Assembly: GCF_050920415.1 (NCBI RefSeq)
Contig: NZ_CP169309.1
From: Escherichia coli
Lineage (GTDB): Bacteria; Pseudomonadota; Gammaproteobacteria; Enterobacterales; Enterobacteriaceae
Direction: 5' to 3' (one strand)
Length of the DNA stretch: 64,000 bases
Shown: positions 1 to 64,000 of the stretch, one piece after another
Position numbering within the stretch: the first letter of the stretch is position 1
Layout of the letters: the number at the start of each line of letters is the position of its first letter
Program-made: the position numbers and the translations under genes
Notes under the pieces: model-generated
The model's database searches: none
Seen by the model: the letters and a program-made list of their open reading frames with translations, nothing else
What the model was told of the DNA's origin: nothing

Positions 1-3000
1 CCAGTCCTTGTGGCGAACTTGAAAATCCCGCCTCACGCAGCAGCGTAAACATCGGCGTTTGCCGGACCGGTAGGTCATTCACTTCTGTTAGCGTAAAGCG
101 CAGCCGTGGTTCGCGACGCAGTGCGGTAGTCAGCGCGTGGAAAATCTCTGGGGCGAGTAATTCCTCTTTTTCCTGCCAGACCAGCATTTTTTTGCCACCT
201 TGCGCCAGATAGAGTAACAATTTGCCGCCAGAAACGACCACCAGCGCACCCGCCCGACGCGTTGGTATCAGCGTTGCCGGATGTGCAGGCCAGGGCAGAA
301 GATTTCCCCATGCATTAGCCGGATCGTTGGCAGAGAGCGCCACTGGTGTATAGTGGCGCGTTTGCGTGGCTTGTGTCGCCAGATCGCGCAATCGGTCAAT
401 AGTCAGACGTTCAGCGAATTGCGCGCCACCCAGACTTTCTACAAAACGACCTCGCATAATTCGCCCGGAGTCTTCCATACTTCGACAAAGCGTTTGCATC
501 GATGGAAACCCGCCAGGGATATTTTCGGCTATCACCGCCTGACGACTGATGATGCCGTAGCGGTCGAGCATATTTTCCGCCAGCGCCAGCATCCTTTCGG
601 TATCGTTTAGTGGCTCCACCTGCAATAACGACCAGCGTCCAGCCAGATTTGGTGTGTTGTAAGATAGCAGCGGCGAGACGGGTTGCGCATAGACAGGACG
701 TCCACGACGAGCCCGGTGGCTGCGACGAGTTGAGGTGCGTGTGTTGGTACTGCTGCGGGTGAGGGCGCGTAACGGTGCCCAAATGTCGCTGGTGATGACG
801 CCTTGCCAGACCAGCGCCCATAACGCCTCTTGCAGGGCTGAGGGAGCAACCGATTCGTCGATTTTATCGCGTATCCGTTGGCTGATTTGTTGTGCAAACC
901 AGGCTCCTCCGTCAGCCAGAACCGTGACTATCGCTTGCTGCAGCGCCGAACGATTCGCCTGATTCGCTTCGGCGGGAGTGAACGATTCTGCGGCATATTC
1001 CTGTAGATGCAGTGCCACCAGACCGTCATCTTCACCCAGTTTTTTTTGCCCCGACCAGATAACCGCACCGGTTGCCAGTAATTCATCGAGCATTTCTGGC
1101 GAATAGTCGCGTACGCGGGCAGGCAGGATCTGGCTTTCCCAGAGTGAGGCGGGTAAACCGACTCCGGCAAGCTGTTCGATCACCCGCACGACGCCATCCA
1201 CACCCTCATAAACGCCTGGCGATGTTGAGGCAAAGAGTGCCGGGCTACCATCGGTGGCGGGTAATACGCCCTGACGTTCCAGCAGCAATCGCGCATAGGT
1301 CGTGGCCGCAACGGGACGTGTCGCTTCTCTGGCGGCTTGCAGCGAGCGCAAACGCAGACGACGAAATACTTCATCGCTCACCCAGATGCCTTGTTGCAGA
1401 TTCATCACCAGCCCCTGTTCGCGCAGTTGCTGAAGTTGCTCTTCGACAATGGCAATACCGAGACTAAACTCATGAGCCAGTTGTTCAGACGTGACCAGAG
1501 CATGAGCCCGGAGATAGCGCAGAAAGAGGTCGCGAAGCGGGTAACTGACTCGGTGCAAATAAATCTCTGGCAGTGACTCTGGTAGTCGTACGCCGAGGGC
1601 ATCGCGCAGCCTGGCGGCATCATCCATACAGGCAAGACGCTCCTGCCCGCTAATCATCGTCGGGAAGATTCGTTTTACTGCAAGAAGATTTTCCAGATAC
1701 GACGCAATCTTTTCACTGCTGCCTGTATGCCGTTGCGCCAGGTCTTCAACGGTCATTGGCCCCAGTTCGCGCAGCAGGTCGAACAATCCTTCTTCACCTT
1801 TCGCTCTTCTACCAGAAGCCAGTCGTTGCAACTCTTCTTCCACCTGGCGAATGACCTGCGGGTCGAGTAATTCCCCCGGATCGACCTGTCCGAGTAGATT
1901 GCGCAGTAACTCGCTGTCCAGCGACAGTACGGATGCCCGGCGCTCTGCCAGCGGGGCGTCGCTCTGGTACATAAATTCCGCGACATAGCCGAACAATAAA
2001 CTGGCGGCGAAAGGCGAAGGCGTAGGGGTCGTTACATCGGATATTTGAATTTCGCCACCGTTCAGGCGACGCATCAAACGTTCCAGCGCGGGAAGATCAT
2101 AAACATCTTGCAGACATTCGCGTAGGGTTTCGAGAATGACCGGAAAATCCGGATATCCCTGAGCGATTTCCAGCAACTGACTGGCGCGTAGCCGTTGTTG
2201 CCAAAGCGGGGTGCGATGGCCCGGCGTGCGGCCCGGCATTAATAATGCCCGCGCGGCGCATTCGCGAAAACGGGCGGCGAAAAGTGCCGAGCTGCCTACC
2301 GCCTCGCGGACAATTTGCAGCAACTTTTCTGGTTCAAACAAAAAAATCGCGGCATCGGGCAATTTACCATCGGTGTCAGGAATGCGCGCAACAATGCCGT
2401 CATCACTGGCAACCACAGACGCGTCAGCGCCCCATAGTGCATGTATTCGCCCGGCAATCGCCAGCGCCCAGGGTTCATGCACCCGTCTTCCATAGGGAGA
2501 GTGCAAAATAATACGCCAGTCGCCAATTTCATCACGGCACCGTTCGAGGACCAGATGACGACTACCCGGAACGATGCCCGTCGCGTTGCGCTGCTCGTCA
2601 ATCAACCCCTGAATATTGGCGATCGTATTTTCTTCTGCCAACCACGGGGGAATAGTCCCGGAAAAGAACGCGCCATCCGCCAGTAAATGGAGAAAATCGC
2701 CGATCATCTCGCCTAATTCTGCCGGACGTCCGTTACCTTCACCACGCCAGAAGGGAAGGCGGGCAGAACGACCTGGAGCAGGAGTCACAATCACCTGATC
2801 GCGGGTGATTTGCTGGATCCGCCATGAGGTAGCGCCGAGAGTGATAATGTCGTTCACCCGCGACTCATATACCATCTCCTCATCCAGTTCACCCACCCGC
2901 CGCGAACCGGCCTGTTCTTCACCTTCGGGTAATAACACGCTATACATGCCACGATCCGGAATGGTGCCACCGCTGGTAACCGCCAACAGCTGAGCGCCAG

Positions 3001-4606
3001 GTCGGGCGGTCAATATCCCGGTCTCCCTGTTCCAGACCAGTTTTGGTCGAAAAGCAGAAAAATCGCCAGAGGGATAGCGCCCGGAAAGCATATCCAGCGT
3101 GGCGTCAAAAACACGTCTTGGCAGATCTTTCCACGGTGCGGCACGGCGTACGCGGGAGTACCATTCGTCTGCCTGTAATGCATCCATCGCCGCGGTGGCA
3201 ACGGTCTGCTGCGCAAGGACGTCGAGTGGATTATGCGGTGGTGTCAGGTTTTCCAGCCTGCCTGCGAACATACACTCAACAATGACTGCGGAATCGACTA
3301 AGTCACGCCTGGTTCGGGGGAAAAAAAGCCCTTTGGAGATACCACCTACCTGGTGTCCGGCACGTCCAATGCGTTGTAACCCACTGGCAACAGAAAGCGG
3401 CGTTGCCACCTGAATTACCAGATCCACCGCGCCCATATCAATCCCCAGTTCGAGACTGGAGGTTGCGACCACGCAGCGTAATTCACCCGATTTCAGCGCC
3501 TGTTCGGTGATGGCTCGTTGTTCTTTAGACACGGAGCCGTGGTGTGAGCGGGCAATAAAAATGTCGCTACTTTGTACACGGTTAGAGGTTGCGCCGGAGG
3601 TCGACTCGAAATGGGCCGCATCAACGGCGATAGACGGGGAACGCTGTAAGCGTGCGGCGTAAAGCTCATTCAATCGTGCCGTCAGTTTTTCCGCCAGCCC
3701 GCGTGAATTAGTAAAGACAATGGTCGAGCGATGGCGCAAAACTTCATCAAGGATACCCGTTTCAATATATGGCCAGATGGAGCCTTCTCGGCCGGCATGG
3801 CTGTCTTCGCCGGTGCCGCTGGCGACCGATGAGACATCATCCATATTGGCGACCGGTACGACAATCCGTATCTGCGGATGGCGCATTGCGGGCGGGTTGA
3901 CTACCGTAACCGGGCGATCGCCACCAAGAAATGCTGCCACATCGCTGGCTGAGCGTACAGTGGCAGAAAGGCCAATTCGCTGTGCTGAGGTGTGGAGCAG
4001 CGCATCGAGCCGCTCCAGACTTAACGCCAGATGCGCACCACGTTTACTGCCCGCTACCGCGTGGACTTCATCAATAATTACCGTTTCGACGCCGCGTAGC
4101 GTTTCGCGCGCGCGGGAGGTCAGCATCAGATAGAGTGATTCGGGTGTGGTGATCAGAATATCCGGCGGATTACGGGTGAGTTTGCTGCGTTCCTGTGCAG
4201 GCGTATCGCCAGTACGGATCCCCACGCGAAGATTGACTTCCGTTTCGCCGCGCCGCCGCCGTTCATCGGCAATACCCTGTAACGGGATCTGCAAGTTGCG
4301 CTGAACGTCGGTGCCCAGAGCTTTGATCGGTGAAATATAGAGAATGCGTGAGGTTTTACGCTTATGCGCCTCGCGGGTATCTTCGCCGCCTTCGCGGAAG
4401 AGCTGATCGAGGGCGTAGAGAAATGCTGCCAGCGTTTTCCCGGAGCCAGTCGGTGCAATCACCAGCGCATGTTCGCCTCGCGCCGCCACATGCCAGGTTT
4501 GCGACTGGACAGCGGTCGGCTGTTTAAAGGCGCGAAGAAACCAGTCGCGGGTCGCCGGTGAAAACACGTCCGGCAGGGGCGATGAAGGGTTTAGATTATC
4601 TGCCAT
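1..4606 (-). CDS. lhr: ATP-dependent helicase Lhr (large helicase-related protein), last ~3 codons and stop lie beyond window start
   Basis: Manual minus-strand translation from ATG at 4606 (MADNLNPSS...) reads without stops to position 1; Walker A (APTGSGKT) and DEVH motifs seen. Missing from ORF track because the frame runs off the window edge. Confidence 0.85.
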   Translation of the reverse strand, partial: MADNLNPSSPLPDVFSPATRDWFLRAFKQPTAVQSQTWHVAARGEHALVIAPTGSGKTLAAFLYALDQLFREGGEDTREAHKRKTSRILYISPIKALGTDVQRNLQIPLQGIADERRRRGETEVNLRVGIRTGDTPAQERSKLTRNPPDILITTPESLYLMLTSRARETLRGVETVIIDEVHAVAGSKRGAHLALSLERLDALLHTSAQRIGLSATVRSASDVAAFLGGDRPVTVVNPPAMRHPQIRIVVPVANMDDVSSVASGTGEDSHAGREGSIWPYIETGILDEVLRHRSTIVFTNSRGLAEKLTARLNELYAARLQRSPSIAVDAAHFESTSGATSNRVQSSDIFIARSHHGSVSKEQRAITEQALKSGELRCVVATSSLELGIDMGAVDLVIQVATPLSVASGLQRIGRAGHQVGGISKGLFFPRTRRDLVDSAVIVECMFAGRLENLTPPHNPLDVLAQQTVATAAMDALQADEWYSRVRRAAPWKDLPRRVFDATLDMLSGRYPSGDFSAFRPKLVWNRETGILTARPGAQLLAVTSGGTIPDRGMYSVLLPEGEEQAGSRRVGELDEEMVYESRVNDIITLGATSWRIQQITRDQVIVTPAPGRSARLPFWRGEGNGRPAELGEMIGDFLHLLADGAFFSGTIPPWLAEENTIANIQGLIDEQRNATGIVPGSRHLVLERCRDEIGDWRIILHSPYGRRVHEPWALAIAGRIHALWGADASVVASDDGIVARIPDTDGKLPDAAIFLFEPEKLLQIVREAVGSSALFAARFRECAARALLMPGRTPGHRTPLWQQRLRASQLLEIAQGYPDFPVILETLRECLQDVYDLPALERLMRRLNGGEIQISDVTTPTPSPFAASLLFGYVAEFMYQSDAPLAERRASVLSLDSELLRNLLGQVDPGELLDPQVIRQVEEELQRLASGRRAKGEEGLFDLLRELGPMTVEDLAQRHTGSSEKIASYLENLLAVKRIFPTMISGQERLACMDDAARLRDALGVRLPESLPEIYLHRVSYPLRDLFLRYLRAHALVTSEQLAHEFSLGIAIVEEQLQQLREQGLVMNLQQGIWVSDEVFRRLRLRSLQAAREATRPVAATTYARLLLERQGVLPATDGSPALFASTSPGVYEGVDGVVRVIEQLAGVGLPASLWESQILPARVRDYSPEMLDELLATGAVIWSGQKKLGEDDGLVALHLQEYAAESFTPAEANQANRSALQQAIVTVLADGGAWFAQQISQRIRDKIDESVAPSALQEALWALVWQGVITSDIWAPLRALTRSSTNTRTSTRRSHRARRGRPVYAQPVSPLLSYNTPNLAGRWSLLQVEPLNDTERMLALAENMLDRYGIISRQAVIAENIPGGFPSMQTLCRSMEDSGRIMRGRFVESLGGAQFAERLTIDRLRDLATQATQTRHYTPVALSANDPANAWGNLLPWPAHPATLIPTRRAGALVVVSGGKLLLYLAQGGKKMLVWQEKEELLAPEIFHALTTALRREPRLRFTLTEVNDLPVRQTPMFTLLREAGFSSSPQGL

Positions 4607-4698
4607 TAACGCTATTCCCCGTGAATATCATGCATGATGCGTGGAATAGCCTCACTATAGATGCCTGAATCATTGCATGTCATCAGGCATCGACTCGA

Positions 4699-5346
4699 TT
4701 ACACCTCTTCGGCGGCAGGTAGCGGCCAGCCTCCCAGACGTTTCCAGCGGTTGACGATTTCACAAAACAGCACAGCAGTGCGTTCGGTGTCGTACAGCGC
4801 GGAGTGCGCCTGGGTGCTGTCGAAGTCCATGCCAGCGGTCTGGCAAGCCTTTGACAATACGGTTTGTCCGAGTGCCAGCCCGGCCAGTGCAGCAGTGTCA
4901 AAAGTGGCGAAAGGGTGGAACGGGTTACGTTTCAGTGAGGCGCGTTCTGCGGCGGCCATCATAAAGCTGTGATCAAAATTGGCGTTGTGCGCCACCATAA
5001 TGGCGCGGTTACAGCCGCTCGCTTTAATGCCTTTACGTACAACTTTAAAAATTTCGTGCAGCGCCTCGTATTCGCTGACCGCGCCGCGATCGGGATCGTT
5101 CGGGTCAATGCCGTTGAAGGCGAGGGCCTCTGGCTGCAAATTTGCGCCGACAAATGGTTCTACGTGGAAATGTAATGTGGTGTCCGGCATCAGCCAGCCT
5201 TGTTCATCCATTTTCAGGGTGATGGCGGCAATCTCAAGCAGCGCATCGGTTTTAGCGTTAAATCCGGCTGTTTCAACATCGATCACAACAGGATAAAAAC
5301 CACGAAAACGGTCGCACAGACCGGTAAGTTGAGCGTTATCGGACAT
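4699..5346 (-). CDS. rnt: Ribonuclease T (DEDD 3'-5' exoribonuclease)
   Basis: ORF track 215 aa; sequence recognised as RNase T; sits between gloA and lhr as in E. coli. Confidence 0.95.
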
Positions 5347-5448
5347 CTGATTCTCTTAATACGGATAAATTGCAGCGCGCATTATGACAAATATTACTTG
5401 TCGATGCAGTAAAGATGCGGGCGCGATGAGTTCACGCCCGGCAGGAGA

Positions 5449-5856
5449 TTAGTTGCCCAGACCGCGACCGGCGTCTTTCTCTTCGATTAATTCAATTTTG
5501 TAACCGTCCGGATCTTCCACAAACGCGATAACCGTAGTGCCGCCTTTTACCGGACCCGCTTCACGGGTGACGTTACCGCCGTTCTGACGGATTTTTTCGC
5601 ACGCTTCAGCGGCGTTATCTACGCTAAGCGCGATGTGACCATAAGCAGTGCCGAGTTCGTATTTATCCACGCCCCAGTTGTAGGTCAGTTCAATCACCGC
5701 TTCTTCGGTTTCCGGGCCATAGCCAACAAACGCCAGTGAGTATTTGTATTCCGGGTTTTCGCTGGTACGCAGCAGTTTCATGCCCAGTACTTTGGTATAA
5801 AAATCGATGGAGCGTTGCAGATCGCCAACGCGCAGCATGGTATGAAGAAGACGCAT
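5449..5856 (-). CDS. gloA: Glyoxalase I (lactoylglutathione lyase)
   Basis: ORF track 135 aa ([20 protein letters not shown]...); VOC/glyoxalase family, expected length. Confidence 0.95.
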
Positions 5857-5936
5857 CTTTATATCCTCAAAATGGCTAACAGATTCAAAATGTTGTTTTA
5901 GTATAGCGGCGGCTTTGCGCCGCTCGCAATGCTGGA

Positions 5937-7034
5937 TTACAGCGTCGGGTAATCGGTATAGCCTTCCGCGCCGCCACCGTAGAAACTTTCGGCACGCTGT
6001 GGGTTAAGCTCAGCTTTGCGCTGCAAGCGGGCAACCAGATCCGGGTTCGCAATCCAGTCACGACCAAATGCCACCGCATCAATTAACCCTTTGCCGATCA
6101 GCGTTTCAGCTTTTTCTACCGTGTATGCCCCTGCGCCGATAATCGGACCGTGGAAACGGGCACGTACTTTTTCGCGGAACGCATCAGTATACGGTTCACC
6201 TCCCGCCCAATCTGGTTCTGACATATGCAGATAAGCAATGCCGCGTTTGCCCAGTTGTTCAATCAGATACAGTGCATCGGCTTCTTCATTTGGGCCATTA
6301 TCCGTGTTCTGGAAAGTACCGATTGGCGAAACACGAATGCCAATGCGATCGGCACCCCATTCTTCAATCCCGGCATCGACCACTTCCAGCACCAGACGTG
6401 CGCGATTTTCCACGCTGCCGCCGTACTGATCGGTACGATGGTTTGAAGAAGGAGAAAGGAACTGATGCAGTAAATAACCGTGAGCAGAGTGTAGCTCCAC
6501 CAGATCAAACCCAGCTTCACGGGCGTTAGCGATGGCCTGGCGGAAATCATTGACGATGCCCGGAATCTCTTCCCGTTCCAGTGCTCGTGGCATGGATGTT
6601 TCAACGCGGATCGCCTGACCTTTTTCATCGCGCAGAGAAGTACGCGTTCCCGCGCTAAGTGCAGAAGGCGCTACCGGTGCCTGACCGCCAGGCTGCAGGC
6701 TGGCGTGAGAAATTCGCCCCGTGTGCCACAGCTGCACGGCCATATGACCATTTTCAGCATGAACGCCAGCGGTGATTTTTTTCCATGCGGCAATTTGCTC
6801 CGGACTATGGATGCCAGGCGCGCCTGCATATCCTTTTGCCTGGGCGGAAATTTGCGTGGCTTCGCTAATAATCAAACCGGCACTGGCTCGTTGGCGATAG
6901 TATTCCGCCATCAACGGGGTAGGGATGTCACCCGGTTCAATACTGCGCAGACGCGTCAGCGGTGCCATAAAAATACGGTTTGCCGCCGTGATCGCGCCCA
7001 CTTTCAGTGGGGAATACAGTTTTTCAGATGACAT
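5937..7034 (-). CDS. nemA: N-ethylmaleimide reductase (Old Yellow Enzyme family, FMN-dependent)
   Basis: ORF track 365 aa; OYE-family sequence; downstream of nemR in the same orientation. Confidence 0.95.
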
Positions 7035-7070
7035 AAAGGCTCCCGGTGGTCTGGTGATAAAAAATGCCTG

Positions 7071-7670
7071 CTAAACGGCAGGCGTCGCAATAATGGTTTT
7101 TACATGGGCCAGCGCGTTTTCCAGTGGCTCGAAACTGCGCGAAATTTTGGCCTGCAAATTCGCGCCAAGCCACAGTGCGTAAAGCACTTGTGCCTGTTGC
7201 AGCGGTTCGCCACAAAAGGTTAAACAATGGTTCTCACGGCCATTTTCCAGCGCCTGAGAGAGCAGGGCGATTACGCCGCGAGCCCCTTTATCCATCGCGC
7301 TGCGCATATCTTCTGACAGATCGCACACTTCGGCAGAGAGTTTTACTGTCAGGCAACCACTGATGGTTCCATGTTGGCAAAACTGGTTCAGTGTTTGCTG
7401 GTAATAAGCCAGTATGCGGTCGCGGTAGTTACCTTCGCCGGATTGCAGCAACTCCGTCAGTCGCTGGTGATATGCGGCGTAATGGCGCTCAAGCATGGCA
7501 ACGCCAAACGCTTCTTTAGAGCGAAAGTAGTGATAGAAGGACCCTTTCGGCACTTCAGCCGTTTTTAGTAATTCGCTTAGCCCCATCCCGGTGAATCCAC
7601 GTTGCAGGCAAAGTTGCTCGCCCGTCGCCAGGAGATGTTCGCGAGTATCATGTTCGGTGTGTTTGTTCAT
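7071..7670 (-). CDS. nemR: TetR-family electrophile-sensing repressor NemR
   Basis: ORF track 199 aa (MNKHTEHDTREHLLATGEQL...); TetR N-terminal HTH; NemR-box palindrome 15 bp upstream. Confidence 0.95.
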   Translation of the reverse strand: MNKHTEHDTREHLLATGEQLCLQRGFTGMGLSELLKTAEVPKGSFYHYFRSKEAFGVAMLERHYAAYHQRLTELLQSGEGNYRDRILAYYQQTLNQFCQHGTISGCLTVKLSAEVCDLSEDMRSAMDKGARGVIALLSQALENGRENHCLTFCGEPLQQAQVLYALWLGANLQAKISRSFEPLENALAHVKTIIATPAV

Positions 7671-7684
7671 GTGTTGGAGTGTAG

Positions 7685-7700
7685 TAGACCAGTCGGTCTA
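7685..7700. promoter_or_regulatory. NemR box (16-bp perfect palindrome TAGACCAGTCGGTCTA) in nemR promoter
   Basis: Perfect inverted repeat seen 15 bp upstream of the nemR start; matches the published NemR operator as I recall it. Confidence 0.8.
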
Positions 7701-7772
7701 GTGCAAGCAAAGTTGCTACTTTGGGCATTAACAGCTTCAATAATGGTAATAATCTTATCTGAGGAGGGCGAG

Positions 7773-8012
7773 GTGGCGGAGCAATTAGAGTTCTTTCCCG
7801 TCCAGAGCCCGTGCCGGGGAATTTGCCAGTCTGACGAACGCGGATTTTGTCGCGGCTGTTTTCGTAGTCGGGATGAGCGTTTTAACTGGAATAAAATGAG
7901 CGATGGCGAAAAACAAGAGGTGCTGCGCCTTTGTCGGCAGCGATTAATGCGCAAATTACGTGCAATTAAGCCAGCGTCATCAGACGAACCGGAGCAACCA
8001 TCACTCTTTTGA
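7773..8012 (+). CDS. ydhL: Small Cys-rich DUF1289 protein YdhL (79 aa, GTG start inferred)
   Basis: C-terminal part of ORF 7602..8012; expected product length 79 aa requires GTG at 7773 (.AEQLEFFPVQSPCRGICQ...); start is inferred. Confidence 0.65.
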   Translation: MAEQLEFFPVQSPCRGICQSDERGFCRGCFRSRDERFNWNKMSDGEKQEVLRLCRQRLMRKLRAIKPASSDEPEQPSLF

Positions 8013-8060
8013 GCCTAATCTTGCGTATACTCCTCTCATATCTGATAAGAGGAAGCGATT

Positions 8061-8957
8061 ATGGTTCAGCGTATTACTATTGCGCCGCAAGGCCCGGAGT
8101 TTTCCCGTTTTGTGATGGGCTACTGGCGATTGATGGACTGGAATATGTCCGCCCGCCAGCTGGTCAGCTTTATTGAAGAGCATCTGGATCTCGGCGTAAC
8201 TACCGTGGACCACGCTGATATTTATGGCGGCTATCAGTGCGAAGCAGCGTTTGGCGAGGCGCTGAAACTGGCACCTCATCTGCGTGAACGGATGGAAATT
8301 GTCAGCAAATGCGGTATCGCGACGACCGCGCGTGAAGAAAACGTCATTGGTCATTACATTACTGACCGCGATCACATCATTAAGAGCGCCGAACAGTCGC
8401 TGATTAATCTCGCGACCGATCATCTGGATCTGCTGTTGATCCACCGCCCGGACCCGTTAATGGATGCCGATGAAGTGGCGGACGCGTTTAAACACCTGCA
8501 TCAGAGCGGCAAAGTGCGCCATTTTGGCGTATCGAACTTTACGCCTGCGCAATTTGCGCTGTTGCAATCACGCCTGCCGTTTACCCTTGCCACTAATCAG
8601 GTGGAAATATCCCCGGTGCATCAGCCGTTACTGCTGGATGGCACGCTCGACCAACTGCAGCAACTGCGTGTTCGTCCGATGGCGTGGTCTTGCCTTGGTG
8701 GTGGTCGTCTGTTTAATGATGATTATTTCCAGCCTCTGCGTGATGAACTGGCTGTGGTGGCGGAGGAGTTAAACGCGGGCTCTATTGAACAGGTGGTTTA
8801 CGCCTGGGTTTTACGTTTACCGTCGCAGCCGCTGCCGATAATCGGCTCCGGTAAAATTGAGCGCGTGCGAGCAGCTGTTGAAGCAGAAACCCTGAAAATG
8901 ACTCGCCAACAATGGTTCCGTATCCGTAAAGCGGCACTGGGTTACGACGTACCGTAA
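8061..8957 (+). CDS. ydhF: Aldo-keto reductase family oxidoreductase YdhF
   Basis: ORF track 298 aa (MVQRITIAPQGPEFSRFVMGYWRL...); AKR family. Confidence 0.9.
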   Translation: MVQRITIAPQGPEFSRFVMGYWRLMDWNMSARQLVSFIEEHLDLGVTTVDHADIYGGYQCEAAFGEALKLAPHLRERMEIVSKCGIATTAREENVIGHYITDRDHIIKSAEQSLINLATDHLDLLLIHRPDPLMDADEVADAFKHLHQSGKVRHFGVSNFTPAQFALLQSRLPFTLATNQVEISPVHQPLLLDGTLDQLQQLRVRPMAWSCLGGGRLFNDDYFQPLRDELAVVAEELNAGSIEQVVYAWVLRLPSQPLPIIGSGKIERVRAAVEAETLKMTRQQWFRIRKAALGYDVP

Positions 8958-9037
8958 GCACTTTTAGGAATAGCCGCCGTTCAAAAAAGTGTCACTGGTT
9001 TACACTTATTCAGGAATGCACAATGAACGGAGGTCCT

Positions 9038-9559
9038 ATGAAACGTTTTAGTCTGGCTATTCTGGCGCTGGTTGTTGCTACCGGCGCGCAAGCTGCCAGT
9101 GAAAAAGTCGAGATGAACCTCGTCACGTCGCAAGGGGTTGGGCAGTCAATTGGTAGCGTCACCATTACTGAAACCGATAAAGGTCTGGAGTTTTCGCCCG
9201 ATCTGAAAGCATTACCCCCCGGTGAACATGGCTTCCATATTCATGCCAAAGGAAGCTGCCAGCCAGCTACCAAAGATGGCAAAGCCACAGCGGCGGAATC
9301 CGCAGGCGGGCATCTTGATCCACAAAATACCGGTAAACATGAAGGGCCAGAAGGTGCTGGGCACTTAGGCGATCTGCCTGCGCTGGTTGTCAATAATGAC
9401 GGGAAAGCTACCGATGCCGTCATCGCGCCTCGTCTGAAATCACTGGATCAAGTCAAAGATAAAGCGCTGATGATCCACGTTGGTGGCGATAATATGTCCG
9501 ATCAACCTAAACCGCTGGGCGGTGGCGGTGAACGCTATGCCTGCGGTGTAATTAAGTAA
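9038..9559 (+). CDS. sodC: Periplasmic Cu/Zn superoxide dismutase
   Basis: ORF 9023..9559; start set at MKRFSLAILALVVATGAQA (signal peptide) giving 173 aa; Cu/Zn-SOD His-rich motifs. Confidence 0.93.
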   Translation: MKRFSLAILALVVATGAQAASEKVEMNLVTSQGVGQSIGSVTITETDKGLEFSPDLKALPPGEHGFHIHAKGSCQPATKDGKATAAESAGGHLDPQNTGKHEGPEGAGHLGDLPALVVNNDGKATDAVIAPRLKSLDQVKDKALMIHVGGDNMSDQPKPLGGGGERYACGVIK

Positions 9560-11572
9560 TTAAGAGGCCAGCGTACCTTGCGGCGGTGCTTGCTCAAGTT
9601 GCGAAAGCGAGCAGTACAGCCGCCAGACAATTGCCGCCAGGTCCTGGGCGGCAGGTTGATGATGACGGGCAAGGCTGTCGCAAATCCGCTGTAATTCTGC
9701 AAGTGTGGCCGCCAGTGATTTTTGCTGAACGCCACGCTCACTCATCACTCCACGTAACAATGAAATACAGTTATCCCGTACTCGCGATAACGGATCGGAA
9801 CGCGATTCCCATTCGCGCAATTGCCAGACAACATGAGAACAGTTCAACAACACCACCCCCCAGCGTAATAACCAACGGCGAGCCAGCGCATCCTGGCTGT
9901 TACTTAACTGACTGACGTGATGATAAGTGAGTGATTCAAAATCGCTTTCACTCAGTGTTGGATGGCGGCTTAGTTGGTCGACAAAATCCCGGCGCAGTGC
10001 GCGAATATGACGACGGCTTTTACGAGCATCCGACCCAGGTCGCAGAATGGCGAACGCTAGCCACGCCAGCGCTACGCCAACAATTTTTGCCAGATTATCA
10101 TTAAGAAAATCAGCGAAATCATACACCGGAGGATTAGTGACAGCGATAAACGACCCCATAAATACAATCAGTTGTCCCCAAAGCGCGGCAAATTTGGGCA
10201 TCTGCAATTTAAGAAGCTGCATTGTCGCCAGTAGTGGGAAGAGAAACAGTAAAAATTGCCACAGATCGCTAATCTGAACCATCAGGCCAAATTTGACCGC
10301 AAAGCTAAATAGCGAAAGTAACACTAGCGTGCGCATTAGCAGTGACAAGGACTTAAACGGTGCCGCGACGGCGGAGTAGAGTACGCAGCTAATTGCGGCC
10401 AGCGTTAATGCATTGGCACCGGCATCCCATTGTGAAGCGATACTCCATGCGCCAATTATCATCAATGTACAAAATGTTCGTAGTCCGCTCCACATAGCTT
10501 CGGCGTTATCGGTATGACGTGCCAGGCCGGATGTCCGTGGGAGTTTGGCATGATCATCTACGCCGCTTTGCAGACGATGTAATTCCTGACTGCTTTGCAG
10601 ATAAAGATGGCAAAAATAGCGTAGTCGCTGCCAGAAGGCGACGTGCCGGTAGTCGGCGACGTTGGTCGGGCGTAGCGGGGCAATAATACGTGCGACGGTG
10701 TAAACATCTGTTTGCGAACTGGCGAGCGCCGTCAGCAACTGTTCGAGAATTTCTCGTGTGGCACCTGGCGGTGAGGGCCAGTTGAGCAACATACGTCGCA
10801 GGCTGGAAATGACGCTGGTCATACGTAATTGCTGGTGGAGCAGCGCATTAAGGCGCGCGTTTTGCTGGCGAAAACGATAGTGGCTCCAGAAAGCCTGGAT
10901 ACGCAGCAAATTCATGGTCAGTATCTGCCCAATCACCCCCTCATGTGCTGCACGAATGGCATCGGTTGTTTCAGGCTGCCAGAGTAAACTGGCATGTTCC
11001 AGCAATCGGGCGTGCATGTTTTTCAATGCGGTTAAAAGGGCTGTAGCATCGGAACTGCTCGGCAGGATCATCATCATCATGCCGCCGCACAAAATACCGA
11101 CAATCACCTCGCAAACGCGCGCCTGAGCGATATCCCACAGCTGGCTGGCCTCAGTAATATTAACCATCGGAAAGGCGATGATGGCAGCCGTGTAGCCCGC
11201 CAGTTGAAATGCATACGCGACGTTATTCGTGAAGTGCGCACAGGCCCAGGTACAAAAGCCAATCCATGCTGACATACTCAATAGAAAAAACCACGGCTCG
11301 TTGAGCGTATGTCCGGCAAGAAGCAATGCCGCGATGGCTCCCAGCAAACTACCCGCGATGCGTCCGAGGCTTTTGCTGATCACACCGCCAACGGTGGGAA
11401 AGCTAACCACGGCAGCCGAGGTCATCGCCCAATAGGGCTCATCAAGATTCAAATAATAGGCAATCGTCAGCGCCAGACACATGGCAATGGTATTGCGTAA
11501 CGCATAACGCCATTGCGCCAGCGTGGCCCTGAACCAGGGCAAATTGCGCAAGGACCATGACGATGCACTCAT
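9560..11572 (-). CDS. ydhK: FUSC-family (AaeB-like) inner-membrane efflux protein YdhK
   Basis: ORF track 670 aa, multi-pass hydrophobic; last gene of ydhIJK. Confidence 0.9.
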
Positions 11573-12429
11573 TATTGACCTACGGCAATGCTACAGGTGG
11601 TGCCCGACACCAGCGTGACATCGCCTGGGACTTTATCCAGCGCAAAGCGGACCGGAACACGTTGGGCGAGGCGAACCCAGGGGACGTTAGGTTTCACATC
11701 CGGAATAAGGCTTGAGTCACTTTCAACGCTCTGATCATAAATCGCCCGACCGATACTGGAAACGTGACCCTGTAACGTTTTGTTATCACTATAGAGGGTA
11801 ATTTGTGCTGGTGCACCTTCGCGGATATGGCGCAACTTGGTTTCTTCAAAATAACCAATGACGTAAAACGAGTGGCTATCGACAAGAGCAAACAGCGGTT
11901 TCCCGGTGTCAGCGTAATCGCCGATGCGGGTAGTAAGATTAGTCACCCATCCGCTCACCGGGGCGCGAATTTCCGTTTGCGCCAGTTGCCATTGTGCCTG
12001 TTTCAACGTCGCCTGTGCGGCATCAACACTGGCCTGCATCGCTTTAACATTGAGGTTAGCGGTATCGAGTTCTTCGGCAGAAATAAAATTTTGTGAGAGA
12101 TGACGACGACGATTCGCTTCGTTATTGGCTTTTGCGAGGTCAGATTGCGCTTTCGCCAGCTGAGCCTGTGCGTTCAGCTCGGCGATCTGAAAGGGCGTTT
12201 TATCGATCGTGAGCAGAAGATCCCCCGCGTTAACCAGCTGGTTGTCTTTTATATTCAGCTCAACAATACGTCCCGACACCTGTGGGGTGATAGAAACCTG
12301 TTCTGCGCGTATTTTCCCGTCGCGTGTCCACGGAGATTGCATGTAATAATTCCACAGCCACCATCCGGCAAGAACCGCAACTACCGCTACAATGATTGTT
12401 GAGAAATACTTAATTGTTTTAATTGACAT
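11572..12429 (-). CDS. ydhJ: HlyD-family membrane fusion protein YdhJ (AaeA-like)
   Basis: ORF 11572..12471; start set at [19 protein letters not shown] (285 aa); single N-terminal TM plus coiled-coil region; stop overlaps ydhK start. Confidence 0.88.
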
Positions 12430-12431
12430 AG

Positions 12432-12668
12432 TTACCACGCAATCAGTATTGCCAGGGAAAGGCAAACGCAAATCGCAAACAGCGATAAATCCATTAACAA
12501 GGGATGCCAGATGTCACCGGCGTAGATCCAGCCACGAAGCAGGCGGTGTACGACAAGCCAGATGACGAATCCAAACGCGAAGGCTTTGAAAAACGGAGGA
12601 AAGTAGACGGACGCACCGAACACCAGATCTTGTAAGGGCAATCCTGTTGCATTGAGCATAAACTTCAC
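12432..12668 (-). CDS. ydhI: Small membrane protein YdhI (DUF1656, AaeX-like)
   Basis: ORF track 78 aa, two hydrophobic segments; first gene of ydhIJK, divergent from slyA. Confidence 0.85.
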
Positions 12669-12840
12669 AAAGTAGATTCCTTTACGACCGAATATATTGC
12701 GTTAGATTAATAAATATTCTTTAAGTGCGAAAAATTTACGCGCAATTTCTGAAAAGTATGTCTGACGGTAACCAAATGCAGCAATACATTTGTTTTAGCA
12801 ATACAATTGCTGCACACTATTCTAAAAGCCGCATAATATC

Positions 12841-12852
12841 TTAGCAAGCTAA
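12841..12852. promoter_or_regulatory. SlyA binding palindrome TTAGCAAGCTAA upstream of slyA
   Basis: Exact 12-bp palindrome matching the SlyA consensus, 11 bp upstream of the slyA ATG (autoregulatory site). Confidence 0.8.
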
Positions 12853-12862
12853 TTATAAGGAG

Positions 12863-13303
12863 ATGAAATTGGAATCGCCACTAGGTTCTGATCTGGCACG
12901 GTTGGTGCGCATATGGCGTGCTCTGATAGACCATCGCCTGAAACCGCTGGAGTTAACACAAACCCATTGGGTCACGTTACACAATATCCATCAGTTACCT
13001 CCAGACCAGTCGCAAATTCAACTGGCAAAAGCGATTGGCATCGAGCAGCCATCACTGGTCCGTACTCTGGACCAACTGGAAGAAAAAGGGTTAATTTCGC
13101 GTCAAACTTGTGCCAGCGATCGTCGGGCTAAACGTATTAAACTGACGGAAAAGGCAGAGCCGCTGATCAGCGAAATGGAAGCTGTTATTAACAAAACCCG
13201 CGCGGAAATTTTACATGGCATCTCCGCAGAGGAACTGGAACAACTGATTAAGCTCATCGCAAAACTTGAGCATAATATCATTGAGTTACAGGCCAAAGGG
13301 TGA
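12863..13303 (+). CDS. slyA: MarR-family transcriptional regulator SlyA
   Basis: ORF track 146 aa; winged-helix MarR sequence; an alternative TTG start at 12869 would give 144 aa. Confidence 0.93.
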
Positions 13304-13349
13304 AATAAAGGGGGCGTGTGGTCAGTAACCTGACCACACGCAAACTTAT

Positions 13350-13817
13350 TTAGCGCGGGGAAACGGTCACCTGACTGCCATTGCTGGCCAGTACGACACG
13401 TTGGCCCGGAGAGAAACGAGTGTTGCCTTGTTTCTGTACCACCATGATGGTATTACCATCGTCTTTACGAATTTCCAGCTCGACACCCTGCGTTTTGTTC
13501 ATTGCACTCTGTACGCCCTGACCGGCTACGCCACCTGCAACAGCGCCTGCTGCAGTAGCCAGAGAACGCCCGGTTCCGCCACCAACAGTATTCCCCAGGA
13601 AACCACCAAGAACAGCACCGCCAATTGCGCCGATAACGTTGGAATCATCACCGCCCTGAATCTGTACCGGACGTACGTTAACGATGGTGCCATAGCTGAC
13701 ATTCTGTACTTGTTTCGCTTCAGAAGCGGTATAAACATCCCCTGACAGGGTGTCGTTATTAACACAACCGACAAGAGACAGACCTACCATTGAAACAACC
13801 AATACGCGTTTAATCAT
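13350..13817 (-). CDS. slyB: Outer-membrane lipoprotein SlyB (Gly-rich)
   Basis: ORF track 155 aa; lipobox LVGC; glycine-zipper repeats. Confidence 0.93.
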   Translation of the reverse strand: MIKRVLVVSMVGLSLVGCVNNDTLSGDVYTASEAKQVQNVSYGTIVNVRPVQIQGGDDSNVIGAIGGAVLGGFLGNTVGGGTGRSLATAAGAVAGGVAGQGVQSAMNKTQGVELEIRKDDGNTIMVVQKQGNTRFSPGQRVVLASNGSQVTVSPR

Positions 13818-14090
13818 TGAAAAATCTCCTGTTCACCATGAAACGCCACGCAAGCATCCCTCATGGTCAAAGTATATGGCATATGTGAATCCATGGTTAC
13901 ATGTTCTACCAAATATGAGCAAATCATAATGAAAGTAGGATCAACCAATTATAAACAAAACATTCATGATGATTATTGATTTGAAGATAATGTTTTACTA
14001 CCAACGGTAAAAATCGGTCATTCCGCATGGTATTCACGAAAAGTTTATGTTTGAGTGGTGCGCAAACGTCAGATTGAAAAAGGATGAACT

Positions 14091-15200
14091 ATGAAATCGG
14101 GCCGCTTTATTGGCGTTATGTCAGGCACCAGCCTTGATGGTGTTGATGTTGTGTTGGCGACAATTGATGAACACCGGGTCGCACAGCTGGCAAGTTTGAG
14201 CTGGCCGATCCCGGTGTCTCTGAAACAGGCTGTACTGGATATTTGCCAGGGCCAGCAGCTTACACTTTCGCAGTTTGGACAGCTTGATACTCAACTCGGG
14301 CGACTTTTTGCTGATGCGATCAATGCCTTGCTTAAGGAACAAAACCTGCAGGCGAAAGATATCGTTGCGATCGGCTGTCACGGTCAAACCGTCTGGCATG
14401 AACCGACGGGCGTGGCACCACACACTTTACAGATTGGCGATAACAATCAAATTGTGGCACGCACCGGAATTACGGTTGTCGGTGATTTTCGCCGTCGAGA
14501 TATTGCCTTGGGAGGACAAGGCGCACCGCTGGTACCTGCGTTCCATCATGCGCTGCTGGCTCATCCAACCGAGCGACGAATGGTGCTCAATATTGGTGGC
14601 ATCGCCAATCTGTCACTGCTCATTCCTGGGCAGCCGGTAGGGGGCTACGATACCGGCCCTGGTAACATGCTGATGGATGCCTGGATCTGGCGTCAGGCAG
14701 GTAAACCTTACGATAAAGATGCCGAGTGGGCACGGGCGGGTAAAGTCATTCTCCCACTGCTGCAAAATATGCTCAGCGACCCGTATTTCTCGCAACCTGC
14801 ACCGAAAAGCACCGGACGCGAATACTTTAACTACGGCTGGCTGGAGCGCCATTTGCGCCATTTTCCGGGTGTTGATCCCCGTGATGTACAGGCGACACTG
14901 GCAGAACTCACCGCCGTGACCATTTCTGAACAAGTTTTGTTGAGCGGTGGCTGCGAACGATTGATGGTATGTGGTGGAGGAAGTCGTAATCCGCTACTCA
15001 TGGCGCGTCTGGCGGCATTACTGCCAGGCACAGAAGTCACCACCACCGATGCCGTTGGCATTAGTGGCGATGACATGGAAGCATTGGCTTTCGCCTGGCT
15101 TGCCTGGCGGACGCTGGCGGGATTACCAGGAAATCTGCCTTCCGTCACTGGCGCAAGCCAGGAGACGGTACTCGGGGCTATTTTCCCCGCTAACCCATGA
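14091..15200 (+). CDS. anmK: Anhydro-N-acetylmuramic acid kinase
   Basis: ORF track 369 aa ([23 protein letters not shown]...). Confidence 0.93.
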
Positions 15201-15297
15201 TATCAGAGTTAACTGAATTTTTCTTACCGCGTCTGCCGTTACACTTGGAACGTTAGGGAGGGCGTATTGCCCTCCAGACCAGGAAAGTCTTCGGGAT

Positions 15298-15627
15298 ATG
15301 TCTATGAAAAAACTGTTACTGATCTGTTTGCCGGTCCTTCTCACCGGCTGTAGCGCGTTCAATCAACTGGTTGAGCGCATGCAAACCGATACGCTGGAAT
15401 ACCAGTGTGATGAAAAACCGTTGACGGTCAAACTGAATAATCCGCGCCAGGAAGTCAGTTTTGTTTACGATAATCAACTACTGCATCTCAAACAGGGCAT
15501 TTCTGCGTCTGGTGCACGTTACACCGACGGGATCTATGTTTTCTGGTCGAAAGGCGAGGAAGCGACTGTCTATAAACGCGATCGCATCGTCTTGAATAAC
15601 TGTCAGTTACAAAATCCACAGCGTTGA
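15298..15627 (+). CDS. mliC: Membrane-bound lysozyme inhibitor of C-type lysozyme (lipoprotein)
   Basis: ORF track 109 aa; lipobox LLTGCSAF; conserved Cys pair. Confidence 0.88.
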
Positions 15628-15685
15628 GATTTTTCCAGGGGCGGCGCACAATAGCGTCACCCACTGACAATCCGTAAAGAAAACC

Positions 15686-16342
15686 ATGTCTGATAACGAC
15701 GAATTGCAGCAAATCGCGCATCTGCGCCGTGAATACACCAAAGGCGGATTACGCCGCCGCGATCTTCCCGCCGCTCCATTAACCCTTTTTGAACGCTGGC
15801 TCTCTCAGGCGTGTGAAGCCAAACTGGCGGACCCTACCGCGATGGTGGTCGCTACCGTGGATGAACATGGTCAGCCTTATCAGCGCATCGTTTTACTCAA
15901 ACATTACGACGAAAAAGGCATGGTGTTTTACACCAACCTCGGCAGCCGTAAAGCACATCAAATCGAAAATAATCCGCGCGTTAGCCTGCTGTTCCCGTGG
16001 CATACCCTTGAGCGCCAGGTGATGGTGATCGGTAAAGCGGAACGACTTTCGACTCTCGAAGTGATGAAATATTTTCATAGTCGCCCCCGTGATAGCCAGA
16101 TTGGTGCATGGGTTTCGAAGCAGTCCAGTCGCATTTCTGCCCGCGGTATCCTTGAAAGTAAATTCCTGGAGCTGAAGCAGAAGTTTCAACAGGGCGAAGT
16201 GCCATTGCCGAGTTTTTGGGGCGGTTTTCGCGTCAGCCTTGAACAGATTGAGTTCTGGCAGGGCGGTGAGCATCGCCTGCATGACCGCTTTTTGTACCAG
16301 CGTGAAAATGATGCGTGGAAGATTGATCGTCTTGCCCCCTGA
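15686..16342 (+). CDS. pdxH: Pyridoxine/pyridoxamine 5'-phosphate oxidase
   Basis: ORF track 218 aa; upstream of tyrS as in E. coli. Confidence 0.95.
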
Positions 16343-16470
16343 AAAGATGCAAAAATCTTGCTTTAATCGCTGGTACTCCTGATTCTGGCACTTTATTCTA
16401 TGTCTCTTTCGCATCTGGCGAAAAGTCGTGTACCGGCAAAGGTGCAGTCGTTATATACATGGAGATTTTG

Positions 16471-17745
16471 ATGGCAAGCAGTAACTTGATTAAACAATTG
16501 CAAGAGCGGGGGCTGGTAGCCCAGGTGACGGACGAGGAAGCGTTAGCAGAGCGACTGGCGCAAGGCCCGATCGCGCTCTATTGCGGCTTCGATCCTACCG
16601 CTGACAGCTTGCATTTGGGGCATCTTGTTCCATTGTTATGCCTGAAACGCTTCCAGCAGGCGGGCCACAAGCCGGTTGCGCTGGTAGGCGGCGCGACGGG
16701 TCTGATTGGCGACCCGAGCTTCAAAGCTGCCGAGCGTAAGCTGAACACCGAAGAAACTGTTCAGGAGTGGGTGGACAAAATCCGCAAGCAGGTTGCCCCG
16801 TTCCTCGATTTCGACTGTGGAGAAAACTCTGCTATCGCGGCGAACAACTATGACTGGTTCGGCAATATGAATGTGTTGACCTTCCTGCGCGATATTGGCA
16901 AACACTTCTCCGTCAACCAGATGATCAACAAAGAAGCGGTTAAGCAGCGTCTCAACCGTGAAGATCAGGGGATTTCGTTCACCGAGTTTTCCTACAACCT
17001 GTTGCAGGGTTATGACTTCGCCTGTCTGAACAAACAGTACGGTGTCGTGCTGCAAATCGGGGGTTCTGACCAGTGGGGTAACATCACTTCTGGTATCGAC
17101 CTGACCCGTCGTCTGCATCAGAATCAGGTGTTTGGCCTGACCGTTCCGCTGATCACCAAAGCAGACGGCACCAAATTTGGTAAAACTGAAGGCGGCGCAG
17201 TCTGGTTGGATCCGAAGAAAACCAGCCCGTACAAATTCTACCAGTTCTGGATCAACACTGCGGATGCGGACGTTTACCGCTTCCTGAAGTTCTTCACCTT
17301 CATGAGCATTGAAGAGATCAATGCCCTCGAAGAAGAAGATAAAAACAGCGGTAAAGCTCCGCGCGCTCAGTATGTTCTGGCGGAGCAGGTGACACGTTTG
17401 GTGCACGGTGAAGAAGGTTTGCAGGCAGCAAAACGTATTACCGAATGTCTGTTCAGTGGTTCCTTGAGTGCGCTGAGTGAAGCGGACTTCGAACAGCTGG
17501 CGCAGGACGGCGTACCGATGGTTGAGATGGAAAAAGGTGCAGACCTGATGCAGGCGCTGGTCGATTCCGAACTGCAACCTTCCCGTGGTCAGGCGCGCAA
17601 AACTATCGCCTCCAATGCCATCACCATTAACGGTGAAAAACAGTCTGATCCTGAATACTTCTTTAAAGAAGAAGATCGTCTGTTTGGTCGTTTTACCTTA
17701 CTGCGTCGCGGCAAAAAGAATTATTGTCTGATTTGCTGGAAATAA
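16471..17745 (+). CDS. tyrS: Tyrosyl-tRNA synthetase
   Basis: ORF 16459..17745; start set at [14 protein letters not shown] (424 aa); class I HIGH (HLGH) and KMSKS-like (KFGKT) motifs. Confidence 0.95.
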
Positions 17746-17756
17746 TGCATTAAGTG

Positions 17757-17793
17757 GAAAGGGGGAGTGAGAAATCACTCCCCCTGGTTTTTA
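17757..17793 (+). terminator. Intrinsic terminator downstream of tyrS
   Basis: GGGGGAGTGA-GAAA-TCACTCCCCC hairpin followed by TGGTTTTTAT. Confidence 0.85.
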
Positions 17794-17803
17794 TACAGGG
17801 AAC

Positions 17804-18667
17804 ATGATGAAAAATATTCTCGCTATCCAGTCTCACGTTGTTTATGGTCATGCGGGTAACAGTGCGGCAGAGTTTCCGATGCGCCGCCTGGGCGCGAACG
17901 TCTGGCCGTTGAACACCGTTCAATTTTCTAATCACACTCAATACGGCAAATGGACTGGCTGCGTGATGCAGCCCAGCCATTTAACCGAAATTGTGCAAGG
18001 CATTGCCGCCATTGATAAATTACACACCTGTGATGCCGTATTAAGTGGCTATCTGGGTTCGGCGGAGCAGGGTGAACATATCCTCGGTATCGTTCGTCAG
18101 GTGAAAGCAGCGAATCCGCAGGCGAAATATTTTTGCGATCCGGTAATGGGTCATCCGGAAAAAGGCTGTATCGTTGCACCGGGTGTCGCAGAGTTTCATG
18201 TGCGTCACGGTTTGCCTGCCAGCGATATCATTGCGCCGAATCTGGTTGAGCTGGAGATACTCTGTGAGCATCCGGTAAATAACGTCGAAGAAGCGGTTCT
18301 GGCAGCGCGTGAACTCATTGCGCAAGGGCCACAAATTGTGTTGGTTAAGCACCTGGCGCGAGCTGGTTACAGCCGTGACCGTTTTGAAATGCTGCTGGTT
18401 ACCGCCGATGAAGCCTGGCATATCAGCCGTCCGCTGGTGGATTTTGGTATGCGCCAACCGGTAGGTGTCGGTGATGTGACGAGCGGTTTACTGCTGGTGA
18501 AACTGCTTCAGGGGGCAACGCTGCAGGAGGCCCTGGAACATGTGACCGCTGCAGTATACGAAATCATGGTGACCACCAAAGCAATGCAGGAATATGAGCT
18601 GCAAGTGGTTGCTGCTCAGGATCGTATTGCCAAACCAGAACATTATTTCAGCGCAACAAAGCTCTGA
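17804..18667 (+). CDS. pdxY: Pyridoxal kinase 2
   Basis: ORF track 287 aa; ribokinase-like PL kinase sequence. Confidence 0.93.
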
Positions 18668-18679
18668 AATATCTCATTT

Positions 18680-18702
18680 CGGCCCACAACAACCTGTGGG
18701 CC
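18680..18702. terminator. Hairpin between convergent pdxY and gstA (possible bidirectional terminator)
   Basis: CGGCCCACA-ACAACC-TGTGGGCCG stem-loop; weak U-tract on both strands. Confidence 0.5.
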
Positions 18703-18710
18703 GATGGCTA

Positions 18711-19316
18711 TTACTTTAAGCCTTCCGCTGACAGCGCGTCTTGTACTTCCGGACGTTCAGCCATACGTTGCATAAATGCCGCGATGTGCTCTAACCCTTC
18801 CAGATTCAGTTTCACCGCGTATGCCCAGCGCAGAACCGTAAACAGATAGGCATCAGCAATTGTAAATCGTTGCCCGCAGATCCAGTGCTCATCCTTCAGT
18901 GCATCGTTCACATATTGCAGCTTCTTCTCCAGCTGCGCGCGAACTGTCGGTTTGTACTCTTCCGGTGTATCAGGGCGAAACAGAGGTGTGAAGCCTTTAT
19001 GCAGCTCGGTGGCGATGTAATTCAGCCATTCGATGGTTTTATAGCGGGAAATACTGTTTACCGGTGCCAGCAACTGGCGGTCGGGGACGCTGTCGGCAAG
19101 ATACTGCATAATTGCTACGCCTTCCGTCAGCAAAGTACCATCGTCCAGCAGCAATGCAGGCACCTGTCCCTTAGGGTTAACGGCAAAGTAATCGTCACCG
19201 TTTTCGAGACGTTTTTTCATTAAATCCACACTGACGAGCGTAAAATCCTTTCCGCTCTCACGCAGGGTGATATGGGAAGCGAGAGAGCAGGCGCCCGGTT
19301 TGTAGAACAATTTCAT
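18711..19316 (-). CDS. gstA: Glutathione S-transferase
   Basis: ORF track 201 aa ([22 protein letters not shown]...). Confidence 0.93.
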
Positions 19317-19366
19317 CGGTAACTCCTTTTGTCTGTGGTTTAAAGTATGGTAGTGCGTTGCTGAAC

Positions 19367-19398
19367 AAAAAAAAAGCCGCTAACGAAAAGTTAGCGGC
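19367..19398 (-). terminator. Intrinsic terminator downstream of dtpA
   Basis: GCCGCTAAC-loop-GTTAGCGGC hairpin followed on the minus strand by a 9-nt T-run. Confidence 0.85.
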
Positions 19399-19421
19399 TT
19401 GTAAAAGAGTTTCCCTGAATT

Positions 19422-20924
19422 TTACGCTACAGCAGCTTTCGCCGCTTTGTCTGCAGCGTCATCCTGCGTCATGCGGTGCAGTTTCGGCGCGGTCAGCAGC
19501 ATCAGTACTGCAATAACGGCAGTAGCGACACCAATCTGCAAGAATACGCGACCATAGACTTCCAGTGACATCAGTGGATCGGTAACGTTATCCGGCACAG
19601 CCATCATACCCGCAACATAACCACCAATCAGGTTTGCACCGGCAGTGGTCAGGAACCAGCTACCCATAATGAAGCCCATCAGACGCTGCGGAACGAGTTG
19701 TGCAACCATTGCCAGACCCAGACCAGAGATCATAAGTTCCCCGATACTCTGCAGGCCATAGCTTGCGACCAGCCAGCTTACAGACACGATACCTGCGTCA
19801 GACGCGAATTTTGCACCCAGCGGCAGAATCAGGAACGCACCAGAACACATCACCATACCGATTGCAAACTTAGTTGGCATCGGCAGGGTATCGCCCATCT
19901 TGTTATAGATAGCGGCCAGAATCGGGCTACCAATGATAATCCAGAACGGGTTCAGTGCCTGATACTGCTCAGGTTCTACGGCCAGGCCCAGAATGGTGTG
20001 TTCAACGTTACGAATCGCAAAGAAGTTCAGTGACGTTGGCATCTGGCTGTACAGCACGAAGAAGATAATGGCTTCGAGCATCAGGATGAAGGCAACGATC
20101 ATTTTACGACGCGCAGCACCTTTCATCGCGAAGGCTTCTTTACCGAAGATAACCACGATACCAAAGGCAACAACGCCCAGCGCCATACGCGCAACTTCCT
20201 GATTGTGCAGCAGCCAGGTGGCGATAGCGATCAGTGCCACAACACCAATAATGGTCAGCAGCAGGTTACGGTAGTTGATAGGCTCGAAGTCTGGTTTTGA
20301 ACCGTACTGTTTAACCCAGCGTTGGCAGAAGGCAAAGTTAACGATAGTGATCAGCAGGCCTACAACGCTCAACGCAAACGCAACACTCCAGCCGTATTTC
20401 GCGGCCAGCCACGGGGTGGCGATCATAGAGAAGAAAGAGCCGATGTTGACGGACATGTAGTACATGGTGAATGCACCGTCCAGACGCGGGTCGTTTTTCT
20501 CATAGCATGTAGAAAGCAGAGAAGACGGGTTAGCTTTAAATAGGCCGTTACCGACCGCAATAGCCGCCATACCCATATAAACGATACCGGCGTCGTGACC
20601 AGACCAGGCAACCAGAGCATAACCAATCGCCAGCACAATAGCGCCAAGCATAATTACGCGTTTAGTACCCAGTACCTTGTCACCTAACCAGCCGCCGATA
20701 GCGACCAGACCATAAACCAGGGCACTAAAGGAAGAGAAAAGGGTGATTGAATCCGCTTCAGACATACCCAGTTGTTTAACCAGGTAAACAGCCATAATTC
20801 CTTGTAGGCCGTAATAACCAAAACGTTCCCATAACTCAATCGAGAAGATGAGATAGAACGCCTTCGGTTGTTTGAAAGCGTTCAAACTGACGCTTTCAGT
20901 TGGTTTTTGGTTTGCAGTGGACAC
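19422..20924 (-). CDS. dtpA: Proton-dependent di/tripeptide permease (POT family)
   Basis: ORF track 500 aa; POT-family sequence with many TM segments. Confidence 0.93.
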
Positions 20925-21508
20925 TTTTACCTCTTTTTTTACATCCCATATTAACGGGGGTGCTTTCTCGCGTTATGCCTAAAAAACATACGCGCAATTG
21001 TTATAGTGGGAGGGGAAACGGCAGGTAATGTTCACTATCTTGCACTTTCAGACAAGTCCTTTGTAATAATCTGTTACATATAACTGAGGCGGGGAATTCA
21101 ACCATTCCGGGAAATGTTATCCAGCGTTAAATTTTTCAAAAAACGTAACGGCAGATTTTTTCACTACCCTGAGAGGGGGATGATGGCTTAACGGCGATAT
21201 GTTCTGCTATTTAGCGTTTTTCCTAGTGAGATAGTCCAGTTTCTGAAAAATAGCCAGTGTAATGTTTTGTAGGTCAATATTTGTTGCGTGTGTAAATTTA
21301 AATGATTTTAACCTAGTTCTTGCAATGTTTTTACATTGCCACAGCATCGTGATCTTGATCACGAATGAATAGAAAATTTCGCTATTAAAAAAACAATTAA
21401 CCTGCATTTTTGGTTATCCGCAAACGGATTACCTGATGATAACGCTAAGCAATGGCATCATTGACGTTAAAAAGATGTTTTAAAAGAGGATAAAGAAAGG
21501 TTATCAAT

Positions 21509-21528
21509 GGGGTAATCGGTGTTACCCC
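21509..21528 (-). terminator. Hairpin immediately downstream of nth (end of rsx-nth operon)
   Basis: GGGGTAA-TCGGTG-TTACCCC stem-loop; the U-tract is imperfect on the minus strand and cleaner on the plus strand. Confidence 0.5.
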
Positions 21529-21534
21529 TTTTCT

Positions 21535-22170
21535 TCAGATGTCAACTTTCTCTTTGTATTCACAAAGATCTTCAATAATACAAGAGCCACAGCGAGGCTT
21601 GCGGGCAATACAGGTATAACGCCCGTGCAGGATCAACCAATGGTGGCAGTCGACTTTAAACTCTGCCGGAACCACTTTCAGTAGCTTTTCTTCTACCTGT
21701 TCGACGTTTTTCCCCGGCGCAAATTGAGTACGATTACAAACGCGGAAAATGTGCGTGTCGACAGCAATAGTCGGCCAGCCGAATGCAGTGTTTAATACGA
21801 CGTTGGCTGTTTTACGACCTACACCAGGCAGGGCTTCAAGCGCAGCACGATCTTCCGGAACCTCGCCATTATGCTGTTCCAGTAAGATACGGCAGGTTTT
21901 GATGATATTTTCTGCTTTGCTGTTATAAAGCCCAATGGTTTTGATATAGGTTTTCACCCCTTCGACGCCCAGTTCAAGCATCGCTGCAGGCGTATTCGCT
22001 ACCGGGTAGAGTTTCGCCGTCGCCTTATTAACACTGACATCGGTCGCCTGAGCGGAAAGCAGTACGGCAATCAGCAATTCAAAAGGCGAACTGAAATTAA
22101 GCTCGGTGGTGGGATGAGGATTGTTCTCACGCAGGCGAGTGAGGATCTCCAGGCGTTTTGCTTTGTTCAT
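21535..22170 (-). CDS. nth: Endonuclease III (DNA glycosylase/AP lyase, [4Fe-4S])
   Basis: ORF track 211 aa; HhH motif and C-terminal Cys cluster (CIARKPRCGSC); last gene of rsx-nth operon. Confidence 0.95.
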   Translation of the reverse strand: MNKAKRLEILTRLRENNPHPTTELNFSSPFELLIAVLLSAQATDVSVNKATAKLYPVANTPAAMLELGVEGVKTYIKTIGLYNSKAENIIKTCRILLEQHNGEVPEDRAALEALPGVGRKTANVVLNTAFGWPTIAVDTHIFRVCNRTQFAPGKNVEQVEEKLLKVVPAEFKVDCHHWLILHGRYTCIARKPRCGSCIIEDLCEYKEKVDI

Positions 22171-22865
22171 CAGACATTCCCTGTTTCACCGTTTGGCAAT
22201 GCACGTTCGGCAGCTGCTTCAGCACGGCGCTTTTTCATTCTTTCATCAATCAGGTATTTCCCTGCCAGCATCAGTCCCAGGCCAATAAATGCACCTGGTG
22301 GCAGCATTGCCAGCAGGAAAGGGGAGTCGGTGTGGAAAATCTCCACGCGTAATACTTTGGCCCAGCTACCTAACAGCGCATCTGCACCGTCAAACAACGT
22401 GCCATTGCCGATAATTTCGCGTAGTGAACCCAGCACGAACATGGCACAGGTTGCGCCCATACCAATCGAAAAACCATCCAGTGCCGAAAGTGCCGGACCT
22501 TTTTTAGCAGCGAAGGCTTCAGCGCGCCCCACAACAATACAGTTAGTGACAATCAGCGGAATAAAAATCCCTAACGATTGATACAGACCAAAGGCGTAGG
22601 CGTTGATCAGCATCTGTACAGCGCTGACCACCGAGGCGATGATCATCACGTAAATGGGAATGCGGATCTCGGCTGGCGTCCAGTGACGCAGCGTCGAAAT
22701 GGTCAAGTTGGTCAGCGTCAGTACCAGCGTAGTCGCAAGTCCTAAACCCAGAGCGTTAGTGGCAGTGGACGTGACCGCCAATAGCGGACAGAGGCCGAGC
22801 AGCTGGACCAGCGCAGAGTTGTTTTTCCACAACCCCTGAACAATAACGTCTTTAATTTCGCTCAC
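22170..22865 (-). CDS. rsxE: Rnf/Rsx electron-transport complex subunit E
   Basis: ORF track 231 aa, polytopic membrane protein; operon position. Confidence 0.92.
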
Positions 22866-22868
22866 GCT

Positions 22869-23489
22869 TTATTCTCCACAGGCAGGAAGTTGAGAAAGTT
22901 GTGACGGTAACGTCTGAGCGTACAATCCGGCGCGTTTTACCGCATTAACCACCGCGCGGGGAGTAATCGTCGCGCCGGTGAACTGGTCGAAATCACCACC
23001 ATCTTTCTTCACCGCCCAGTGCGCATCATCCGCACCACTGATTTTTTTACCCGCAAAATGGGTGATCCAGTCAGAAAGGCGCAGTTCGATTTTATCGCCA
23101 AGCCCTGGCGTTTCGTGGTGCTCTGTCACGCGCGTGCCAAGTACCGTGCCGTTAAAATCGGCTCCCACCAGCAGCTGAATCGCACCGGAATAGCCATCTG
23201 GCGCGGTTGTTTCCAGAACGGCGGCTACCGGTTTGTCATCCTGTTTGGCGATGTAAACCCGATGCTCACCTTTACCTAACTCTGGCGCAGTTACCAGATA
23301 GCAACTCTGTGCCAGCGCATTGTTATAGCGTTCGGCTGGCAGCACCTGATCAAATAACGCCTTTTGTTGCAGACTGGCCTGTTCAGCAATCGTCGTTTTG
23401 GTCATCTGGTTGATGGCCGCAGTTAACCCTGTTGAGCCCGCTGCAAATAGCGCCAACGTAATGCCGTGTTTTCGGATAGTTTTCAGCAT
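22869..23489 (-). CDS. rsxG: Rnf/Rsx complex subunit G (FMN-binding)
   Basis: ORF track 206 aa; operon position. Confidence 0.92.
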
Positions 23490-23492
23490 GGT

Positions 23493-24551
23493 TTACCCTT
23501 TGCGATGGCCGTAGACGCGCGGACGCGTGTAGTAATCGATCAGAGGAACCGTGATGTTCGCCAGCAGGACGGCAAAAGCCACGCCGTCAGGATAGCCGCC
23601 GAAACTGCGGATCAACCAGACTAATAAGCCCGCCAGCGCGCCGAAAATAAGACGACCACGATTGGTCGTAGAAGCGGTAACCGGGTCAGTCAAAATAAAG
23701 AATGCGCCGAGCATGGTCGCTCCAGACAGCAGATGAATTTGCGGTGCTGCCAGTGTTTCTGGTGAGAACAACCAGCCCAACGTTGCGCATAACGCCAGCG
23801 TTACTAAGAAGCTGAGGGGAATATGCCAGCGAATCGCTTTCTGCCACAGCAACCATACGCCGCCAGCCAGCCAGGCGAGATTTACCCATTGCCAACCAAC
23901 GCCCGCCAGCATACCGCTGTAGATCGGATATTGCATAATCTGTTCAACCGAATGACCGGCACGGACAGAGGTTTTAAATGTATCCAGCGGTGTTGCCTGA
24001 CTTATGCCATCAATACCTAAGCGTAGCGTGTTCATATCACCACCACTGGCGGTATGTCCGCTGAAAATAACCTGTATGGCGTCGATAAAACCAGGGATGT
24101 TGACCGCAATTTCATGTGGCGGTAACCAGCTGGTCATCTGCACCGGGAAGGAGATCAGTAAGACCACATAACCAATCATTGCCGGATTAAACGGGTTTTG
24201 CCCCAGACCGCCATACAACTGTTTAGCGATGATCACCGCAAACACCGTACCCAGCACGACCATCCACCACGGCGCGAGGGGGGGAATACTTACCGCCAGC
24301 AATAAGCCTGTCAGCATTGCTGAGTTGTCTTTCAACGTTGCGGCTACTGATTGCTTGCGTAGTTTGAGTACGAGAGCTTCGGCTAACAGAGCACTGACCG
24401 ACGCCAACAGGATCTGAACGAGAGTACCCCAACCAAAAAACCACAGTTGCGCTGCGATTCCTGGCACGGCTGCGAGCAACACCAACAGCATAATGCGCGA
24501 TGTTTGGCGCTGGTTATGGGTATAAGGGGAGCTAGCTATTCTGAATACCAT
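23493..24551 (-). CDS. rsxD: Rnf/Rsx complex subunit D
   Basis: ORF track 352 aa, polytopic; operon position. Confidence 0.92.
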
Positions 24552-27344
<2,793 letters not shown>

Positions 27345-27345
<1 letters not shown>

Positions 27346-27926
27346 TACAACTTCACCAAACCACTAAAGCCCATAAAGGCCAGAGACATAAGACCTGCGG
27401 TAATTAACGCAATGGCATTACCGCGAAAAGGTGCCGGGACATCAGCCACAGCAAGGCGTTCGCGGATGGCGGCGAAGAGCACCATCACCAGCGAGAAACC
27501 GACAGCGGCGGAAAAACCGTACAGCGCCGACTGCAAGAAATTGTGCCCGAGATTGATATTCAGCAACGCCACGCCGAGCACTGCACAGTTGGTGGTGATA
27601 AGCGGCAAAAAAATCCCCAGCAGACGGTAAAGCACCGGGCTGGTTTTGCGCACCACCATCTCGGTGAACTGCACAACCACAGCAATTACCAGAATAAACG
27701 CCAGGGTGCGCAGGTAAATCAGATTAAGCGGGATCAAAATCCACGTATCGATAAGCCAGGCGCAAATAGACGCCAGCGTCATCACAAACGTTGTAGCCAG
27801 CCCCATGCCCATCGCGGTTTCCAGCTTTTTGGAAACCCCCATAAACGGACAGAGACCGAGAAACTTGACCAGTACAAAGTTATTGACCAGTACAGTTCCG
27901 ACAAACAGTAACAGGTAGTCAGTCAT
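27345..27926 (-). CDS. rsxA: Rnf/Rsx complex subunit A
   Basis: ORF track 193 aa, polytopic; first gene of operon. Confidence 0.93.
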
Positions 27927-28002
27927 TTTTCGGCCTGAAATAAAAAAGCCGCCTATTATCCGTTAATCCAGAGCAGGCGACAACAGGTTAACTGTAAGGT
28001 TA

Positions 28003-28443
28003 TTACGGATTCACAAACGTCGCTTTCACCCGCGACGAGCGTTTAAAATAAGGGACGATCAATGCGGTTGCCAACAAAGTAAACAGTAACTGGCGAACGG
28101 CTATGCCATCTTCCACGGGTGAAAAAGCGAACGCTTTTACTGCCAGCAATACGGAAATAAGCAGCCAGATAATATAGTGTTTAGGAACACAACGCCGACG
28201 TTTAAAGAAAGCGATGGTCAACCACAGTGTGTAATACCACATGGCGATAGCGGTAATAAAAGAAACGCCCCATAAGATTTGTGTCGTCAGTGCTTGTTCG
28301 CCGAGCGTTTGAAATGTTTGCGGAGAAGATAACGCAGCGGTATACAGCAACAACGCCAGCGTCGTACTTAACAGAGCGACTAAAAGCCAGGCCAATGGAC
28401 CAAGCAACCAGCCTCCAATACGTTGTGGCGTTGTGGTGGTCAT
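28003..28443 (-). CDS. ydgK: Inner-membrane protein YdgK (DUF2569)
   Basis: ORF 28003..28467; start set at MTTTTPQRIGGW (146 aa); four hydrophobic segments. Confidence 0.8.
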   Translation of the reverse strand: MTTTTPQRIGGWLLGPLAWLLVALLSTTLALLLYTAALSSPQTFQTLGEQALTTQILWGVSFITAIAMWYYTLWLTIAFFKRRRCVPKHYIIWLLISVLLAVKAFAFSPVEDGIAVRQLLFTLLATALIVPYFKRSSRVKATFVNP

Positions 28444-28528
28444 AGGTTCTCCAGAATAGCGACGCAAACAGGCAAATCTAATTTTAGGGGCGTTATTATA
28501 AGGCTTTTATAACCGATCGCTACTTTCT

Positions 28529-28744
28529 TTATTGGACATAGTGCCAGACGGACTTCGGTACCTGGCCGAGGTCAAACAAACGCCCGCCAGAAACCAGCTC
28601 TGCGCGACGGTGATCGGCAGCACGATACATATTGATCAGTTCCTGATCGTCCGTCAGGGTGTAATTAAGATGGTCGTAGAGTTTTTCCAGACTTTCGAGT
28701 GAACTGATTTTGCGAAATTTTAATAAGTAGTCCTGAACAGTCAT
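28529..28744 (-). CDS. cnu: OriC-binding nucleoid-associated protein Cnu (Hha/YmoA family)
   Basis: ORF track 71 aa ([26 protein letters not shown]...). Confidence 0.9.
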
Positions 28745-29016
28745 AAAAGGTCCATAAAATAATTAATACCAAAGGGGTAGGTATTATTAGTGATGATAAA
28801 ATTTCACCAAAAGTGAACGTTTGTATTATTACAATAATAAGAATGCGCTGATGGTAAATATTCAGGGATGAAAAACTGCTCTGAAAAGAGTAACGCGCTT
28901 TACTATCCCTGACAATCACCAACAACATCGAACAAGATAATAAATTCCTGGTTTAATATCCGACAAGTTAAAACATGCACCCAGTCGGGCAGCATGTCGC
29001 TCTACAAGAGTAGAGC

Positions 29017-29142
29017 TTACTTGTGTTGTACCGTAGCACTCTGTTCAGGTGGCTGATAGTTGTCAATGTGACTCGCCACGCCAAGAAGAATGACTGAAAC
29101 GACAAGAACGATCCAACCTGTTAATTCAATAAGACGATTCAT
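29017..29142 (-). CDS. blr: Small membrane protein Blr (41 aa, beta-lactam resistance / divisome-associated)
   Basis: C-terminal 41 codons of ORF 29017..29217 (MNRLIELTGWIVLVVSVILLGVASHIDNYQPPEQSATVQHK); single TM; below the 60-aa cutoff as a stand-alone gene. Confidence 0.7.
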   Translation of the reverse strand: MNRLIELTGWIVLVVSVILLGVASHIDNYQPPEQSATVQHK

Positions 29143-29384
29143 TACAGCCCACATCTCTGTTGATTGATCCATTAACTTCAGGGGGTAAATGTTACTTAGC
29201 AATAATAGCTCCAGCAAGATTTTTACTGAGGTTTTTGCGATATTTAGCTTTTGTCGTTGGAAAATTCGCTATTTTTTTGACTTAAGTTAAACAACATCCC
29301 TTATTGCTGGCAGGTTATTAAACTGTTGAGCGAGGGTAAAGGATAGTGTCAAATAGCCATCATACTTCAATGAGAGGCAATGAC

Positions 29385-30425
29385 ATGAGCGACAACATCC
29401 GTGTTGGGTTGATTGGGTATGGTTATGCGAGCAAAACCTTCCATGCGCCCCTGATTGCGGGCACGCCCGGGCTGGAACTGGCGGTAATCTCCAGCAGCGA
29501 TGAAACAAAAGTAAAAGCCGACTGGCCAACGGTTACGGTTGTCTCTGAGCCGAAGCATCTGTTTAACGATCCCAACATAGACCTGATTATCATCCCTACA
29601 CCCAACGATACCCATTTCCCGTTAGCCAAAGCGGCTCTTGAGGCGGGTAAACATGTGGTCGTTGATAAACCCTTTACCGTGACACTGTCACAAGCGCGAG
29701 AGCTGGAAGCGCTGGCAAAAAGCCTGGGGCGTGTGCTGTCTGTATTCCATAACCGTCGCTGGGATAGCGATTTCCTGACGCTTAAAGGTTTGCTCGCGGA
29801 AGGCGTACTGGGTGAAGTTGCTTACTTTGAGTCTCATTTTGACCGCTTCCGTCCGCAGGTGCGCGATCGTTGGCGTGAACAGGGCGGCCCTGGCAGTGGT
29901 ATCTGGTACGATTTAGCACCGCATCTTCTTGATCAGGCCATTACGCTATTTGGTTTACCGGTTAGCATGACGGTAGATTTGGCACAGTTACGGCCCGGAG
30001 CGCAGTCGACTGATTATTTCCACGCCATCTTGTCCTATCCGCAGCGGCGAGTCATTTTACACGGTACCATGCTGGCAGCCGCTGAGTCAGCACGGTATAT
30101 CGTGCATGGATCCCGAGGCAGTTATGTGAAATATGGCCTCGATCCACAGGAAGAACGTCTGAAAAATGGCGAGCGTCTGCCGCAGAAAGACTGGGGCTAC
30201 GATATGCGTGATGGCGTACTTACCCGCGTGGAAGGTGAGGAACGTGTCGAAGAAACGCTGTTGACCGTGCCGGGGAATTATCCGGCTTACTATGCGGCTA
30301 TTCGTGATGCGTTAAATGGCGATGGTGAAAATCCGGTTCCGGCAAGTCAGGCAATCCAGGTAATGGAGTTGATTGAGCTGGGCATCGAATCCGCCAAACA
30401 TCGCGCGACGCTGTGCCTTGCGTGA
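29385..30425 (+). CDS. ydgJ: Gfo/Idh/MocA-family NAD(P)-dependent oxidoreductase YdgJ
   Basis: ORF 29346..30425; start set at MSDNIRVGLIGYGYASKTFH (346 aa); Rossmann GxGxxA motif. Confidence 0.88.
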   Translation: MSDNIRVGLIGYGYASKTFHAPLIAGTPGLELAVISSSDETKVKADWPTVTVVSEPKHLFNDPNIDLIIIPTPNDTHFPLAKAALEAGKHVVVDKPFTVTLSQARELEALAKSLGRVLSVFHNRRWDSDFLTLKGLLAEGVLGEVAYFESHFDRFRPQVRDRWREQGGPGSGIWYDLAPHLLDQAITLFGLPVSMTVDLAQLRPGAQSTDYFHAILSYPQRRVILHGTMLAAAESARYIVHGSRGSYVKYGLDPQEERLKNGERLPQKDWGYDMRDGVLTRVEGEERVEETLLTVPGNYPAYYAAIRDALNGDGENPVPASQAIQVMELIELGIESAKHRATLCLA

Positions 30426-30460
30426 AAAGAGGATGGTGCAATTAGCACCATCCATTTTTG

Positions 30461-31462
30461 TTACTTCGCAGCGACTTTTTCTCGCAGTGCGCGTTTTTCC
30501 TCTGCGCTGAGGAAAGCCATTTCCAGACCATTAATCTGCGCCTGGCGGATTTGCTCGCGGGATAACCCAGCAGCCGGCGCGGCAACGGTATATTCGTGAA
30601 TGATATCCACTCCCTGTACGCCGGGATCGTCAGTGTTAATGCTGGCACGAATGCCATGCTCAAGGAACGTTTTCAGCGGATGTGCCGCCAGCTCTGCCAC
30701 GGTGCTGGTCTGAATATTGGAGGTCAGACAGGATTCAATACCAATTTCCTGCTCGGCGAGAAAATCCATCAGCGCCCGATCTTCAATGGCTTTTACGCCA
30801 TGTCCAATACGTTCCGCCCCCAGTTCACGAATCGCCTGCCAGATGCTTTCCGGCCCGGCAGCTTCGCCTGCATGGACGGTAATATGCCAGCCCGCATCAC
30901 GCGCGCGGTTGAAGTGAGAAAGGAACAGACTTCCCGGGAAACCAAGTTCATCACCGGCTAAATCAAGTGCGGTAATCTGGTCACGGTGGGCTAAAAAGGC
31001 CTCCAGTTCTTGCTGACAGGCGGCTTCACCGAAGGTCCGGCTCATAATGCCGATAAGCTTCGCCTGCACACCAAAGGTGCGGCAACCTTCACGAACGCCA
31101 TCGATCACCGCTTCGACAACACCCGCTACAGGCAGCTGATGTGCCATTGCCATGTAGCCCGGTGAAAAACGCAGCTCGACATAGTGCAGGCCGTTACGGG
31201 CTGCATCTTCAATGTTTTCAAATGCCACGCGGCGGCAAGCATCAAGAGAGGCGAGAACTTTAACGCCCCAGTCAAGTTTGGTCAGAAAGCTCACAAGATC
31301 GGGTTCGTTGGCAATGACCTGAACGTGGGGAATCAGTGTTTCCAGGGATTGTGCAGGAAGCGAGATATTATACTGGCGGCCAAGTTCAAGAATGGTCTGG
31401 GGACGAATGTTGCCATCAAGGTGGCGATGGATATCAGTTAATGGCAGGGTGGTATCAATCAT
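30461..31462 (-). CDS. add: Adenosine deaminase
   Basis: ORF track 333 aa ([23 protein letters not shown]...). Confidence 0.95.
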
Positions 31463-31565
31463 GGTCGCACTCTTTTTCTGGATATAAAAGTGCGCACCAT
31501 TATAAAAACAAAGCAGGGTAAAAATCCACGATTGCGCAACGATTTTTTACGTTGCGCAATTGGGG

Positions 31566-32738
31566 TTAACGAACAGCGCGGATGGCGTTAATTAATCCAG
31601 CAACACCTTTTTCCAGTTTCGAACGTGGGCAGCCGGCATTGAGACGGACAAAACCACGACCTTCTTCACCGTAGGTATACCCCGGCATGATCGCGACCTT
31701 CTCTTGCTCGATAAGCGCTTTTTGCAACGCGTTGTCGTCAATATTCAACGGACGTAGATCAAGCCAGGCCAGATAAGTGGATTGCGGGATCTGCCAATTG
31801 AGTTCAGGGAACGCGGCGTTCATTTTATCTGCAATATACGTCAGGTTATCTTTCAGATAGACGCGTAAGGCATCCAGCCACGGCGCGCCTTGCTGATAGG
31901 CGGCGATATGGGCAGTTAACGCCAGTACTGAAGGGGAAGAAAGGCCATCACGTCCTTTCAGTGCCGATAAATAGGCATCACGGCTGCTGCTATTTTCTAT
32001 AATCCCGTAAGCACCGGTCAGGGCGGGAATATTGAAACTTTTCGATCCCGACGTTAGCAATGCCCAGTCTCCGCGCGCCACATTACTCCAGGGAATATGC
32101 GGCTGCTCGCCCCAAACCATATCCATATGGATTTCATCGGAAATAACCCGCACACCATGACGCTCGCACAGGTCAGCCATGATCTCCAGCTCATCGCACG
32201 TCCACACTTTCCCGGTAGGATTCTGTGGGCTACACAGAAGCATAATTTTACATTCTGGTTTCGCCAGCACGGCTTCCAGCTTGCCCATATCGCAAAACCA
32301 GCCGTCAGGCTGCTTCTCTAAAGCAACGGGCATTACTGTGCGCTGGTTACCTTCAATGGCCTTATAAAATGCGTCATAGGCGGGTGTGTGGATCACCACG
32401 CCTTCACCTTTTTCAGACCACTGACGAATCAGTTCCGAGACCATGTAGATAACAGAAGGGCCATACACCACCGACTGCGTATCAATTGCGGTGTAATGCT
32501 GGGTGGAAAACCAGTGGGCAATAGCCGCGAGAAACTCATCGTTTTTCCAGCGGCTGTAGCCAAACACGCCGTGCATCAGGCGATGATTCAGCGCCTCGAT
32601 AATGCAGGGGGCAGTGGCAAAATCCATGTCTGAAATCGTGAACGGTAACAGGTCAGCAGTGCCGAAACGGTCAGCGACATAATCCCACTGCGTACACCAT
32701 GTGCCATGACGATCCACGACCTTTGAAAAATCGAACAT
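31566..32738 (-). CDS. malY: PLP-dependent cystathionine beta-lyase / MalT-regulon modulator MalY
   Basis: ORF track 390 aa; aminotransferase class I fold; follows malX. Confidence 0.95.
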   Translation of the reverse strand: MFDFSKVVDRHGTWCTQWDYVADRFGTADLLPFTISDMDFATAPCIIEALNHRLMHGVFGYSRWKNDEFLAAIAHWFSTQHYTAIDTQSVVYGPSVIYMVSELIRQWSEKGEGVVIHTPAYDAFYKAIEGNQRTVMPVALEKQPDGWFCDMGKLEAVLAKPECKIMLLCSPQNPTGKVWTCDELEIMADLCERHGVRVISDEIHMDMVWGEQPHIPWSNVARGDWALLTSGSKSFNIPALTGAYGIIENSSSRDAYLSALKGRDGLSSPSVLALTAHIAAYQQGAPWLDALRVYLKDNLTYIADKMNAAFPELNWQIPQSTYLAWLDLRPLNIDDNALQKALIEQEKVAIMPGYTYGEEGRGFVRLNAGCPRSKLEKGVAGLINAIRAVR

Positions 32739-32747
32739 ATCTTATCC

Positions 32748-34422
<1,675 letters not shown>

Positions 34423-34423
34423 C

Positions 34424-35543
<1,120 letters not shown>

Positions 35544-35654
35544 TCCTCTCTTTATCTGCTATACCTGGTAGTGTCCTTTCCTCAAGGTTAATGATAAAAA
35601 ATGTGGCACACAGGCGGTGCCTTTTATTTTTACTGAAGTTCACAGGAGGTTTAT

Positions 35655-36422
35655 GTGTTTAATTCTGACAACCTGAGACTCGACGGAAAATGCGCCATCA
35701 TCACAGGTGCGGGTGCAGGTATTGGTAAAGAAATCGCCATTACATTCGCGACAGCTGGCGCATCTGTGGTGGTCAGTGATATTAACGCCGATGCAGCTAA
35801 TCATGTTGTAGATGAAATTCAACAACTGGGTGGTCAGGCATTTGCCTGGCGTTGTGATATTACTTCCGAACAGGAACTCTCTGCACTGGCAGACTTTGCC
35901 GTCAGTAAGCTGGGTAAAGTTGATATCCTGGTTAACAACGCCGGTGGCGGTGGTCCTAAACCGTTTGATATGCCAATGGCGGATTTTCGCCGTGCTTATG
36001 AACTGAATGTGTTTTCTTTTTTCCATCTGTCACAACTTGTTGCGCCAGAAATGGAAAAAAATGGCGGTGGCGTTATTCTGACCATTACTTCTATGGCGGC
36101 AGAAAATAAAAATATCAACATGACCTCCTATGCGTCATCTAAAGCTGCGGCCAGTCATCTGGTCAGAAATATGGCGTTTGACCTGGGTGAAAAAAATATT
36201 CGGGTGAATGGCATTGCGCCGGGGGCAATATTAACCGATGCCCTGAAATCCGTTATTACCCCAGAAATTGAACAGAAAATGTTGCAACACACACCAATCA
36301 GACGTCTGGGCCAACCGCAAGATATTGCTAACGCGGCGCTGTTCCTTTGCTCGCCTGCAGCCAGCTGGGTAAGCGGACAAATTCTCACCGTCTCCGGTGG
36401 TGGGGTACAGGAGCTCAATTAA
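35655..36422 (+). CDS. hdhA: 7-alpha-hydroxysteroid dehydrogenase (SDR family)
   Basis: ORF track 255 aa; TGAGAGIG cofactor motif and YxxxK catalytic motif. Confidence 0.93.
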   Translation: MFNSDNLRLDGKCAIITGAGAGIGKEIAITFATAGASVVVSDINADAANHVVDEIQQLGGQAFAWRCDITSEQELSALADFAVSKLGKVDILVNNAGGGGPKPFDMPMADFRRAYELNVFSFFHLSQLVAPEMEKNGGGVILTITSMAAENKNINMTSYASSKAAASHLVRNMAFDLGEKNIRVNGIAPGAILTDALKSVITPEIEQKMLQHTPIRRLGQPQDIANAALFLCSPAASWVSGQILTVSGGGVQELN

Positions 36423-36650
36423 TACACTAACGAACCGGTAAACAGCCGTATGTGTTGTTTACCGGGATAGCGTGTGCAACTCGTCAACGTCTCTGCTAAA
36501 CAACTGGCAGCCAAATCACGGCTATTGGTTAACCAATATCTGGATAAAAAGCTTACGAATTGAGTGTGCCTTCGCACTATTCAACAGCAATGATAGGCGC
36601 TCACCTGACAAACCGGTAAACTAGTTATTCACGCTAACTATAATGGTTTA

Positions 36651-37241
36651 ATGATGGATAACATGCAGACTGAAGCACAACCGACACGGACCCGGATCCT
36701 CAATGCTGCCAGAGAGATTTTTTCAGAAAATGGATTTCACAGTGCCTCGATGAAAGCCATCTGTAAATCCTGCGCCATTAGTCCCGGGACGCTCTATCAC
36801 CATTTCATCTCCAAAGAAGCCTTGATTCAGGCGATTATCTTACAGGACCAGGAGAGGGCGCTGGCCCGTTTCCGGGAACCGATTGAAGGGATTCATTTCG
36901 TTGACTATATGGTCGAGTCTATTGTCTCTCTCACCCATGAGGCCTTTGGGCAACGGGCGCTGGTGGTCGAAATTATGGCGGAAGGGATGCGTAACCCACA
37001 GGTCGCCGCCATGCTTAAAAATAAGCATATGACGATCACGGAATTTGTTGCCCAGCGGATGCGTGATGCCCAGCAAAAAGGCGAGATAAGCCCAGACATC
37101 AACACGGCAATGACTTCACGTTTACTGCTGGATCTGACCTACGGTGTACTGGCCGATATCGAAGCGGAAGATCTGGCGCGTGAAGCGTCGTTTGCTCAGG
37201 GATTACGCGCGATGATTGGCGGTATATTAACCGCATCCTGA
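36651..37241 (+). CDS. uidR: TetR-family repressor of the uid (gus) operon
   Basis: ORF track 196 aa; TetR HTH; immediately upstream of uidA. Confidence 0.93.
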   Translation: MMDNMQTEAQPTRTRILNAAREIFSENGFHSASMKAICKSCAISPGTLYHHFISKEALIQAIILQDQERALARFREPIEGIHFVDYMVESIVSLTHEAFGQRALVVEIMAEGMRNPQVAAMLKNKHMTITEFVAQRMRDAQQKGEISPDINTAMTSRLLLDLTYGVLADIEAEDLAREASFAQGLRAMIGGILTAS

Positions 37242-37391
37242 TCCTCTCTCTTTCCGCGGGCTGGTGACAACTGAGCCCGCGTTTCATATCGTAATTTCTC
37301 TGTGCAAAAATCATCCTTCCAGGGATCGGAGAATCCCACCTAAATATTCATCGTAGCAATATATCATGAGGGTTTATCGCTCACAATATGT

Positions 37392-37407
37392 TCGAACGAA
37401 CGTTCGA
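37392..37407. promoter_or_regulatory. Candidate operator palindrome (TCGAACG-AA-CGTTCGA) in uidR-uidA intergenic region
   Basis: Perfect 7-bp inverted arms seen in sequence; assignment to UidR or UxuR is inference. Confidence 0.4.
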
Positions 37408-37542
37408 TTGCTTATTTTGTGGCTTCTGTCAACGCTGTTTTAAAGATTAATGCGATCAATATCACGCTGTGGGTATTGCAGTTTTTGGTTTTTTGATCGC
37501 GGTGTCAGTTCTTTTTATTTCCATTTCTCTTCCATGGGTTTC

Positions 37543-37557
37543 TCACAGATAACTGTG
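37543..37557. promoter_or_regulatory. Candidate operator, imperfect palindrome CTGTGTGCAACACAG about 70 bp upstream of uidA
   Basis: Dyad symmetry seen in sequence near the presumed uidA promoter; assignment is inference. Confidence 0.35.
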
Positions 37558-37577
37558 TGCAACACAGAATTGGTTAA

Positions 37578-40810
<3,233 letters not shown>

Positions 40811-40848
40811 TATTCAATAAAAATAATCAGAACATCAAAGGTGCAACT

Positions 40849-42114
40849 ATGAGAAAAATAGTGGCCATGGCCGTTATTTGCCTGACGGCTGCCTCTGGCC
40901 TTACCTCTGCTTACGCGGCGCAACTGGCTGACGATGAAGCGGGACTACGCATCAGACTGAAAAACGAATTGCGCAGGGCGGATAAGCCCAGTGCTGGCGC
41001 GGGAAGAGATATTTACGCATGGGTACAGGGAGGATTGCTCGATTTCAATAGTGGTTATTATTCCAATATTATTGGCGTTGAAGGCGGGGCGTATTATGTT
41101 TATAAATTAGGTGCTCGTGCTGATATGAGTACCCGGTGGTATCTTGATGGTGATAAAAGTTTTGGCTTTGCCCTGGGTGCAGTAAAAATAAAACCCAGTG
41201 AAAATAGCCTGCTTAAATTAGGTCGCTTCGGGACGGATTATAGTTATGGTAGCTTACCTTATCGTATTCCGTTAATGGCTGGCAGTTCGCAACGTACATT
41301 ACCGACAGTTTCTGAAGGAGCATTAGGTTACTGGGCTTTAACGCCAAATATTGATCTGTGGGGAATGTGGCGGTCACGAGTATTTTTATGGACCGATTCA
41401 ACAACCGGTATTCGTGATGAAGGGGTTTATAACAGCCAGACGGGAAAATACGATAAACATCGCGCACGTTCTTTTTTAGCCGCCAGTTGGCATGATGATA
41501 CCAGTCGCTATTCTCTGGGGGCATCGGTACAGAAAGATGTTTCCAATCAGATACAAAGTATTCTCGAGAAAAGCATACCGCTCGACCCGAATTATACGTT
41601 GAAAGGGGAGTTGCTCGGCTTTTACGCGCAACTCGAAGGTTTAAGTCGTAATACCAGCCAGCCCAATGAAACGGCGTTGGTTAGTGGACAATTGACCTGG
41701 AATGCGCCGTGGGGAAGCGTATTTGGCAGTGGTGGTTATTTGCGCCATGCAATGAATGGTGCCGTGGTGGACACCGACATTGGCTATCCCTTTTCATTAA
41801 GTCTTGATCGTAACCGTGAAGGAATGCAGTCCTGGCAATTGGGCGTCAATTATCGTTTAACTCCGCAATTTACGCTGACATTTGCACCGATTGTGACTCG
41901 CGGCTATGAATCCAGTAAACGAGATGTGCGGATTGAAGGCGCGGGTATCTTAGGTGGTATGAACTATCGGGTCAGCGAAGGGCCGTTACAAGGGATGAAT
42001 TTCTTTCTTGCTGCCGATAAAGGGCGGGAAAAGCGCGATGGCAGTACACTGGGCGATCACCTGAATTACTGGGATGTGAAAATGAGTATTCAGTATGACT
42101 TTATGCTGAAGTAA
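40849..42114 (+). CDS. uidC: Outer-membrane glucuronide porin UidC
   Basis: ORF track 421 aa; signal peptide; beta-barrel-like C-terminal ...YDFMLK. Confidence 0.9.
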   Translation: MRKIVAMAVICLTAASGLTSAYAAQLADDEAGLRIRLKNELRRADKPSAGAGRDIYAWVQGGLLDFNSGYYSNIIGVEGGAYYVYKLGARADMSTRWYLDGDKSFGFALGAVKIKPSENSLLKLGRFGTDYSYGSLPYRIPLMAGSSQRTLPTVSEGALGYWALTPNIDLWGMWRSRVFLWTDSTTGIRDEGVYNSQTGKYDKHRARSFLAASWHDDTSRYSLGASVQKDVSNQIQSILEKSIPLDPNYTLKGELLGFYAQLEGLSRNTSQPNETALVSGQLTWNAPWGSVFGSGGYLRHAMNGAVVDTDIGYPFSLSLDRNREGMQSWQLGVNYRLTPQFTLTFAPIVTRGYESSKRDVRIEGAGILGGMNYRVSEGPLQGMNFFLAADKGREKRDGSTLGDHLNYWDVKMSIQYDFMLK

Positions 42115-42150
42115 GAAAAAACGCCGGAGAGAAAAATCTCCGGCATTTTG
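42115..42150. terminator. Bidirectional intrinsic terminator between convergent uidC and ydgA
   Basis: GCCGGAGA-GAAAAA-TCTCCGGC hairpin flanked by an A-run upstream and a T-run downstream. Confidence 0.85.
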
Positions 42151-42158
42151 GCTGTGAA

Positions 42159-43667
42159 TTACTGCTGCGGAATAGCGGGTACAGCTGGAACGTTTAATGC
42201 CGGCATCGCAAACATCCCAACAAAATCTTCCAGTGGCATTTTCTGCCCGTTTAACGTGATCTGACCGTTAGCATATTGCAGGCTGGTGGTGATGGTATTG
42301 TCCTGCAAGGTGGTCAGACGGAACATCTGCCCCATTGCTGATGCACCTTCAACTTGCTGTTTCGCCAGTTTTTTCGCTTGATCTTCCTGATAACCTTCCA
42401 GCTTCGCTACCTGAGTCATCAACTCAGTTGCCATATCCACCGGAATGGTCAGTTTCGCATCCAGAGATTTAACCGAGCGGTCTACTTCCTGTGCCAGCGT
42501 TTGCGGCGCTTCTTTTGTCGTTGCCGGATCTTTCAGGAACAGCGACAGATTCAACGCACTTTCACCCTGACTGTTTTTCCAGCTTAACGGCGCGATAGTA
42601 ATCACCGGATCGCCTTTCAACATCAGCGGCAGGGCGCTAAAGAAGGCTTCCGTCACTTTCTCCTGATAAAGTTCGGGATTGTTGGCAATCTCTGGCTGTG
42701 CCAGAAGCGCCTGAGTTTGCGCGTTATATTGCTGACTAAACTGATGCCAGGCTTCGCCATCAATCTGGCCGACTTTTAAAGTCAGCTTGCCGCTGCCCAG
42801 ATCCTGATTCTGTACCTTAAGGCTATTTAGCGAGTAATCCAGTTGGCTATTGATCGTTTTACCGTCATTGACCAGATCCGATTTACCGCTGATCTCTATG
42901 CCTTCCAGCAGTGCCAGTTCTTTGCCTTCCACTGAAATGGTCATTTTCTCCAGCGACAGTTTTTGGTTTCCTACGCGCTCACCAAAACTTGCCAGCGTGC
43001 TGGAACCGTCGGTTTTCAGATTATTAAAGGTTAACTGCACTTTCTGGTTGTATTCGTTAACCGCGTCTACCCGACCACTTTGCGCCTCTCCGGAAAGGGA
43101 GATAGCTTTGCCGTCTTTGTCAGCATTTAACTGGAACTCGCCGCCGCTAAAGGCGACTTTTTCATCCTTTTGTTCGTAATTCAGTGGCTTGAGCGAAATA
43201 TCGGAACTGGAATCTCCGCTGTAACCAATGCGGGAGTTAATCTCAAAAGGCGTTTCACCCTTTGCCATATCAAACAGTGGCTTGCTTACTTCGTTATTGA
43301 CCAGCGTAGTTTGAATTGATGCCATAGACGGGATCAGGTTCAGTTTTTTAAGCTGGGCAAAGGGGAAGGGGCCATGATCAACTGATTCGTTGAAGATGAC
43401 GCTCTGACCACTTTTAATCCACGGATTTTCTTTTCCGGCAACGGGTTTCACCAACAGCTGCAACTGGCTGCTGAATACGCCGCGATGATAGTTTTGATAA
43501 CTTACTTCCAGATTGGATTCAGGAGCTGTCAGTTTGAGTTGCGCGTTCGCCTGCGCGACCATGTCTTCGAGATGGGTTTCTATCTTCTTGCCTGTATACC
43601 ATGCGCCGCCTGTCCAGACTACGCCTAGCGCAACAATGACGCCTACCGCTACCAGCGATTTATTCAT
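42159..43667 (-). CDS. ydgA: DUF945-family protein YdgA
   Basis: ORF track 502 aa; N-terminal TM/signal-anchor. Confidence 0.88.
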   Translation of the reverse strand: MNKSLVAVGVIVALGVVWTGGAWYTGKKIETHLEDMVAQANAQLKLTAPESNLEVSYQNYHRGVFSSQLQLLVKPVAGKENPWIKSGQSVIFNESVDHGPFPFAQLKKLNLIPSMASIQTTLVNNEVSKPLFDMAKGETPFEINSRIGYSGDSSSDISLKPLNYEQKDEKVAFSGGEFQLNADKDGKAISLSGEAQSGRVDAVNEYNQKVQLTFNNLKTDGSSTLASFGERVGNQKLSLEKMTISVEGKELALLEGIEISGKSDLVNDGKTINSQLDYSLNSLKVQNQDLGSGKLTLKVGQIDGEAWHQFSQQYNAQTQALLAQPEIANNPELYQEKVTEAFFSALPLMLKGDPVITIAPLSWKNSQGESALNLSLFLKDPATTKEAPQTLAQEVDRSVKSLDAKLTIPVDMATELMTQVAKLEGYQEDQAKKLAKQQVEGASAMGQMFRLTTLQDNTITTSLQYANGQITLNGQKMPLEDFVGMFAMPALNVPAVPAIPQQ

Positions 43668-43767
43668 AATGATTATCCATAAAATGAAATCAGGCGGACT
43701 GGCCGCCTGAAGGTGTTATAAGCCTTTAATAAGCTTAGCAAGAGATGTTAATTTTTTCAGTAAGCTC

Positions 43768-44943
43768 TTACAGCTTGTTGTAAACACGCGCTAAACGGCC
43801 GTGGCCTTTGACAGTCACCGGTGATTCGTTGGCGGCAATAAACGCTGATTCACCCGGTTTAAGCTGTAACTGCTGAGAACCTTTACACAGCGTTGCATCG
43901 CCTTCGACGCAGAACAAAATGGCGGCACTCTGCTGGCTGATGGTGGTTTCTTCTTCGCTAAGGTCATGCAGCGAGAAGGCAAAATCATCCACCGGAATCG
44001 GGAAGTCCAGTTCTGCACCTTGTTTCACTGGCTGGGTCAACAACTGGTTAGCCGGTTTGGCTTCGAACTTCACATTGGCAACCAGTTCCGGAATATCAAT
44101 GTATTTAGGCGTCAGACCCGCACGCAGCACGTTATCGGAGTTCGCCATCACTTCCAGCGCCACGCCTTGCAGGTAAGCGTGCGGTGTTTCAGCGAACAGG
44201 AACATCGCTTCGCCAGGATTCAATTTCACCACATTCAGCAACAGCGGGGAGAACAGACCGCTGTCTTCCGGGTAAAATTCAGAAATTAAACGAATCGTTT
44301 GCCATGGTTCACCCTGCTGGCTGTCGAGGGCCGATTTTAAAATCGCCAGCGCGCGGGATTTTTCTTCACCCTGCATATTCAACAGGCTGGCGAACAGTTC
44401 GCTTAAACGTTCGGCATCAGGCTGTTGTAAAAAGTGAGCAATCGCCGGATGTGCACCTGCGACTGGCTGGAGTAGGGAGACAATCTCGGAAAACTCACGA
44501 AACGCGTTCATCGCAAGGAAAGGCGTCAGCGCAAAAACCAGCTCCGGCTTGTGGTTAGGATCTTTATAGTTACGCTCAGCGGCATCCATCGGAATACCTG
44601 CAGCATTTTCTTTGGCAAAACCGATTTCAGAATTGCGTTTGTTTGGATGAACCTGAATGGAGAGCGGCTGTGCTGCGCATAATACTTTGAACAGGAAAGG
44701 CAGTTCGCCAAAGCGTTTGGCAACGGCCTCTCCGAGCAGAGTCGATTTATCACTCTCAATCACATCACGCAGTGAAACGATATCTCCGGCGGCATTCTGC
44801 ACCTGTGAACTGCTTTTCGGATGTGCGCCCATCCACAGCTCGGCCATCGGCTGGCTGGACGGATTTTCCATACCATAAAGTTCAGTCAACGCCGTTTTGC
44901 TGCCCCAGGCATAGTTTTGCACTGAGTTAATGAGTTTTTGCAT
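43768..44943 (-). CDS. manA: Mannose-6-phosphate isomerase (type I)
   Basis: ORF 43768..45021; start set at MQKLINSVQNYAWGSKTALTELYG (391 aa). Confidence 0.95.
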   Translation of the reverse strand: MQKLINSVQNYAWGSKTALTELYGMENPSSQPMAELWMGAHPKSSSQVQNAAGDIVSLRDVIESDKSTLLGEAVAKRFGELPFLFKVLCAAQPLSIQVHPNKRNSEIGFAKENAAGIPMDAAERNYKDPNHKPELVFALTPFLAMNAFREFSEIVSLLQPVAGAHPAIAHFLQQPDAERLSELFASLLNMQGEEKSRALAILKSALDSQQGEPWQTIRLISEFYPEDSGLFSPLLLNVVKLNPGEAMFLFAETPHAYLQGVALEVMANSDNVLRAGLTPKYIDIPELVANVKFEAKPANQLLTQPVKQGAELDFPIPVDDFAFSLHDLSEEETTISQQSAAILFCVEGDATLCKGSQQLQLKPGESAFIAANESPVTVKGHGRLARVYNKL

Positions 44944-45141
44944 GATCAATCCCTGTTTTAATGTGGAAATTAATCCCGCTATTAAAGCAAGAATCCTACG
45001 GGAAGTAACCTGGAGCCGCAAAAAGTCGTACTAGTCTCAGTTTTTGTTAAAAAACTGTGTAGGATATTGTTACTCGCTTTTAACAGGGCAACGGAACACC
45101 CGCCCAGAGCATAACCAAACCAGGCAGTAAGTGAGAGAACA

Positions 45142-46788
45142 ATGTCAAACAAACCCTTTCATTATCAGGCTCCTTTTCCACTCAAAAAAGATGATACTGA
45201 GTATTACCTGCTAACCAGCGAACACGTTAGCGTATCTGAATTTGAAGGGCAGGAGATTTTGAAAGTCGCACCCGAAGCGTTAACTCTGTTGGCGCGTCAG
45301 GCGTTTCATGATGCGTCATTTATGCTGCGTCCGGCTCACCAACAACAGGTGGCCGATATTCTGCGTGACCCGGAGGCCAGCGAAAATGATAAATATGTGG
45401 CGCTGCAATTCCTGCGTAACTCCGACATCGCGGCAAAAGGCGTTCTGCCAACCTGTCAGGATACCGGCACCGCGATTATTGTTGGTAAAAAAGGGCAGCG
45501 TGTATGGACCGGTGGCGGTGATGAAGCAGCGCTGGCGCGCGGTGTCTATAACACTTATATCGAGGATAATCTGCGCTACTCGCAAAACGCGCCGCTGGAT
45601 ATGTATAAAGAGGTGAATACCGGCACTAACTTACCAGCGCAGATCGATCTTTATGCCGTTGATGGTGACGAGTACAAATTCCTCTGTATCGCCAAAGGTG
45701 GCGGTTCGGCAAACAAGACGTATCTCTATCAGGAAACCAAAGCGTTACTGACGCCGGGAAAACTGAAAAATTACCTGGTTGAGAAGATGCGCACGCTGGG
45801 TACGGCGGCCTGTCCTCCGTATCATATTGCGTTCGTTATTGGTGGAACTTCTGCAGAAACGAATCTTAAAACGGTGAAACTGGCTTCCGCTAAATACTAT
45901 GATGAACTGCCAACGGAAGGGAATGAGCACGGTCAGGCGTTCCGCGATGTGGAACTTGAAAAAGAATTGCTGATCGAAGCGCAAAATCTTGGTCTGGGTG
46001 CGCAGTTTGGTGGTAAATACTTCGCTCACGACATCCGCGTGATTCGCCTGCCACGTCACGGCGCATCCTGCCCGGTCGGTATGGGTGTCTCCTGTTCTGC
46101 TGACCGTAATATCAAAGCGAAGATCAACCGTCAGGGGATCTGGATCGAAAAACTGGAACATAATCCAGGCAAATATATCCCGGAAGAGCTGCGCAAAGCG
46201 GGAGAAGGCGAAGCGGTGCGCGTTGACCTTAACCGTCCGATGAAAGAGATCCTCGCACAGTTGTCGCAGTATCCCGTTTCTACACGCTTATCGCTGAATG
46301 GCACGATTATCGTCGGTCGTGATATTGCTCACGCCAAACTGAAAGAGCGGATGGATAACGGTGAAGGGCTGCCGCAGTACATCAAAGATCATCCGATTTA
46401 CTATGCGGGTCCGGCCAAAACGCCGGAAGGTTATGCCTCCGGTTCTCTTGGCCCAACGACCGCCGGACGGATGGATTCTTATGTCGATCAACTGCAAGCG
46501 CAGGGCGGCAGTATGATCATGCTGGCGAAAGGCAACCGCAGCCAGCAGGTGACGGATGCCTGTAAAAAACACGGCGGTTTCTACCTCGGTAGTATCGGTG
46601 GTCCGGCAGCAGTATTGGCGCAGGGAAGTATTAAGAGCCTGGAATGTGTTGAATATCCGGAACTGGGAATGGAAGCCATCTGGAAAATTGAAGTAGAAGA
46701 TTTCCCGGCGTTTATCCTTGTGGATGATAAAGGAAATGACTTCTTCCAGCAGATACAACTCACACAGTGCACCCGCTGTGTGAAATAA
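45142..46788 (+). CDS. fumA: Fumarate hydratase class I (Fe-S, aerobic)
   Basis: ORF track 548 aa ([29 protein letters not shown]...). Confidence 0.95.
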
Positions 46789-46791
46789 ACA

Positions 46792-46817
46792 GAGCCGCCC
46801 TTCGGGGCGGTTTTTTT
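46792..46817 (+). terminator. Intrinsic terminator downstream of fumA
   Basis: GCCGCCC-TTCG-GGGCGG hairpin followed by TTTTTTT. Confidence 0.9.
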
Positions 46818-46930
46818 ACATGGCACGAAAGACCAAACACTTGTTATCAAATAGTAAATAATGAGTGAGCTAAAAGTTGCTTAACGAAAGCAAAACAGAA
46901 AGAAAAAATTAATCAGGTGAGGAGCAGGCC

Positions 46931-50638
<3,708 letters not shown>

Positions 50639-50641
50639 CGC

Positions 50642-51361
50642 TTATTCCCATGCATGAGGCGCAAAAAGATAGCCTTTGTTACGCACAGTTTTAATGCGAT
50701 AAGGTTCTGCGGCGTTATCGAGCAGTTTTTTTCTTAATCGCGAAATAGCCACATCCACGCTACGATCCAGACCATCATAACTGACGCCACGTAAGTTCTT
50801 CAGCAATGCATCGCGGTCCATGATTTGCCCGGCATGAGTGGCTAATTCCCACAATAATTCGAAATCAGCCGTCGAGAGCGAGATTTCAGCATTAGCCAGA
50901 GTGACTACGCGGTTGATGGGATCGATAGTCAACGTGCCGAAATGCAGGGCTTTGTAGGGAGTCAGCGTCGTTTCCTGAAGACCTTTGCTCAGTGTGGCTT
51001 GCTCATTCTGACGCAAATGCAAACGTAAACGCGCTAACAAAACAGCAGGGGGCGTCGTTTTGAGAATATAGTCGCAGGCACCCATTTCTAGTGCCAGGAT
51101 GTGGTTCATATCGCTATCGAGAGAGGTTAGAAGAACAATCGGTCCGGACCACTTTGCGCGTAAATCACGACAAATGGTCATGCCGTCCTTGCCTGGTAGC
51201 ATGATATCGAGTAACACCAAATCCGGATTTTCTCGCAGAATAGTTTCTTCGGCCTGGTCGCCGCGCGGCTCTACGGTAACCTGCATATCATGTTTTGCCA
51301 GGTACGCGGCAATCAGTGAACCGACTTCCGCATCATCTTCCACAAATACGATAGTGTTCAT
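50642..51361 (-). CDS. rstA: OmpR-family response regulator RstA
   Basis: ORF 50642..51421; start set at MNTIVFVEDDAEVGSL (239 aa); receiver plus winged-helix domains. Confidence 0.9.
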   Translation of the reverse strand: MNTIVFVEDDAEVGSLIAAYLAKHDMQVTVEPRGDQAEETILRENPDLVLLDIMLPGKDGMTICRDLRAKWSGPIVLLTSLDSDMNHILALEMGACDYILKTTPPAVLLARLRLHLRQNEQATLSKGLQETTLTPYKALHFGTLTIDPINRVVTLANAEISLSTADFELLWELATHAGQIMDRDALLKNLRGVSYDGLDRSVDVAISRLRKKLLDNAAEPYRIKTVRNKGYLFAPHAWE

Positions 51362-51489
51362 ATTATTCACGGTAGATATAAAAACGTCACAATACACCGC
51401 GCTGTTTTTACTTACTATCAATCGTTTCTAAACAAGTTTTCATCAGGTATTCTACTGGTGACTTGTTATGGAAGTGTTAAGGTAAAAAG

Positions 51490-51825
51490 ATGGGGCTGGT
51501 AATCAAAGCCGCGCTCGGTGCGCTGGTAGTGCTGTTGATTGGTGTTTTAGCAAAAACGAAAAATTATTATATCGCCGGGCTGATTCCACTTTTCCCGACC
51601 TTTGCGCTCATCGCGCATTATATTGTTGCCAGCGAACGCGGCATTGAAGCCTTACGCGCAACCATCATTTTTAGCATGTGGTCGATTATTCCCTATTTTG
51701 TTTACCTGGCGTCGCTGTGGTATTTCACCGGAATGATGCGCTTGCCCGCCGCTTTTGTTGGTTCTGTTGCATGCTGGGGGATAAGCGCATGGGTGTTGAT
51801 TATATGCTGGATTAAGCTGCATTAA
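51490..51825 (+). CDS. ydgC: Inner-membrane protein YdgC (GlpM family)
   Basis: ORF track 111 aa, four hydrophobic segments; convergent 4-bp overlap with folM. Confidence 0.85.
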   Translation: MGLVIKAALGALVVLLIGVLAKTKNYYIAGLIPLFPTFALIAHYIVASERGIEALRATIIFSMWSIIPYFVYLASLWYFTGMMRLPAAFVGSVACWGISAWVLIICWIKLH

Positions 51826-52544
51826 CGCAGATGACGACCGCCATCAAGAGGGAAACTGCGTCCGGTGACAAAGCAGCTGGTAAGTAAGTAATCGACCAGG
51901 TCGATCACTTCTTTCTCGCCAGGCGCGGTTTTCATCAGTGATTTATTCAGCGCCTGTTGTCGATATTCGGCATCATCATGCTCATTAAACAGGATCAGCG
52001 ATGGCGCAATAGAATTCACTTTCACTTCCGGTGCCAGCTTGCGGGCAAACGAGCGGGTCATATTATCCAGTGCTGCTTTGCTTGCAGCATAGGCAATATG
52101 TTTGTCGCTACCGCGCTCCACCACATAATCGGTAAAGTGAATAATATCGCTGGCGGCGTGTCCGTGCCCGCGCAGTAATCTTTCCAGCGCGTGGTTAAGT
52201 AGGTATGGGGCATTAACGTGGATCTGCATCATGCAGGCCAGTACGTCGGTGAGTGGCATACCTGGTTTTTCTGCCATCCACGCACTGGCATTGTGCAACA
52301 CCGCACGCAGGCCGTGGGTGCTTTTTAGCACTTCATCGGCAAACGCCATCACACCGTCGTTGGTCGAAAAATCAGCCTGAATACACAGCGCACCCGCATT
52401 CATCAGCCCATCAATGGCAGGATAGTGTGTCCGATAGCTGACTATCACCGGTTGCTTTTGATTAATGAAATGCCAAGCGAGGGCGAGGCCGATGCGACGG
52501 CCGCCTCCAGTAATTAATATTGGCAAGGGCTGGGTTTTACCCAT
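51822..52544 (-). CDS. folM: Dihydromonapterin/dihydrofolate reductase FolM (SDR family)
   Basis: ORF track 240 aa; TGGGRRIG dinucleotide motif. Confidence 0.92.
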   Translation of the reverse strand: MGKTQPLPILITGGGRRIGLALAWHFINQKQPVIVSYRTHYPAIDGLMNAGALCIQADFSTNDGVMAFADEVLKSTHGLRAVLHNASAWMAEKPGMPLTDVLACMMQIHVNAPYLLNHALERLLRGHGHAASDIIHFTDYVVERGSDKHIAYAASKAALDNMTRSFARKLAPEVKVNSIAPSLILFNEHDDAEYRQQALNKSLMKTAPGEKEVIDLVDYLLTSCFVTGRSFPLDGGRHLR

Positions 52545-52580
52545 CGTTATCTCCTTTGCTATCCAACGATGGGATGAACG

Positions 52581-53963
52581 TTATCCCACCAGCATCCAGG
52601 TCGCCGGAACTGAGGCAATTAACAGCATGCCAATCAGCACCATTTCCTGACGATTCAGTACATTATCATGTGTATGCGTTTTACGCGCGTACAGGAAGAC
52701 CAGTAGCCCTGGCGCATACAGAACGACGGACAACAGCAGATGCATTGGACCAGAGGCGTACAATAACCATAAGCCATAAATGCAGGCACCGACACCTACC
52801 GCCTTATGCAGTGGACGGGTTGCGATTTTCAGTAAGAACGCGCCGACCAGGAAATAGGGCACCAGAATCATTTCTGAGGCGATGGTCAGCAATGTGTTGT
52901 AATCGGAACCGGTCAGCCAGATGAGCACCAGACAAATTTGCACGCAGATGTTGGTCAGCCACAGTGAGGCGGATGGCGCGGCTTGTGCGTTCTGGCGCGC
53001 AAAAATGCGCGGGAATGCTTTATGGGTGGCTGCCAGGAACGGAACTTCTGCCGCCATGATGGTCCAGCTTAAGTACGCACCGCAAACGGAAACGATCAAA
53101 CCGGCAGCGATGATGATTTCGCCCCACGGTCCCATCATTTCCACCATCAGACCGGCCATTGACGGGTTACGAATTTCAGCCAGTTCAGGACGTGCTACCA
53201 CGCCCAGCGAAAGCAGCGTTACCAGCAAGTAAACGCCCAGAGCGGAGAGAACCGCCAGCAGTGTTGCTTTACCTACATCACGTTTATTACGCGCACGCGC
53301 CGAAACGACCACAGCACCTTCCACACCAATGAAAACCCACAGGGTGATCAGCATGGTGTTTTTCACCTGTTCCCATACCGGTACGCCAAGTGCAAGGCCA
53401 GTAAAGTCGAGCTTGAAGGTGTCCAGTTTGAACATCATCATCGCCAGCACAATAAACAGGCCCAGCGGCAACAATTTTGCCAGTGTCGCCACCAGGTTAA
53501 TGCTGGCAGCGGTTTGTACCCCGCGCAGGATCAAAAAGTGAACAATCCACAATAAAGCCGAGGCACCGACGATCGATTGCCAGGTATTGCCATCGCCAAA
53601 CAGACGCAATTCCGGCGTGTCCGTAAAAAAGCTTAACGCGGAAAAAACGATCACCAGATAGGAGACGTTGGCGATAACCGCGCACAGCCAGTACCCCCAT
53701 GCGGAACAAAAGCCGATTAACTCACCAAACCCTTCGCGGGCATAGGTAAAGATGCCGCCGTCAAGCTCGGGGCGAATGCGTGTGAGGATCAGCATGGCAA
53801 AGGCCAGCAATAAAATGCCAGCACCAGTAATGCTCCAGCCGATGAGCAGTGCTGCCGGGCTGGCAACTGCCGCCATATTTTGCGGCAGACTGAAAACACC
53901 CGCGCCCAGCATTGAGCTTAATACCAGCGCGGTGAGTGCGCTCAGTCCCAGTTTCTTTTCCAT
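52581..53963 (-). CDS. ydgI: APC-family amino-acid antiporter YdgI (ArcD-like arginine:ornithine antiporter homolog)
   Basis: ORF track 460 aa, 12-13 TM-like segments. Confidence 0.88.
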   Translation of the reverse strand: MEKKLGLSALTALVLSSMLGAGVFSLPQNMAAVASPAALLIGWSITGAGILLLAFAMLILTRIRPELDGGIFTYAREGFGELIGFCSAWGYWLCAVIANVSYLVIVFSALSFFTDTPELRLFGDGNTWQSIVGASALLWIVHFLILRGVQTAASINLVATLAKLLPLGLFIVLAMMMFKLDTFKLDFTGLALGVPVWEQVKNTMLITLWVFIGVEGAVVVSARARNKRDVGKATLLAVLSALGVYLLVTLLSLGVVARPELAEIRNPSMAGLMVEMMGPWGEIIIAAGLIVSVCGAYLSWTIMAAEVPFLAATHKAFPRIFARQNAQAAPSASLWLTNICVQICLVLIWLTGSDYNTLLTIASEMILVPYFLVGAFLLKIATRPLHKAVGVGACIYGLWLLYASGPMHLLLSVVLYAPGLLVFLYARKTHTHDNVLNRQEMVLIGMLLIASVPATWMLVG

Positions 53964-54097
53964 CGATATCCAGTGGTTAAAACGTGATTAGAAGAATAAA
54001 TATTAGGGCAAAACGCATAAAAATGGAGTTTGCCACTGAAGCGCGGGATTTTACGAAGAGATGTGTCTGCATGCAATGGTCGTGGGGAAATTTGTGA

Positions 54098-54130
54098 CTA
54101 AAAATGCTAAAGGCGGCATTAAGCCGCCTT
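54098..54130 (-). terminator. Intrinsic terminator downstream of ydgH
   Basis: AGGCGGC-ATTAA-GCCGCCT hairpin followed on the minus strand by AGCATTTTTAGT. Confidence 0.8.
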
Positions 54131-54148
54131 ATAGTGGTAACTGAATAG

Positions 54149-55093
54149 TTATTTATACAGATCTGCGCTAACGGTGAGGTTATTACCACGTTCCTGCCAC
54201 TGGCGGGTGATGTGGTAATACTTAGCGCCTTTCTTCGCGGCACGTTTTGCAACCTGATAGGAGACTTCGGTCATGTTGCCATAGTTGCCAGAGAATTTGA
54301 TGCTGTCGAATGGAACCATCATCGCTGCTGTTGCTTTGTTCAGTTCTTCGACTTTAGTACCATCAGGAAGCGTGACAGTGTAACGCCCGCCTTTTGATGA
54401 CTGGGTTTCAAAGAAGCGACCAACTTCAGAACTTGGTGATGCGGTTGTCGCAACCCCTGGGATCTCTACTTTCTTCGCTGCTTCGCCACCCGCAGCGAGA
54501 GCTGCACGTCCCGCTTCGGAATCTGCCGGGATCACATCCGGGCTTTGTACGACGCGTTTCTTAGCATCTTTTTTATAGATGAACGCTGTAATGCGCTGGT
54601 TACCGCCCCGGTTAGCATCGATTTGACGAACAATGTAGAAAGCGTAAGCGCCTTTCGCTTTTGCCGCTTTGGTGATGGCGTCATTGACTTCAGGCTGGCT
54701 ACGATAGAAGCCCTGAACGGTAACCGTATCAAACGGTTCAATCAGAACGGCCTGATCTTTTGGCAGTTCGACAACACCGTTGATAACGCGATTACTTGTT
54801 TCTTCGGCTTTTTCAGCATCGGCTTTATAGAGGTCAGCGACCACACGCCAGTTACCGCTGTTACCAAAATCAGAAGTGTCGACAACATAAAAAGAGGCGG
54901 CACCTTCTTTATCAGCGCGACGAGAAACGGCTTTCACCGCTTCGCCAATAGCATTAAAACGACCGGTAACCACTACACGGTCAAAAGGTTTAACCGCTGC
55001 CGCTTGCTCCGGTGTCAGTTCTGTTGCTGCGTTAACGGAAAAGGCCGTAGCAGAAAGCAGTGCCGACGCCAGGAGGGTGTTCTTAAGCTTCAT
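54149..55093 (-). CDS. ydgH: Periplasmic DUF1471-repeat protein YdgH
   Basis: ORF track 314 aa; signal peptide; three internal repeats of a YdgH/BhsA/McbA-like domain. Confidence 0.88.
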   Translation of the reverse strand: MKLKNTLLASALLSATAFSVNAATELTPEQAAAVKPFDRVVVTGRFNAIGEAVKAVSRRADKEGAASFYVVDTSDFGNSGNWRVVADLYKADAEKAEETSNRVINGVVELPKDQAVLIEPFDTVTVQGFYRSQPEVNDAITKAAKAKGAYAFYIVRQIDANRGGNQRITAFIYKKDAKKRVVQSPDVIPADSEAGRAALAAGGEAAKKVEIPGVATTASPSSEVGRFFETQSSKGGRYTVTLPDGTKVEELNKATAAMMVPFDSIKFSGNYGNMTEVSYQVAKRAAKKGAKYYHITRQWQERGNNLTVSADLYK

Positions 55094-55553
55094 AAAAATA
55101 ATCCTTCGCCTTGCGCAAACCAGGTACTGGTATTGTTATTAACGAGAAACGTGGCTGATTATTGCATTTAAACGGTGTAACTGTCTGCGTCATTTTTCAT
55201 ATCACATTCCTTAAGCCAATTTTAATCCTGTTCAAATGACGGTCTATGCTTAAAAAACAGCCGTATCAGCATCAATACTACTGAAGCAACTGAATTGTAT
55301 AAGTTAATTTAATGTTAAGTAATGATTCGTGCCGGGGCGATATCACGTTTTACCTGTCCACCGAAGATAATTATCAGTCTTTATCTAGCGTTCTAAGGTG
55401 TTTATCCCACTATCACGGCTGAATCGTTAATATTTTGCGAGTTCACGCCGAAATACTGATTTTTGGCGCTAGATCACAGGCATAATTTTCAGTACGTTAT
55501 AGGGCGTTTGTTACTAATTTATTTTAACGGAGTAACATTTAGCTCGTACATGA

Positions 55554-57149
<1,596 letters not shown>

Positions 57150-57156
57150 GGGGTAA

Positions 57157-58548
<1,392 letters not shown>

Positions 58549-58552
58549 ACTT

Positions 58553-58584
58553 GACGGCCTCTGCGGAGGCCGTCACTCTTTATT
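58553..58584. terminator. Hairpin between convergent pntB and tqsA (pntAB terminator)
   Basis: GACGGCCTC-TGCG-GAGGCCGTC hairpin followed by a T-rich tract; overlaps the tqsA stop codon. Confidence 0.75.
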
Positions 58585-59607
58585 GAGATCGCTTAACAGA
58601 ACGGCGATGCTTTGACCTCCCGCTGTTTGTTCAAGCGCAATTTTGACAATAATTGTCAACGGCACGGAAAGCAGCATACCCACCGGTCCTAACAACCATC
58701 CCCAAAAAATCAACGACAGAAATACCACCAATGTGGAAAGCCCCAGCCCACGCCCCATGATCCGCGGCTCCAGAATATTGCCGAAGACCAGATTAATCAG
58801 CAGATATCCCGCCAGCACCAGCAACGCTTCGTAGAAGCCATTAAACACCAGTACCTGAGCGATAGGGGGGATTGCCGCGAGGACTGAACCAATATTCGGG
58901 ATGTAATTAAGCGCAAAGGCCAGCAATCCCCAGACAAAAGCGAAGCGAACATCGAGTGCGGCGAGCATCGCCCAGGCGACCAGGCCGGTGATGATGCTGA
59001 TGGCTGTTTTCAGCACCAGATAATGAGACACACTGTCAATCGCACGCTGAATCGCCGCCATCCCTTCAACCGGACGCGCCATCATTTGCTGAAATTTTCC
59101 GGGCAATTGTGGCACTTCGAGCAGCATAAACAGCACCGTCAGCAGCAATAAAAATATTGATGACATGGCATTAGATAACTGCGTCAATAAGTTGGTGAGC
59201 AACGTCATCGCCGCGTTCGGATCAATGTAATGCGCCAGTTGGTCAACTGAGACGTCAATCCCTACGCGTTGCAACAACGGTTCAAGAGCTTGCAGCGGCG
59301 TCATAATAGAGTTGCGATATTGCGGTAACGTCCGCGTCAACTCGTTGAGCGCGGAACCCAGATAAGCTAACAGCAACACCATCGCCATCACGATGATGGT
59401 CATCAAAATCGACACCGCCAGTACACGCGGCACTCGCCAGCGGACCATGTGTTGCACCAGCGGGTTAAGAATAACAGCAATAAATAATGCGAGAATAAAC
59501 GGCACGAGGATCTCGGCGGCAAAACGGATACCGCAGAGAATAATGACCAGCATTCCCAACATAATGACGATTTTTAGACCATTGAGCGTGATGATCGGCT
59601 TTGCCAT
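58573..59607 (-). CDS. tqsA: AI-2 exporter family membrane protein TqsA (YdgG)
   Basis: ORF track 344 aa, polytopic (AI-2E/PerM family). Confidence 0.9.
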
Positions 59608-60018
59608 GCTTGTCCCCGTTTTTTCTTTCTTTGCTAATAATAATGTCTTTTTCGTTCCGTCATCATAACGAAAATCAATCCGCTCGGGTAAAGAAGTGAA
59701 AATATTTTGAGTTAATTCTTAAGCTATGATACAAATCAGGCGTGTTCAACTACCGAGGACAATTATCATCCGCGATGATGAGAAGCAACACTGCGGATAA
59801 TTGTAATATTATGGACAATTTGTTCAGGACGTTATTTTCTACATTTACCCATCTTCGTACCTCATCCACTATCTTGCTCGTAGGTGAGCAGCACTGGCGC
59901 AACGCGCTTTAGTCCTTTCTTCTGCCTAACCTTGCGCTATGCGCGGGGCTTGATCACTTTGCTCTGGTTTCGCTGAATTGAGCGAAAGATAAAATAATTC
60001 TCTTGCAGGAGAAGGACG

Positions 60019-60384
60019 ATGTATATTTATTGGATTTTATTAGGTCTGGCTATTGCTACGGAAATTACCGGCACGCTGTCAATGAAATGGGCGAGCGTCA
60101 GTGAGGGTAATGGCGGTTTTATTTTAATGCTGGTGATGATTTCTCTGTCGTATATATTTCTCTCCTTCGCCGTTAAAAAAATCGCCTTAGGCGTAGCTTA
60201 TGCGCTGTGGGAAGGTATCGGTATTTTATTGATTACCTTGTTTAGCGTTTTGTTATTCGATGAAAGTTTATCGCTGATGAAAATTGCCGGGTTAACCACC
60301 CTGGTGGCCGGGATTGTGTTAATCAAATCAGGTACCCGTAAAGCGTGTAAACCTGAGCCGGAGGTGAACCATGGCGCAGTTTGA
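60019..60384 (+). CDS. mdtJ: SMR-family spermidine exporter subunit MdtJ
   Basis: ORF track 121 aa; four-TM small multidrug resistance fold; first gene of mdtJI. Confidence 0.9.
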
Positions 60385-60700
60385 ATGGGTTCACGCCGCC
60401 TGGCTGGCATTGGCAATCGTGCTGGAAATCGTTGCTAACGTTTTTTTGAAATTTTCTGACGGCTTTCGTCGCAAAATATTTGGCGTGCTCTCTCTGGCGG
60501 CGGTGCTGGCTGCCTTTAGTGCGCTTTCTCAGGCCGTTAAAGGGATCGACTTGTCTGTCGCTTATGCATTGTGGGGCGGATTTGGTATTGCCGCCACGTT
60601 AGCCGCAGGTTGGATCTTGTTTGGTCAACGGTTAAATCGTAAAGGCTGGATTGGTCTGGTCTTGCTGTTGGCTGGAATGATTATGGTGAAGTTTGCCTGA
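60371..60700 (+). CDS. mdtI: SMR-family spermidine exporter subunit MdtI
   Basis: ORF track 109 aa; SMR fold; 14-bp overlap with mdtJ. Confidence 0.9.
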
Positions 60701-60738
60701 TGAACACGCTGCCCGTGCTGTCGGGCAGCGTTTGAATG

Positions 60739-61560
60739 CTATTTTTGCAAAAGTTGGTCTAGCTTGTCGCGAAAACCAGTGACAGAAATGGCCCGGTTAT
60801 CGGCACGCCAGCGATCTTTCGCGGCAGGAGCCGAACTTTGCACGCCAATTAACTGCCAGCCGTCATCGGTATGCAACATCAGAGGCGAACCGCTATCACC
60901 CGGCAAAGTATCGCACTGATGCGACATCACCGACGTTTGCGCCCAGCCAGTTACTTCGCAATTTTGATGACTGTATAGCGTATCGAGGTGATCTTCAGGA
61001 TATCCCGCTTGAGTCACTTTTCGACCTGCCGCTTTTAATGCGGCGGTAAGTGCGGCTTTATCTCCCGCAAATAACGGCAACGGTGTAATGCCAGAAGGGG
61101 GATTACGTAGCACAATCAAACCGAAGTCCCACGGCGCAGCTGCGGGAGGAACAATCCAACCATCCCCATCTGCTTTTAACCGCTTTCCCAGTGTCGGGTC
61201 AACGCGGCCTTCTATGTCGTGGATCTCATAGCGCCAAAGACCTTTACTTGACACAAAACGCAGCGCCACCGCTTTATCGGCTTTACCCTTTGGCGGCGTC
61301 AATAAACAGTGTCCTGCCGTTAATGCCAGATTGGGTGCAATCAGCGTCGCCGTACATAAATTGCCGCTGGCCGTTTCCAGTTGCCCAACCGCATCCCACG
61401 GTGATTGGGTCGTGTCATTCACGGGCACACGATCATCATGACCAAAAAACAGGGTGCTGACCTCATCGTTTGCCGATTTGGCAACGTCTGGTTTATCTGC
61501 AAACACAAAAGCAGACGTCAAACTAATTGCACCCAACACTACAGCAATGGTTGTACGCAT
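60739..61560 (-). CDS. ydgD: Putative secreted trypsin-like serine peptidase YdgD
   Basis: ORF track 273 aa; signal peptide; TAGHC His motif and GDSGSP Ser motif. Confidence 0.85.
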
Positions 61561-61659
61561 ATCACACTCTGGTGGGTAATTATGATTATTAAAAGCAAAC
61601 CCTCATAAATACTATAGACGGGACGGGATGAAAGTGGGAGTAAAATCAGATAACTACGA

Positions 61660-61743
61660 TCAGGAAAGATAAAAACGGGTGGCAATCAGTGCGCATAAAA
61701 TAAGGATGATAAGAATGAACTCAAAGCGATAACGGCCCACCAT
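61660..61743 (-). CDS. ydgU: Small hydrophobic protein YdgU (27 aa)
   Basis: Manual minus-strand translation MVGRYRFEFILIILILCALIATRFYLS; GGAGGG Shine-Dalgarno about 7 nt upstream; not in ORF track (under 60 aa). Confidence 0.6.
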   Translation of the reverse strand: MVGRYRFEFILIILILCALIATRFYLS

Positions 61744-61835
61744 ACTACCCTCCGCTAAAGGCGGTGCTAAACGTTACCCGCTTAGCACCGTAATTTTCAG
61801 GCGCGAGGGGGCGCGCCAGCATTACTGTTGAAAAC

Positions 61836-62144
61836 TTACGCTGCGGGTTGTGCAGCAGGTTTTGCCGGTTGCTGATGGCTGTGTTTCTTGGCGTGTTTCT
61901 TCGCTGCCTGCGCTTTTTGTTCAGGGGCTTTCTGTTCAGCTTTCGCATTTTTATGATGCTTTTTAGCCGCCTGCGCTTTCTGGGCAGGTGCTGCTTTATG
62001 CTGTTTTTTATGATGTGTAGTTTTCGCCGGCGCTGCTTTGGTGGTCGTCGCAGTCGGAGCAGGTGTGGTCGCAGTCTCTGCAGCAAAGGCGGCAGAAGAC
62101 AGACCCATAGCAGCGGCAACAACCAGAGCTAATACTTTTTTCAT
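61836..62144 (-). CDS. asr: Acid shock protein Asr (periplasmic, Lys/His/Ala/Gln-rich)
   Basis: ORF 61836..62171; start set at [21 protein letters not shown] (102 aa); low-complexity basic repeats; RstA-box-like site upstream. Confidence 0.9.
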
Positions 62145-62247
62145 TGTCATACCCTCAATTTGTTTTTTCATTTAACCCCACTGCGGGGCCGTTGAAATAA
62201 CTATATCCCTGGGAATGGCAGACTTCCGTGAGTGGTTGGTTTCAGCG

Positions 62248-62261
62248 TGTAACGATATGTA
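62248..62261 (-). promoter_or_regulatory. RstA-box-like site (TACATATCGTTACA) upstream of asr
   Basis: Minus strand matches the RstA consensus TACAT-N-T-N-GTTACA as I recall it, about 105 bp upstream of the asr ATG. Confidence 0.6.
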
Positions 62262-62566
62262 CAAACGTTAAATAAATTACAGCGTTGATAATAACGTATT
62301 GTGACTTAAGGGAAATTTAGCTACCAATAATAGTAGTCTTGATCGGGTTAACTATTTTACTACTTACAAAGCGGTAGAATAACTGCGCATCAGTAATAAA
62401 TGACACACAGCAAAATGAATCCGTTTATTTGGGTACTTATAATCCTGATGACACTAGATGCGCTGCGGGAATTGGCTGGCGCTTCGTCTATTTTAGGATG
62501 GCTATTAACGTTGGTTTGAGCAGGCAATAAGTCCGGATGGGTATTTACCGCAGTCCGGACTTATTT

Positions 62567-63820
62567 TTAGGCGTGCAGACGACGATGCAAACGCGTCCCG
62601 ACCAGCAGAGCAATGACCAGCATCAGAGCAATAAATGCGCCGACGCCGTTCCAGCCATAGTTATGCCAGAAAACACCACCCAGCGTCCCGGCAATACTCG
62701 ACCCCAAATAGTAACTGAACAGATACAGCGAGGAGGCCTGGCCTTTAGCGCGTTTTGCGCGGGGGCCGATCCAGCTGCTGGCAACGGAGTGGGCTGCGAA
62801 GAATCCGGCTGAGAAGAGTAACATTCCGGCAAAGATTAGCCACAGCGAGCTGAATAAGGTCATCAGTAAACCAAACAGCATAACCCCCGTCGAAAACAAC
62901 ATCACCGGACCGCGCCCATAACGGGTGGTCATGGTTCCGGCTTTGGGTGAGCTCCATGTACCGGTCAAATAAGCCAGCGATAATAAGCCAACCACGGCCT
63001 GACTGACATGCCAGGGGGAAAGCATCAACCTATAGCCGATGTAATTAAACAGCGTGACGAACGACCCCATCAGCAAAAAGCCTTCTGCGAACAATAACGG
63101 CAATCCCCGGTCACGCCAGTGCAGACGAAAGTTGATAAATAACGTCTTTGGTCGCAGGGAAGTCGGGCGAAAATGGCGTGATTCCGGGAGGATTTTCCAG
63201 AACATCAACGCCGAGGCCAGCGCGAAACAGCCGATAGCCGCCAGAGCAATTCGCCAGTTGAAAAAGTCCGTGAAGACACCGCTAATTAAGCGTCCGCTCA
63301 TGCCGCCAATTGAGTTGCCGCTGATATACAACCCCATCGAAAAGGCCACGAAACTGGGGTGGATTTCCTCGCTAAGATAAGTCATGCCAACAGCTGCCAC
63401 GCCACTTAACGAAAGCCCAATCAAGGCGCGCATAATCAAAATGCCGTGCCAGCTGGTCATCATTGTCGAAAGTAACGTACAAATGGAGGCCAACAGTAGC
63501 GCCGTGACCATCACTGGTTTGCGACCAATGGCATCGGATAGCGGGCCAGTAAACAGCAAACCGATAGCCAACATCGCCGTTGAAATGGACAGTGAAATAC
63601 TACTGTTCGCAGGCGTTAAGCCAAACTCCTGCGAAAGCACCGGAAGGATAGGTTGCACACAATAGAGAAGTGCGAAGGTTGCCAGTCCGGCAGAGAAAAG
63701 CGCCAGGGTGACGCGCATAAATTGCGGCGTACCGCGTTTAATAAATTGATTTGGCTGAGAAATGCTTTGCTTGTCAGTGACGCTTGCCGGAGCGCCATCA
63801 ACAGTTGTAGTACGGCTCAC
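62567..63820 (-). CDS. ynfM: MFS-family transporter YnfM
   Basis: ORF track 417 aa, 12 TM-like segments; divergent from LysR-type ynfL. Confidence 0.9.
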   Translation of the reverse strand: MSRTTTVDGAPASVTDKQSISQPNQFIKRGTPQFMRVTLALFSAGLATFALLYCVQPILPVLSQEFGLTPANSSISLSISTAMLAIGLLFTGPLSDAIGRKPVMVTALLLASICTLLSTMMTSWHGILIMRALIGLSLSGVAAVGMTYLSEEIHPSFVAFSMGLYISGNSIGGMSGRLISGVFTDFFNWRIALAAIGCFALASALMFWKILPESRHFRPTSLRPKTLFINFRLHWRDRGLPLLFAEGFLLMGSFVTLFNYIGYRLMLSPWHVSQAVVGLLSLAYLTGTWSSPKAGTMTTRYGRGPVMLFSTGVMLFGLLMTLFSSLWLIFAGMLLFSAGFFAAHSVASSWIGPRAKRAKGQASSLYLFSYYLGSSIAGTLGGVFWHNYGWNGVGAFIALMLVIALLVGTRLHRRLHA

Positions 63821-63926
63821 TTGAAATCCTTGCTAAATATGCCTGTGGATCAGGCTTATGAATAGATTAGGAAAATCGAATTGTTCTGTCTAATATATTA
63901 ATAATCTCAAATAAGATGTTTTAAAT

Positions 63927-64000
63927 ATGAATATTGAACTTCGTCATCTGCGTTACTTTGTTGCTGTTGCGGAAGAGCTGCATTTCGGGCGCGCCGCTGC
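63927..64000 (+). CDS. ynfL: LysR-family transcriptional regulator YnfL, N-terminal fragment (runs off window end)
   Basis: ATG at 63927 followed by MNIELRHLRYFVAVAEELHFGRAA, the typical LysR HTH N-terminus; divergent from ynfM. Confidence 0.7.
   Translation, partial: MNIELRHLRYFVAVAEELHFGRAA

Follow-up and report, generated by a model that had tools for sequence, protein, structure and literature searches.

The window, that is, the whole 64-kb stretch of E. coli chromosomal DNA analysed here, contains the well-studied nemR-nemA-gloA detoxification operon, the biology of which is already known. The whole arrangement is very probably best explained as a classical TetR-type operon, in which NemR acts on an operator that occupies the spacer of the nemR promoter and to which the divergently transcribed ydhL gene is simply adjacent. 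Gene identities, position and uniqueness of the NemR box, promoter geometry and conservation were determined in our analysis; for the transcriptional starts, repression by NemR, the chemistry of its cysteines and readthrough we rely on the literature.

The nemR-nemA-gloA Locus

The three genes follow each other on the minus strand. The gene nemR (7071–7670) encodes a TetR-family electrophile/HOCl-sensing repressor of 199 aa, nemA (5937–7034) encodes the N-ethylmaleimide reductase, a 365 aa protein of the Old Yellow Enzyme family, and gloA (5449–5856), which carries this name in annotated E. coli genomes, encodes glyoxalase I (lactoylglutathione lyase, 135 aa). Gene order, strand and coordinates are all in agreement with the original prediction. 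Its identification of the module as the NemR electrophile/bleach operon was likewise supported, by the NemR match, by the NCBIfam cut-offs and by the regulon known from the literature. NemR matches PDB 4YZE (NemR) over residues 1–199 (E = 2.6e-126) and consists of the Pfam domains TetR_N (N-terminal HTH) and TetR_C_13 (C-terminal). NemA passes NCBIfam NF007899 (762.5 bits, cut-off 403) and contains Pfam Oxidored_FMN, and GloA passes both NF007629 (305.6 bits, cut-off 246) and TIGR00068 (183.6 bits, cut-off 120).

The translated nemR reading frame contains Cys21, Cys98, Cys106, Cys116, Cys149 and Cys153, as well as Lys175. All residues with a role in sensing (reviewed in PMC5297802), namely Cys106 together with Lys175 and the pair Cys21/Cys116, are thus retained. 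According to the literature, NemR loses DNA binding when its cysteines are modified, and its regulon consists of nemRA-gloA, with gloA being reached by readthrough (PMC3739934, PMC5297802). Deletion of nemR leads to increased expression of nemA and gloA (PMC3739934).

The locus was found in 5425 of 5426 complete E. coli genomes, and the DNA of the compared region is 96.8% identical to K-12. The K-12 nemRA-gloA locus (b1649–b1651; Umezawa 2008, Gray 2013, Lee 2013, Ozyamak 2013) agrees with it in gene content and order, relative strands and spacers, has an identical box, −35 and −10, and is flanked by the same divergent neighbours ydhL-ydhF-sodC. Within the intergenic region of 102 bp the two differ by three SNPs, all of them outside the box and the promoter hexamers. 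At the protein level they differ by one residue in NemR (T192 versus N), by two amino acids in NemA and by one in YdhL.

The NemR Box Fills the Spacer of a Leaderless Promoter

The NemR box TAGACCAGTCGGTCTA (7685–7700, no strand assigned) reads TAGACCGACTGGTCTA in the direction of nemR and is a 6+4+6 inverted repeat. An interval of 14 nt separates it from the nemR ATG, and one of 72 nt from the GTG of ydhL (7773). A perfect 16-bp palindrome had been predicted in front of nemR; the box is indeed present at this place, but only its two 6-bp arms are perfectly complementary, while the central AGTC is not self-complementary. A repeat listing gave longer, imperfect arms of 11 nt (82%) around the same 4-nt centre, which differs between species (GACT, GATC, AATC, GAAC and others). 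The pattern TAGACCNNNNGGTCTA occurs once in the window, versus no occurrence in 100 shuffles. The sole match with two mismatches, at 42469, falls within coding sequence of ydgA; as it corresponds to chance expectation, it was rejected as a second NemR site.

We take the palindrome at 7685–7700 to be the published NemR footprint, an assignment that mutant evidence and conservation make probable; the NemR box is said to have been defined by footprinting in the studies of Umezawa 2008, Gray 2013 and Lee 2013. In 5209 genomes, the 33-nt segment that covers the −10 region, the box and the −35 region shows an identity of at least 99%. In honey-adapted E. coli, an exchange of G to A at −19, which corresponds to position 7689 of the window and belongs to the right half-site of the box, arose in four lines, and a glyoxal-resistant mutant altered in the NemR-binding site was reported (PMC5297802). 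A full-text literature search yielded nothing useful on the sequence of the NemR box, the NemR iModulon or leaderless nemR.

The box is flanked by the −35 hexamer TTGCAC (7701–7706, minus strand) and the −10 hexamer TACACT (7678–7683, minus strand) of nemR. It takes 16 of the 17 spacer positions (−30 to −15 in relation to the published start), and the operator hence overlaps the nemR promoter between its −35 and −10. The transcriptional start of nemR at 7670 (minus strand) is the A of the ATG (Kim 2012, PMC3415461). This start was mapped in E. coli (TSS 1724047, 5′ UTR of 0), and the 5′ UTR of the nemR orthologue from K. pneumoniae is likewise 0 (Kim 2012, PMC3415461). Since the published start coincides with the A of the ATG, the nemR mRNA is leaderless. 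No Shine-Dalgarno-like sequence is present in CTACACTCCAACAC upstream of the nemR ATG, and a Cappable-seq supplement has no rows at the start coordinates of nemR and ydhL. The succession of −35, box, −10, 6–8 nt and ATG is the commonest layout among Enterobacterales loci that have the box (33 of 38), and two of the five loci that deviate from it are artefacts of an out-of-frame ATG.

In the proposed mechanism, a NemR dimer would bind to the inverted repeat in the sigma-70 promoter of nemR, and because the repeat fills the 17-bp spacer, bound NemR would exclude RNA polymerase. Modification of Cys106, Cys21 and Cys116 by NEM, methylglyoxal, glyoxal, quinones or HOCl would lower the affinity of NemR for DNA. 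A leaderless nemR-nemA transcript would then begin with the first base of the nemR ATG, and partial readthrough via the terminator-less nemA-gloA spacer would raise glyoxalase I above the level provided by gloA's own promoter.

Spacers, Hairpins and a Second Box-Like Element

The co-oriented genes are separated by spacers of 36 nt (nemR-nemA) and 80 nt (nemA-gloA). Scanning the sequence of the 80-nt spacer revealed no terminator-like site, but a sigma-70-like candidate promoter for gloA, TTGCGA-18-TATACT (5900–5929, minus strand). This fits the literature, in which an independent gloA promoter was predicted and readthrough into gloA is assumed because there is no marked terminator (PMC3739934; PMC5297802). 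A terminator-like hairpin with a 9-pair stem and a weak T tail is located between gloA and rnt (5418–5440, minus strand). Another one, GCCTGC/GCAGGC (7056–7083, minus strand), overlaps the nemR stop codon and precedes a T run. Its stem shows compensatory changes across genera, and this hairpin could restrict co-transcription of nemA beyond what the simple model assumes.

Most other Enterobacterales have a second 15-bp box-like element, TAGWCGACYGGTCTA, at a distance of 10–18 nt before the nemA ATG. Cross-species comparison revealed that E. coli lost this element by two small deletions. An eroded remnant, CAGACCACCGG (7043–7053, minus strand), is left, from which the right half-site is deleted. 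Two functions considered for the element were rejected. By eye, the sequences compared contain no acceptable −10 (A at position 2, T at position 6) at a suitable distance that would place it in a nemA promoter. A role as an RNA hairpin was dismissed as well, since the A to T exchange that is common in its left arm has no counterpart in the right arm, which is invariant.

A possible reading, which we nevertheless regard as doubtful, is that the ancestral nemR-nemA unit had two operators, the second of which served as a roadblock and was lost in E. coli, and that ydhL-ydhF became weakly coupled to the system. The first box would act in the nemR promoter, and the second would follow the terminator hairpin and precede the ribosome-binding site of nemA. 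NemR bound to this second box would stall polymerase at the U tract of the terminator; nemA-gloA would be kept off, while autoregulation of nemR would still be possible. Loss of the element in E. coli would have resulted in the simpler one-operator circuit of the window. In the Escherichia/Citrobacter lineage, loss of the intervening phosphoethanolamine-transferase-like gene would have brought the promoters of ydhL and nemR into a back-to-back position. If true, this could couple ydhL-ydhF weakly, and in a lineage-specific manner, to electrophile stress.

ydhL Has Its Own Conserved Promoter

The gene ydhL (7773–8012, plus strand) lies outside the operon and encodes a small, Cys-rich DUF1289 protein of 79 aa with a GTG start; the next gene, ydhF (8061–8957), encodes an aldo-keto reductase. 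The promoter of ydhL (7713–7741, plus strand) consists of a −35 hexamer TTGCTA (7713–7718), a 17-nt spacer and a −10 hexamer TTCAAT (7736–7741). Transcription starts at 7748 (plus strand), and the 25-nt 5′ UTR includes the Shine-Dalgarno sequence GAGGAGGG. This corresponds to the mapped start (TSS 1723969, UTR 25; Kim 2012, PMC3415461). The divergent starts of nemR and ydhL are 78 bp apart, and their −35 hexamers 6 bp. Reading the conserved ydhL promoter as a sigma-E promoter or a mar-box was dismissed on inspection, since spacing and core bases do not match.

According to the original prediction, the palindrome is shared with the ydhL promoter region, which was thought to suggest co-regulation. 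Both promoters do share one intergenic region of 102 bp, but the box is located outside the ydhL core promoter, which it neither overlaps nor abuts. It covers positions −63 to −48 in relation to the ydhL start, with the centre at −55.5, and 12 bp remain between it and the ydhL −35 downstream. The ydhL promoter, TTGCnn-17-TTCAAT, is kept in each of the 33 ydhL-bearing loci. In 15 of them ydhL has the same promoter and is located 0.85–3.7 kb away from nemR, and in these separated species no box matching at 10/12 or better is present within 850 bp of ydhL. The operator thus does not travel with ydhL. Its distance to the nemR ATG is fixed across species, whereas its position with respect to ydhL ranges between −52.5 and −96.5 (16 of 18 loci with adjacent genes; E. 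albertii is outside the 200-nt scanned window and E. coli L002 is at −55.5).

By genomic SELEX, NemR was classified as a single-target regulator with the regulon nemRA-gloA. In a K-12 transcriptome in which nemR was increased 8.8-fold and nemA was induced, the tags expected for ydhL and ydhF are missing from the list of differentially expressed genes. Among the RNAseq rows listed for HOCl-treated CFT073, a tag close by, c2040, shows a change of about 2-fold with the same sign as that of nemRA, with c2039–c2041 unmapped to ydhF/ydhL.

An influence of the operon on ydhL may also be indirect: derepression of the nemR promoter would shift ydhL expression by steric competition between polymerases or by supercoiling, without any contact of NemR. 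We consider this rather unlikely. Polymerases with typical footprints (about −55 to +20) would overlap at approximately 7693–7725, and the small change of c2040 would fit an effect of supercoiling, provided that c2040 is ydhL. In the K-12 data set, however, any such effect stayed below the cut-off. Moreover, nemR and ydhL are juxtaposed only in lineages in which the phosphoethanolamine-transferase-like gene between them is absent, and this arrangement is therefore not a conserved design.

We see only a slim chance that ydhL, too, is under direct repression by NemR bound to the shared box, which would make ydhL (and ydhF) part of the electrophile/HOCl regulon. The short distance of the box to the ydhL −35 would be compatible with such a control, as footprints of TetR-family proteins can exceed the core palindrome and the imperfect arms extend to 11 nt. 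Overexpression of ydhL scored for resistance to H2O2 and HOCl in an ASKA screen, and the c2040 response to HOCl would agree with direct control if this tag were ydhL. ChIP-chip after methylglyoxal treatment, a single experiment of low resolution, showed an RNA polymerase region over 60% of ydhL, and one SELEX summary gives four targets for two NemR peaks, a number that may include the genes on either side. Against direct repression stand the position of the box, which overlaps neither −35, −10 nor start of ydhL and is not conserved in relation to this gene, the 15 box-less ydhL loci, the single-target listing in SELEX and the missing ydhL/ydhF tags in spite of the 8.8-fold increase of nemR. 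Taken together, these data do not support co-regulation. As ydhL has a separate and conserved promoter, shared control by NemR is unlikely rather than refuted. We infer the independence of ydhL from the promoter geometry, from genome comparison and from a single transcriptome table, and the lack of overlap between box and ydhL promoter suggests that NemR does not directly repress this gene.

It is hardly credible that the palindrome is mainly a site for RutR, another TetR-family protein, with NemR control being secondary, although the RutR consensus TTGACCAnnTGGTCAA presumably resembles the box at 11 of 14 specified positions. A published table places nemR in the RutR regulon and a review has RutR binding upstream of nemRA-gloA, but the same review assigns RutR no part in controlling nemRA-gloA (PMC5297802), the increase of nemA and gloA expression upon nemR deletion contradicts this view (PMC3739934), and box and nemR occur together across Enterobacterales, with the box at a fixed place in the promoter.

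Discussion

The circuit resembles TetR/tetO modules, in which a repressor with a TetR_N HTH and a C-terminal ligand/sensor domain binds to a palindromic operator over its own promoter, and derepression results from a loss of DNA affinity. Unlike TetR, NemR responds to covalent modification or oxidation of cysteines and not to reversible ligand binding (PMC5297802), and nemR is co-transcribed with its targets instead of being divergent to them. Other Enterobacterales (Citrobacter, Enterobacter, Kluyvera, Yersinia, Serratia, Morganella, Providencia) share with the window a leaderless-type nemR promoter with the box in its spacer and nemA directly after nemR, and in most of them gloA and rnt are located downstream. 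In contrast to E. coli they have the second box-like element before nemA, and in many of them the phosphoethanolamine-transferase-like gene separates ydhL from nemR. In Morganella, Providencia and Budvicia the locus lacks gloA and ydhL.

The operon is important for survival of methylglyoxal, quinones, NEM and bleach, and this role is established. Our analysis adds a precise map, which identifies the operator with the spacer of a leaderless promoter, and a comparative case for ydhL as an independent neighbour, which guards against reading too much into a reporter experiment. As a Cys-rich protein that scored in an oxidant-resistance screen, YdhL is nevertheless worth watching. The analysis further reveals that a second operator-like element, which is widely conserved in front of nemA, is absent from the E. 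coli model system. Since E. coli is devoid of this element, conclusions on the NemR circuit may not be transferable to Citrobacter, Enterobacter, Yersinia and Serratia.

Identity of the nemR-nemA-gloA locus

Positions 5300–8100 were matched by 5425 of 5426 complete E. coli genomes at 80% of the length or more, with rnt, gloA, nemA, nemR and ydhL annotated, and positions 5300–9600 are 96.8% identical to K-12 MG1655 without gaps. Only 13 of the 5425 genomes reach 99% identity with the window at this core locus, which, together with the identity to K-12 of about 96.8%, places the strain in a sparsely sampled E. coli lineage. The genes nemR (7071–7670), nemA (5937–7034), gloA (5449–5856) and rnt (4699–5346) are located on the minus strand, while the plus strand carries ydhL (7773–8012, starting with GTG), ydhF (8061–8957) and, as third gene of this series, sodC. 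NemA scored 762.5 bits (cut-off 403) and GloA 305.6 bits (cut-off 246). NemR contains the domains TetR_N and TetR_C_13, matches the solved NemR structure 4YZE (E=2.6e-126), differs in one residue from the K-12 protein and has Cys21, Cys106, Cys116 and Lys175 all present. YdhL, 79 aa long, belongs to DUF1289 and shows the motif CxxxC...CxxC. The gene identities are secure: profile scores, domains, the 4YZE match and the near-K-12 sequence confirm the E. coli nemR-nemA-gloA module named in the original prediction. Both the locus and the operator have been described before.

The NemR box is the spacer of the nemR promoter

The box TAGACCAGTCGGTCTA is found at 7685–7700, exactly where the original prediction had placed a perfect 16-bp palindrome. 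On inspection of the sequence, perfect complementarity holds for the 6-bp arms and not for the 4 bp between them (AGTC); a repeat listing also gave, around this centre, longer arms that are imperfect. In the window the pattern TAGACCNNNNGGTCTA was found once, in 100 shuffles not at all, and allowing two mismatches added one match, within ydgA, which equals chance expectation. In honey-adapted E. coli (honey being rich in methylglyoxal), four lines carried a G to A change at position 7689, which is −19 relative to nemR and −84 relative to ydhL and corresponds to the second G in half-site GGTCTA. Another reported mutant, resistant to glyoxal, has its change in the NemR-binding site. The centre of the box varies among species (GACT, GATC, AATC, GATT, GAAC and others), and in 5209 E. 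coli genomes the 33-nt stretch with −10, box and −35 shows an identity of 99% or more. The in vivo mutants support the box as NemR operator and, together with the conservation, back our assumption that the palindrome at 7685–7700 is the footprinted NemR box.

Read in the direction of nemR, the upstream region is TTGCAC / TAGACCGACTGGTCTA C / TACACT / CCAACAC / ATG, that is, the −35 hexamer, a spacer of 17 nt, 16 of them taken up by the box, the −10 hexamer and 7 nt before the start codon. The operator is thus the promoter spacer itself, the simplest arrangement for steric exclusion. No Shine-Dalgarno sequence is present upstream of the nemR ATG. According to supplementary data of Kim et al. 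2012 (PMC3415461), nemR transcription starts at the A of the ATG (1724047) and the 5′ UTR is 0, and the same holds for the K. pneumoniae orthologue; the nemR mRNA is therefore leaderless. A cross-species scan with one genome per species yielded 80 loci of NemR relatives. The box lies between TTGCAY or TTGACC and TAnnnT in 38 Enterobacterales loci, the gap between −10 and ATG being 6–8 nt in 33 of these 38; the promoter layout is conserved.

Two other features were observed in this region. On the plus strand within nemR, CTGGTTCAGTGTTTGCT (7383–7399) matches IA14, a sigma-54 binding site described as intragenic by Bonocora et al. (2015). The site runs antisense to nemR, in the direction of ydhL. 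A 16-nt direct repeat with 15/16 identity (TGCAGGCAAAGTTGCT at 7603–7618 and TGCAAGCAAAGTTGCT at 7702–7717) has one copy in nemR codons 18–23, including Cys21, and an intergenic copy spanning both −35 hexamers. By a rough estimate such a repeat within 250 bp is very unlikely to arise by chance, and the intergenic copy seems to be specific to Escherichia.

Operon structure and a second box-like element

It is known from the literature that NemR represses nemRA-gloA, that NEM, methylglyoxal, quinones or HOCl inactivate it through cysteines, and that transcription reads through from nemA into gloA. The window sequence agrees with all three. The 80-nt nemA-gloA spacer contains a promoter-like site (TTGCGA-18-TATACT), no terminator-like site was found in it, and a hairpin is located 3′ of gloA.

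In the nemR-nemA spacers of survey loci L004–L038 and L067, a 15-bp box-like element, TAGWCGACYGGTCTA (TAG(A/T)CGAC(C/T)GGTCTA; box 2), is present 10–18 nt upstream of the nemA start codon in 33 of 36 Enterobacterales loci outside Escherichia, and with three mismatches in three more. It follows a terminator-like hairpin (GCCTGC...GCAGGC) with a T run, which overlaps the nemR stop codon (7056–7083, minus strand) and whose stems covary across genera (GCCTG/CAGGC, GCCCG/CGGGC, GCCGG/CCGGC). Shortly past the hairpin, at 7053, 19 nt before nemA, Kim 2012 (PMC3415461) reports a weak 5′ end of 3 reads. In E. coli two small deletions removed the right half-site of box 2 and, behind the T run, about 8 nt, so that the relic CAGACCACCGG (7043–7053) remains. 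Changes in the left arm are uncompensated, GGTCTA being invariant, and this favours a DNA site over an RNA hairpin. We speculate that a roadblock at box 2 would stall the polymerase on the U tract of the terminator, in agreement with the spacing.

ydhL is probably not coupled to nemR

In the same start-site table (Kim et al. 2012, PMC3415461) ydhL starts at 1723969, window position 7748, with a 25-nt UTR. Its plus-strand promoter consists of −35 TTGCTA (7713–7718), a 17-nt spacer and −10 TTCAAT (7736–7741). The box is upstream, at −63 to −48 (centre −55.5), and ends 12 bp from the −35.

TTGCnn-17-TTCA(A/C)T occurs in all 33 loci with ydhL, adjacent to nemR or not, with TTCACT in three Enterobacter loci. 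From Yersinia to Escherichia (loci L002–L038 and L067) this promoter is unusually invariant, with CTTGC at −35 and (G)YCTTCAAT including the −10, which hints at a constraint beyond sigma-70 recognition, e.g., some additional regulator. A second 6+4+6 inverted repeat, CAAAGTTGCTACTTTG (7708–7723), overlaps the ydhL −35; it is statistically unremarkable and was not seen in the other genera whose ydhL upstream sequences were compared. E. albertii has about 120 bp extra between the conserved promoter and the ydhL start, the distance from −10 to start being 151 nt versus about 30 elsewhere.

Expression data on ydhL are thin. For BW25113 in an atmosphere of diesel exhaust, nemR (+3.13 log2) and nemA (+2.29 log2) top the list of differentially expressed genes, from which gloA and the tags presumed, by adjacency, to be ydhL and ydhF are missing. 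After HOCl treatment of CFT073 the change is 3.0 log2 for nemR, 2.7 for nemA and 1.05 for gloA; the nearby tag c2040, possibly ydhL, changes by 0.97, which is not specific since sodC also moves by 1.4. One methylglyoxal RNA polymerase ChIP-chip experiment covered part of ydhL, with a resolution that is insufficient for telling the promoters apart. In an ASKA screen ydhL overexpression scored for resistance to H2O2 and HOCl, so that a link of ydhL to oxidant stress, independent of NemR, is possible. We consider it probable that there is no meaningful coupling between nemR and ydhL. Indirect coupling of the two promoters, whose −35 hexamers are 6 bp and whose starts are 78 bp apart, is unlikely. 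NemR is a single-target regulator with the regulon nemRA-gloA in genomic SELEX papers, and an earlier SELEX table lists 2 peaks and 4 targets. Direct co-repression of ydhL by NemR is quite improbable.

The distance from the box to the nemR ATG is fixed across loci. Relative to the ydhL start, the box centre is at −52.5, −55.5, −63.5, −66.5, −73.5, −74.5, −80.5, −81.5 or −96.5 in the 16 measurable adjacent loci. In 15 species of Enterobacter, Cedecea, Erwinia, Mangrovibacter, Yersinia and Serratia, ydhL is 0.85–3.7 kb from nemR; the box remains beside nemR in all 15, and none with at least 10 of 12 matches was found within 850 bp of ydhL. Co-regulation of ydhL through the box, as originally suggested, is supported neither by promoter geometry nor by comparative genomics; the latter speaks for assigning the box to nemR alone.

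In Enterobacter, Yersinia and Serratia the intervening gene is a 547-aa ORF in the same direction as nemR, labelled phosphoethanolamine-transferase-like by reading its sequence motifs, and Cedecea has a truncated 213-aa relic of it between ydhL and nemR (ORF or relic at 2324–3973 in L006, 2242–3885 in L032, 2230–3873 in L035 and 3289–3930 in L024). ydhL is next to nemR in Escherichia and Citrobacter because this gene is absent there, and in E. coli the two genes seem to have become neighbours as a side effect of its loss.

Follow-up and report, generated by a model that had tools for sequence, protein, structure and literature searches.

The closest characterised paralogue of E. coli YdhIJK is AaeAB, for which the substrates are defined (4-hydroxybenzoate and others), unlike those of YdhIJK in E. 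coli. Both operons have the gene order DUF1656 protein, membrane fusion protein, FUSC transporter and both lie beside a divergent regulator gene; however, the regulator of aaeXAB is the LysR-type activator AaeR, whereas ydhIJK is repressed by SlyA, a MarR-type protein. SlyA follows the MarR paradigm of a winged-helix dimer on a promoter-overlapping inverted repeat that is released by aromatic carboxylate ligands, but it goes beyond that paradigm as a global H-NS counter-silencer, and its linkage to the pump has been lost in many Enterobacterales. In MdtNOP the transporter MdtO is also a FUSC protein, but this system has its own outer-membrane factor gene, mdtP, which ydhIJK does not, and its ytcA is replaced at ydhIJK by the DUF1656 gene. 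The adaptors EmrA and MdtN share with YdhJ an architecture of N-terminal anchor, lipoyl, hairpin and beta-barrel domains with no membrane-proximal domain, although the EmrAB transporter, EmrB, is an MFS rather than a FUSC protein. The plant ALMT/QUAC proteins (AtALMT1, GmALMT12, and AtALMT9) combine a six-helix membrane domain with a helical one in the cytoplasm, as does YdhK. They are, however, homodimers of one module and gated channels without periplasmic partners, whereas YdhK consists of two diverged modules fused in one chain and has an adaptor and a small subunit.

In Salmonella, in vitro transcription of ydhI falls about 19-fold with SlyA, salicylate lifts this repression, and a ydhIJK deletion is sensitive to fusaric acid (PMC6401476). 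The Klebsiella slyA orthologue, KvrA, represses YdhJ 45- to >100-fold (bioRxiv 845925). Both of these loci have the same genes in the same order, a divergent regulator and the identical operator 16 bp before slyA, but they differ from the E. coli locus in the ydhI-proximal half of the spacer. SlyA of E. coli binds the 200-bp ydhI-slyA spacer in EMSA (PMC5797941). The operon is also sigma-E-induced (PMC7075262), induction by leuS mutations of the stringent-response type has been reported, and ydhIJK emerged as a hit from transposon fitness data on systemic infection by UPEC. SlyA binding, repression and its relief by salicylate, the protection of Salmonella against fusaric acid and sigma-E induction are therefore experimentally established in the literature, and the layout of ydhIJK, its control by SlyA, the operator and the homology to AaeAB (remarked on in a 2025 paper) were already known. 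The checks suggested with the original prediction, an efflux phenotype and SlyA dependence, have largely been carried out in this published work. For E. coli we found no transport or resistance phenotype of ydhIJK in the literature searched, TCDB-based tables enter ydhK as uncharacterized, and a 2025 paper calls the physiological function of ydhIJK still undetermined, in keeping with the original prediction that the substrate in E. coli is not established.

The window analyzed here is a 64-kb stretch of E. coli DNA, in which the open reading frames of the four genes agree with those annotated by RefSeq in a strain of 100% identity. The features of the locus are:

9560 to 11572, minus strand: ydhK, 670-aa FUSC/ArAE-family inner-membrane transporter (RefSeq annotation, Pfam)
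11572 to 12429, minus strand: ydhJ, 285-aa membrane-anchored periplasmic adaptor (membrane fusion protein; RefSeq, Pfam)
12432 to 12668, minus strand: ydhI, 78-aa DUF1656 protein with a GTG start (RefSeq, Pfam)
12869 to 13303, plus strand: slyA, MarR-family regulator, 144 aa from a TTG start (RefSeq, NCBIfam)
13314 to 13341, no strand assigned: hairpin with a 12-bp stem between the convergent slyA and slyB, terminator-like on both strands (terminator scan)

The operon is an ordinary genome feature, core and annotated in E. coli, with the locus found in 5425 of 5426 complete genomes of the species. Our analysis establishes its gene content, its conservation, the folds of its products and an internal repeat in YdhK; what it adds to the published work is the conservation of the operator and its overlap with a −35 element, the YdhK duplication and kinship to ALMTs, and the short hairpin of YdhJ. 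We compared 80 loci, all from Enterobacteriaceae and at 72–94% identity. Every one has ydhIJK, and 79 have the divergent slyA. The stop codon of ydhJ and the ATG of ydhK overlap by 1 nt (−1 or −4 nt in 58/80 loci), the gap between the ydhI stop and the ydhJ ATG is 2 nt, and such close packing is conserved. Pfam matches bore out the predicted trio of DUF1656 protein, HlyD-type adaptor and 670-aa FUSC pump, and the divergent arrangement with a MarR-family slyA across a common spacer was upheld by annotation, Pfam (SlyA to MarR, E = 7e-17) and the SlyA equivalog score (277.6 bits, cut-off 120).

The predicted aaeXAB-like organization likewise held, with the same gene order as K-12 aaeX-aaeA-aaeB and homology for each pair of proteins: 24% identity for YdhK and AaeB (E = 6e-27), 41% for YdhJ and AaeA (E = 5e-68) and 33% for YdhI and AaeX (E = 1e-5). 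The resemblance of YdhK to MdtO is slight (24% across 198 residues, E = 2e-6). Since YdhK, YdhJ, and YdhI score 121, 243, and 21 bits, far below the orthologue cut-offs of 870 for AaeB, 400 for AaeA and 82 for AaeX (NCBIfam NF007916, NF007850, and NF008615, respectively), ydhIJK is a paralogue of aaeXAB, not its orthologue. Based on these comparisons and the published regulation, we consider it highly probable that ydhI-ydhJ-ydhK is a translationally coupled operon encoding a SlyA-controlled exporter for aromatic or lipophilic carboxylate anions in the inner membrane. YdhK would be the transporter, driven probably by the membrane potential or the proton-motive force, and salicylate-type aromatic carboxylates would release SlyA and so derepress the pump. 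SlyA regulates virulence genes and is inactivated by aromatic carboxylates, so the export substrate of its linked pump would help to explain what SlyA senses.

It is quite possible, though we would rate the chance as somewhat short of even, that YdhIJK is a metabolic relief valve for an endogenous aromatic metabolite, possibly the ligand that inactivates SlyA, so that the pump tunes SlyA and fusaric-acid resistance is incidental. The export of 4-hydroxybenzoate and related acids by AaeAB is consistent with this, as are the core status of ydhIJK in E. coli and the nature of its inducers, since leuS mutations of the stringent type and sigma-E are internal stresses and not drug signals. However, slyA and ydhIJK are only weakly linked beyond the core enteric cluster (PMC6401476), which argues that other pumps handle SlyA ligands, and the mutation that perturbed the SlyA regulon in a 2025 study lay in tolC and not in ydhIJK. 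An endogenous substrate refines the carboxylate-exporter explanation and does not exclude it.

In a carboxylate exporter of this kind, YdhJ would be the periplasmic part, an EmrA-like adaptor held by one N-terminal helix. It matches the HlyD_3, HlyD_D23, and CusB domains (about 1e-17; Pfam) and TIGR01730 (135.2 bits, cut-off 94.9; NCBIfam). Although its longest open reading frame begins at a TTG (12471), the alignment of orthologues favors the annotated ATG (12429). The AF2 model has a transmembrane helix (residues 3–30), two hairpin helices (78–109 and 118–150) and lipoyl and beta-barrel strands, and YdhJ therefore has the lipoyl, alpha-hairpin and beta-barrel domains and the N-terminal membrane anchor of the HlyD-EmrA type of adaptor. 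The best fold match is EmrA in the EmrAB-TolC structure (E = 3e-17); AcrA and MacA match as well. The hairpin region has only 46 residues in both YdhJ and AaeA vs. 93 in EmrA and 99 in MdtN, a difference of 47–53 residues that should make it about 35–40 Å shorter than those of EmrA and MdtN. Its length differs among YdhJ orthologues by 7 or 13–14 residues per arm, with 7 additional residues on each arm in Klebsiella.

These data bear on whether YdhIJK docks TolC as EmrAB-TolC does, forming a tripartite pump that expels its substrate across the outer membrane, which we regard as conceivable but lean against. The fold match to EmrA and the presence in YdhJ of the hairpin through which adaptors make contact with outer-membrane channels both speak for docking, as does the fact that the paralogous MdtNOP encodes its own outer-membrane factor. 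However, no outer-membrane factor gene was found in or beside the operon in the window or in the 80 Enterobacteriaceae loci, a feature shared with aaeXAB along with the short adaptor hairpin. Moreover, the hairpin of YdhJ is short and YdhK has no periplasmic domain that would make up for it, and the length of the hairpin arms is variable among orthologues. The 2021 review entry for the outer-membrane partner of the paralogous system reads "AaeAB-?". This argument from hairpin length sharpens the question of TolC for experiment.

YdhK matches FUSC (PF04632; TC 2.A.85) over residues 20–661 of 670 (E = 1.4e-140, 470.4 bits, cut-off 30.9), and AF2 secondary structure and hydropathy divide it into two repeats, each of a membrane domain of about six helices followed by a cytoplasmic helical domain. 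The internal duplication was detected by profile-profile alignment (hhalign; residues 17–196 vs. 356–536, probability 95.8%, E = 8e-9), whereas BLASTP of the N-terminal against the C-terminal half gave no significant match (best E = 0.2). In the copy of the PDB searched, the only solved structures sharing the YdhK fold were plant ALMT anion channels, and no bacterial FUSC-type exporter with a solved structure was found. YdhK retains the family-invariant residues and has the conserved ALMT pore motif WA..TV..P..G..SK..R..GT, together with W, K, R, and Y of the pore; K67, R71, and Y120 are conserved at positions equivalent to the ALMT pore, and the conserved basic residues are kept in the first module only. 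Based on this correspondence, the two homologous halves of YdhK may mimic an ALMT homodimer in a single chain, and W48, K67, R71, Y120, and R152 of the first membrane domain are expected to line the anion path. ALMTs are channels, however, whereas the FUSC family is counted among the secondary carriers, and energy coupling is not fixed by likeness of fold. The position equivalent to R158 of ALMT12, an arginine in AaeB and most of the family, is Thr115 in YdhK, and the pore chemistry of YdhK therefore differs. These six residues, including T115, provide defined targets for mutagenesis.

The ALMT kinship also raises the idea that YdhK and the AaeB-type FUSC "pumps" are not proton antiporters but ALMT-like gated pathways for carboxylates moving down the inside-negative membrane potential, in which YdhJ and the DUF1656 protein form a vestibule and release is to the periplasm without TolC. 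We consider such a gated pathway unlikely. An anion valve of this kind would also set the intracellular level of the SlyA ligand, since the same class of anion inactivates SlyA, and if it exists it would thereby control the virulence and counter-silencing regulon of SlyA.

The third subunit of the proposed exporter, YdhI, matches DUF1656 (PF07869; E = 2e-14, 53.7 bits, cut-off 26.5) and has two hydrophobic helices by hydropathy. Its gene lies immediately upstream of the MFP and FUSC pair and is adjacent to it in all 80 loci; the GTG start is kept in 77/80 and the Shine-Dalgarno sequence AAGGA is 99% conserved. DUF1656 genes show cofitness with MFP and FUSC pairs (bioRxiv 072470), and YdhI, with its two helices, may accordingly be an accessory subunit like those that accompany such pairs. 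We considered whether the ydhI leader is structured or riboswitch-like and rejected this, as the whole window gave no Rfam match and the 156-nt leader folded no better than shuffles (z = +0.87). The 9-bp inverted repeat in the spacer (12777–12785/12806–12814) is not kept outside Escherichia.

The divergent control region contains the following elements:

12669 to 12868, no strand assigned: divergent control region, 200 bp; column identity to the window taken across 79 loci
12841 to 12852, plus strand: SlyA operator TTAGCAAGCTAA, an exact consensus match 16 bp upstream of the slyA TTG
12819 to 12847, minus strand: predicted sigma-70-like ydhI promoter; −35 TTGCTA (12847–12842), 17-bp spacer, −10 TAGAAT (12824–12819); scan 9/12
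12831 to 12836, plus strand: candidate slyA −10 hexamer CATAAT, TATAAT in most genera of a 20-genus alignment; conservation 0.84
12702 to 12729, minus strand: sigma-E-like promoter CGCACTT-N16-TCTAA upstream of ydhI, overlapping a reported FNR-like site (motif scan)
12702 to 12713, no strand assigned: second SlyA-type site TTAGATTAATAA (TTAN6TAA), overlapped by the sigma-E-like promoter

The spacer had been given as 194 bp, counted from the ATG at 12863, but RefSeq and NCBIfam use the TTG at 12869 (144 aa), which makes it 200 bp. The equivalog alignment begins at residue 3 of the ATG-started reading frame, and the Shine-Dalgarno sequence AAGGAG abuts the ATG and lies 6 nt ahead of the TTG. The two halves of the spacer differ in conservation, with an identity of 0.86 for the slyA-proximal 95 bp (12774–12868) vs. 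0.38 for the ydhI-proximal 105 bp (12669–12773), which is AT-rich and diverged from Salmonella.

The site TTAGCAAGCTAA, listed as the PslyA site in Table 3 of PMC5797941, occurs once in the window and in none of 100 dinucleotide-preserving shuffles, and 78 of 79 enterobacterial loci carry it without a mismatch, at the constant offset of 16 bp from the slyA start. The description of this site as a perfect SlyA palindrome was correct with respect to the consensus, which it matches exactly, but not with respect to symmetry: the arms TTAGC/GCTAA form a 5+5 inverted repeat around a central non-palindromic AA, and since 2 positions differ in the reverse complement of the 12-mer, it is no palindrome in the strict sense. 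Relaxed sites (≤2 mismatches) are not in excess (3 found vs. 5.2 expected), so only the exact site is meaningful; TTAN6TAA shows a weak excess (19 vs. 12.2).

The −35 of the predicted ydhI promoter lies inside the SlyA box and is fully conserved among the 79 loci (1.00; −10, 0.95). Judged by the candidate slyA −10, transcription of slyA would begin at or within the same box; both promoter assignments are based on consensus matches and conservation. If they are correct, SlyA on one invariant operator would cover its own transcript start and the opposing ydhI −35, and a single dimer would shut both promoters. This single two-promoter operator is open to direct experiment.

Overproduction of SlyA in K-12 chemostats increased ydhIJK expression 2.2-fold, which the authors read as activation (PMC5797941); the sign is opposite to that of the repression in Salmonella and Klebsiella. 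SlyA in E. coli might accordingly activate ydhIJK, with displacement of H-NS from the AT-rich spacer as one possible route. The binding of SlyA to the spacer and the second TTAN6TAA site (also in Table 3 of PMC5797941) within the AT-rich, Salmonella-divergent half are compatible with activation. However, E. coli has essentially the same operator, and the same −35 and −10 facing it, as Salmonella and Klebsiella, in both of which repression was measured. The 2.2-fold change, seen with SlyA overexpressed from a plasmid, is also slight and may have arisen indirectly. We therefore think activation improbable and favor repression from the invariant operator.

The E. coli locus may have an extra, lineage-specific sigma-E promoter near ydhI. 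The sigma-E-like motif, which among the loci compared appears in E. coli only, matches 5/7 and 5/5 positions of the sigma-E consensus, and its region is not conserved outside E. coli (0.29–0.33). An FNR ChIP site has been placed at −9.5 of a ydhI start (PMC1802558), and the position of the motif fits the start implied there. A sigma-E start site has been reported for ydhIJK as a member of the sigma-E regulon (PMC7075262; PMC2685091); the genes are not named in the main text of Rhodius 2006.

That ydhIJK is a cryptic, decaying remnant without current function in E. coli is very improbable: the literature searched holds no E. coli phenotype, other Enterobacterales have lost the operon on repeated occasions (PMC6401476) and overexpression of ydhK is toxic (PMC2685091), but the locus is near-universal in the species, the reading frames are intact, the invariant residues, start codons, Shine-Dalgarno sequences and gene overlaps are conserved, ydhK is under purifying selection, and the operon scored in UPEC systemic infection. 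Decay in this particular strain was also considered, as ydhK is unusually divergent from K-12, and was rejected. The 94 nucleotide changes (4.7%) produce just 13 amino-acid changes in an intact frame, which indicates purifying selection. YdhK is 84–85% identical to its Salmonella orthologue and 76% identical to that of K. pneumoniae.

The chromosomal region at window positions 9000–13900 was matched in 5425 of 5426 complete E. coli genomes and is 100% identical to strain MFDS1022581, whose RefSeq annotation transfers one-to-one to window coordinates:

9038–9559, plus strand, sodC
9560–11572, minus strand, ydhK (mechanical ORF list concurs)
11572–12429, minus strand, ydhJ (ORF list starts at TTG 12471 instead)
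12432–12668, minus strand, ydhI (mechanical ORF list concurs)
12869–13303, plus strand, slyA (ORF list starts at ATG 12863 instead)
13350–13817, minus strand, slyB

The ORF list departed from the annotation at only these two starts. The annotated ATG of ydhJ, rather than the longer ORF from TTG, was backed by the orthologue alignment. For slyA, the match to the NCBIfam SlyA model starts at the third residue of the longer ORF. An AAGGAG Shine-Dalgarno sequence directly adjoins the ATG, whereas 6 nt separate it from the TTG; Corbett et al. are said to have reported a UUG start in 2007. The gap separating the convergently oriented slyA and slyB holds a GC-rich hairpin with a 12-bp stem (13314–13341), which was scored as terminator-like on either strand. 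An Rfam search of the whole window (1–64000) returned no family at its gathering score.

By Pfam, YdhK is a FUSC protein (E=1.4e-140), YdhJ has HlyD/CusB adaptor domains, YdhI is a DUF1656 protein (E=2e-14) and SlyA belongs to MarR. The gene order is that of aaeX-aaeA-aaeB in K-12, where there is also a divergent regulator, and the respective identities are 24% (YdhK/AaeB), 41% (YdhJ/AaeA) and 33% (YdhI/AaeX); YdhI, which has two hydrophobic helices, shares conserved FPP and WHP motifs with AaeX. The domain content and aaeXAB-like organization put forward in the original prediction were confirmed, with minor corrections concerning the spacer. All three proteins score far under the NCBIfam equivalog cut-offs for AaeB, AaeA and AaeX, which indicates that YdhIJK and AaeXAB are paralogs, not orthologs.

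The interpretation of the locus as a SlyA-linked efflux module is also right, but it is not new, as the locus is already known and annotated. SlyA binding and repression, a fusaric acid phenotype and the homology to AaeAB have all been published. In vitro, Salmonella SlyA repressed ydhI by a factor of about 19 and slyA by a factor of about 5, with relief by salicylate; in fusaric acid, growth of a ydhIJK deletion was delayed and that of a slyA mutant was better; and slyA-ydhJK linkage is 95–100% within the core enteric cluster and weak elsewhere (Will et al., 2019, PMC6401476). In E. coli, binding of SlyA to the 200-bp spacer was demonstrated, two candidate sites were listed, TTAGCAAGCTAA and, 161 bp upstream, TTAGATTAATAA, and SlyA overproduction raised ydhIJK 2.2-fold (Curran et al., 2017, PMC5797941). 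In K. pneumoniae without KvrA, the SlyA ortholog, YdhJ was up 45- to >100-fold. The operon is a reported member of the sigma-E regulon, with a sigma-E start site, and is induced in leuS quinolone-resistance mutants, while ydhK is toxic on overexpression and was a UPEC fitness hit. DUF1656 proteins have been assigned from cofitness as components of MFP+FUSC pumps (Price et al.). The homology to AaeAB was noted by Will et al. (2025, PMC12506092), for whom the physiological function of ydhIJK is still to be determined, and a transporter survey still classes ydhK as uncharacterized.

The arrangement was compared across 80 enterobacterial loci. All 80 have ydhI-ydhJ-ydhK, and a divergent slyA is present in 79, the sole exception being a truncated contig. 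In 77 of 80, ydhI begins with GTG, and conservation of its Shine-Dalgarno sequence is 99%. Between ydhI and ydhJ lie 2–10 nt, and 58 of the 80 loci have an overlap of 1 or 4 nt between ydhJ and ydhK, indicating translational coupling.

The ydhI-slyA spacer (12669–12868) had been predicted to be a 194-bp divergent region with a perfect SlyA palindrome. The divergence stood, although with the annotated slyA start the length is 200 bp; likewise the consensus site is present, but it is not a strict palindrome, since its TTAGC/GCTAA arms flank a central AA. This SlyA box, TTAGCAAGCTAA at 12841–12852, occurs once in the window and in none of 100 shuffles. Among the 79 spacers with slyA it is exact in 78, constantly 16 bp upstream of the slyA TTG; spacer length varies from 176 to 201 bp, yet this offset is fixed. 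Conservation is 86% in the slyA-proximal 95 bp versus 38% in the ydhI-proximal 105 bp. Three promoter elements were predicted in the spacer:

12847–12842 and 12824–12819, minus strand, sigma-70-like promoter toward ydhI (-35 TTGCTA, 17-bp spacer, -10 TAGAAT; promoter scan)
12831–12836, toward slyA, (C/T)ATAAT hexamer, candidate slyA -10 (inferred)
12729–12702, minus strand, sigma-E-like promoter CGCACTT-N16-TCTAA (motif scan)

The -35 of the sigma-70-like promoter is located inside the SlyA box, within the conserved spacer block, and its conservation is 1.00, with 0.95 for the -10. The ydhI starts predicted from the two ydhI-directed promoters are at about 12812 (sigma-70) and about 12693 (sigma-E). 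With the hexamer as its -10, slyA transcription would begin at the box. The two promoters would then interdigitate, with one SlyA dimer blocking both, an arrangement that fits the in vitro dual repression of ydhI and slyA. The sigma-E-like promoter agrees with the ydhI start that follows from the FNR ChIP paper; in the aligned enterobacterial spacers it is not conserved beyond E. coli. The second SlyA-type site, TTAGATTAATAA (12702–12713), overlaps the sigma-E-like -10 and an FNR-like site reported by ChIP-chip, and from this overlap three regulators may compete at a single spot near ydhI.

The conserved half of the spacer also contains a 9-bp perfect inverted repeat, TGCAGCAAT / ATTGCTGCA (12777–12814), flanking a 13-nt direct repeat, AGCAATACATTTG / AGCAATACAATTG. 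As RNA the inverted repeat would form a 5' hairpin of a ydhI transcript. In the spacer alignment it was not kept outside Escherichia, and the ydhI leader overall had no unusual stability.

The AlphaFold2 model of YdhK, built from a 91-sequence FUSC alignment, is confident (pLDDT 92.6, pTM 0.90) and comprises two repeats, in each of which a membrane domain of helices is joined to a helical domain on the cytoplasmic side; by hhalign, residues 17–196 align with 356–536 (probability 95.8%, E=8e-9). The plant ALMT anion channels, structural relatives of YdhK, were also found by sequence with the family profile (E=2e-6 to 8e-6). YdhK W48, K67, R71 and Y120 align to the ALMT12 pore residues W90, K109, R113 and Y169 (PMC8890709), and K67, R71, R152 and Y120 are retained in 88–91 of the 91 family members. 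On these features, YdhK resembles an asymmetric pseudo-dimer of the ALMT type, fused into one chain, with a predicted electropositive path suited to carboxylate anions. Residue 115 (window ~11228–11230), which aligns with ALMT12 pore residue R158, is Thr in the YdhK clade versus Arg in 69 of 91 FUSC relatives, including AaeB, and is a candidate specificity determinant.

In the YdhJ model (pLDDT 76), a membrane helix at the N-terminus is accompanied by lipoyl and beta-barrel strands, and helices 78–109 and 118–150 form a hairpin. The top structural match of YdhJ was EmrA in the EmrAB-TolC complex. When four adaptors were aligned together, the hairpin region was 46 residues long in YdhJ and AaeA, compared with 93 in EmrA and 99 in MdtN; the short hairpin argues mildly against an EmrAB-like geometry. 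In the YdhJ ortholog alignment (A3) the hairpin has matched insertions in both arms, which measure +7/+7 residues for Klebsiella and Raoultella; four other loci have +13/+14. Examples of coiled-coil hairpin variants are loci L052, L055, L072 and L080, and L045, L065, L076 and L079. The insertions are close to heptad multiples and differ in length between genera, with E. coli having the shortest version. There is no outer-membrane factor gene at the locus; a review gives the partner as 'AaeAB-?'.

At the other end of the operon, the stops of sodC (9559) and ydhK (9560) directly adjoin with zero intergenic bases (9552–9563), and the junction also fits TTAN6TAA. A terminator scan of the junction found no terminator between these convergent genes, which are listed as a convergent 'excludon' (PMC12288877). 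Identity of at least 99% over 9000–13900 was seen in only 15 of the 5425 genomes. At the nucleotide level ydhK and sodC (9038–11572) are unusually far from K-12 (4.67 and 3.45%), compared with only 0.6–1.3% for ydhJ, ydhI, slyA and slyB. Both ydhK and sodC keep an intact reading frame and carry 13 and 4 amino acid changes, respectively, and the divergent sodC-ydhK stretch looks like a recombination patch.

Follow-up and report, generated by a model that had tools for sequence, protein, structure and literature searches.

The window analysed here is a stretch of 64,000 nucleotides of Escherichia coli DNA (RefSeq assembly GCF_050920415.1, contig NZ_CP169309.1). The open reading frame listing and a comparison with K-12 MG1655 identify the part from 17.8 to 24.5 kb as the pdxY-gstA-dtpA-nth-rsxEGD region of E. 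coli, in reverse orientation. Two of its genes enclose the region of interest:

19422..20924, minus strand: dtpA (other names tppB and ydgR), encoding a proton-coupled di/tripeptide permease
21535..22170, minus strand: nth, from the open reading frame listing

Between them, upstream of dtpA, lies the nth–dtpA intergenic region (20925..21534, 610 bp), equivalent to MG1655 1712159..1712768 (the MG1655 coordinate is 1733693 minus the window coordinate). Its GC content is 0.315–0.42, versus about 0.5 in the flanking genes, and no gap in the annotated 8-kb stretch of MG1655 is longer, the others measuring 0–105 bp. A first, sequence-only reading had called it an unusually long, AT-rich gap upstream of dtpA; coordinates, GC content and gap lengths all agree with that description. 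No feature is annotated within it in MG1655 (NC_000913.3) or in the PGAP genomes. The gap was found in 5422 of 5426 complete E. coli genomes at 95–100% identity. Across it the window differs from MG1655 at nine positions, none of which falls in the conserved blocks or the CRP box described below. We conclude that this is an ordinary regulatory region, from which dtpA is controlled.

How widely is this arrangement shared? Our footprint sample comprised 80 enterobacterial dtpA loci, one genome per species, from more than 25 genera. In all 80, nth lies directly upstream of dtpA, and the gap measures 570–640 bp in 70 species. In Kosakonia, Phytobacter and their relatives it is 1060–1185 bp long because a divergent gene for a 141-aa UPF0093 membrane protein, which we take to be HemJ-like, has been inserted. 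The inserted gene sits between nth and the dtpA control region (nine loci).

The dtpA promoter and its leader

The dtpA-proximal part of the gap contains the following features:

20925..21020, minus strand: dtpA 5' UTR, about 96 nt; a hairpin occupies 20969..20994, and AGAGG at 20930..20934 is the Shine-Dalgarno sequence
21027..21055, minus strand: core dtpA promoter, consisting of the −35 element TTGTCT (21055..21050), a 17-bp spacer and the weak −10 element AACATT (21032..21027)
about 21037..21096, minus strand: OmpR-bound region, given by a ChIP-exo peak, with tandem half-sites TGTAACAGAT / TATTACAAAG at 21058..21083

The OmpR-bound region corresponds to the dtpA peak in the ChIP-exo data of Seo et al. 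(2017), located at U00096.2 1710621-1710680, classed as activator and centred at −46.5. It is almost invariant in our alignment and covers the invariant TATATGTAACAGATTATTACAAAG; at the core promoter, GATAGTGAACATTAC is invariant in 80 of 80 species. From the centre of the peak and its −46.5 position we infer a dtpA transcription start at about 21020 (MG1655 about 1712673). Both this coordinate and the mapping of the peak depend on an offset from U00096.2 to MG1655 that we take to be about +1976, uncertain by 1–2 bp, and that agrees with the SELEX coordinate given below. Mapped in this way, the literature coordinates place OmpR occupancy just upstream of a weak −35/−10 pair, as at an OmpR-activated promoter, and the earlier claim that the gap holds the OmpR-dependent dtpA promoter is upheld.

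Low OmpR activates transcription of dtpA, and high OmpR represses it. A PdtpA reporter extending from −201 to +15 alone reproduces OmpR control, and the repression at high OmpR is seen with this fusion. It follows that the distal module described below is unnecessary for OmpR control. A recurrent A-to-T SNP, designated ‘nth/dtpA +503/-108’, arises in long-term stationary-phase cultures, increases dtpA mRNA about 23-fold and was described as adjacent to the −10 element (PMC7858067). Its position is window 21032, the first base of the −10 element itself, which changes from AACATT to TACATT. Two further regulators, GadX and YdcI, have been reported to bind upstream of dtpA.

The leader carries the sole conserved-structure signal in the gap. 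We calculated a structure conservation index, the RNAalifold consensus energy divided by the mean single-sequence energy, in sliding windows across 22 genera. It reached 0.41 in the 5' UTR in the dtpA sense, and the arms of the hairpin at 20969..20994 vary between genera with their complementarity kept. In antisense to dtpA codons 9–18, on the plus strand, stands a separate terminator-like hairpin (20872..20899) of 11 pairs, with TTGGTTTTTG after it; the hairpin would also form in early dtpA mRNA.

The palindrome and the CRP box

Farther from dtpA lies the palindrome that the sequence-only reading had picked out, at the coordinates it gave (21347..21364). Its 8-bp arms, TCGTGATC (21347..21354) and GATCACGA (21357..21364), are 100% complementary. 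How much weight can such symmetry bear? A perfect inverted repeat with 8-bp arms and a loop of 0–10 appeared in 300 of 2000 dinucleotide shuffles of the region (15%), and the whole window contains 45 repeats of that kind. The pattern GTGA-N6-TCAC occurs twice in the window, versus 0.84 occurrences expected; the other exact match is at 46319..46332 (GTGATATTGCTCAC). Symmetry alone is within chance; the significance of the palindrome rests on conservation and on published binding.

Such binding has been reported at this very place. In the Genomic SELEX study of Shimada (2011; PMC3105977), tppB, that is dtpA, is among 119 newly identified CRP targets. The supplementary row reads ‘nth> >tppB CGTGATCAAGATCACG 1.71036e+06’, and both the 16-mer and its location are identical to the palindrome core. 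The corresponding feature is:

21345..21366, no strand assigned: cAMP-CRP binding site, a 22-mer with a 16-bp core at 21348..21363 and its centre at 21355.5, from the SELEX listing and the footprint

The palindrome falls inside this 22-mer. In the dtpA direction the core (21363..21348) reads CGTGATCAAGATCACG, of the form GTGA-N6-TCAC. The cAMP-bound CRP dimer recognises TGTGA-N6-TCACA and bends the DNA. Each half-site of CGTGATCAAGATCACG matches TGTGA/TCACA at four of five positions, and the 16-mer matches the symmetric CRP consensus, which we take to be TGTGATCTAGATCACA, at 13 of 16. In its two-fold symmetric TGTGA-N6-TCACA core and its binding of cAMP-CRP in vitro, the site resembles the class I/II sites of the lac and galP1 type. 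We conclude that the palindrome is an already published cAMP-CRP box, bound in vitro in Genomic SELEX. The suggestion that the gap binds an additional regulator was thus correct, given the exact 16-mer in the CRP SELEX table and the conservation of the CRP half-sites, and such binding was already known rather than new. Our literature search found no CRP occupancy in vivo and no CRP- or cAMP-dependent expression of dtpA. The palindrome was also read as an FNR site (motif TTGAT-N4-ATCAA), a reading we rejected: the conserved half-site is GTGA, not TTGA.

What has been conserved at the box? Of the 80 species, 51 have GTGA-N6-TCA at the conserved place and 32 the fuller TGTGA-N6-TCAC. The 6-bp spacer varies freely (TCAAGA, TTAGAA, TCGCGA, AGTTGA, TACAGA and others) while the half-sites are kept, so the perfect 8-bp arms are an E. 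coli accident on a conserved CRP site. Most genera carry TGTGA, which is nearer the consensus, versus CGTGA in E. coli; a divergent assembly labelled ‘E. coli’ carries TGTGATCAATCTCACA at the box. Footprinting of the palindrome, a check that the sequence-only reading had itself put forward, thus returns a divided answer: the CRP half-sites are conserved across the 80 species, and the perfect arms are specific to E. coli. In several Kosakonia the box has degenerated at its usual position, with a further CRP-like box some 138 bp upstream of it; the CRP site is therefore dispensable at that exact place. Most of the loci with the UPF0093 insertion likewise have a CRP-like box about 138 bp farther upstream, and in these loci the box at the usual place is often degenerate.

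Conserved blocks and their spacing

The gap around and beyond the CRP box contains these features:

21112..21134, minus strand: AAATTTAACGCTGGATAACATTT, a nearly invariant element with conservation digits of 8–9, about −92 to −114 relative to the transcription start
21190..21270, minus strand: block B, ACAAAACATTACACTGG..TTTTTCAGA..CTATATCACTG..ATAGCAGAACATATCGCC, from the conservation profile
21207..21407, minus strand: 66-codon open reading frame (66 aa), from the open reading frame listing; spurious
21320..21339, minus strand: second inverted repeat, GCAATGT/ACATTGC (arms 21322..21328 and 21333..21339), from direct reading of the E. coli sequence
21366..21406, minus strand: block A, comprising CAGGTTAAT, a T7 run and AAATTTCTATA, with 70–99% identity in 72 aligned species
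21410..21508, no strand assigned: nth-proximal spacer, unconserved and indel-rich among genera in profile and alignment
21509..21528, minus strand: GC-rich hairpin directly after the nth stop codon, from folding and a terminator call

Conservation starts abruptly at 21406, at the edge of block A (family consensus TAACACTTAAACAGGTTAATCGTTTTTTT...AAAATTTCTATA), spans the CRP half-sites and then falls; it returns in block B and is nearly complete from 21134 to the start codon. The nth-proximal 125 bp or so, including the hairpin at 21509..21528, are not conserved. The element AAATTTAACGCTGGATAACATTT, upstream of the OmpR ChIP-exo peak, is almost invariant across the 80 species and may be bound by YdcI or GadX, the two regulators reported upstream of dtpA. 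Where E. coli has its second inverted repeat, most other genera carry a direct repeat, TGTTR-N6-TGTTR, with 11-bp spacing, of the kind recognised by response regulators such as ArcA or OmpR; it is clear in Enterobacter and Trabulsiella. TGTT is present at the first position in 48 of 80 species, at the second in 39 and at both in 34; the E. coli repeat is degenerate (TGTAA-N6-TGCAA).

The distances between these blocks scarcely vary. In 51 of 53 species 41 bp separate block A from the CRP half-site, and in 50 of 54 block B lies 153 bp from that half-site; the distance between block B and the −10 element is exactly 175 bp in 70 of 70 species. The distances from AAATTTAACGCTGGATAACATTT to its neighbouring blocks are 77 bp (61/61 species) and 53 bp (68/68), and the final inter-block distance before the −10 element is 45 bp in all 80 species. 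From the CRP site to the −10 element the distance is 328 bp in 53 of 61 species. The stretches between the blocks, for example 21346..21271, are heavily diverged despite this constancy. Length varies in the 5' UTR (104–111 bp) and in the nth-proximal part of the gap, whose total length ranges from 570 to 638 bp, and the dtpA-proximal 480 bp or so are constant in length. The roughly 370 bp upstream of the dtpA −10 element are thus essentially indel-free across more than 25 genera, an observation that is new here. Freedom from indels, combined with diverged sequence between the blocks, points to a spacing-locked assembly of several regulators.

Might the CRP box nevertheless be a fortuitous high-affinity site, functionally neutral? 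CRP binds many sites in vitro from which no regulation follows; the palindrome by itself does not exceed chance and is far from any known start, and both its degeneration in several Kosakonia and the tolerance of insertions in the gap would fit neutrality. But a neutral site is hard to reconcile with half-sites that hold a fixed position in 51 of 80 species beside heavily diverged stretches, or with their constant spacing to the flanking blocks, and we consider this explanation improbable.

Does any of this conservation reflect coding? The 66-codon open reading frame exists where the earlier reading had marked it (21207..21407, minus strand), and the doubt expressed there was justified. It is intact solely in the window and in MG1655 (2 of 72 sequences), which are nearly identical E. 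coli here. Only 38 codons are left in another E. coli and in two other Escherichia, and 15 in E. albertii. In other genera it has no start codon, and the aligned segment is 200 nt long, out of frame by 1 nt. A small protein would account for the open frame with its ATG in the window and MG1655, but truncation within Escherichia, the missing start elsewhere and the frame broken by a 1-nt length difference all speak against it. A Pfam search returned no match, and both PGAP and the MG1655 annotation omit the frame. The probability that a protein is encoded there is, in our judgement, negligible. We found no other conserved small open reading frames in the gap; the sole 100% conserved ATG was an artefact of the anchor motif used.

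The simplest reading of the hairpin at 21509..21528 is a terminator for the rsx–nth operon. It folds with −12.5 kcal/mol (z −2.4) in the nth sense and −12.8 kcal/mol (z −1.5) on the plus strand. The terminator-like call was made on the plus strand, where the hairpin reads as the better terminator because of an E. coli-specific A-run. Neither its sequence nor its plus-strand T-tail is conserved, and both are absent even in E. albertii.

Could the hairpin instead end a small RNA? A CRP-dependent transcript on the plus strand, divergent from dtpA, might run from about 21410 to the hairpin and T-run at 21509..21535, some 125 nt. The hairpin is followed by TTTTCTTC, a −10-like TAACCT at 21398..21403 is kept in 89% of species, and block A would serve as promoter and 5' end. 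Spot 42 and CyaR offer a parallel, in that an intergenic CRP box is accompanied by a same-strand downstream hairpin and T-run at the dtpA gap too. The parallel fails in that the gap has no conserved RNA body, terminator, structure or Rfam match. Indeed no part of the gap is less conserved than the putative body (21410..21534), and the hairpin with its T-tail is missing even in E. albertii; the structure conservation index is 0, the fold z-score merely −1.9 and no Rfam match was obtained. CRP would lie at −54.5 with no −35 element, and an nth terminator explains the hairpin adequately. We regard such an RNA as very unlikely. Over the whole gap an Rfam search at E ≤ 1 gave no match, and from 21535 to 21060 the structure conservation index was about 0 on both strands. 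The proposal of an unannotated small RNA in the gap is therefore not supported: there is no Rfam match, no conserved structure, no conserved terminator and no promoter-like site in the consensus scan.

How the distant CRP site may act

If CRP binds so far upstream, how might it influence dtpA? Class I and class II CRP sites are centred at −41.5, −61.5, −72.5 or similar positions. The dtpA site differs from those of class I/II promoters in its distance, for its centre (21355.5) lies at about −335.5 from the only documented start, outside the class I/II range. We scored −10-like hexamers in all species by their distance from the CRP centre. No conserved −10 was found at the class II (30 bp) or class I (50, 60 and 71 bp) offsets in either direction; the conserved −10-like hexamers give only non-canonical CRP positions (−28.5 or −54.5 on the plus strand and −100.5 on the dtpA strand). 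A class II CRP promoter in either direction was accordingly rejected, there being no conserved −10 at 30–35 bp from the centre. A scan for consensus sigma-70-like promoters over 20700..21750 gave 0 sites, versus 2.6 expected. Among the rows listed in the supplements of Adams (2021) and Kim (2012), none places a 5' or 3' end in the gap. A site some 335 bp upstream, with no conserved class I/II −10 element, is unlikely to contact RNA polymerase in the textbook manner.

Could CRP instead drive a distal promoter, P2, reading towards dtpA with a leader of about 370 nt? In E. coli a strong −10-like TAAAAT (21310..21305; score 7.4) lies 46 bp from the CRP centre. The pattern TAnnnT is kept in Escherichia, Citrobacter and Salmonella (GGTTAAAnT), and on this view block B and the element at about −100 would owe their conservation to being part of the leader. 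At such a promoter, however, CRP would stand at about −57.5, off the canonical −61.5 phase, with no −35-like hexamer at a usable spacing. The −10-like hexamer scores well in just 36% of species, the consensus scan is promoter-free and the would-be leader has no conserved RNA structure. We consider P2 unlikely.

Two further ideas gained no support. Motifs for sigma-54, IHF, H-NS, Lrp, TyrR and CytR gave only partial matches when the sequence was read for them, and none is claimed. A Dam-methylation switch at the two GATC sites was dismissed, since relatives, E. albertii among them (TGTGATTAGAATCACA), have lost the first of them.

The reading we lean towards, and hold to be reasonably probable, is an assembly of several regulators with fixed geometry, to which CRP contributes the distal bend in the DNA and through which it modulates the weak OmpR-dependent dtpA promoter. 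We infer both that CRP regulates dtpA and that it acts at a distance through the architecture of the DNA. Taken in the dtpA direction, the assembly would be laid out as follows. First would come the hairpin that terminates nth, followed by some 125 bp of spacer under no constraint, and then a distal conserved module made up of block A, the cAMP-CRP site centred at 21355.5 and the repeat of response-regulator type. Block B would follow, then the near-invariant element at about −100. The proximal part would consist of the OmpR sites, the weak sigma-70 promoter (TTGTCT-17-AACATT, start at about 21020) and the 5' UTR of about 96 nt. The bend induced by CRP would join a spacing-locked complex in which OmpR, GadX and YdcI, all reported to bind the region in vivo, may take part; Lrp or ArcA would be further candidate members. 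The complex would adjust the OmpR-dependent promoter to carbon starvation, which would fit a role in peptide scavenging. In having a nutrient-scavenging transporter as the target, dtpA resembles other CRP-controlled peptide and carbon-starvation genes. Three observations weigh against the reading: OmpR control is seen with the −201 fusion, the box is degenerate at its usual position in several Kosakonia, and engineered insertions in the gap are tolerated.

Is there a known system with a comparable geometry? In the upstream region of ompF a distal OmpR site, F4, at about −380 to −361, mediates repression by looping. Like ompF, dtpA has tandem proximal OmpR sites and a conserved distal element (about −327 to −386), and it too responds to OmpR with activation at low and repression at high levels; moreover, a direct repeat of response-regulator type adjoins the dtpA CRP box in most genera. 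It differs from ompF in that the OmpR ChIP-exo table contains only the proximal dtpA peak and in that repression at high OmpR is already obtained with the −201 fusion.

The repeat also invites comparison with ArcA boxes. Salmonella tppB is reportedly induced anaerobically; leucine as well as anaerobiosis can induce it. In Shewanella, ArcA-P binds the promoter of that organism's own dtpA. In an ArcA box the centres of two direct repeats are 11 bp apart (Park 2013), and TGTTR-N6-TGTTR, with its 11-bp spacing, lies beside the CRP box in 34 of 80 species. On the other hand, the E. coli repeat is degenerate (TGTAA-N6-TGCAA), and the repeats of OmpR-family regulators cannot be told apart here by sequence. 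The main text of the E. coli ArcA ChIP paper makes no mention of dtpA.

A more specific version of the mechanism would have the CRP bend at −335 and the adjacent OmpR/ArcA repeat loop onto the proximal OmpR sites, in an assembly common to the Enterobacteriaceae. We put this forward tentatively and think it more doubtful than probable. If true, it would constitute a long-range switch resembling that of ompF F4, which would bring carbon, redox and envelope signals to a single peptide-transporter promoter.

Large constructs and promoter libraries have been integrated into the chromosome at the nth–ydgR gap, which serves as a landing pad (PMC2847246; Urtecho preprints), and no harm has been reported from these integrations. 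A region popular as a neutral site is nonetheless a densely conserved, spacing-constrained control region, and because of that conservation insertions there may disturb the control of dtpA in a position-dependent manner. The SELEX-listed nth/tppB CRP box gains a firm evolutionary footing from this analysis, and the phantom open reading frame and the phantom small RNA drop out of consideration. Mutations in the dtpA promoter are repeatedly selected in long-term stationary phase, and through a conserved distal CRP module peptide scavenging would be tied to carbon starvation.

What the first reader, a model, noticed from the sequence alone, without database searches (positions are those of the whole stretch)
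29017..29142. Annotated small proteins invisible to the 60-aa ORF track (blr, ydgU, ydhL)
blr (41 aa) appears only as the tail of a longer spurious frame, ydgU (27 aa, 61660..61743) is absent from the track, and ydhL needs a GTG start at 7773. Other sub-60-aa genes could therefore be hidden in the larger intergenic gaps of this window.
Basis: partly seen in the sequence, partly recalled or inferred. Interest (0 to 1): 0.3.

Follow-up and report, generated by a model that had tools for sequence, protein, structure and literature searches.

The report
Known small E. coli genes under ORF cutoff

Summary
The window is an E. coli chromosome segment, the reverse complement of K-12 at about 1.669–1.733 Mb. 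All three observations are correct: blr at 29017..29142(-), ydgU at 61660..61743(-), and ydhL with a GTG start at 7773. All three genes are known. Blr is a divisome-associated membrane peptide. YdgU was renamed SamT in 2026 and inhibits the RstB kinase. YdhL is a DUF1289 protein.

I tested "more hidden genes in the gaps" by codon-aware conservation in up to 80 Enterobacteriaceae loci.
- Gap 59608..60018 contains mdtU/ydgV (59811..59912, 33 aa), a characterised uORF controlling mdtJI.
- Gaps 20925..21534, 28745..29016 and 55094..55616, plus the blr–ydgJ gap, contain no conserved ORF of at least 10 codons with a coding signature.
- The conservation seen in those gaps is non-coding, for example a covarying hairpin in the dtpA leader.

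Two by-products:
- An unlisted gap (asr–ynfM) holds a conserved 34-aa ORF (62415..62519+, NCBIfam "KPN_01571 family"). It is absent from the K-12 reference annotation and I found no study of it.
- The conserved blr start is the ATG four codons upstream (29154), giving 45 aa: it is a start codon in 54 of 54 species, against 22 of 54 for the annotated ATG.

Verdict: ordinary, already known, low interest.

The parts
29017..29142 (-). blr as annotated (41 aa), a divisome-associated single-pass membrane peptide
   Evidence: RefSeq annotation. NCBIfam NF033231 scores 91 bits against a cutoff of 40, and Pfam PF24673 scores 88 bits. Present between ydgJ and cnu in about 70 of 80 species. Third-position substitution fraction is 0.66.
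29143..29154 (-). Four in-frame codons upstream of the annotated blr start. The ATG at 29154 is the evolutionarily conserved start and gives a 45-aa form, MWAVMNRL...
   Evidence: ATG 29154 is a start codon in 54 of 54 aligned species and the ORF from it is intact in 50 of 54. The annotated ATG 29142 is a start codon in only 22 of 54, and is Ile, Phe or Leu elsewhere.
29155..29217 (-). Non-conserved upstream extension that creates the 66-aa TTG ORF seen in the 60-aa track
   Evidence: The 66-aa form is intact in 2 of 54 species and the 61-aa form in 0 of 54. The extension has no third-position bias.
61660..61743 (-). ydgU = samT, a 27-aa membrane peptide in the asr-samT operon that acts as a negative-feedback inhibitor of the RstB kinase
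   Evidence: Annotation. NCBIfam NF052476 small_YdgU. Homologue found in 7 of 7 other genera. Function from PMC13425233 and PMC11429745.
7773..8012 (+). ydhL (79 aa, DUF1289) with a GTG start
   Evidence: Annotation. GAGGAGG lies 4 nt upstream of the GTG. Pfam PF06945. Appears as the tail of a 136-aa TTG ORF in the track.
59811..59912 (+). mdtU (=ydgV), a 33-aa upstream ORF in the mdtJI leader.
   Evidence: K-12 b4777. Pfam PF23502 matches only these 33 residues. The stop lies 106 nt before the mdtJ ATG, as published. The C-terminal GEQHWRNAL motif is conserved and the ORF is the only one intact across genera in the gap.
59742..59810 (+). In-frame 5' extension that PGAP adds to give the 56-aa 'YdgV'. 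It is probably leader RNA, not coding
   Evidence: PGAP CDS 59742..59912. The published TSS, 278 nt upstream of mdtJ, falls at about 59741. Across genera this stretch is conserved at nucleotide level but carries 1-2 nt indels and has no conserved upstream ATG.
62415..62519 (+). KPN_01571-family small ORF (34 aa, MNPFIWVLIILMTLDALRELAGASSILGWLLTLV), convergent with ynfM. It is not in the K-12 reference annotation
   Evidence: NCBIfam NF033695 at E=1.2e-17, 63 bits against a cutoff of 35. Orthologues at the same place in Salmonella, Klebsiella, Enterobacter and Kosakonia. pN/pS is 0.27-0.59 with saturated pS. PGAP calls it as 39, 34 or 23 aa in different E. coli genomes.
62527..62566 (.). Inverted repeat AATAAGTCCGGA...TCCGGACTTATT followed by TTTTT, between the small ORF and the 3' end of ynfM. 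Probably a bidirectional terminator
   Evidence: Read directly from the sequence. Not reported by the simple terminator scan, whose loop limit is 8 nt.
20925..21534 (.). nth-dtpA gap, tested: no conserved sORF. Contains conserved non-coding blocks and a dtpA-leader hairpin at 20969..20994(-)
   Evidence: ORF-integrity and codon-position test on 52 species. Conservation profile. The hairpin is kept in 23 of 23 genera with different stems, mean z = -2.2.
28745..29016 (.). ydgT(cnu)-blr gap, tested: no conserved sORF
   Evidence: 55-species alignment. Best candidate is intact in 14 of 54 with a third-position fraction of 0.36.
55094..55616 (.). ydgH-pntA gap, tested against only two other genera: no conserved sORF of at least 11 aa. 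Contains a near-invariant ydgH 5' block at 55094..55175
   Evidence: Alignment with Salmonella and Superficieibacter. Only the 10-codon ORF 55168..55200(-) is retained, and it lies inside the invariant block.

Best explanation
The finding is a correct but ordinary consequence of using a 60-codon, first-start ORF list on a well-studied genome.

blr encodes a 41-aa (more likely 45-aa) single-pass inner-membrane peptide. Its C-terminal tail carries HIDNYQPPE, which is conserved in nearly all species, and the literature reports that it associates with the cell-division machinery.

ydgU (samT) encodes a 27-aa membrane peptide co-transcribed with asr. It binds the RstB sensor kinase and damps RstB-RstA signalling at acid pH. 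rstAB lies in the same window.

ydhL is a 79-aa DUF1289 protein with a GTG start.

Of the four gaps suspected of hiding more genes, only 59608..60018 does. It holds mdtU, a 33-codon upstream ORF whose translation is required for spermidine induction of the mdtJI exporter by counteracting Rho-dependent premature termination. The remaining three gaps carry promoters and leaders, not conserved coding sequence.

One further small gene exists outside the listed gaps. It is a 34-aa KPN_01571-family peptide next to the ynfM transporter gene. It is under purifying selection, but its function is unknown.

Shown here: coordinates, family membership, synteny, coding signatures, and the absence of such signatures in three gaps. 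Taken from papers: the functions of Blr, SamT and MdtU. Inferred: the 45-aa Blr start, and that the 56-aa 'YdgV' call is over-extended.
For: Identity of the window and its annotation.

Blr: family models; synteny in about 70 of 80 species; third-position fraction 0.63-0.66 and intact in 50 of 54; N-terminal alignment; function cited.

SamT.

MdtU.

Negative gaps: with non-coding structure.

KPN_01571 ORF.

No Rfam family reaches gathering score anywhere in the window.
Against: The conservation test only sees ORFs of at least 8-10 codons that are shared across genera. Very short leader peptides and E. coli-specific translated sORFs would be missed.

Gap 55094..55616 was compared with only two other genera.

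No initiation-site profiling data could be consulted.

Neither candidate blr ATG has a good Shine-Dalgarno sequence in E. coli, so the start actually used in E. coli is not settled by sequence.
Confidence: 0.85

Rival explanations
1. Additional lineage-specific (non-conserved) small ORFs are translated in the three 'empty' gaps. Cross-genus conservation cannot see them.
For: Each gap contains many ATG-initiated ORFs of 10-66 codons, some with SD-like motifs. One 10-codon ORF upstream of ydgH, 55168..55200(-), keeps its start and stop in three genera. Published Ribo-RET work reports many non-conserved translated sORFs in E. coli (abstract of 10.1101/2021.07.02.450978).
Against: None of the ORFs shows third-position bias or frame conservation. 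None is annotated in K-12, whose annotation already includes the Weaver 2019 additions such as mdtU. The retained 10-codon ORF lies in a block that is invariant at all codon positions.
Confidence: 0.25
2. The KPN_01571-family ORF is not a protein-coding gene. Its conservation would reflect a non-coding element, such as the ynfM terminator region or an antisense RNA.
For: It has no convincing SD in E. coli. No promoter-like site was found by the simple scan. I found no publication or translation data. It is absent next to ynfM in Buttiauxella, Cedecea and Superficieibacter.
Against: Start, frame and about 30-codon length are kept in five genera at only 57-68% nucleotide identity. pS is 0.55-0.90 against pN of 0.21-0.35, and nine residues are invariant. 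A curated NCBIfam model exists. A paralogous group occurs at an unrelated locus upstream of a LysE exporter, which a local non-coding element would not explain.
Confidence: 0.08
3. In E. coli, Blr really starts at the annotated ATG (29142, 41 aa). The upstream ATG would be used only in genera that lack the second Met.
For: Escherichia, Citrobacter and Salmonella all keep Met at codon 5. The curated models (NF033231, PF24673) and all experimental work use the 41-aa form. Residues 2-4 of the 45-aa form are poorly conserved.
Against: ATG 29154 is invariant in 54 of 54 species. The 12 nt between the two ATGs never carry a stop or a frame-shifting indel. 32 of 54 species have no start codon at the annotated position.
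Confidence: 0.35

Closest known systems
Blr (b4409), divisome-associated small membrane protein; NCBIfam NF033231, Pfam PF24673
   Same: Same gene, with the same position between ydgJ and cnu. It has a single hydrophobic helix followed by a C-terminal HIDNYQPPE tail that is conserved in nearly all species.
   Different: Comparative data favour a start four codons upstream (45 aa) rather than the 41 aa used in annotation and family models.
SamT/YdgU and the MgrB-PhoQ type of small membrane peptide feedback on a sensor kinase
   Same: 27 aa, 92 nt downstream of asr, membrane helix, family model NF052476. The target kinase genes rstAB lie in the same window.
   Different: Nothing differs. PGAP labels it only 'hypothetical protein' in this strain.
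MdtU/YdgV, and metabolite-sensing leader peptides such as SpeFL
   Same: 33-codon uORF in the mdtJI leader, with its stop 106 nt before mdtJ and a conserved C-terminus GEQHWRNAL.
   Different: PGAP in this strain extends it to 56 aa from a GTG one base after the mapped TSS. A PIRT-Seq table lists 45 aa. Cross-genus indels argue that both are over-extensions. The stalling mechanism itself is a hypothesis of the authors and has not been shown.
KPN_01571 family (NCBIfam NF033695 'trnsprt_adja_30'); by analogy, small membrane proteins that partner transporters (AcrZ-AcrB, KdpF, MgtS-MgtA; from general knowledge)
   Same: About 30 aa with a hydrophobic N-terminal half, encoded next to a transporter gene: MFS ynfM here, and a LysE exporter for the paralogous group.
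   Different: It is convergent with ynfM, so it is not co-transcribed. The E. coli copy has a 4-residue longer C-terminus. There is no experimental evidence for expression, localisation or any partner. The analogy to AcrZ-type partners is a lead, not a test.

Membership tests
Blr (NF033231 / PF24673) | Sequence match to the curated family model above its cutoff | tested here: met
   NF033231 scores 91.4 bits (cutoff 40). PF24673 scores 88.2 bits (cutoff 27).
Blr (NF033231 / PF24673) | Conserved position between ydgJ and cnu in Enterobacteriaceae | tested here: met
   tblastn places Blr between YdgJ and Cnu in about 70 of 80 loci.
Blr (NF033231 / PF24673) | Septal localisation, interaction with divisome proteins, beta-lactam sensitivity of the mutant | not testable with these tools
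   Known only from Karimova et al. 2012, as cited. That paper is not held.
SamT/YdgU (NF052476) | 27-aa peptide matching the family model, encoded just downstream of asr on the same strand | tested here: met
   NF052476 scores 71.5 bits (cutoff 24). asr ends at 61836 and ydgU starts at 61743, leaving a 92-nt spacer. The paper states 93 bp.
SamT/YdgU (NF052476) | Direct interaction with RstB and negative feedback on RstB-RstA | not testable with these tools
   Reported in PMC13425233.
MdtU/YdgV (PF23502) | [quoted passage not shown] | tested here: met
   PF23502 scores 91.4 bits on residues 24-56 of the 56-aa call. Stop at 59912 and mdtJ ATG at 60019. GEQHW(R/H)(N/S)AL is present in 5 genera.
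MdtU/YdgV (PF23502) | Translation required for spermidine induction, with relief of Rho termination | not testable with these tools
   Shown in PMC7815308.
KPN_01571 family (NF033695) | Sequence match to the family model above its cutoff | tested here: met
   63.3 bits (cutoff 35), model positions 1-29 of 30.
KPN_01571 family (NF033695) | About 30-aa ORF adjacent to a transporter gene | tested here: met
   Ends 47 nt from the ynfM stop in the window. Same arrangement in Salmonella, Klebsiella, Enterobacter and Kosakonia. Paralogues lie upstream of a LysE exporter. The E. coli copy is 34 aa.
KPN_01571 family (NF033695) | Evidence that the ORF is translated and evolves as a protein | tested here: inconclusive
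   Evolution as a protein is supported: pN/pS is 0.27-0.59 and the frame is kept at 57-68% nucleotide identity. Translation is untested because no data were found.
DUF1289 (PF06945), YdhL | Match to the Pfam model above its cutoff | tested here: met
   69.3 bits (cutoff 27), residues 12-57.

The most novel reading that the evidence does not exclude
The 34-aa KPN_01571-family ORF (62415..62519+; K-12 1671001-1671105, minus strand) is an expressed small membrane protein missing from the K-12 reference gene list. It would act on a neighbouring membrane protein such as the YnfM transporter, as AcrZ-type or MgrB-type peptides act on their partners. Its paralogues upstream of LysE exporters would play the same role there. 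Separately, Blr would be a 45-aa protein, not a 41-aa one.
Probability: 0.3. Interest if true: 0.4.

Novelty: already known. Interest (0 to 1): 0.15.

Why it matters
As stated, the finding matters little. It restates a known weakness of length-thresholded ORF lists using genes that are already annotated and, for Blr, SamT and MdtU, functionally studied.

Its practical value is as a calibration. A simple cross-genus test of start, frame and stop integrity plus third-position bias cleanly recovers every known small gene in the regions examined and rejects the decoy ORFs.

Two small corrections follow that could affect experiments:
- Constructs and models of Blr may lack four native N-terminal residues.
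- The K-12 reference lacks a conserved transporter-adjacent 34-aa ORF that PGAP annotates inconsistently, as 39, 34 or 23 aa.

Tried and rejected
1. Rfam scan of the whole window at gathering thresholds gave no hits, so no known sRNA explains the gaps.

2. I tried to use published initiation-site data. The Stringer 2021 table is truncated at about 170 kb of the genome. Weaver 2019, Meydan 2019 and the Mg-starvation Ribo-RET paper have no held supplements. The INRI-seq, PIRT-Seq and Salmonella proteoform supplements contain nothing on the gaps, the blr start or the ynfM-adjacent ORF.

I replaced it with YnfM-anchored loci and a profile search.

4. Candidate sORFs that looked promising from sequence alone were rejected for loss of start or frame, or for lack of codon-position bias. 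They were 21001..21105(-) at 34 aa, 21207..21407(-) at 66 aa, 28903..28995(-) at 30 aa, 29189..29290(+) at 33 aa, 55083..55193(-) at 36 aa with an AGGA SD, and 55312..55422(+) at 36 aa.

5. The 12-codon ORF 21028..21066(+) is 'intact' in 45 of 51 species, but I rejected it as coding. It lies in a near-invariant block and its third positions are the least variable, at a fraction of 0.15.

6. The RNAalifold consensus of the dtpA leader showed no covariation. Per-species folding showed that the variable stretch is a misaligned but structurally conserved hairpin.

7. The simple promoter and terminator scan around the KPN_01571 ORF found nothing. The terminator-like hairpin was read by eye.

8. The primary Blr paper (PMC3458662) is not held.

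Full report
**What the window is.** A 2-kb query around the finding matches 5,424 of 5,426 complete E. coli genomes and is 100% identical to strain MFDS1022581. The whole window corresponds to NZ_CP169399.1 2418061-2482060. It is the reverse complement of K-12 MG1655 at roughly 1.669-1.733 Mb, from lhr to ynfL.

**Checking the observation.**
- RefSeq annotates blr at 29017..29142(-), 41 aa, as "division septum protein Blr".
- At a 60-aa threshold the only ORF containing it is a 66-aa TTG ORF, 29017..29217(-).
- ydgU is annotated at 61660..61743(-), 27 aa, and is listed only when the threshold is lowered.
- ydhL is annotated at 7773..8012(+). The GTG is preceded by GAGGAGG.
- In the 60-aa list ydhL shows up as the tail of a 136-aa TTG ORF that starts at 7602.

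All three statements are therefore correct.

**Are these real genes?** I fetched 80 loci from different Enterobacteriaceae species anchored on Cnu/YdgT and located the flanking genes in each. Blr lies between ydgJ and cnu in about 70 of them.

In a 55-species alignment, the blr frame has 63-66% of all substitutions at third codon positions. Every other ORF in the region sits near 33%. The blr ORF is intact in 50 of 54 species. Blr, YdgU and YdhL hit curated NCBIfam or Pfam models well above cutoff.

The 66-, 61- and 51-aa upstream extensions of blr are not conserved: they are intact in 2, 0 and 26 of 54 species. The extra codons show no third-position bias.

**A correction to the blr start.**
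- The ATG four codons upstream of the annotated start (29154) is a start codon in 54 of 54 species.
- The annotated ATG (29142) is a start codon in only 22 of 54.
- Codon 5 is Met only in Escherichia, Citrobacter and Salmonella. It is Ile, Phe or Leu in Enterobacter, Kosakonia, Phytobacter, Lelliottia, Pluralibacter and others.
- The 12 nt between the two ATGs never carry a stop or a frame-shifting indel.
- Kosakonia and Phytobacter have an AGGGAG motif about 10 nt upstream of the first ATG.

The conserved protein is therefore 45 aa. The NCBIfam and Pfam models begin at residue 5 or 6 of that form.

Neither ATG has a good SD in E. coli, so which one E. coli uses needs experiment. I rate the 45-aa start at about 0.65. 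The C-terminal motif HIDNYQPPE is conserved in nearly all species, which suggests that the tail is the functional surface.

**What the genes do (from papers).**
- Blr is described as a 41-aa membrane protein that interacts with many divisome proteins in two-hybrid assays. It is thought to stabilise the divisome under stress, and it is a substrate of the RseP protease.
- YdgU is membrane-localised and induced from the asr promoter under low Mg2+ in a PhoQP-dependent way.
- In July 2026 YdgU was renamed SamT. It binds the RstB sensor kinase and exerts negative feedback on RstB-RstA at acid pH. rstAB lies in this same window.

**Testing the interpretation, gap by gap.** I listed every ORF of at least 10 codons in the gaps. 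For each I asked whether start, frame and stop survive across genera and whether substitutions concentrate at third positions.

*Gap 59608..60018.*
- K-12 annotates mdtU (b4777, 33 aa) here. PGAP annotates a 56-aa "YdgV" in the same frame.
- This uORF was detected by initiation-site profiling and western blot. Its start codon is required for spermidine induction of mdtJI, and Rho-dependent premature termination is involved.
- The stop lies exactly 106 nt before the mdtJ ATG, as published.
- The C-terminal GEQHWRNAL is conserved in five genera.
- It is the only ORF in the gap that stays intact across genera.
- The stretch upstream of ATG 59811 is conserved at nucleotide level. It has 1-2 nt indels and no conserved upstream ATG. 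PGAP's GTG lies one base after the mapped TSS.
- The 33-aa form is therefore supported. The 56-aa form from PGAP and the 45-aa form in the PIRT-Seq table look over-extended.

*Gap 20925..21534 (nth-dtpA).*
- Its length is nearly constant across most genera and it contains strongly conserved blocks.
- No ORF has a coding signature.
- The one highly "intact" ORF (12 codons) lies in a near-invariant block, and its third positions are the least variable.
- Part of the conservation is RNA structure. A hairpin at 20969..20994(-) in the dtpA leader forms in 23 of 23 genera from different stem sequences. RNAalifold missed it because that stretch is misaligned.

*Gap 28745..29016 and the blr-ydgJ gap.* No candidate passes.

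*Gap 55094..55616 (ydgH-pntA).*
- Only Salmonella and Superficieibacter kept synteny among my loci.
- No ORF of at least 11 codons survives in both.
- A 10-codon ORF, 55168..55200(-), is retained. It sits within an almost invariant ydgH 5' block, so coding and non-coding constraint cannot be separated.

PGAP annotates a 23-aa "hypothetical protein" at 62448..62519(+) in the asr-ynfM gap.
- The longer in-frame ORF matches NCBIfam NF033695, "KPN_01571 family protein" (short name trnsprt_adja_30), at E=1.2e-17.
- Orthologues beginning MNPF/MNPI lie at the same place, convergent with ynfM, in Salmonella, Klebsiella, Enterobacter and Kosakonia. They are absent there in Buttiauxella, Cedecea and Superficieibacter.
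- Across the five genera, nucleotide identity is only 57-68%. Synonymous sites are saturated (pS 0.55-0.90) while pN is 0.21-0.35. Nine residues are invariant.
- Within E. coli, the only two differences in five divergent strains are synonymous.
- K-12 carries the identical ORF (ATG at 1671105, minus strand). NC_000913.3 does not annotate it.
- PGAP annotates the same DNA as 39, 34 or 23 aa in different genomes, including a 39-aa call in another MG1655 assembly.
- A profile search of 1.84 billion representative proteins finds only 52 relatives, with the consensus MNPFxWVxxxLLxLDAxRELxGxSSxxGxW.
- Divergent 42-44-aa members sit at a different locus, immediately upstream of and co-directional with a LysE-family exporter. 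The association with transporter genes therefore recurs.
- I found no paper on the family and no Pfam model.

My working hypothesis, held with low confidence, is that it is a small membrane peptide acting on a neighbouring membrane protein. The ORF is followed by a hairpin plus T-run shared with ynfM.

**Limits.**
- The conservation test cannot see ORFs shorter than about 8-10 codons, or translated ORFs restricted to E. coli.

**Verdict.** Everything at the stated coordinates is already known, so interest is low. The only items with some residual novelty are the probable 45-aa Blr start and the transporter-adjacent KPN_01571-family ORF that is missing from the K-12 reference.

Noticed in passing
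window 62415..62519 (+); K-12 1671001-1671105 (-): Conserved 34-aa KPN_01571-family ORF (NF033695), convergent with ynfM. It is absent from the NC_000913.3 annotation and is called as 39, 34 or 23 aa by PGAP in different E. coli genomes. Paralogues elsewhere sit upstream of a LysE exporter.
   Followed up: yes
window 29143..29154 (-): The conserved blr start is the ATG four codons upstream of the annotated one. It is a start codon in 54 of 54 species, against 22 of 54 for the annotated ATG, which implies a 45-aa Blr.
   Followed up: yes
window 59742..59810 (+): PGAP's 56-aa 'YdgV' starts at a GTG one base after the published mdtUJI TSS. The extension is conserved as nucleotides but not as a reading frame, so the 33-aa MdtU is the supported product. 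A PIRT-Seq table lists a 45-aa version.
   Followed up: yes
window 20969..20994 (-), within the dtpA leader: A hairpin is retained in 23 of 23 genera with different stem sequences, flanked by near-invariant blocks. The nth-dtpA gap keeps about 610 nt in most genera, and about 1.2 kb in Kosakonia and Phytobacter.
   Followed up: partly
window 55094..55175 (ydgH 5' region): This block is almost 100% identical between E. coli, Salmonella and Superficieibacter, more conserved than the adjacent coding DNA. The stop of a retained 10-codon ORF, 55168..55200(-), overlaps its upstream end.
   Followed up: partly
L033, L036-L040, L042, L050, L056, L057 and others (Klebsiella/Raoultella group), between blr and cnu: In these genera blr and cnu are separated by about 1.7 kb instead of about 270 nt, so an extra gene is inserted between them.
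   Followed up: no
window 62527..62566: Inverted repeat AATAAGTCCGGA/TCCGGACTTATT followed by a T-run, between the small ORF and the 3' end of ynfM. It is probably a bidirectional terminator and was missed by the simple scan because of its long loop.
   Followed up: partly
window 42115..42158 versus K-12 1691361-1691585: The ydgA-uidC spacer is 44 nt in this strain but 225 nt in K-12, so K-12 has about 180 nt of extra sequence there.
   Followed up: no

Follow-up and report, generated by a model that had tools for sequence, protein, structure and literature searches.

In Escherichia coli, the asr promoter carries an RstA box at -77..-55 and a PhoB box at -39..-22 (PMC9026648). Removing or scrambling the RstA box abolishes RstA binding in EMSA (PMC11135836), and the activity of Pasr at pH 5 is rstA-dependent (PMC13425233); the RstA step at the asr promoter is established in the literature. 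The asr gene and the downstream gene ydgU, also named samT, form a published RstA-dependent operon. Both genes are up at pH 5 in an RstA-dependent manner (PMC13425233), and at pH 4.4 the two rank with the most induced genes, with log2 fold changes in RNA of 12.4 for ydgU and 9.4 for asr. The DNA just upstream of ydgU has negligible promoter activity, and the asr upstream region is PhoQ-dependent (PMC11429745). SamT is an inner-membrane peptide that inhibits RstB, and the operon, as demonstrated in 2026, encodes one positive and one negative modulator of the two-component system that controls it (PMC13425233). The operon structure and the SamT feedback have both been demonstrated in published work, whose authors pose the question of whether asr and samT can be differentially expressed (PMC13425233).

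Here we analyzed this locus in a 64,000-nt stretch of an E. coli genome (the window, 64 kb), following up an earlier note made from the sequence. We consider it likely that the region comprises the known acid- and low-Mg-inducible asr promoter and transcription unit, together with two terminator-type elements, one between asr and ydgU (hairpin B) and one beyond the 3' end of ynfM (hairpin 1).

The asr promoter and its RstA box

The following features were located at the promoter and at the regulator genes.

62248..62261, minus strand: RstA box TACATATCGTTACA, two TACA half-sites 10 nt apart, an exact consensus match and the published site
62212..62247, minus strand: conserved block cgcTGAAACCAAcCACTCACGGAAg... 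downstream of the RstA box, nearly invariant in 60 loci, covering the published PhoB-box / -35 area
62200-62205, minus strand: -10 hexamer TATAGT, read from the sequence
near 62193, minus strand: predicted asr transcription start, which places the 3' end of the box at -55, as published
61836..62144, minus strand: asr, 102 aa (open reading frame list; NCBIfam NF033636, 99 bits; RefSeq annotation)
50642-51361, minus strand: rstA (NCBIfam equivalog model), 10.9 kb from the RstA box
49337-50638, minus strand: rstB (NCBIfam equivalog model)

The earlier note had reported a 14/14 match to the RstA consensus about 105 bp upstream of asr, with rstBA 11 kb away. The match is indeed exact, though the consensus TACATNTNGTTACA consists of 12 specified positions and 2 N, and the 3' end of the box lies 103 nt from the asr ATG (62144); the distance of rstBA is also borne out, at 10.9 kb, by genes confirmed with NCBIfam equivalog models. 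This is the sole exact match to TACATNTNGTTACA within the window, and none of 100 shuffles contained one. When up to two mismatches are allowed, the window holds 5 sites where 3.8 would be expected, which leaves the exact site as the only one that stands out. In the work of Ogasawara in 2007, asr is said to have been among the sites behind the RstA consensus. The consensus test is therefore partly circular, since asr itself is among the sites that define it. The derivation from genomic SELEX, asr included, is as quoted in a passage of PMC4117788.

Conservation extends beyond the window. The arrangement TGTACA-N4-GTTACA is present in all 60 orthologous enterobacterial asr upstream regions, in 59 of them at 102-106 nt from the ATG. 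Relative to the predicted start near 62193, the box spans about -68 to -55, upstream of the -35 region. A consensus promoter scan called no promoter in the region. As published work has demonstrated, phosphorylated RstA binds the direct repeat TACA-N6-TACA at about -68..-55 and activates the sigma-70 promoter of asr, whose -35 region is overlaid by the PhoB site. Control of asr by acid and PhoQP-RstBA through this box, as the earlier note had proposed, is correct and was already established by published EMSA and rstA dependence, and the headline of that note adds nothing to what has been published.

Hairpins between asr and ydgU

The asr promoter drives asr and then, by read-through, ydgU/samT, the product of which feeds back negatively on RstB, as published work has demonstrated. 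The intercistronic region contains the following features.

61660..61743, minus strand: ydgU = samT, 27 aa (NCBIfam NF052476, 71.5 bits)
61749..61753, minus strand: Shine-Dalgarno sequence GGAGG of ydgU/samT; GGAG is invariant in 44 of 44 aligned sequences
61762..61790, minus strand: hairpin B, CGGUGCUAAGCG-GGUAA-CGUUUAGCACCG, intercistronic, with the tail CCUUUAGC, identified by folding and covariation
61800..61817, minus strand: hairpin A, GGCGCG-CCCCCU-CGCGCC, in the asr 3' region; it folds, has no U-tract and has a d-score of -45

The 8-bp stem that had been noted at 61763-61789 is present and extends to 61762-61790, with arms at 61762-61773 and 61779-61790. In the asr-sense RNA it forms 12 contiguous pairs, one of them G.U, with -20 kcal/mol. 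Hairpin B begins 45 nt past the asr stop codon and, in keeping with its described position just upstream of the ydgU ribosome-binding site, ends 8 nt before GGAGG. It is kept in both the MFE and the centroid folds of the 634-nt transcript. Its E. coli tail, CCUUUAGC, has 3 U in 8 nt, short of a U-tract, and the terminator score is d = -34, on a scale computed with ViennaRNA energies instead of the original parameter set, so that its zero point is approximate. The low score arises because the two hairpin-proximal residues of the tail are C.

Hairpin A is a third hairpin, absent from the earlier note. It covaries in Citrobacter (GGCGC/GCGCC, GGCGT/ACGCC and GGCAT/ATGCC), and unrelated GC hairpins occupy its position in Enterobacter, Leclercia and Kosakonia. 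Folding shows no structure in the ydgU-ydgD interval (z = +1.3), and the unit thus has no strong 3' structure besides hairpins A and B.

The comparison across genera strongly supports hairpin B as an RNA structure. In an alignment of 44 sequences, 92% of the cells are paired and 10 of the 12 pairs show compensatory changes, a result reached by none of 500 shuffles, while slid controls give 30-54% pairing. One pair can be followed from C-G in most genera through U.G in E. whittamii to U-A in E. coli. The alignment holds 17 G.U cells that would be A.C on the opposite strand, and the stem is stronger in the sense RNA (-20 kcal/mol) than in the antisense RNA (-14.2), which together indicate that selection acts on the sense RNA. 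Within E. coli, the 92-nt asr-ydgU spacer is far more conserved than its surroundings, being at least 99% identical in 4328 of the 5422 E. coli records that have a match.

The tail of the hairpin differs between lineages. Twenty-six of the 44 orthologues score as terminators, with U5-U8 followed directly by the Shine-Dalgarno sequence, and the distance from hairpin to GGAG is 8-21 nt throughout. The tail in Klebsiella is UUUUUUUC, and that in Escherichia and Citrobacter is only CCUUUAG, with d-scores of -26 to -42 in Escherichia. In Intestinirhabdus, ydgU looks degenerate, yet a hairpin with U5 persists after asr. On these comparisons, hairpin B is a predicted terminator-type element, orthologous to canonical terminators that consist of a stem and U5-U8 in most other genera, with a U-tract that appears to have been eroded in Escherichia. 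The earlier statement that this stem lacks a clean U-tract is correct for the asr strand; the companion statement that it is not a simple terminator is only partly right, as the orthologues in most genera have canonical terminator anatomy.

In most Enterobacteriaceae, hairpin B would act as a canonical intrinsic terminator with a U-tract directly adjoining the samT Shine-Dalgarno sequence, so that samT would be expressible only via terminator read-through. In Escherichia and Citrobacter, the U-tract appears to have been eroded to CCUUUAG. For E. coli, this tail leads us to infer either leaky termination or stabilisation of the 3' end, through which asr would exceed samT. The E. coli hairpin would terminate weakly, and its main role would probably be to give the abundant asr mRNA a stable 3' end by acting as a pause site and exonuclease barrier, with more asr message than samT message as the outcome. 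The rise in ydgU RNA at pH 4.4 is at least as large as that of asr, which counts against this reading and points to substantial read-through. The original asr Northern reportedly showed an RNA of about 450 nt. The distance from the predicted asr start to the 3' end of hairpin B is 432 nt, and that to a point past ydgU is at least 534 nt; the reported size would agree more closely with an RNA that ends at hairpin B than with one that ends past ydgU.

The available portion of the Term-seq tables of Adams 2021, which come from neutral pH, lists no 3' end at K-12 16717xx (hairpin B) or at hairpin 1, and this absence is weak evidence against the terminator-type reading because asr is nearly silent under that condition. 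The TERMITe supplements contain nothing at hairpin B or hairpin 1. A consensus terminator scan called neither hairpin, owing to its loop-length and U-tract rules. An Rfam scan of 61000-63000 with E up to 10 returned only chance-level matches inside ynfM. We also considered REP or another repeat palindrome for hairpins B and 1 and rejected it, as both regions occur once per E. coli genome (median 1 place) and belong to no Rfam family.

It is rather doubtful that hairpins A and B are non-terminating in E. coli and that, once a longer asr-ydgU-ydgD transcript has been cut by an endonuclease, they only shield the asr message against 3'-5' exonucleases. Such shielding would agree with the missing U-tract in E. 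coli, with the lack of anything terminator-like after ydgU and with a published Term-seq 3' end 116 nt inside ydgD, and intercistronic hairpins with a stabilising role are well known as a class. However, most genera have a true terminator as the orthologous element, and three U residues remain in the E. coli tail. Pure protection overlaps with the leaky-terminator reading, and the two are not separated by sequence alone.

A role of hairpin B in RNA stability or in ydgU translation in E. coli, as the earlier note had suggested, is possible. It is unlikely, though, that hairpin B is mainly a translational control element that tunes ribosome loading on read-through transcripts, either through the stable stem 8 nt upstream of the Shine-Dalgarno sequence or through a weak GCCUUU/GAGGGU pairing that covers it. 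The hairpin is always 8-21 nt from GGAG, the fold does pair the pyrimidine tail with the Shine-Dalgarno sequence, and translational control is named as one possible route to differential asr/samT expression by the authors of PMC13425233. However, the covering pairing is weak and its structure is not conserved, the tails varying by genus, and the full intrinsic-terminator anatomy in most genera needs no translational role. In addition, the translation efficiency of ydgU does not change significantly at pH 4.4 (log2 -1.96, adjusted p 0.49).

We regard it as highly improbable that a 3' UTR-derived regulatory small RNA is processed from the 3' region of asr, which comprises hairpin A, an A/U linker and hairpin B. 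The model for such an RNA is CpxQ, a small RNA cut from the cpxP mRNA. The asr mRNA is very abundant and stress-induced, encodes a periplasmic chaperone and ends in two hairpins, and other genera show the hairpin plus U-tail typical of Hfq-binding RNAs. However, the stretch from the asr stop codon to hairpin B contains no conserved single-stranded "seed", its sequence differing wholly between genera; there is no Rfam match, E. coli has no U-tail, and the literature searched contained no mention of such an asr RNA.

A terminator/antiterminator switch formed by hairpins A and B was also examined. Cross-pairing of the arms (GGCGC/GCGCC) would be feasible in Escherichia and Citrobacter but not with the versions in Enterobacter, Kosakonia and Klebsiella, so the switch was rejected as a conserved mechanism. 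No antiterminator structure conserved across genera was found for hairpin B, and there is thus no sign of a regulated switch.

Within the terminator-type reading, a tentative extension is that hairpin B is a tuned internal terminator, which sets, and lineage by lineage re-sets, the ratio of Asr (positive) to SamT (negative) among the modulators of RstBA. If so, each asr transcript would yield little SamT in genera whose U-tract is complete, and in Escherichia and Citrobacter the eroded tract would tie SamT feedback more closely to asr. A stronger version would have read-through vary with conditions, for instance with pH, Mg2+ or an RNA-binding factor. A tuned terminator would answer the question of differential asr/samT expression posed in PMC13425233, and the hairpin, lying exactly between asr and samT, offers a concrete and mutable handle on that question.

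A conserved small gene convergent with ynfM and the hairpin between them

The region between asr and ynfM contains a small gene that the earlier note had missed, and its stop codon faces that of ynfM across hairpin 1.

62375..62380, plus strand: candidate -10 TAGAAT of the small gene; ggTAGAAT is conserved upstream of the gene in Escherichia and Citrobacter
62415..62519, plus strand: KPN_01571-family small gene, 34 aa with the conserved MNPF start, or 39 aa with the upstream ATG at 62400
62526..62565, between the convergent stops: hairpin 1, AAUAAGUCCGGA...UCCGGACUUAUU, with a U-rich run at 62561-62568 on the plus strand
62567..63820, minus strand: ynfM, MFS transporter (open reading frame list; RefSeq annotation)

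The small gene matches NCBIfam NF033695 with 63.3 bits against a curated cutoff of 35. It is annotated by PGAP and is missing from the MG1655 record. Between-genus comparisons of 27 loci give dN of 0.2-0.3 and dS of at least 1, and the differences by codon position are 3570/1072/5359, a clear coding signature at the sequence level. The gene is conserved, its predicted 34-aa product is a membrane protein, and it is convergent with ynfM in every carrier locus, including those in which asr lies at a distance of more than 1.7 kb. The candidate -10 was not called by the consensus promoter scan, the gene has no obvious Shine-Dalgarno sequence in Escherichia, and a literature search on the gene, expression included, found nothing. 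The MG1655 reference annotation thus has no entry for a conserved 34-aa membrane-protein gene convergent with an MFS transporter gene. Among small proteins encoded beside a transporter, AcrZ, MgtS and KdpF for example, regulation of that transporter is common.

The 12-bp perfect stem reported right after ynfM is present and 100% complementary, with coordinates that had been one base short at each end. Its 12-nt arms (62526-62537 and 62554-62565) enclose a 16-nt loop, and it is separated by 1 nt from the stop codon of ynfM (62567-62569) and by 6 nt from that of the small gene. The folding z-scores are -5.5 and -6.9, none of 200 shuffles being as stable, and it is one of two perfect hairpins of at least 12 bp in the whole window. 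The absence of a clean U-tract, as noted previously, holds on the ynfM strand (tail GCCUGCUC), but on the plus strand the stem is followed by UUAUUUUUA. With that tail, the best plus-strand score is borderline (d = +1.5) because of the long loop; the minus-strand tail UUAUUGCC gives a best d of -20. The earlier view that this stem is not a simple terminator is only partly right, as it overlooks the U-run on the opposite strand, directly past the stop of the small gene.

Nearly all loci with the small gene have a hairpin at the same position between the stops, with unrelated stem sequences. Within Escherichia, the stem shows compensatory and wobble changes, and the T5-6 run on the small-gene strand is invariant. 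Hairpin 1 would be a terminator common to ynfM and the convergent small gene, presumably efficient for the small gene, with its GC core and UUAUUUUUA, and weak for ynfM (UUAUUG). From its anatomy and conservation, hairpin 1 is best read as the putative terminator of the small gene, shared weakly with ynfM.

It is quite unlikely that hairpin 1 belongs to ynfM only, as terminator or mRNA stabiliser, and that the plus-strand open reading frame is an unexpressed annotation artefact. Proximity would suit such an assignment, with 1 nt separating the hairpin from the stop codon of ynfM; a GC hairpin also follows ynfM in most loci that lack the small gene, Kosakonia and Phytobacter carry the U-run on the ynfM strand, and no expression data were found for the small gene. 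However, the open reading frame is under purifying selection, with its start, length and stop conserved across many genera, and every Escherichia sequence has T5-6 on the small-gene strand, with UUAUUG as the ynfM-sense tail.

Comparison with known systems

The RstA box found here is identical to the published box of the asr promoter in the PhoQP-RstBA cascade, with no difference; that box, beside the PhoB box, is needed both for binding by RstA and for induction by acid. What the present comparison adds is the near-fixed distance at which the box and the next 36 nt downstream are kept in 60 enterobacterial species. The conserved box holds also in Klebsiella and Raoultella; an imperfect TACA/TACT box has been described for K. 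pneumoniae asr (PMC4117788).

Hairpin 1 resembles bidirectional intrinsic terminators in being a single hairpin between convergent stops, A-rich on one side and U-rich on the other, and in that the flanking runs partly pair and lengthen the stem (AAUAA/UUAUU). Unlike symmetric bidirectional terminators, it appears asymmetric, with a good predicted tail on the small-gene strand only.

Hairpin B resembles leaky intercistronic terminators or attenuators and 3' stabilising stem-loops in being a conserved GC-rich hairpin between two cistrons of one operon. As in leaky operon-internal terminators, the downstream gene has no promoter of its own, and a U-tract follows the stem in most genera. Unlike intrinsic terminators, the E. 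coli hairpin has CCUUUAG in place of the defining U-tract.

As an RstA target that encodes modulators of RstB, the asr-samT operon is like the MgrB-PhoQ and UgtS/UgtL modules (PMC13425233), feedback systems in which a target of the two-component system codes for a small membrane protein that modulates its sensor kinase. In ugtSL, the product ratio is set by mRNA isoforms. Unlike in UgtS/UgtL, the candidate ratio-setter of asr-samT is an internal terminator-type hairpin, and not a second promoter.

The RstA box and the asr promoter

The observations made on the asr control region in the earlier note are confirmed, with small coordinate corrections, and the hairpins there are ordinary terminator-type elements. 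Over 1.4 kb, the locus matches NZ_CP169399 at 100% identity and 5,400 other genomes at 95-100%; the window runs opposite to MG1655, and the K-12 coordinate is 1733520 minus the window coordinate.

Features of the asr locus (window positions)
62567-63820, minus strand, ynfM
62526-62565, hairpin 1, between ynfM and the small gene
62415-62519 (or from the ATG at 62400), plus strand, small gene convergent with ynfM
62248-62261, minus strand, RstA box
61836-62144, minus strand, asr
61800-61817, minus strand, hairpin A, in the asr 3' region
61762-61790, minus strand, hairpin B, between asr and ydgU
61660-61743, minus strand, ydgU (samT)
60739-61560, minus strand, ydgD

The exact RstA-consensus match noted about 105 bp upstream of asr, TACATNTNGTTACA, is the only one in the 64 kb and has no counterpart in 100 shuffles; 103 nt separate its end from the asr ATG, and relaxed matches in the window occur in numbers at chance level. 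The genes rstA and rstB lie 10.9 kb from the box, close to the 11 kb noted. Reckoned with the -10 element TATAGT at 62200-62205, the box occupies about -68..-55, which agrees with the published -77..-55 (PhoB box at -39..-22; PMC9026648). Genomic SELEX supplied the consensus, and asr is said to have a canonical site (PMC4117788). All 60 asr upstream regions from the 80 fetched enterobacterial ynfM loci carry TGTACA-N4-GTTACA and the next 36 nt, and in 59 of the 60 the distance to the asr ATG is 102-106 nt. Deleting or scrambling the box abolishes RstA binding (PMC11135836), and rstA is needed for activity of the asr promoter (Pasr) at pH 5 (PMC13425233), which bears out the proposed acid and PhoQP-RstBA control. 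The observation and its reading are thus both right and both already known. Two further features lie in the inferred asr 5' UTR (62145-62193, minus strand): a small hairpin, CCCC-GCAGU-GGGG, and, at 62171 (minus strand), an in-frame upstream ATG, which explains why a mechanical ORF list gives 111 aa where Asr is annotated with 102.

Hairpins between asr and samT

The 8-bp stem noted between asr and ydgU is real and forms part of hairpin B, which on the sense RNA has 12 pairs including one G.U (-20 kcal/mol) and is kept in both the MFE and the centroid fold of the full 634-nt transcript. In an alignment of 44 orthologous sequences, 92% of the cells are paired and 10 of the 12 pairs show compensatory changes, a level equalled by none of 500 shuffles (slid controls, 30-54% paired); at one pair most genera have C-G, E. 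whittamii has U.G and E. coli has U-A. That selection acts on the sense RNA is evident from the 17 G.U cells of the alignment and from the weaker antisense stem (-14.2 kcal/mol). Of the 5422 E. coli records having a match, 4328 carry the 92-nt spacer at 99% identity or more, a conservation much above that of the surrounding 1.4 kb.

The earlier note suggested that this stem may not be a simple terminator, a reading that is right in part. The Escherichia tail CCUUUAGC (d = -34) falls below the terminator score, as does hairpin B of Citrobacter. By a d'Aubenton-Carafa-type score, whose zero point is approximate because ViennaRNA energies were used, hairpin B qualifies as an intrinsic terminator in 26 of the 44 orthologues. 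In Klebsiella, Raoultella, Trabulsiella, Enterobacter, Kosakonia, Phytobacter, Leclercia and others, U5-U8 comes after the stem and leads straight into the samT Shine-Dalgarno sequence, and in Intestinirhabdus, where ydgU is apparently degenerate, a hairpin and U5 are still present after asr. From this comparison we conclude that hairpin B probably represents the ancestral asr terminator, with samT situated behind it.

Hairpin A (GGCGCG-CCCCCU-CGCGCC), which the earlier note did not mention, lacks a U-tract. Its position is conserved; the Citrobacter stems covary and keep the CCCCC loop, and unrelated GC hairpins take its place in Enterobacter, Leclercia and Kosakonia.

Hairpin 1 and the small gene convergent with ynfM

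The 12-bp perfect stem reported right after ynfM is present, with arms at 62526-62537 and 62554-62565 and folding z-scores of -5.5 and -6.9. The window has just one other perfect hairpin of at least 12 bp, at 13314-13341 (GCGTGTGGTCAG-N4-CTGACCACACGC). In hairpin 1, a 7-bp GC core is extended by AAUAA/UUAUU pairing, a layout typical of two-way terminators. The stated lack of a clean U-tract holds for the ynfM strand, where the tail is poor (best d = -20), but not for the plus strand, where it is good (best d = +1.5, a borderline score). Within Escherichia, the stem varies by compensatory or wobble steps and the loop varies freely, with the T5-6 run of the small-gene strand unchanged throughout. 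A REP element was considered and rejected because hairpin 1 is single copy. Here ynfM ends in TAA (62566-62569), where K-12, O157 and other Escherichia have TGA; the 1-nt deletion responsible leaves a shorter spacer to hairpin 1 and turns the plus-strand tail UUUUU(U)CAGG into UUUUUAGG.

What the earlier note missed is the partner gene of hairpin 1, a plus-strand ORF that stops 6 nt short of it. It matches NCBIfam NF033695 ('KPN_01571 family', model name trnsprt_adja_30; 63 bits) and is annotated by PGAP in many E. coli genomes, including one K-12 derivative, though not in the MG1655 reference NC_000913.3. It is convergent with ynfM in 27 loci from many genera, including loci with asr more than 1.7 kb away, and nearly all of these loci have a hairpin between the two stop codons, with unrelated stem sequences. 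Both the MNPF start and the length (about 30 aa) are conserved, differences by codon position are 3570/1072/5359, and between-genus comparisons give dN of 0.2-0.3 versus dS of at least 1, with purifying selection in Escherichia, Citrobacter, Kosakonia, Klebsiella, Raoultella, Phytobacter and Pluralibacter. This substitution pattern indicates a real gene; we found no paper on it or its expression. Its product is hydrophobic (34 aa), and ynfM encodes an MFS transporter; the small protein could act as a partner of YnfM.

Across the fetched loci (L009-L083), the order asr-ydgU-ydgD is retained almost everywhere, and in most genera outside Escherichia 1.7-3 kb of additional DNA separates ynfM and the small gene from asr. 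Close ynfM-asr spacing, and with it a divergent arrangement of the small gene and asr, is confined to Escherichia and a few other loci, e.g. Trabulsiella guamensis and Superficieibacter. A contig labelled Chryseobacterium sp. 18061 (L061) carries an enterobacterial ynfM/small gene/asr-ydgU-ydgD locus with 83% YnfM identity and is probably mislabelled or contaminated.

Expression of samT behind hairpin B

Since 2026 ydgU has been called samT; the 27-aa peptide it encodes binds RstB and exerts negative feedback at acid pH, opposite to the positive feedback by Asr (PMC13425233). Promoter activity of the DNA immediately upstream of ydgU is negligible (PMC11429745), and samT is therefore expressed via read-through from Pasr. 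Both asr and samT rank among the most-induced genes at pH 4.4. One Term-seq table (Adams 2021, neutral pH) lists no 3' end at hairpin B or hairpin 1, and folding found no structure in the ydgU-ydgD interval. The same supplement places a 3' end at 61444 (minus strand; K-12 1672076, plus strand), 116 nt into ydgD and preceded by ...CCCUGUUUUUUGG, where folding gives no convincing terminator hairpin (z = -0.8); read-through transcripts from asr-ydgU may end there, or the position may reflect 5' attenuation of ydgD.

We infer that hairpin B is leaky in E. coli and serves mainly to mark and protect the asr 3' end. The authors of the samT study ask whether asr and samT can be differentially expressed (PMC13425233); the asr-samT spacer is not discussed there, and 'terminator' appears in the reference list alone. 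The evolutionary history of hairpin B makes this current question of asr/samT stoichiometry directly testable.
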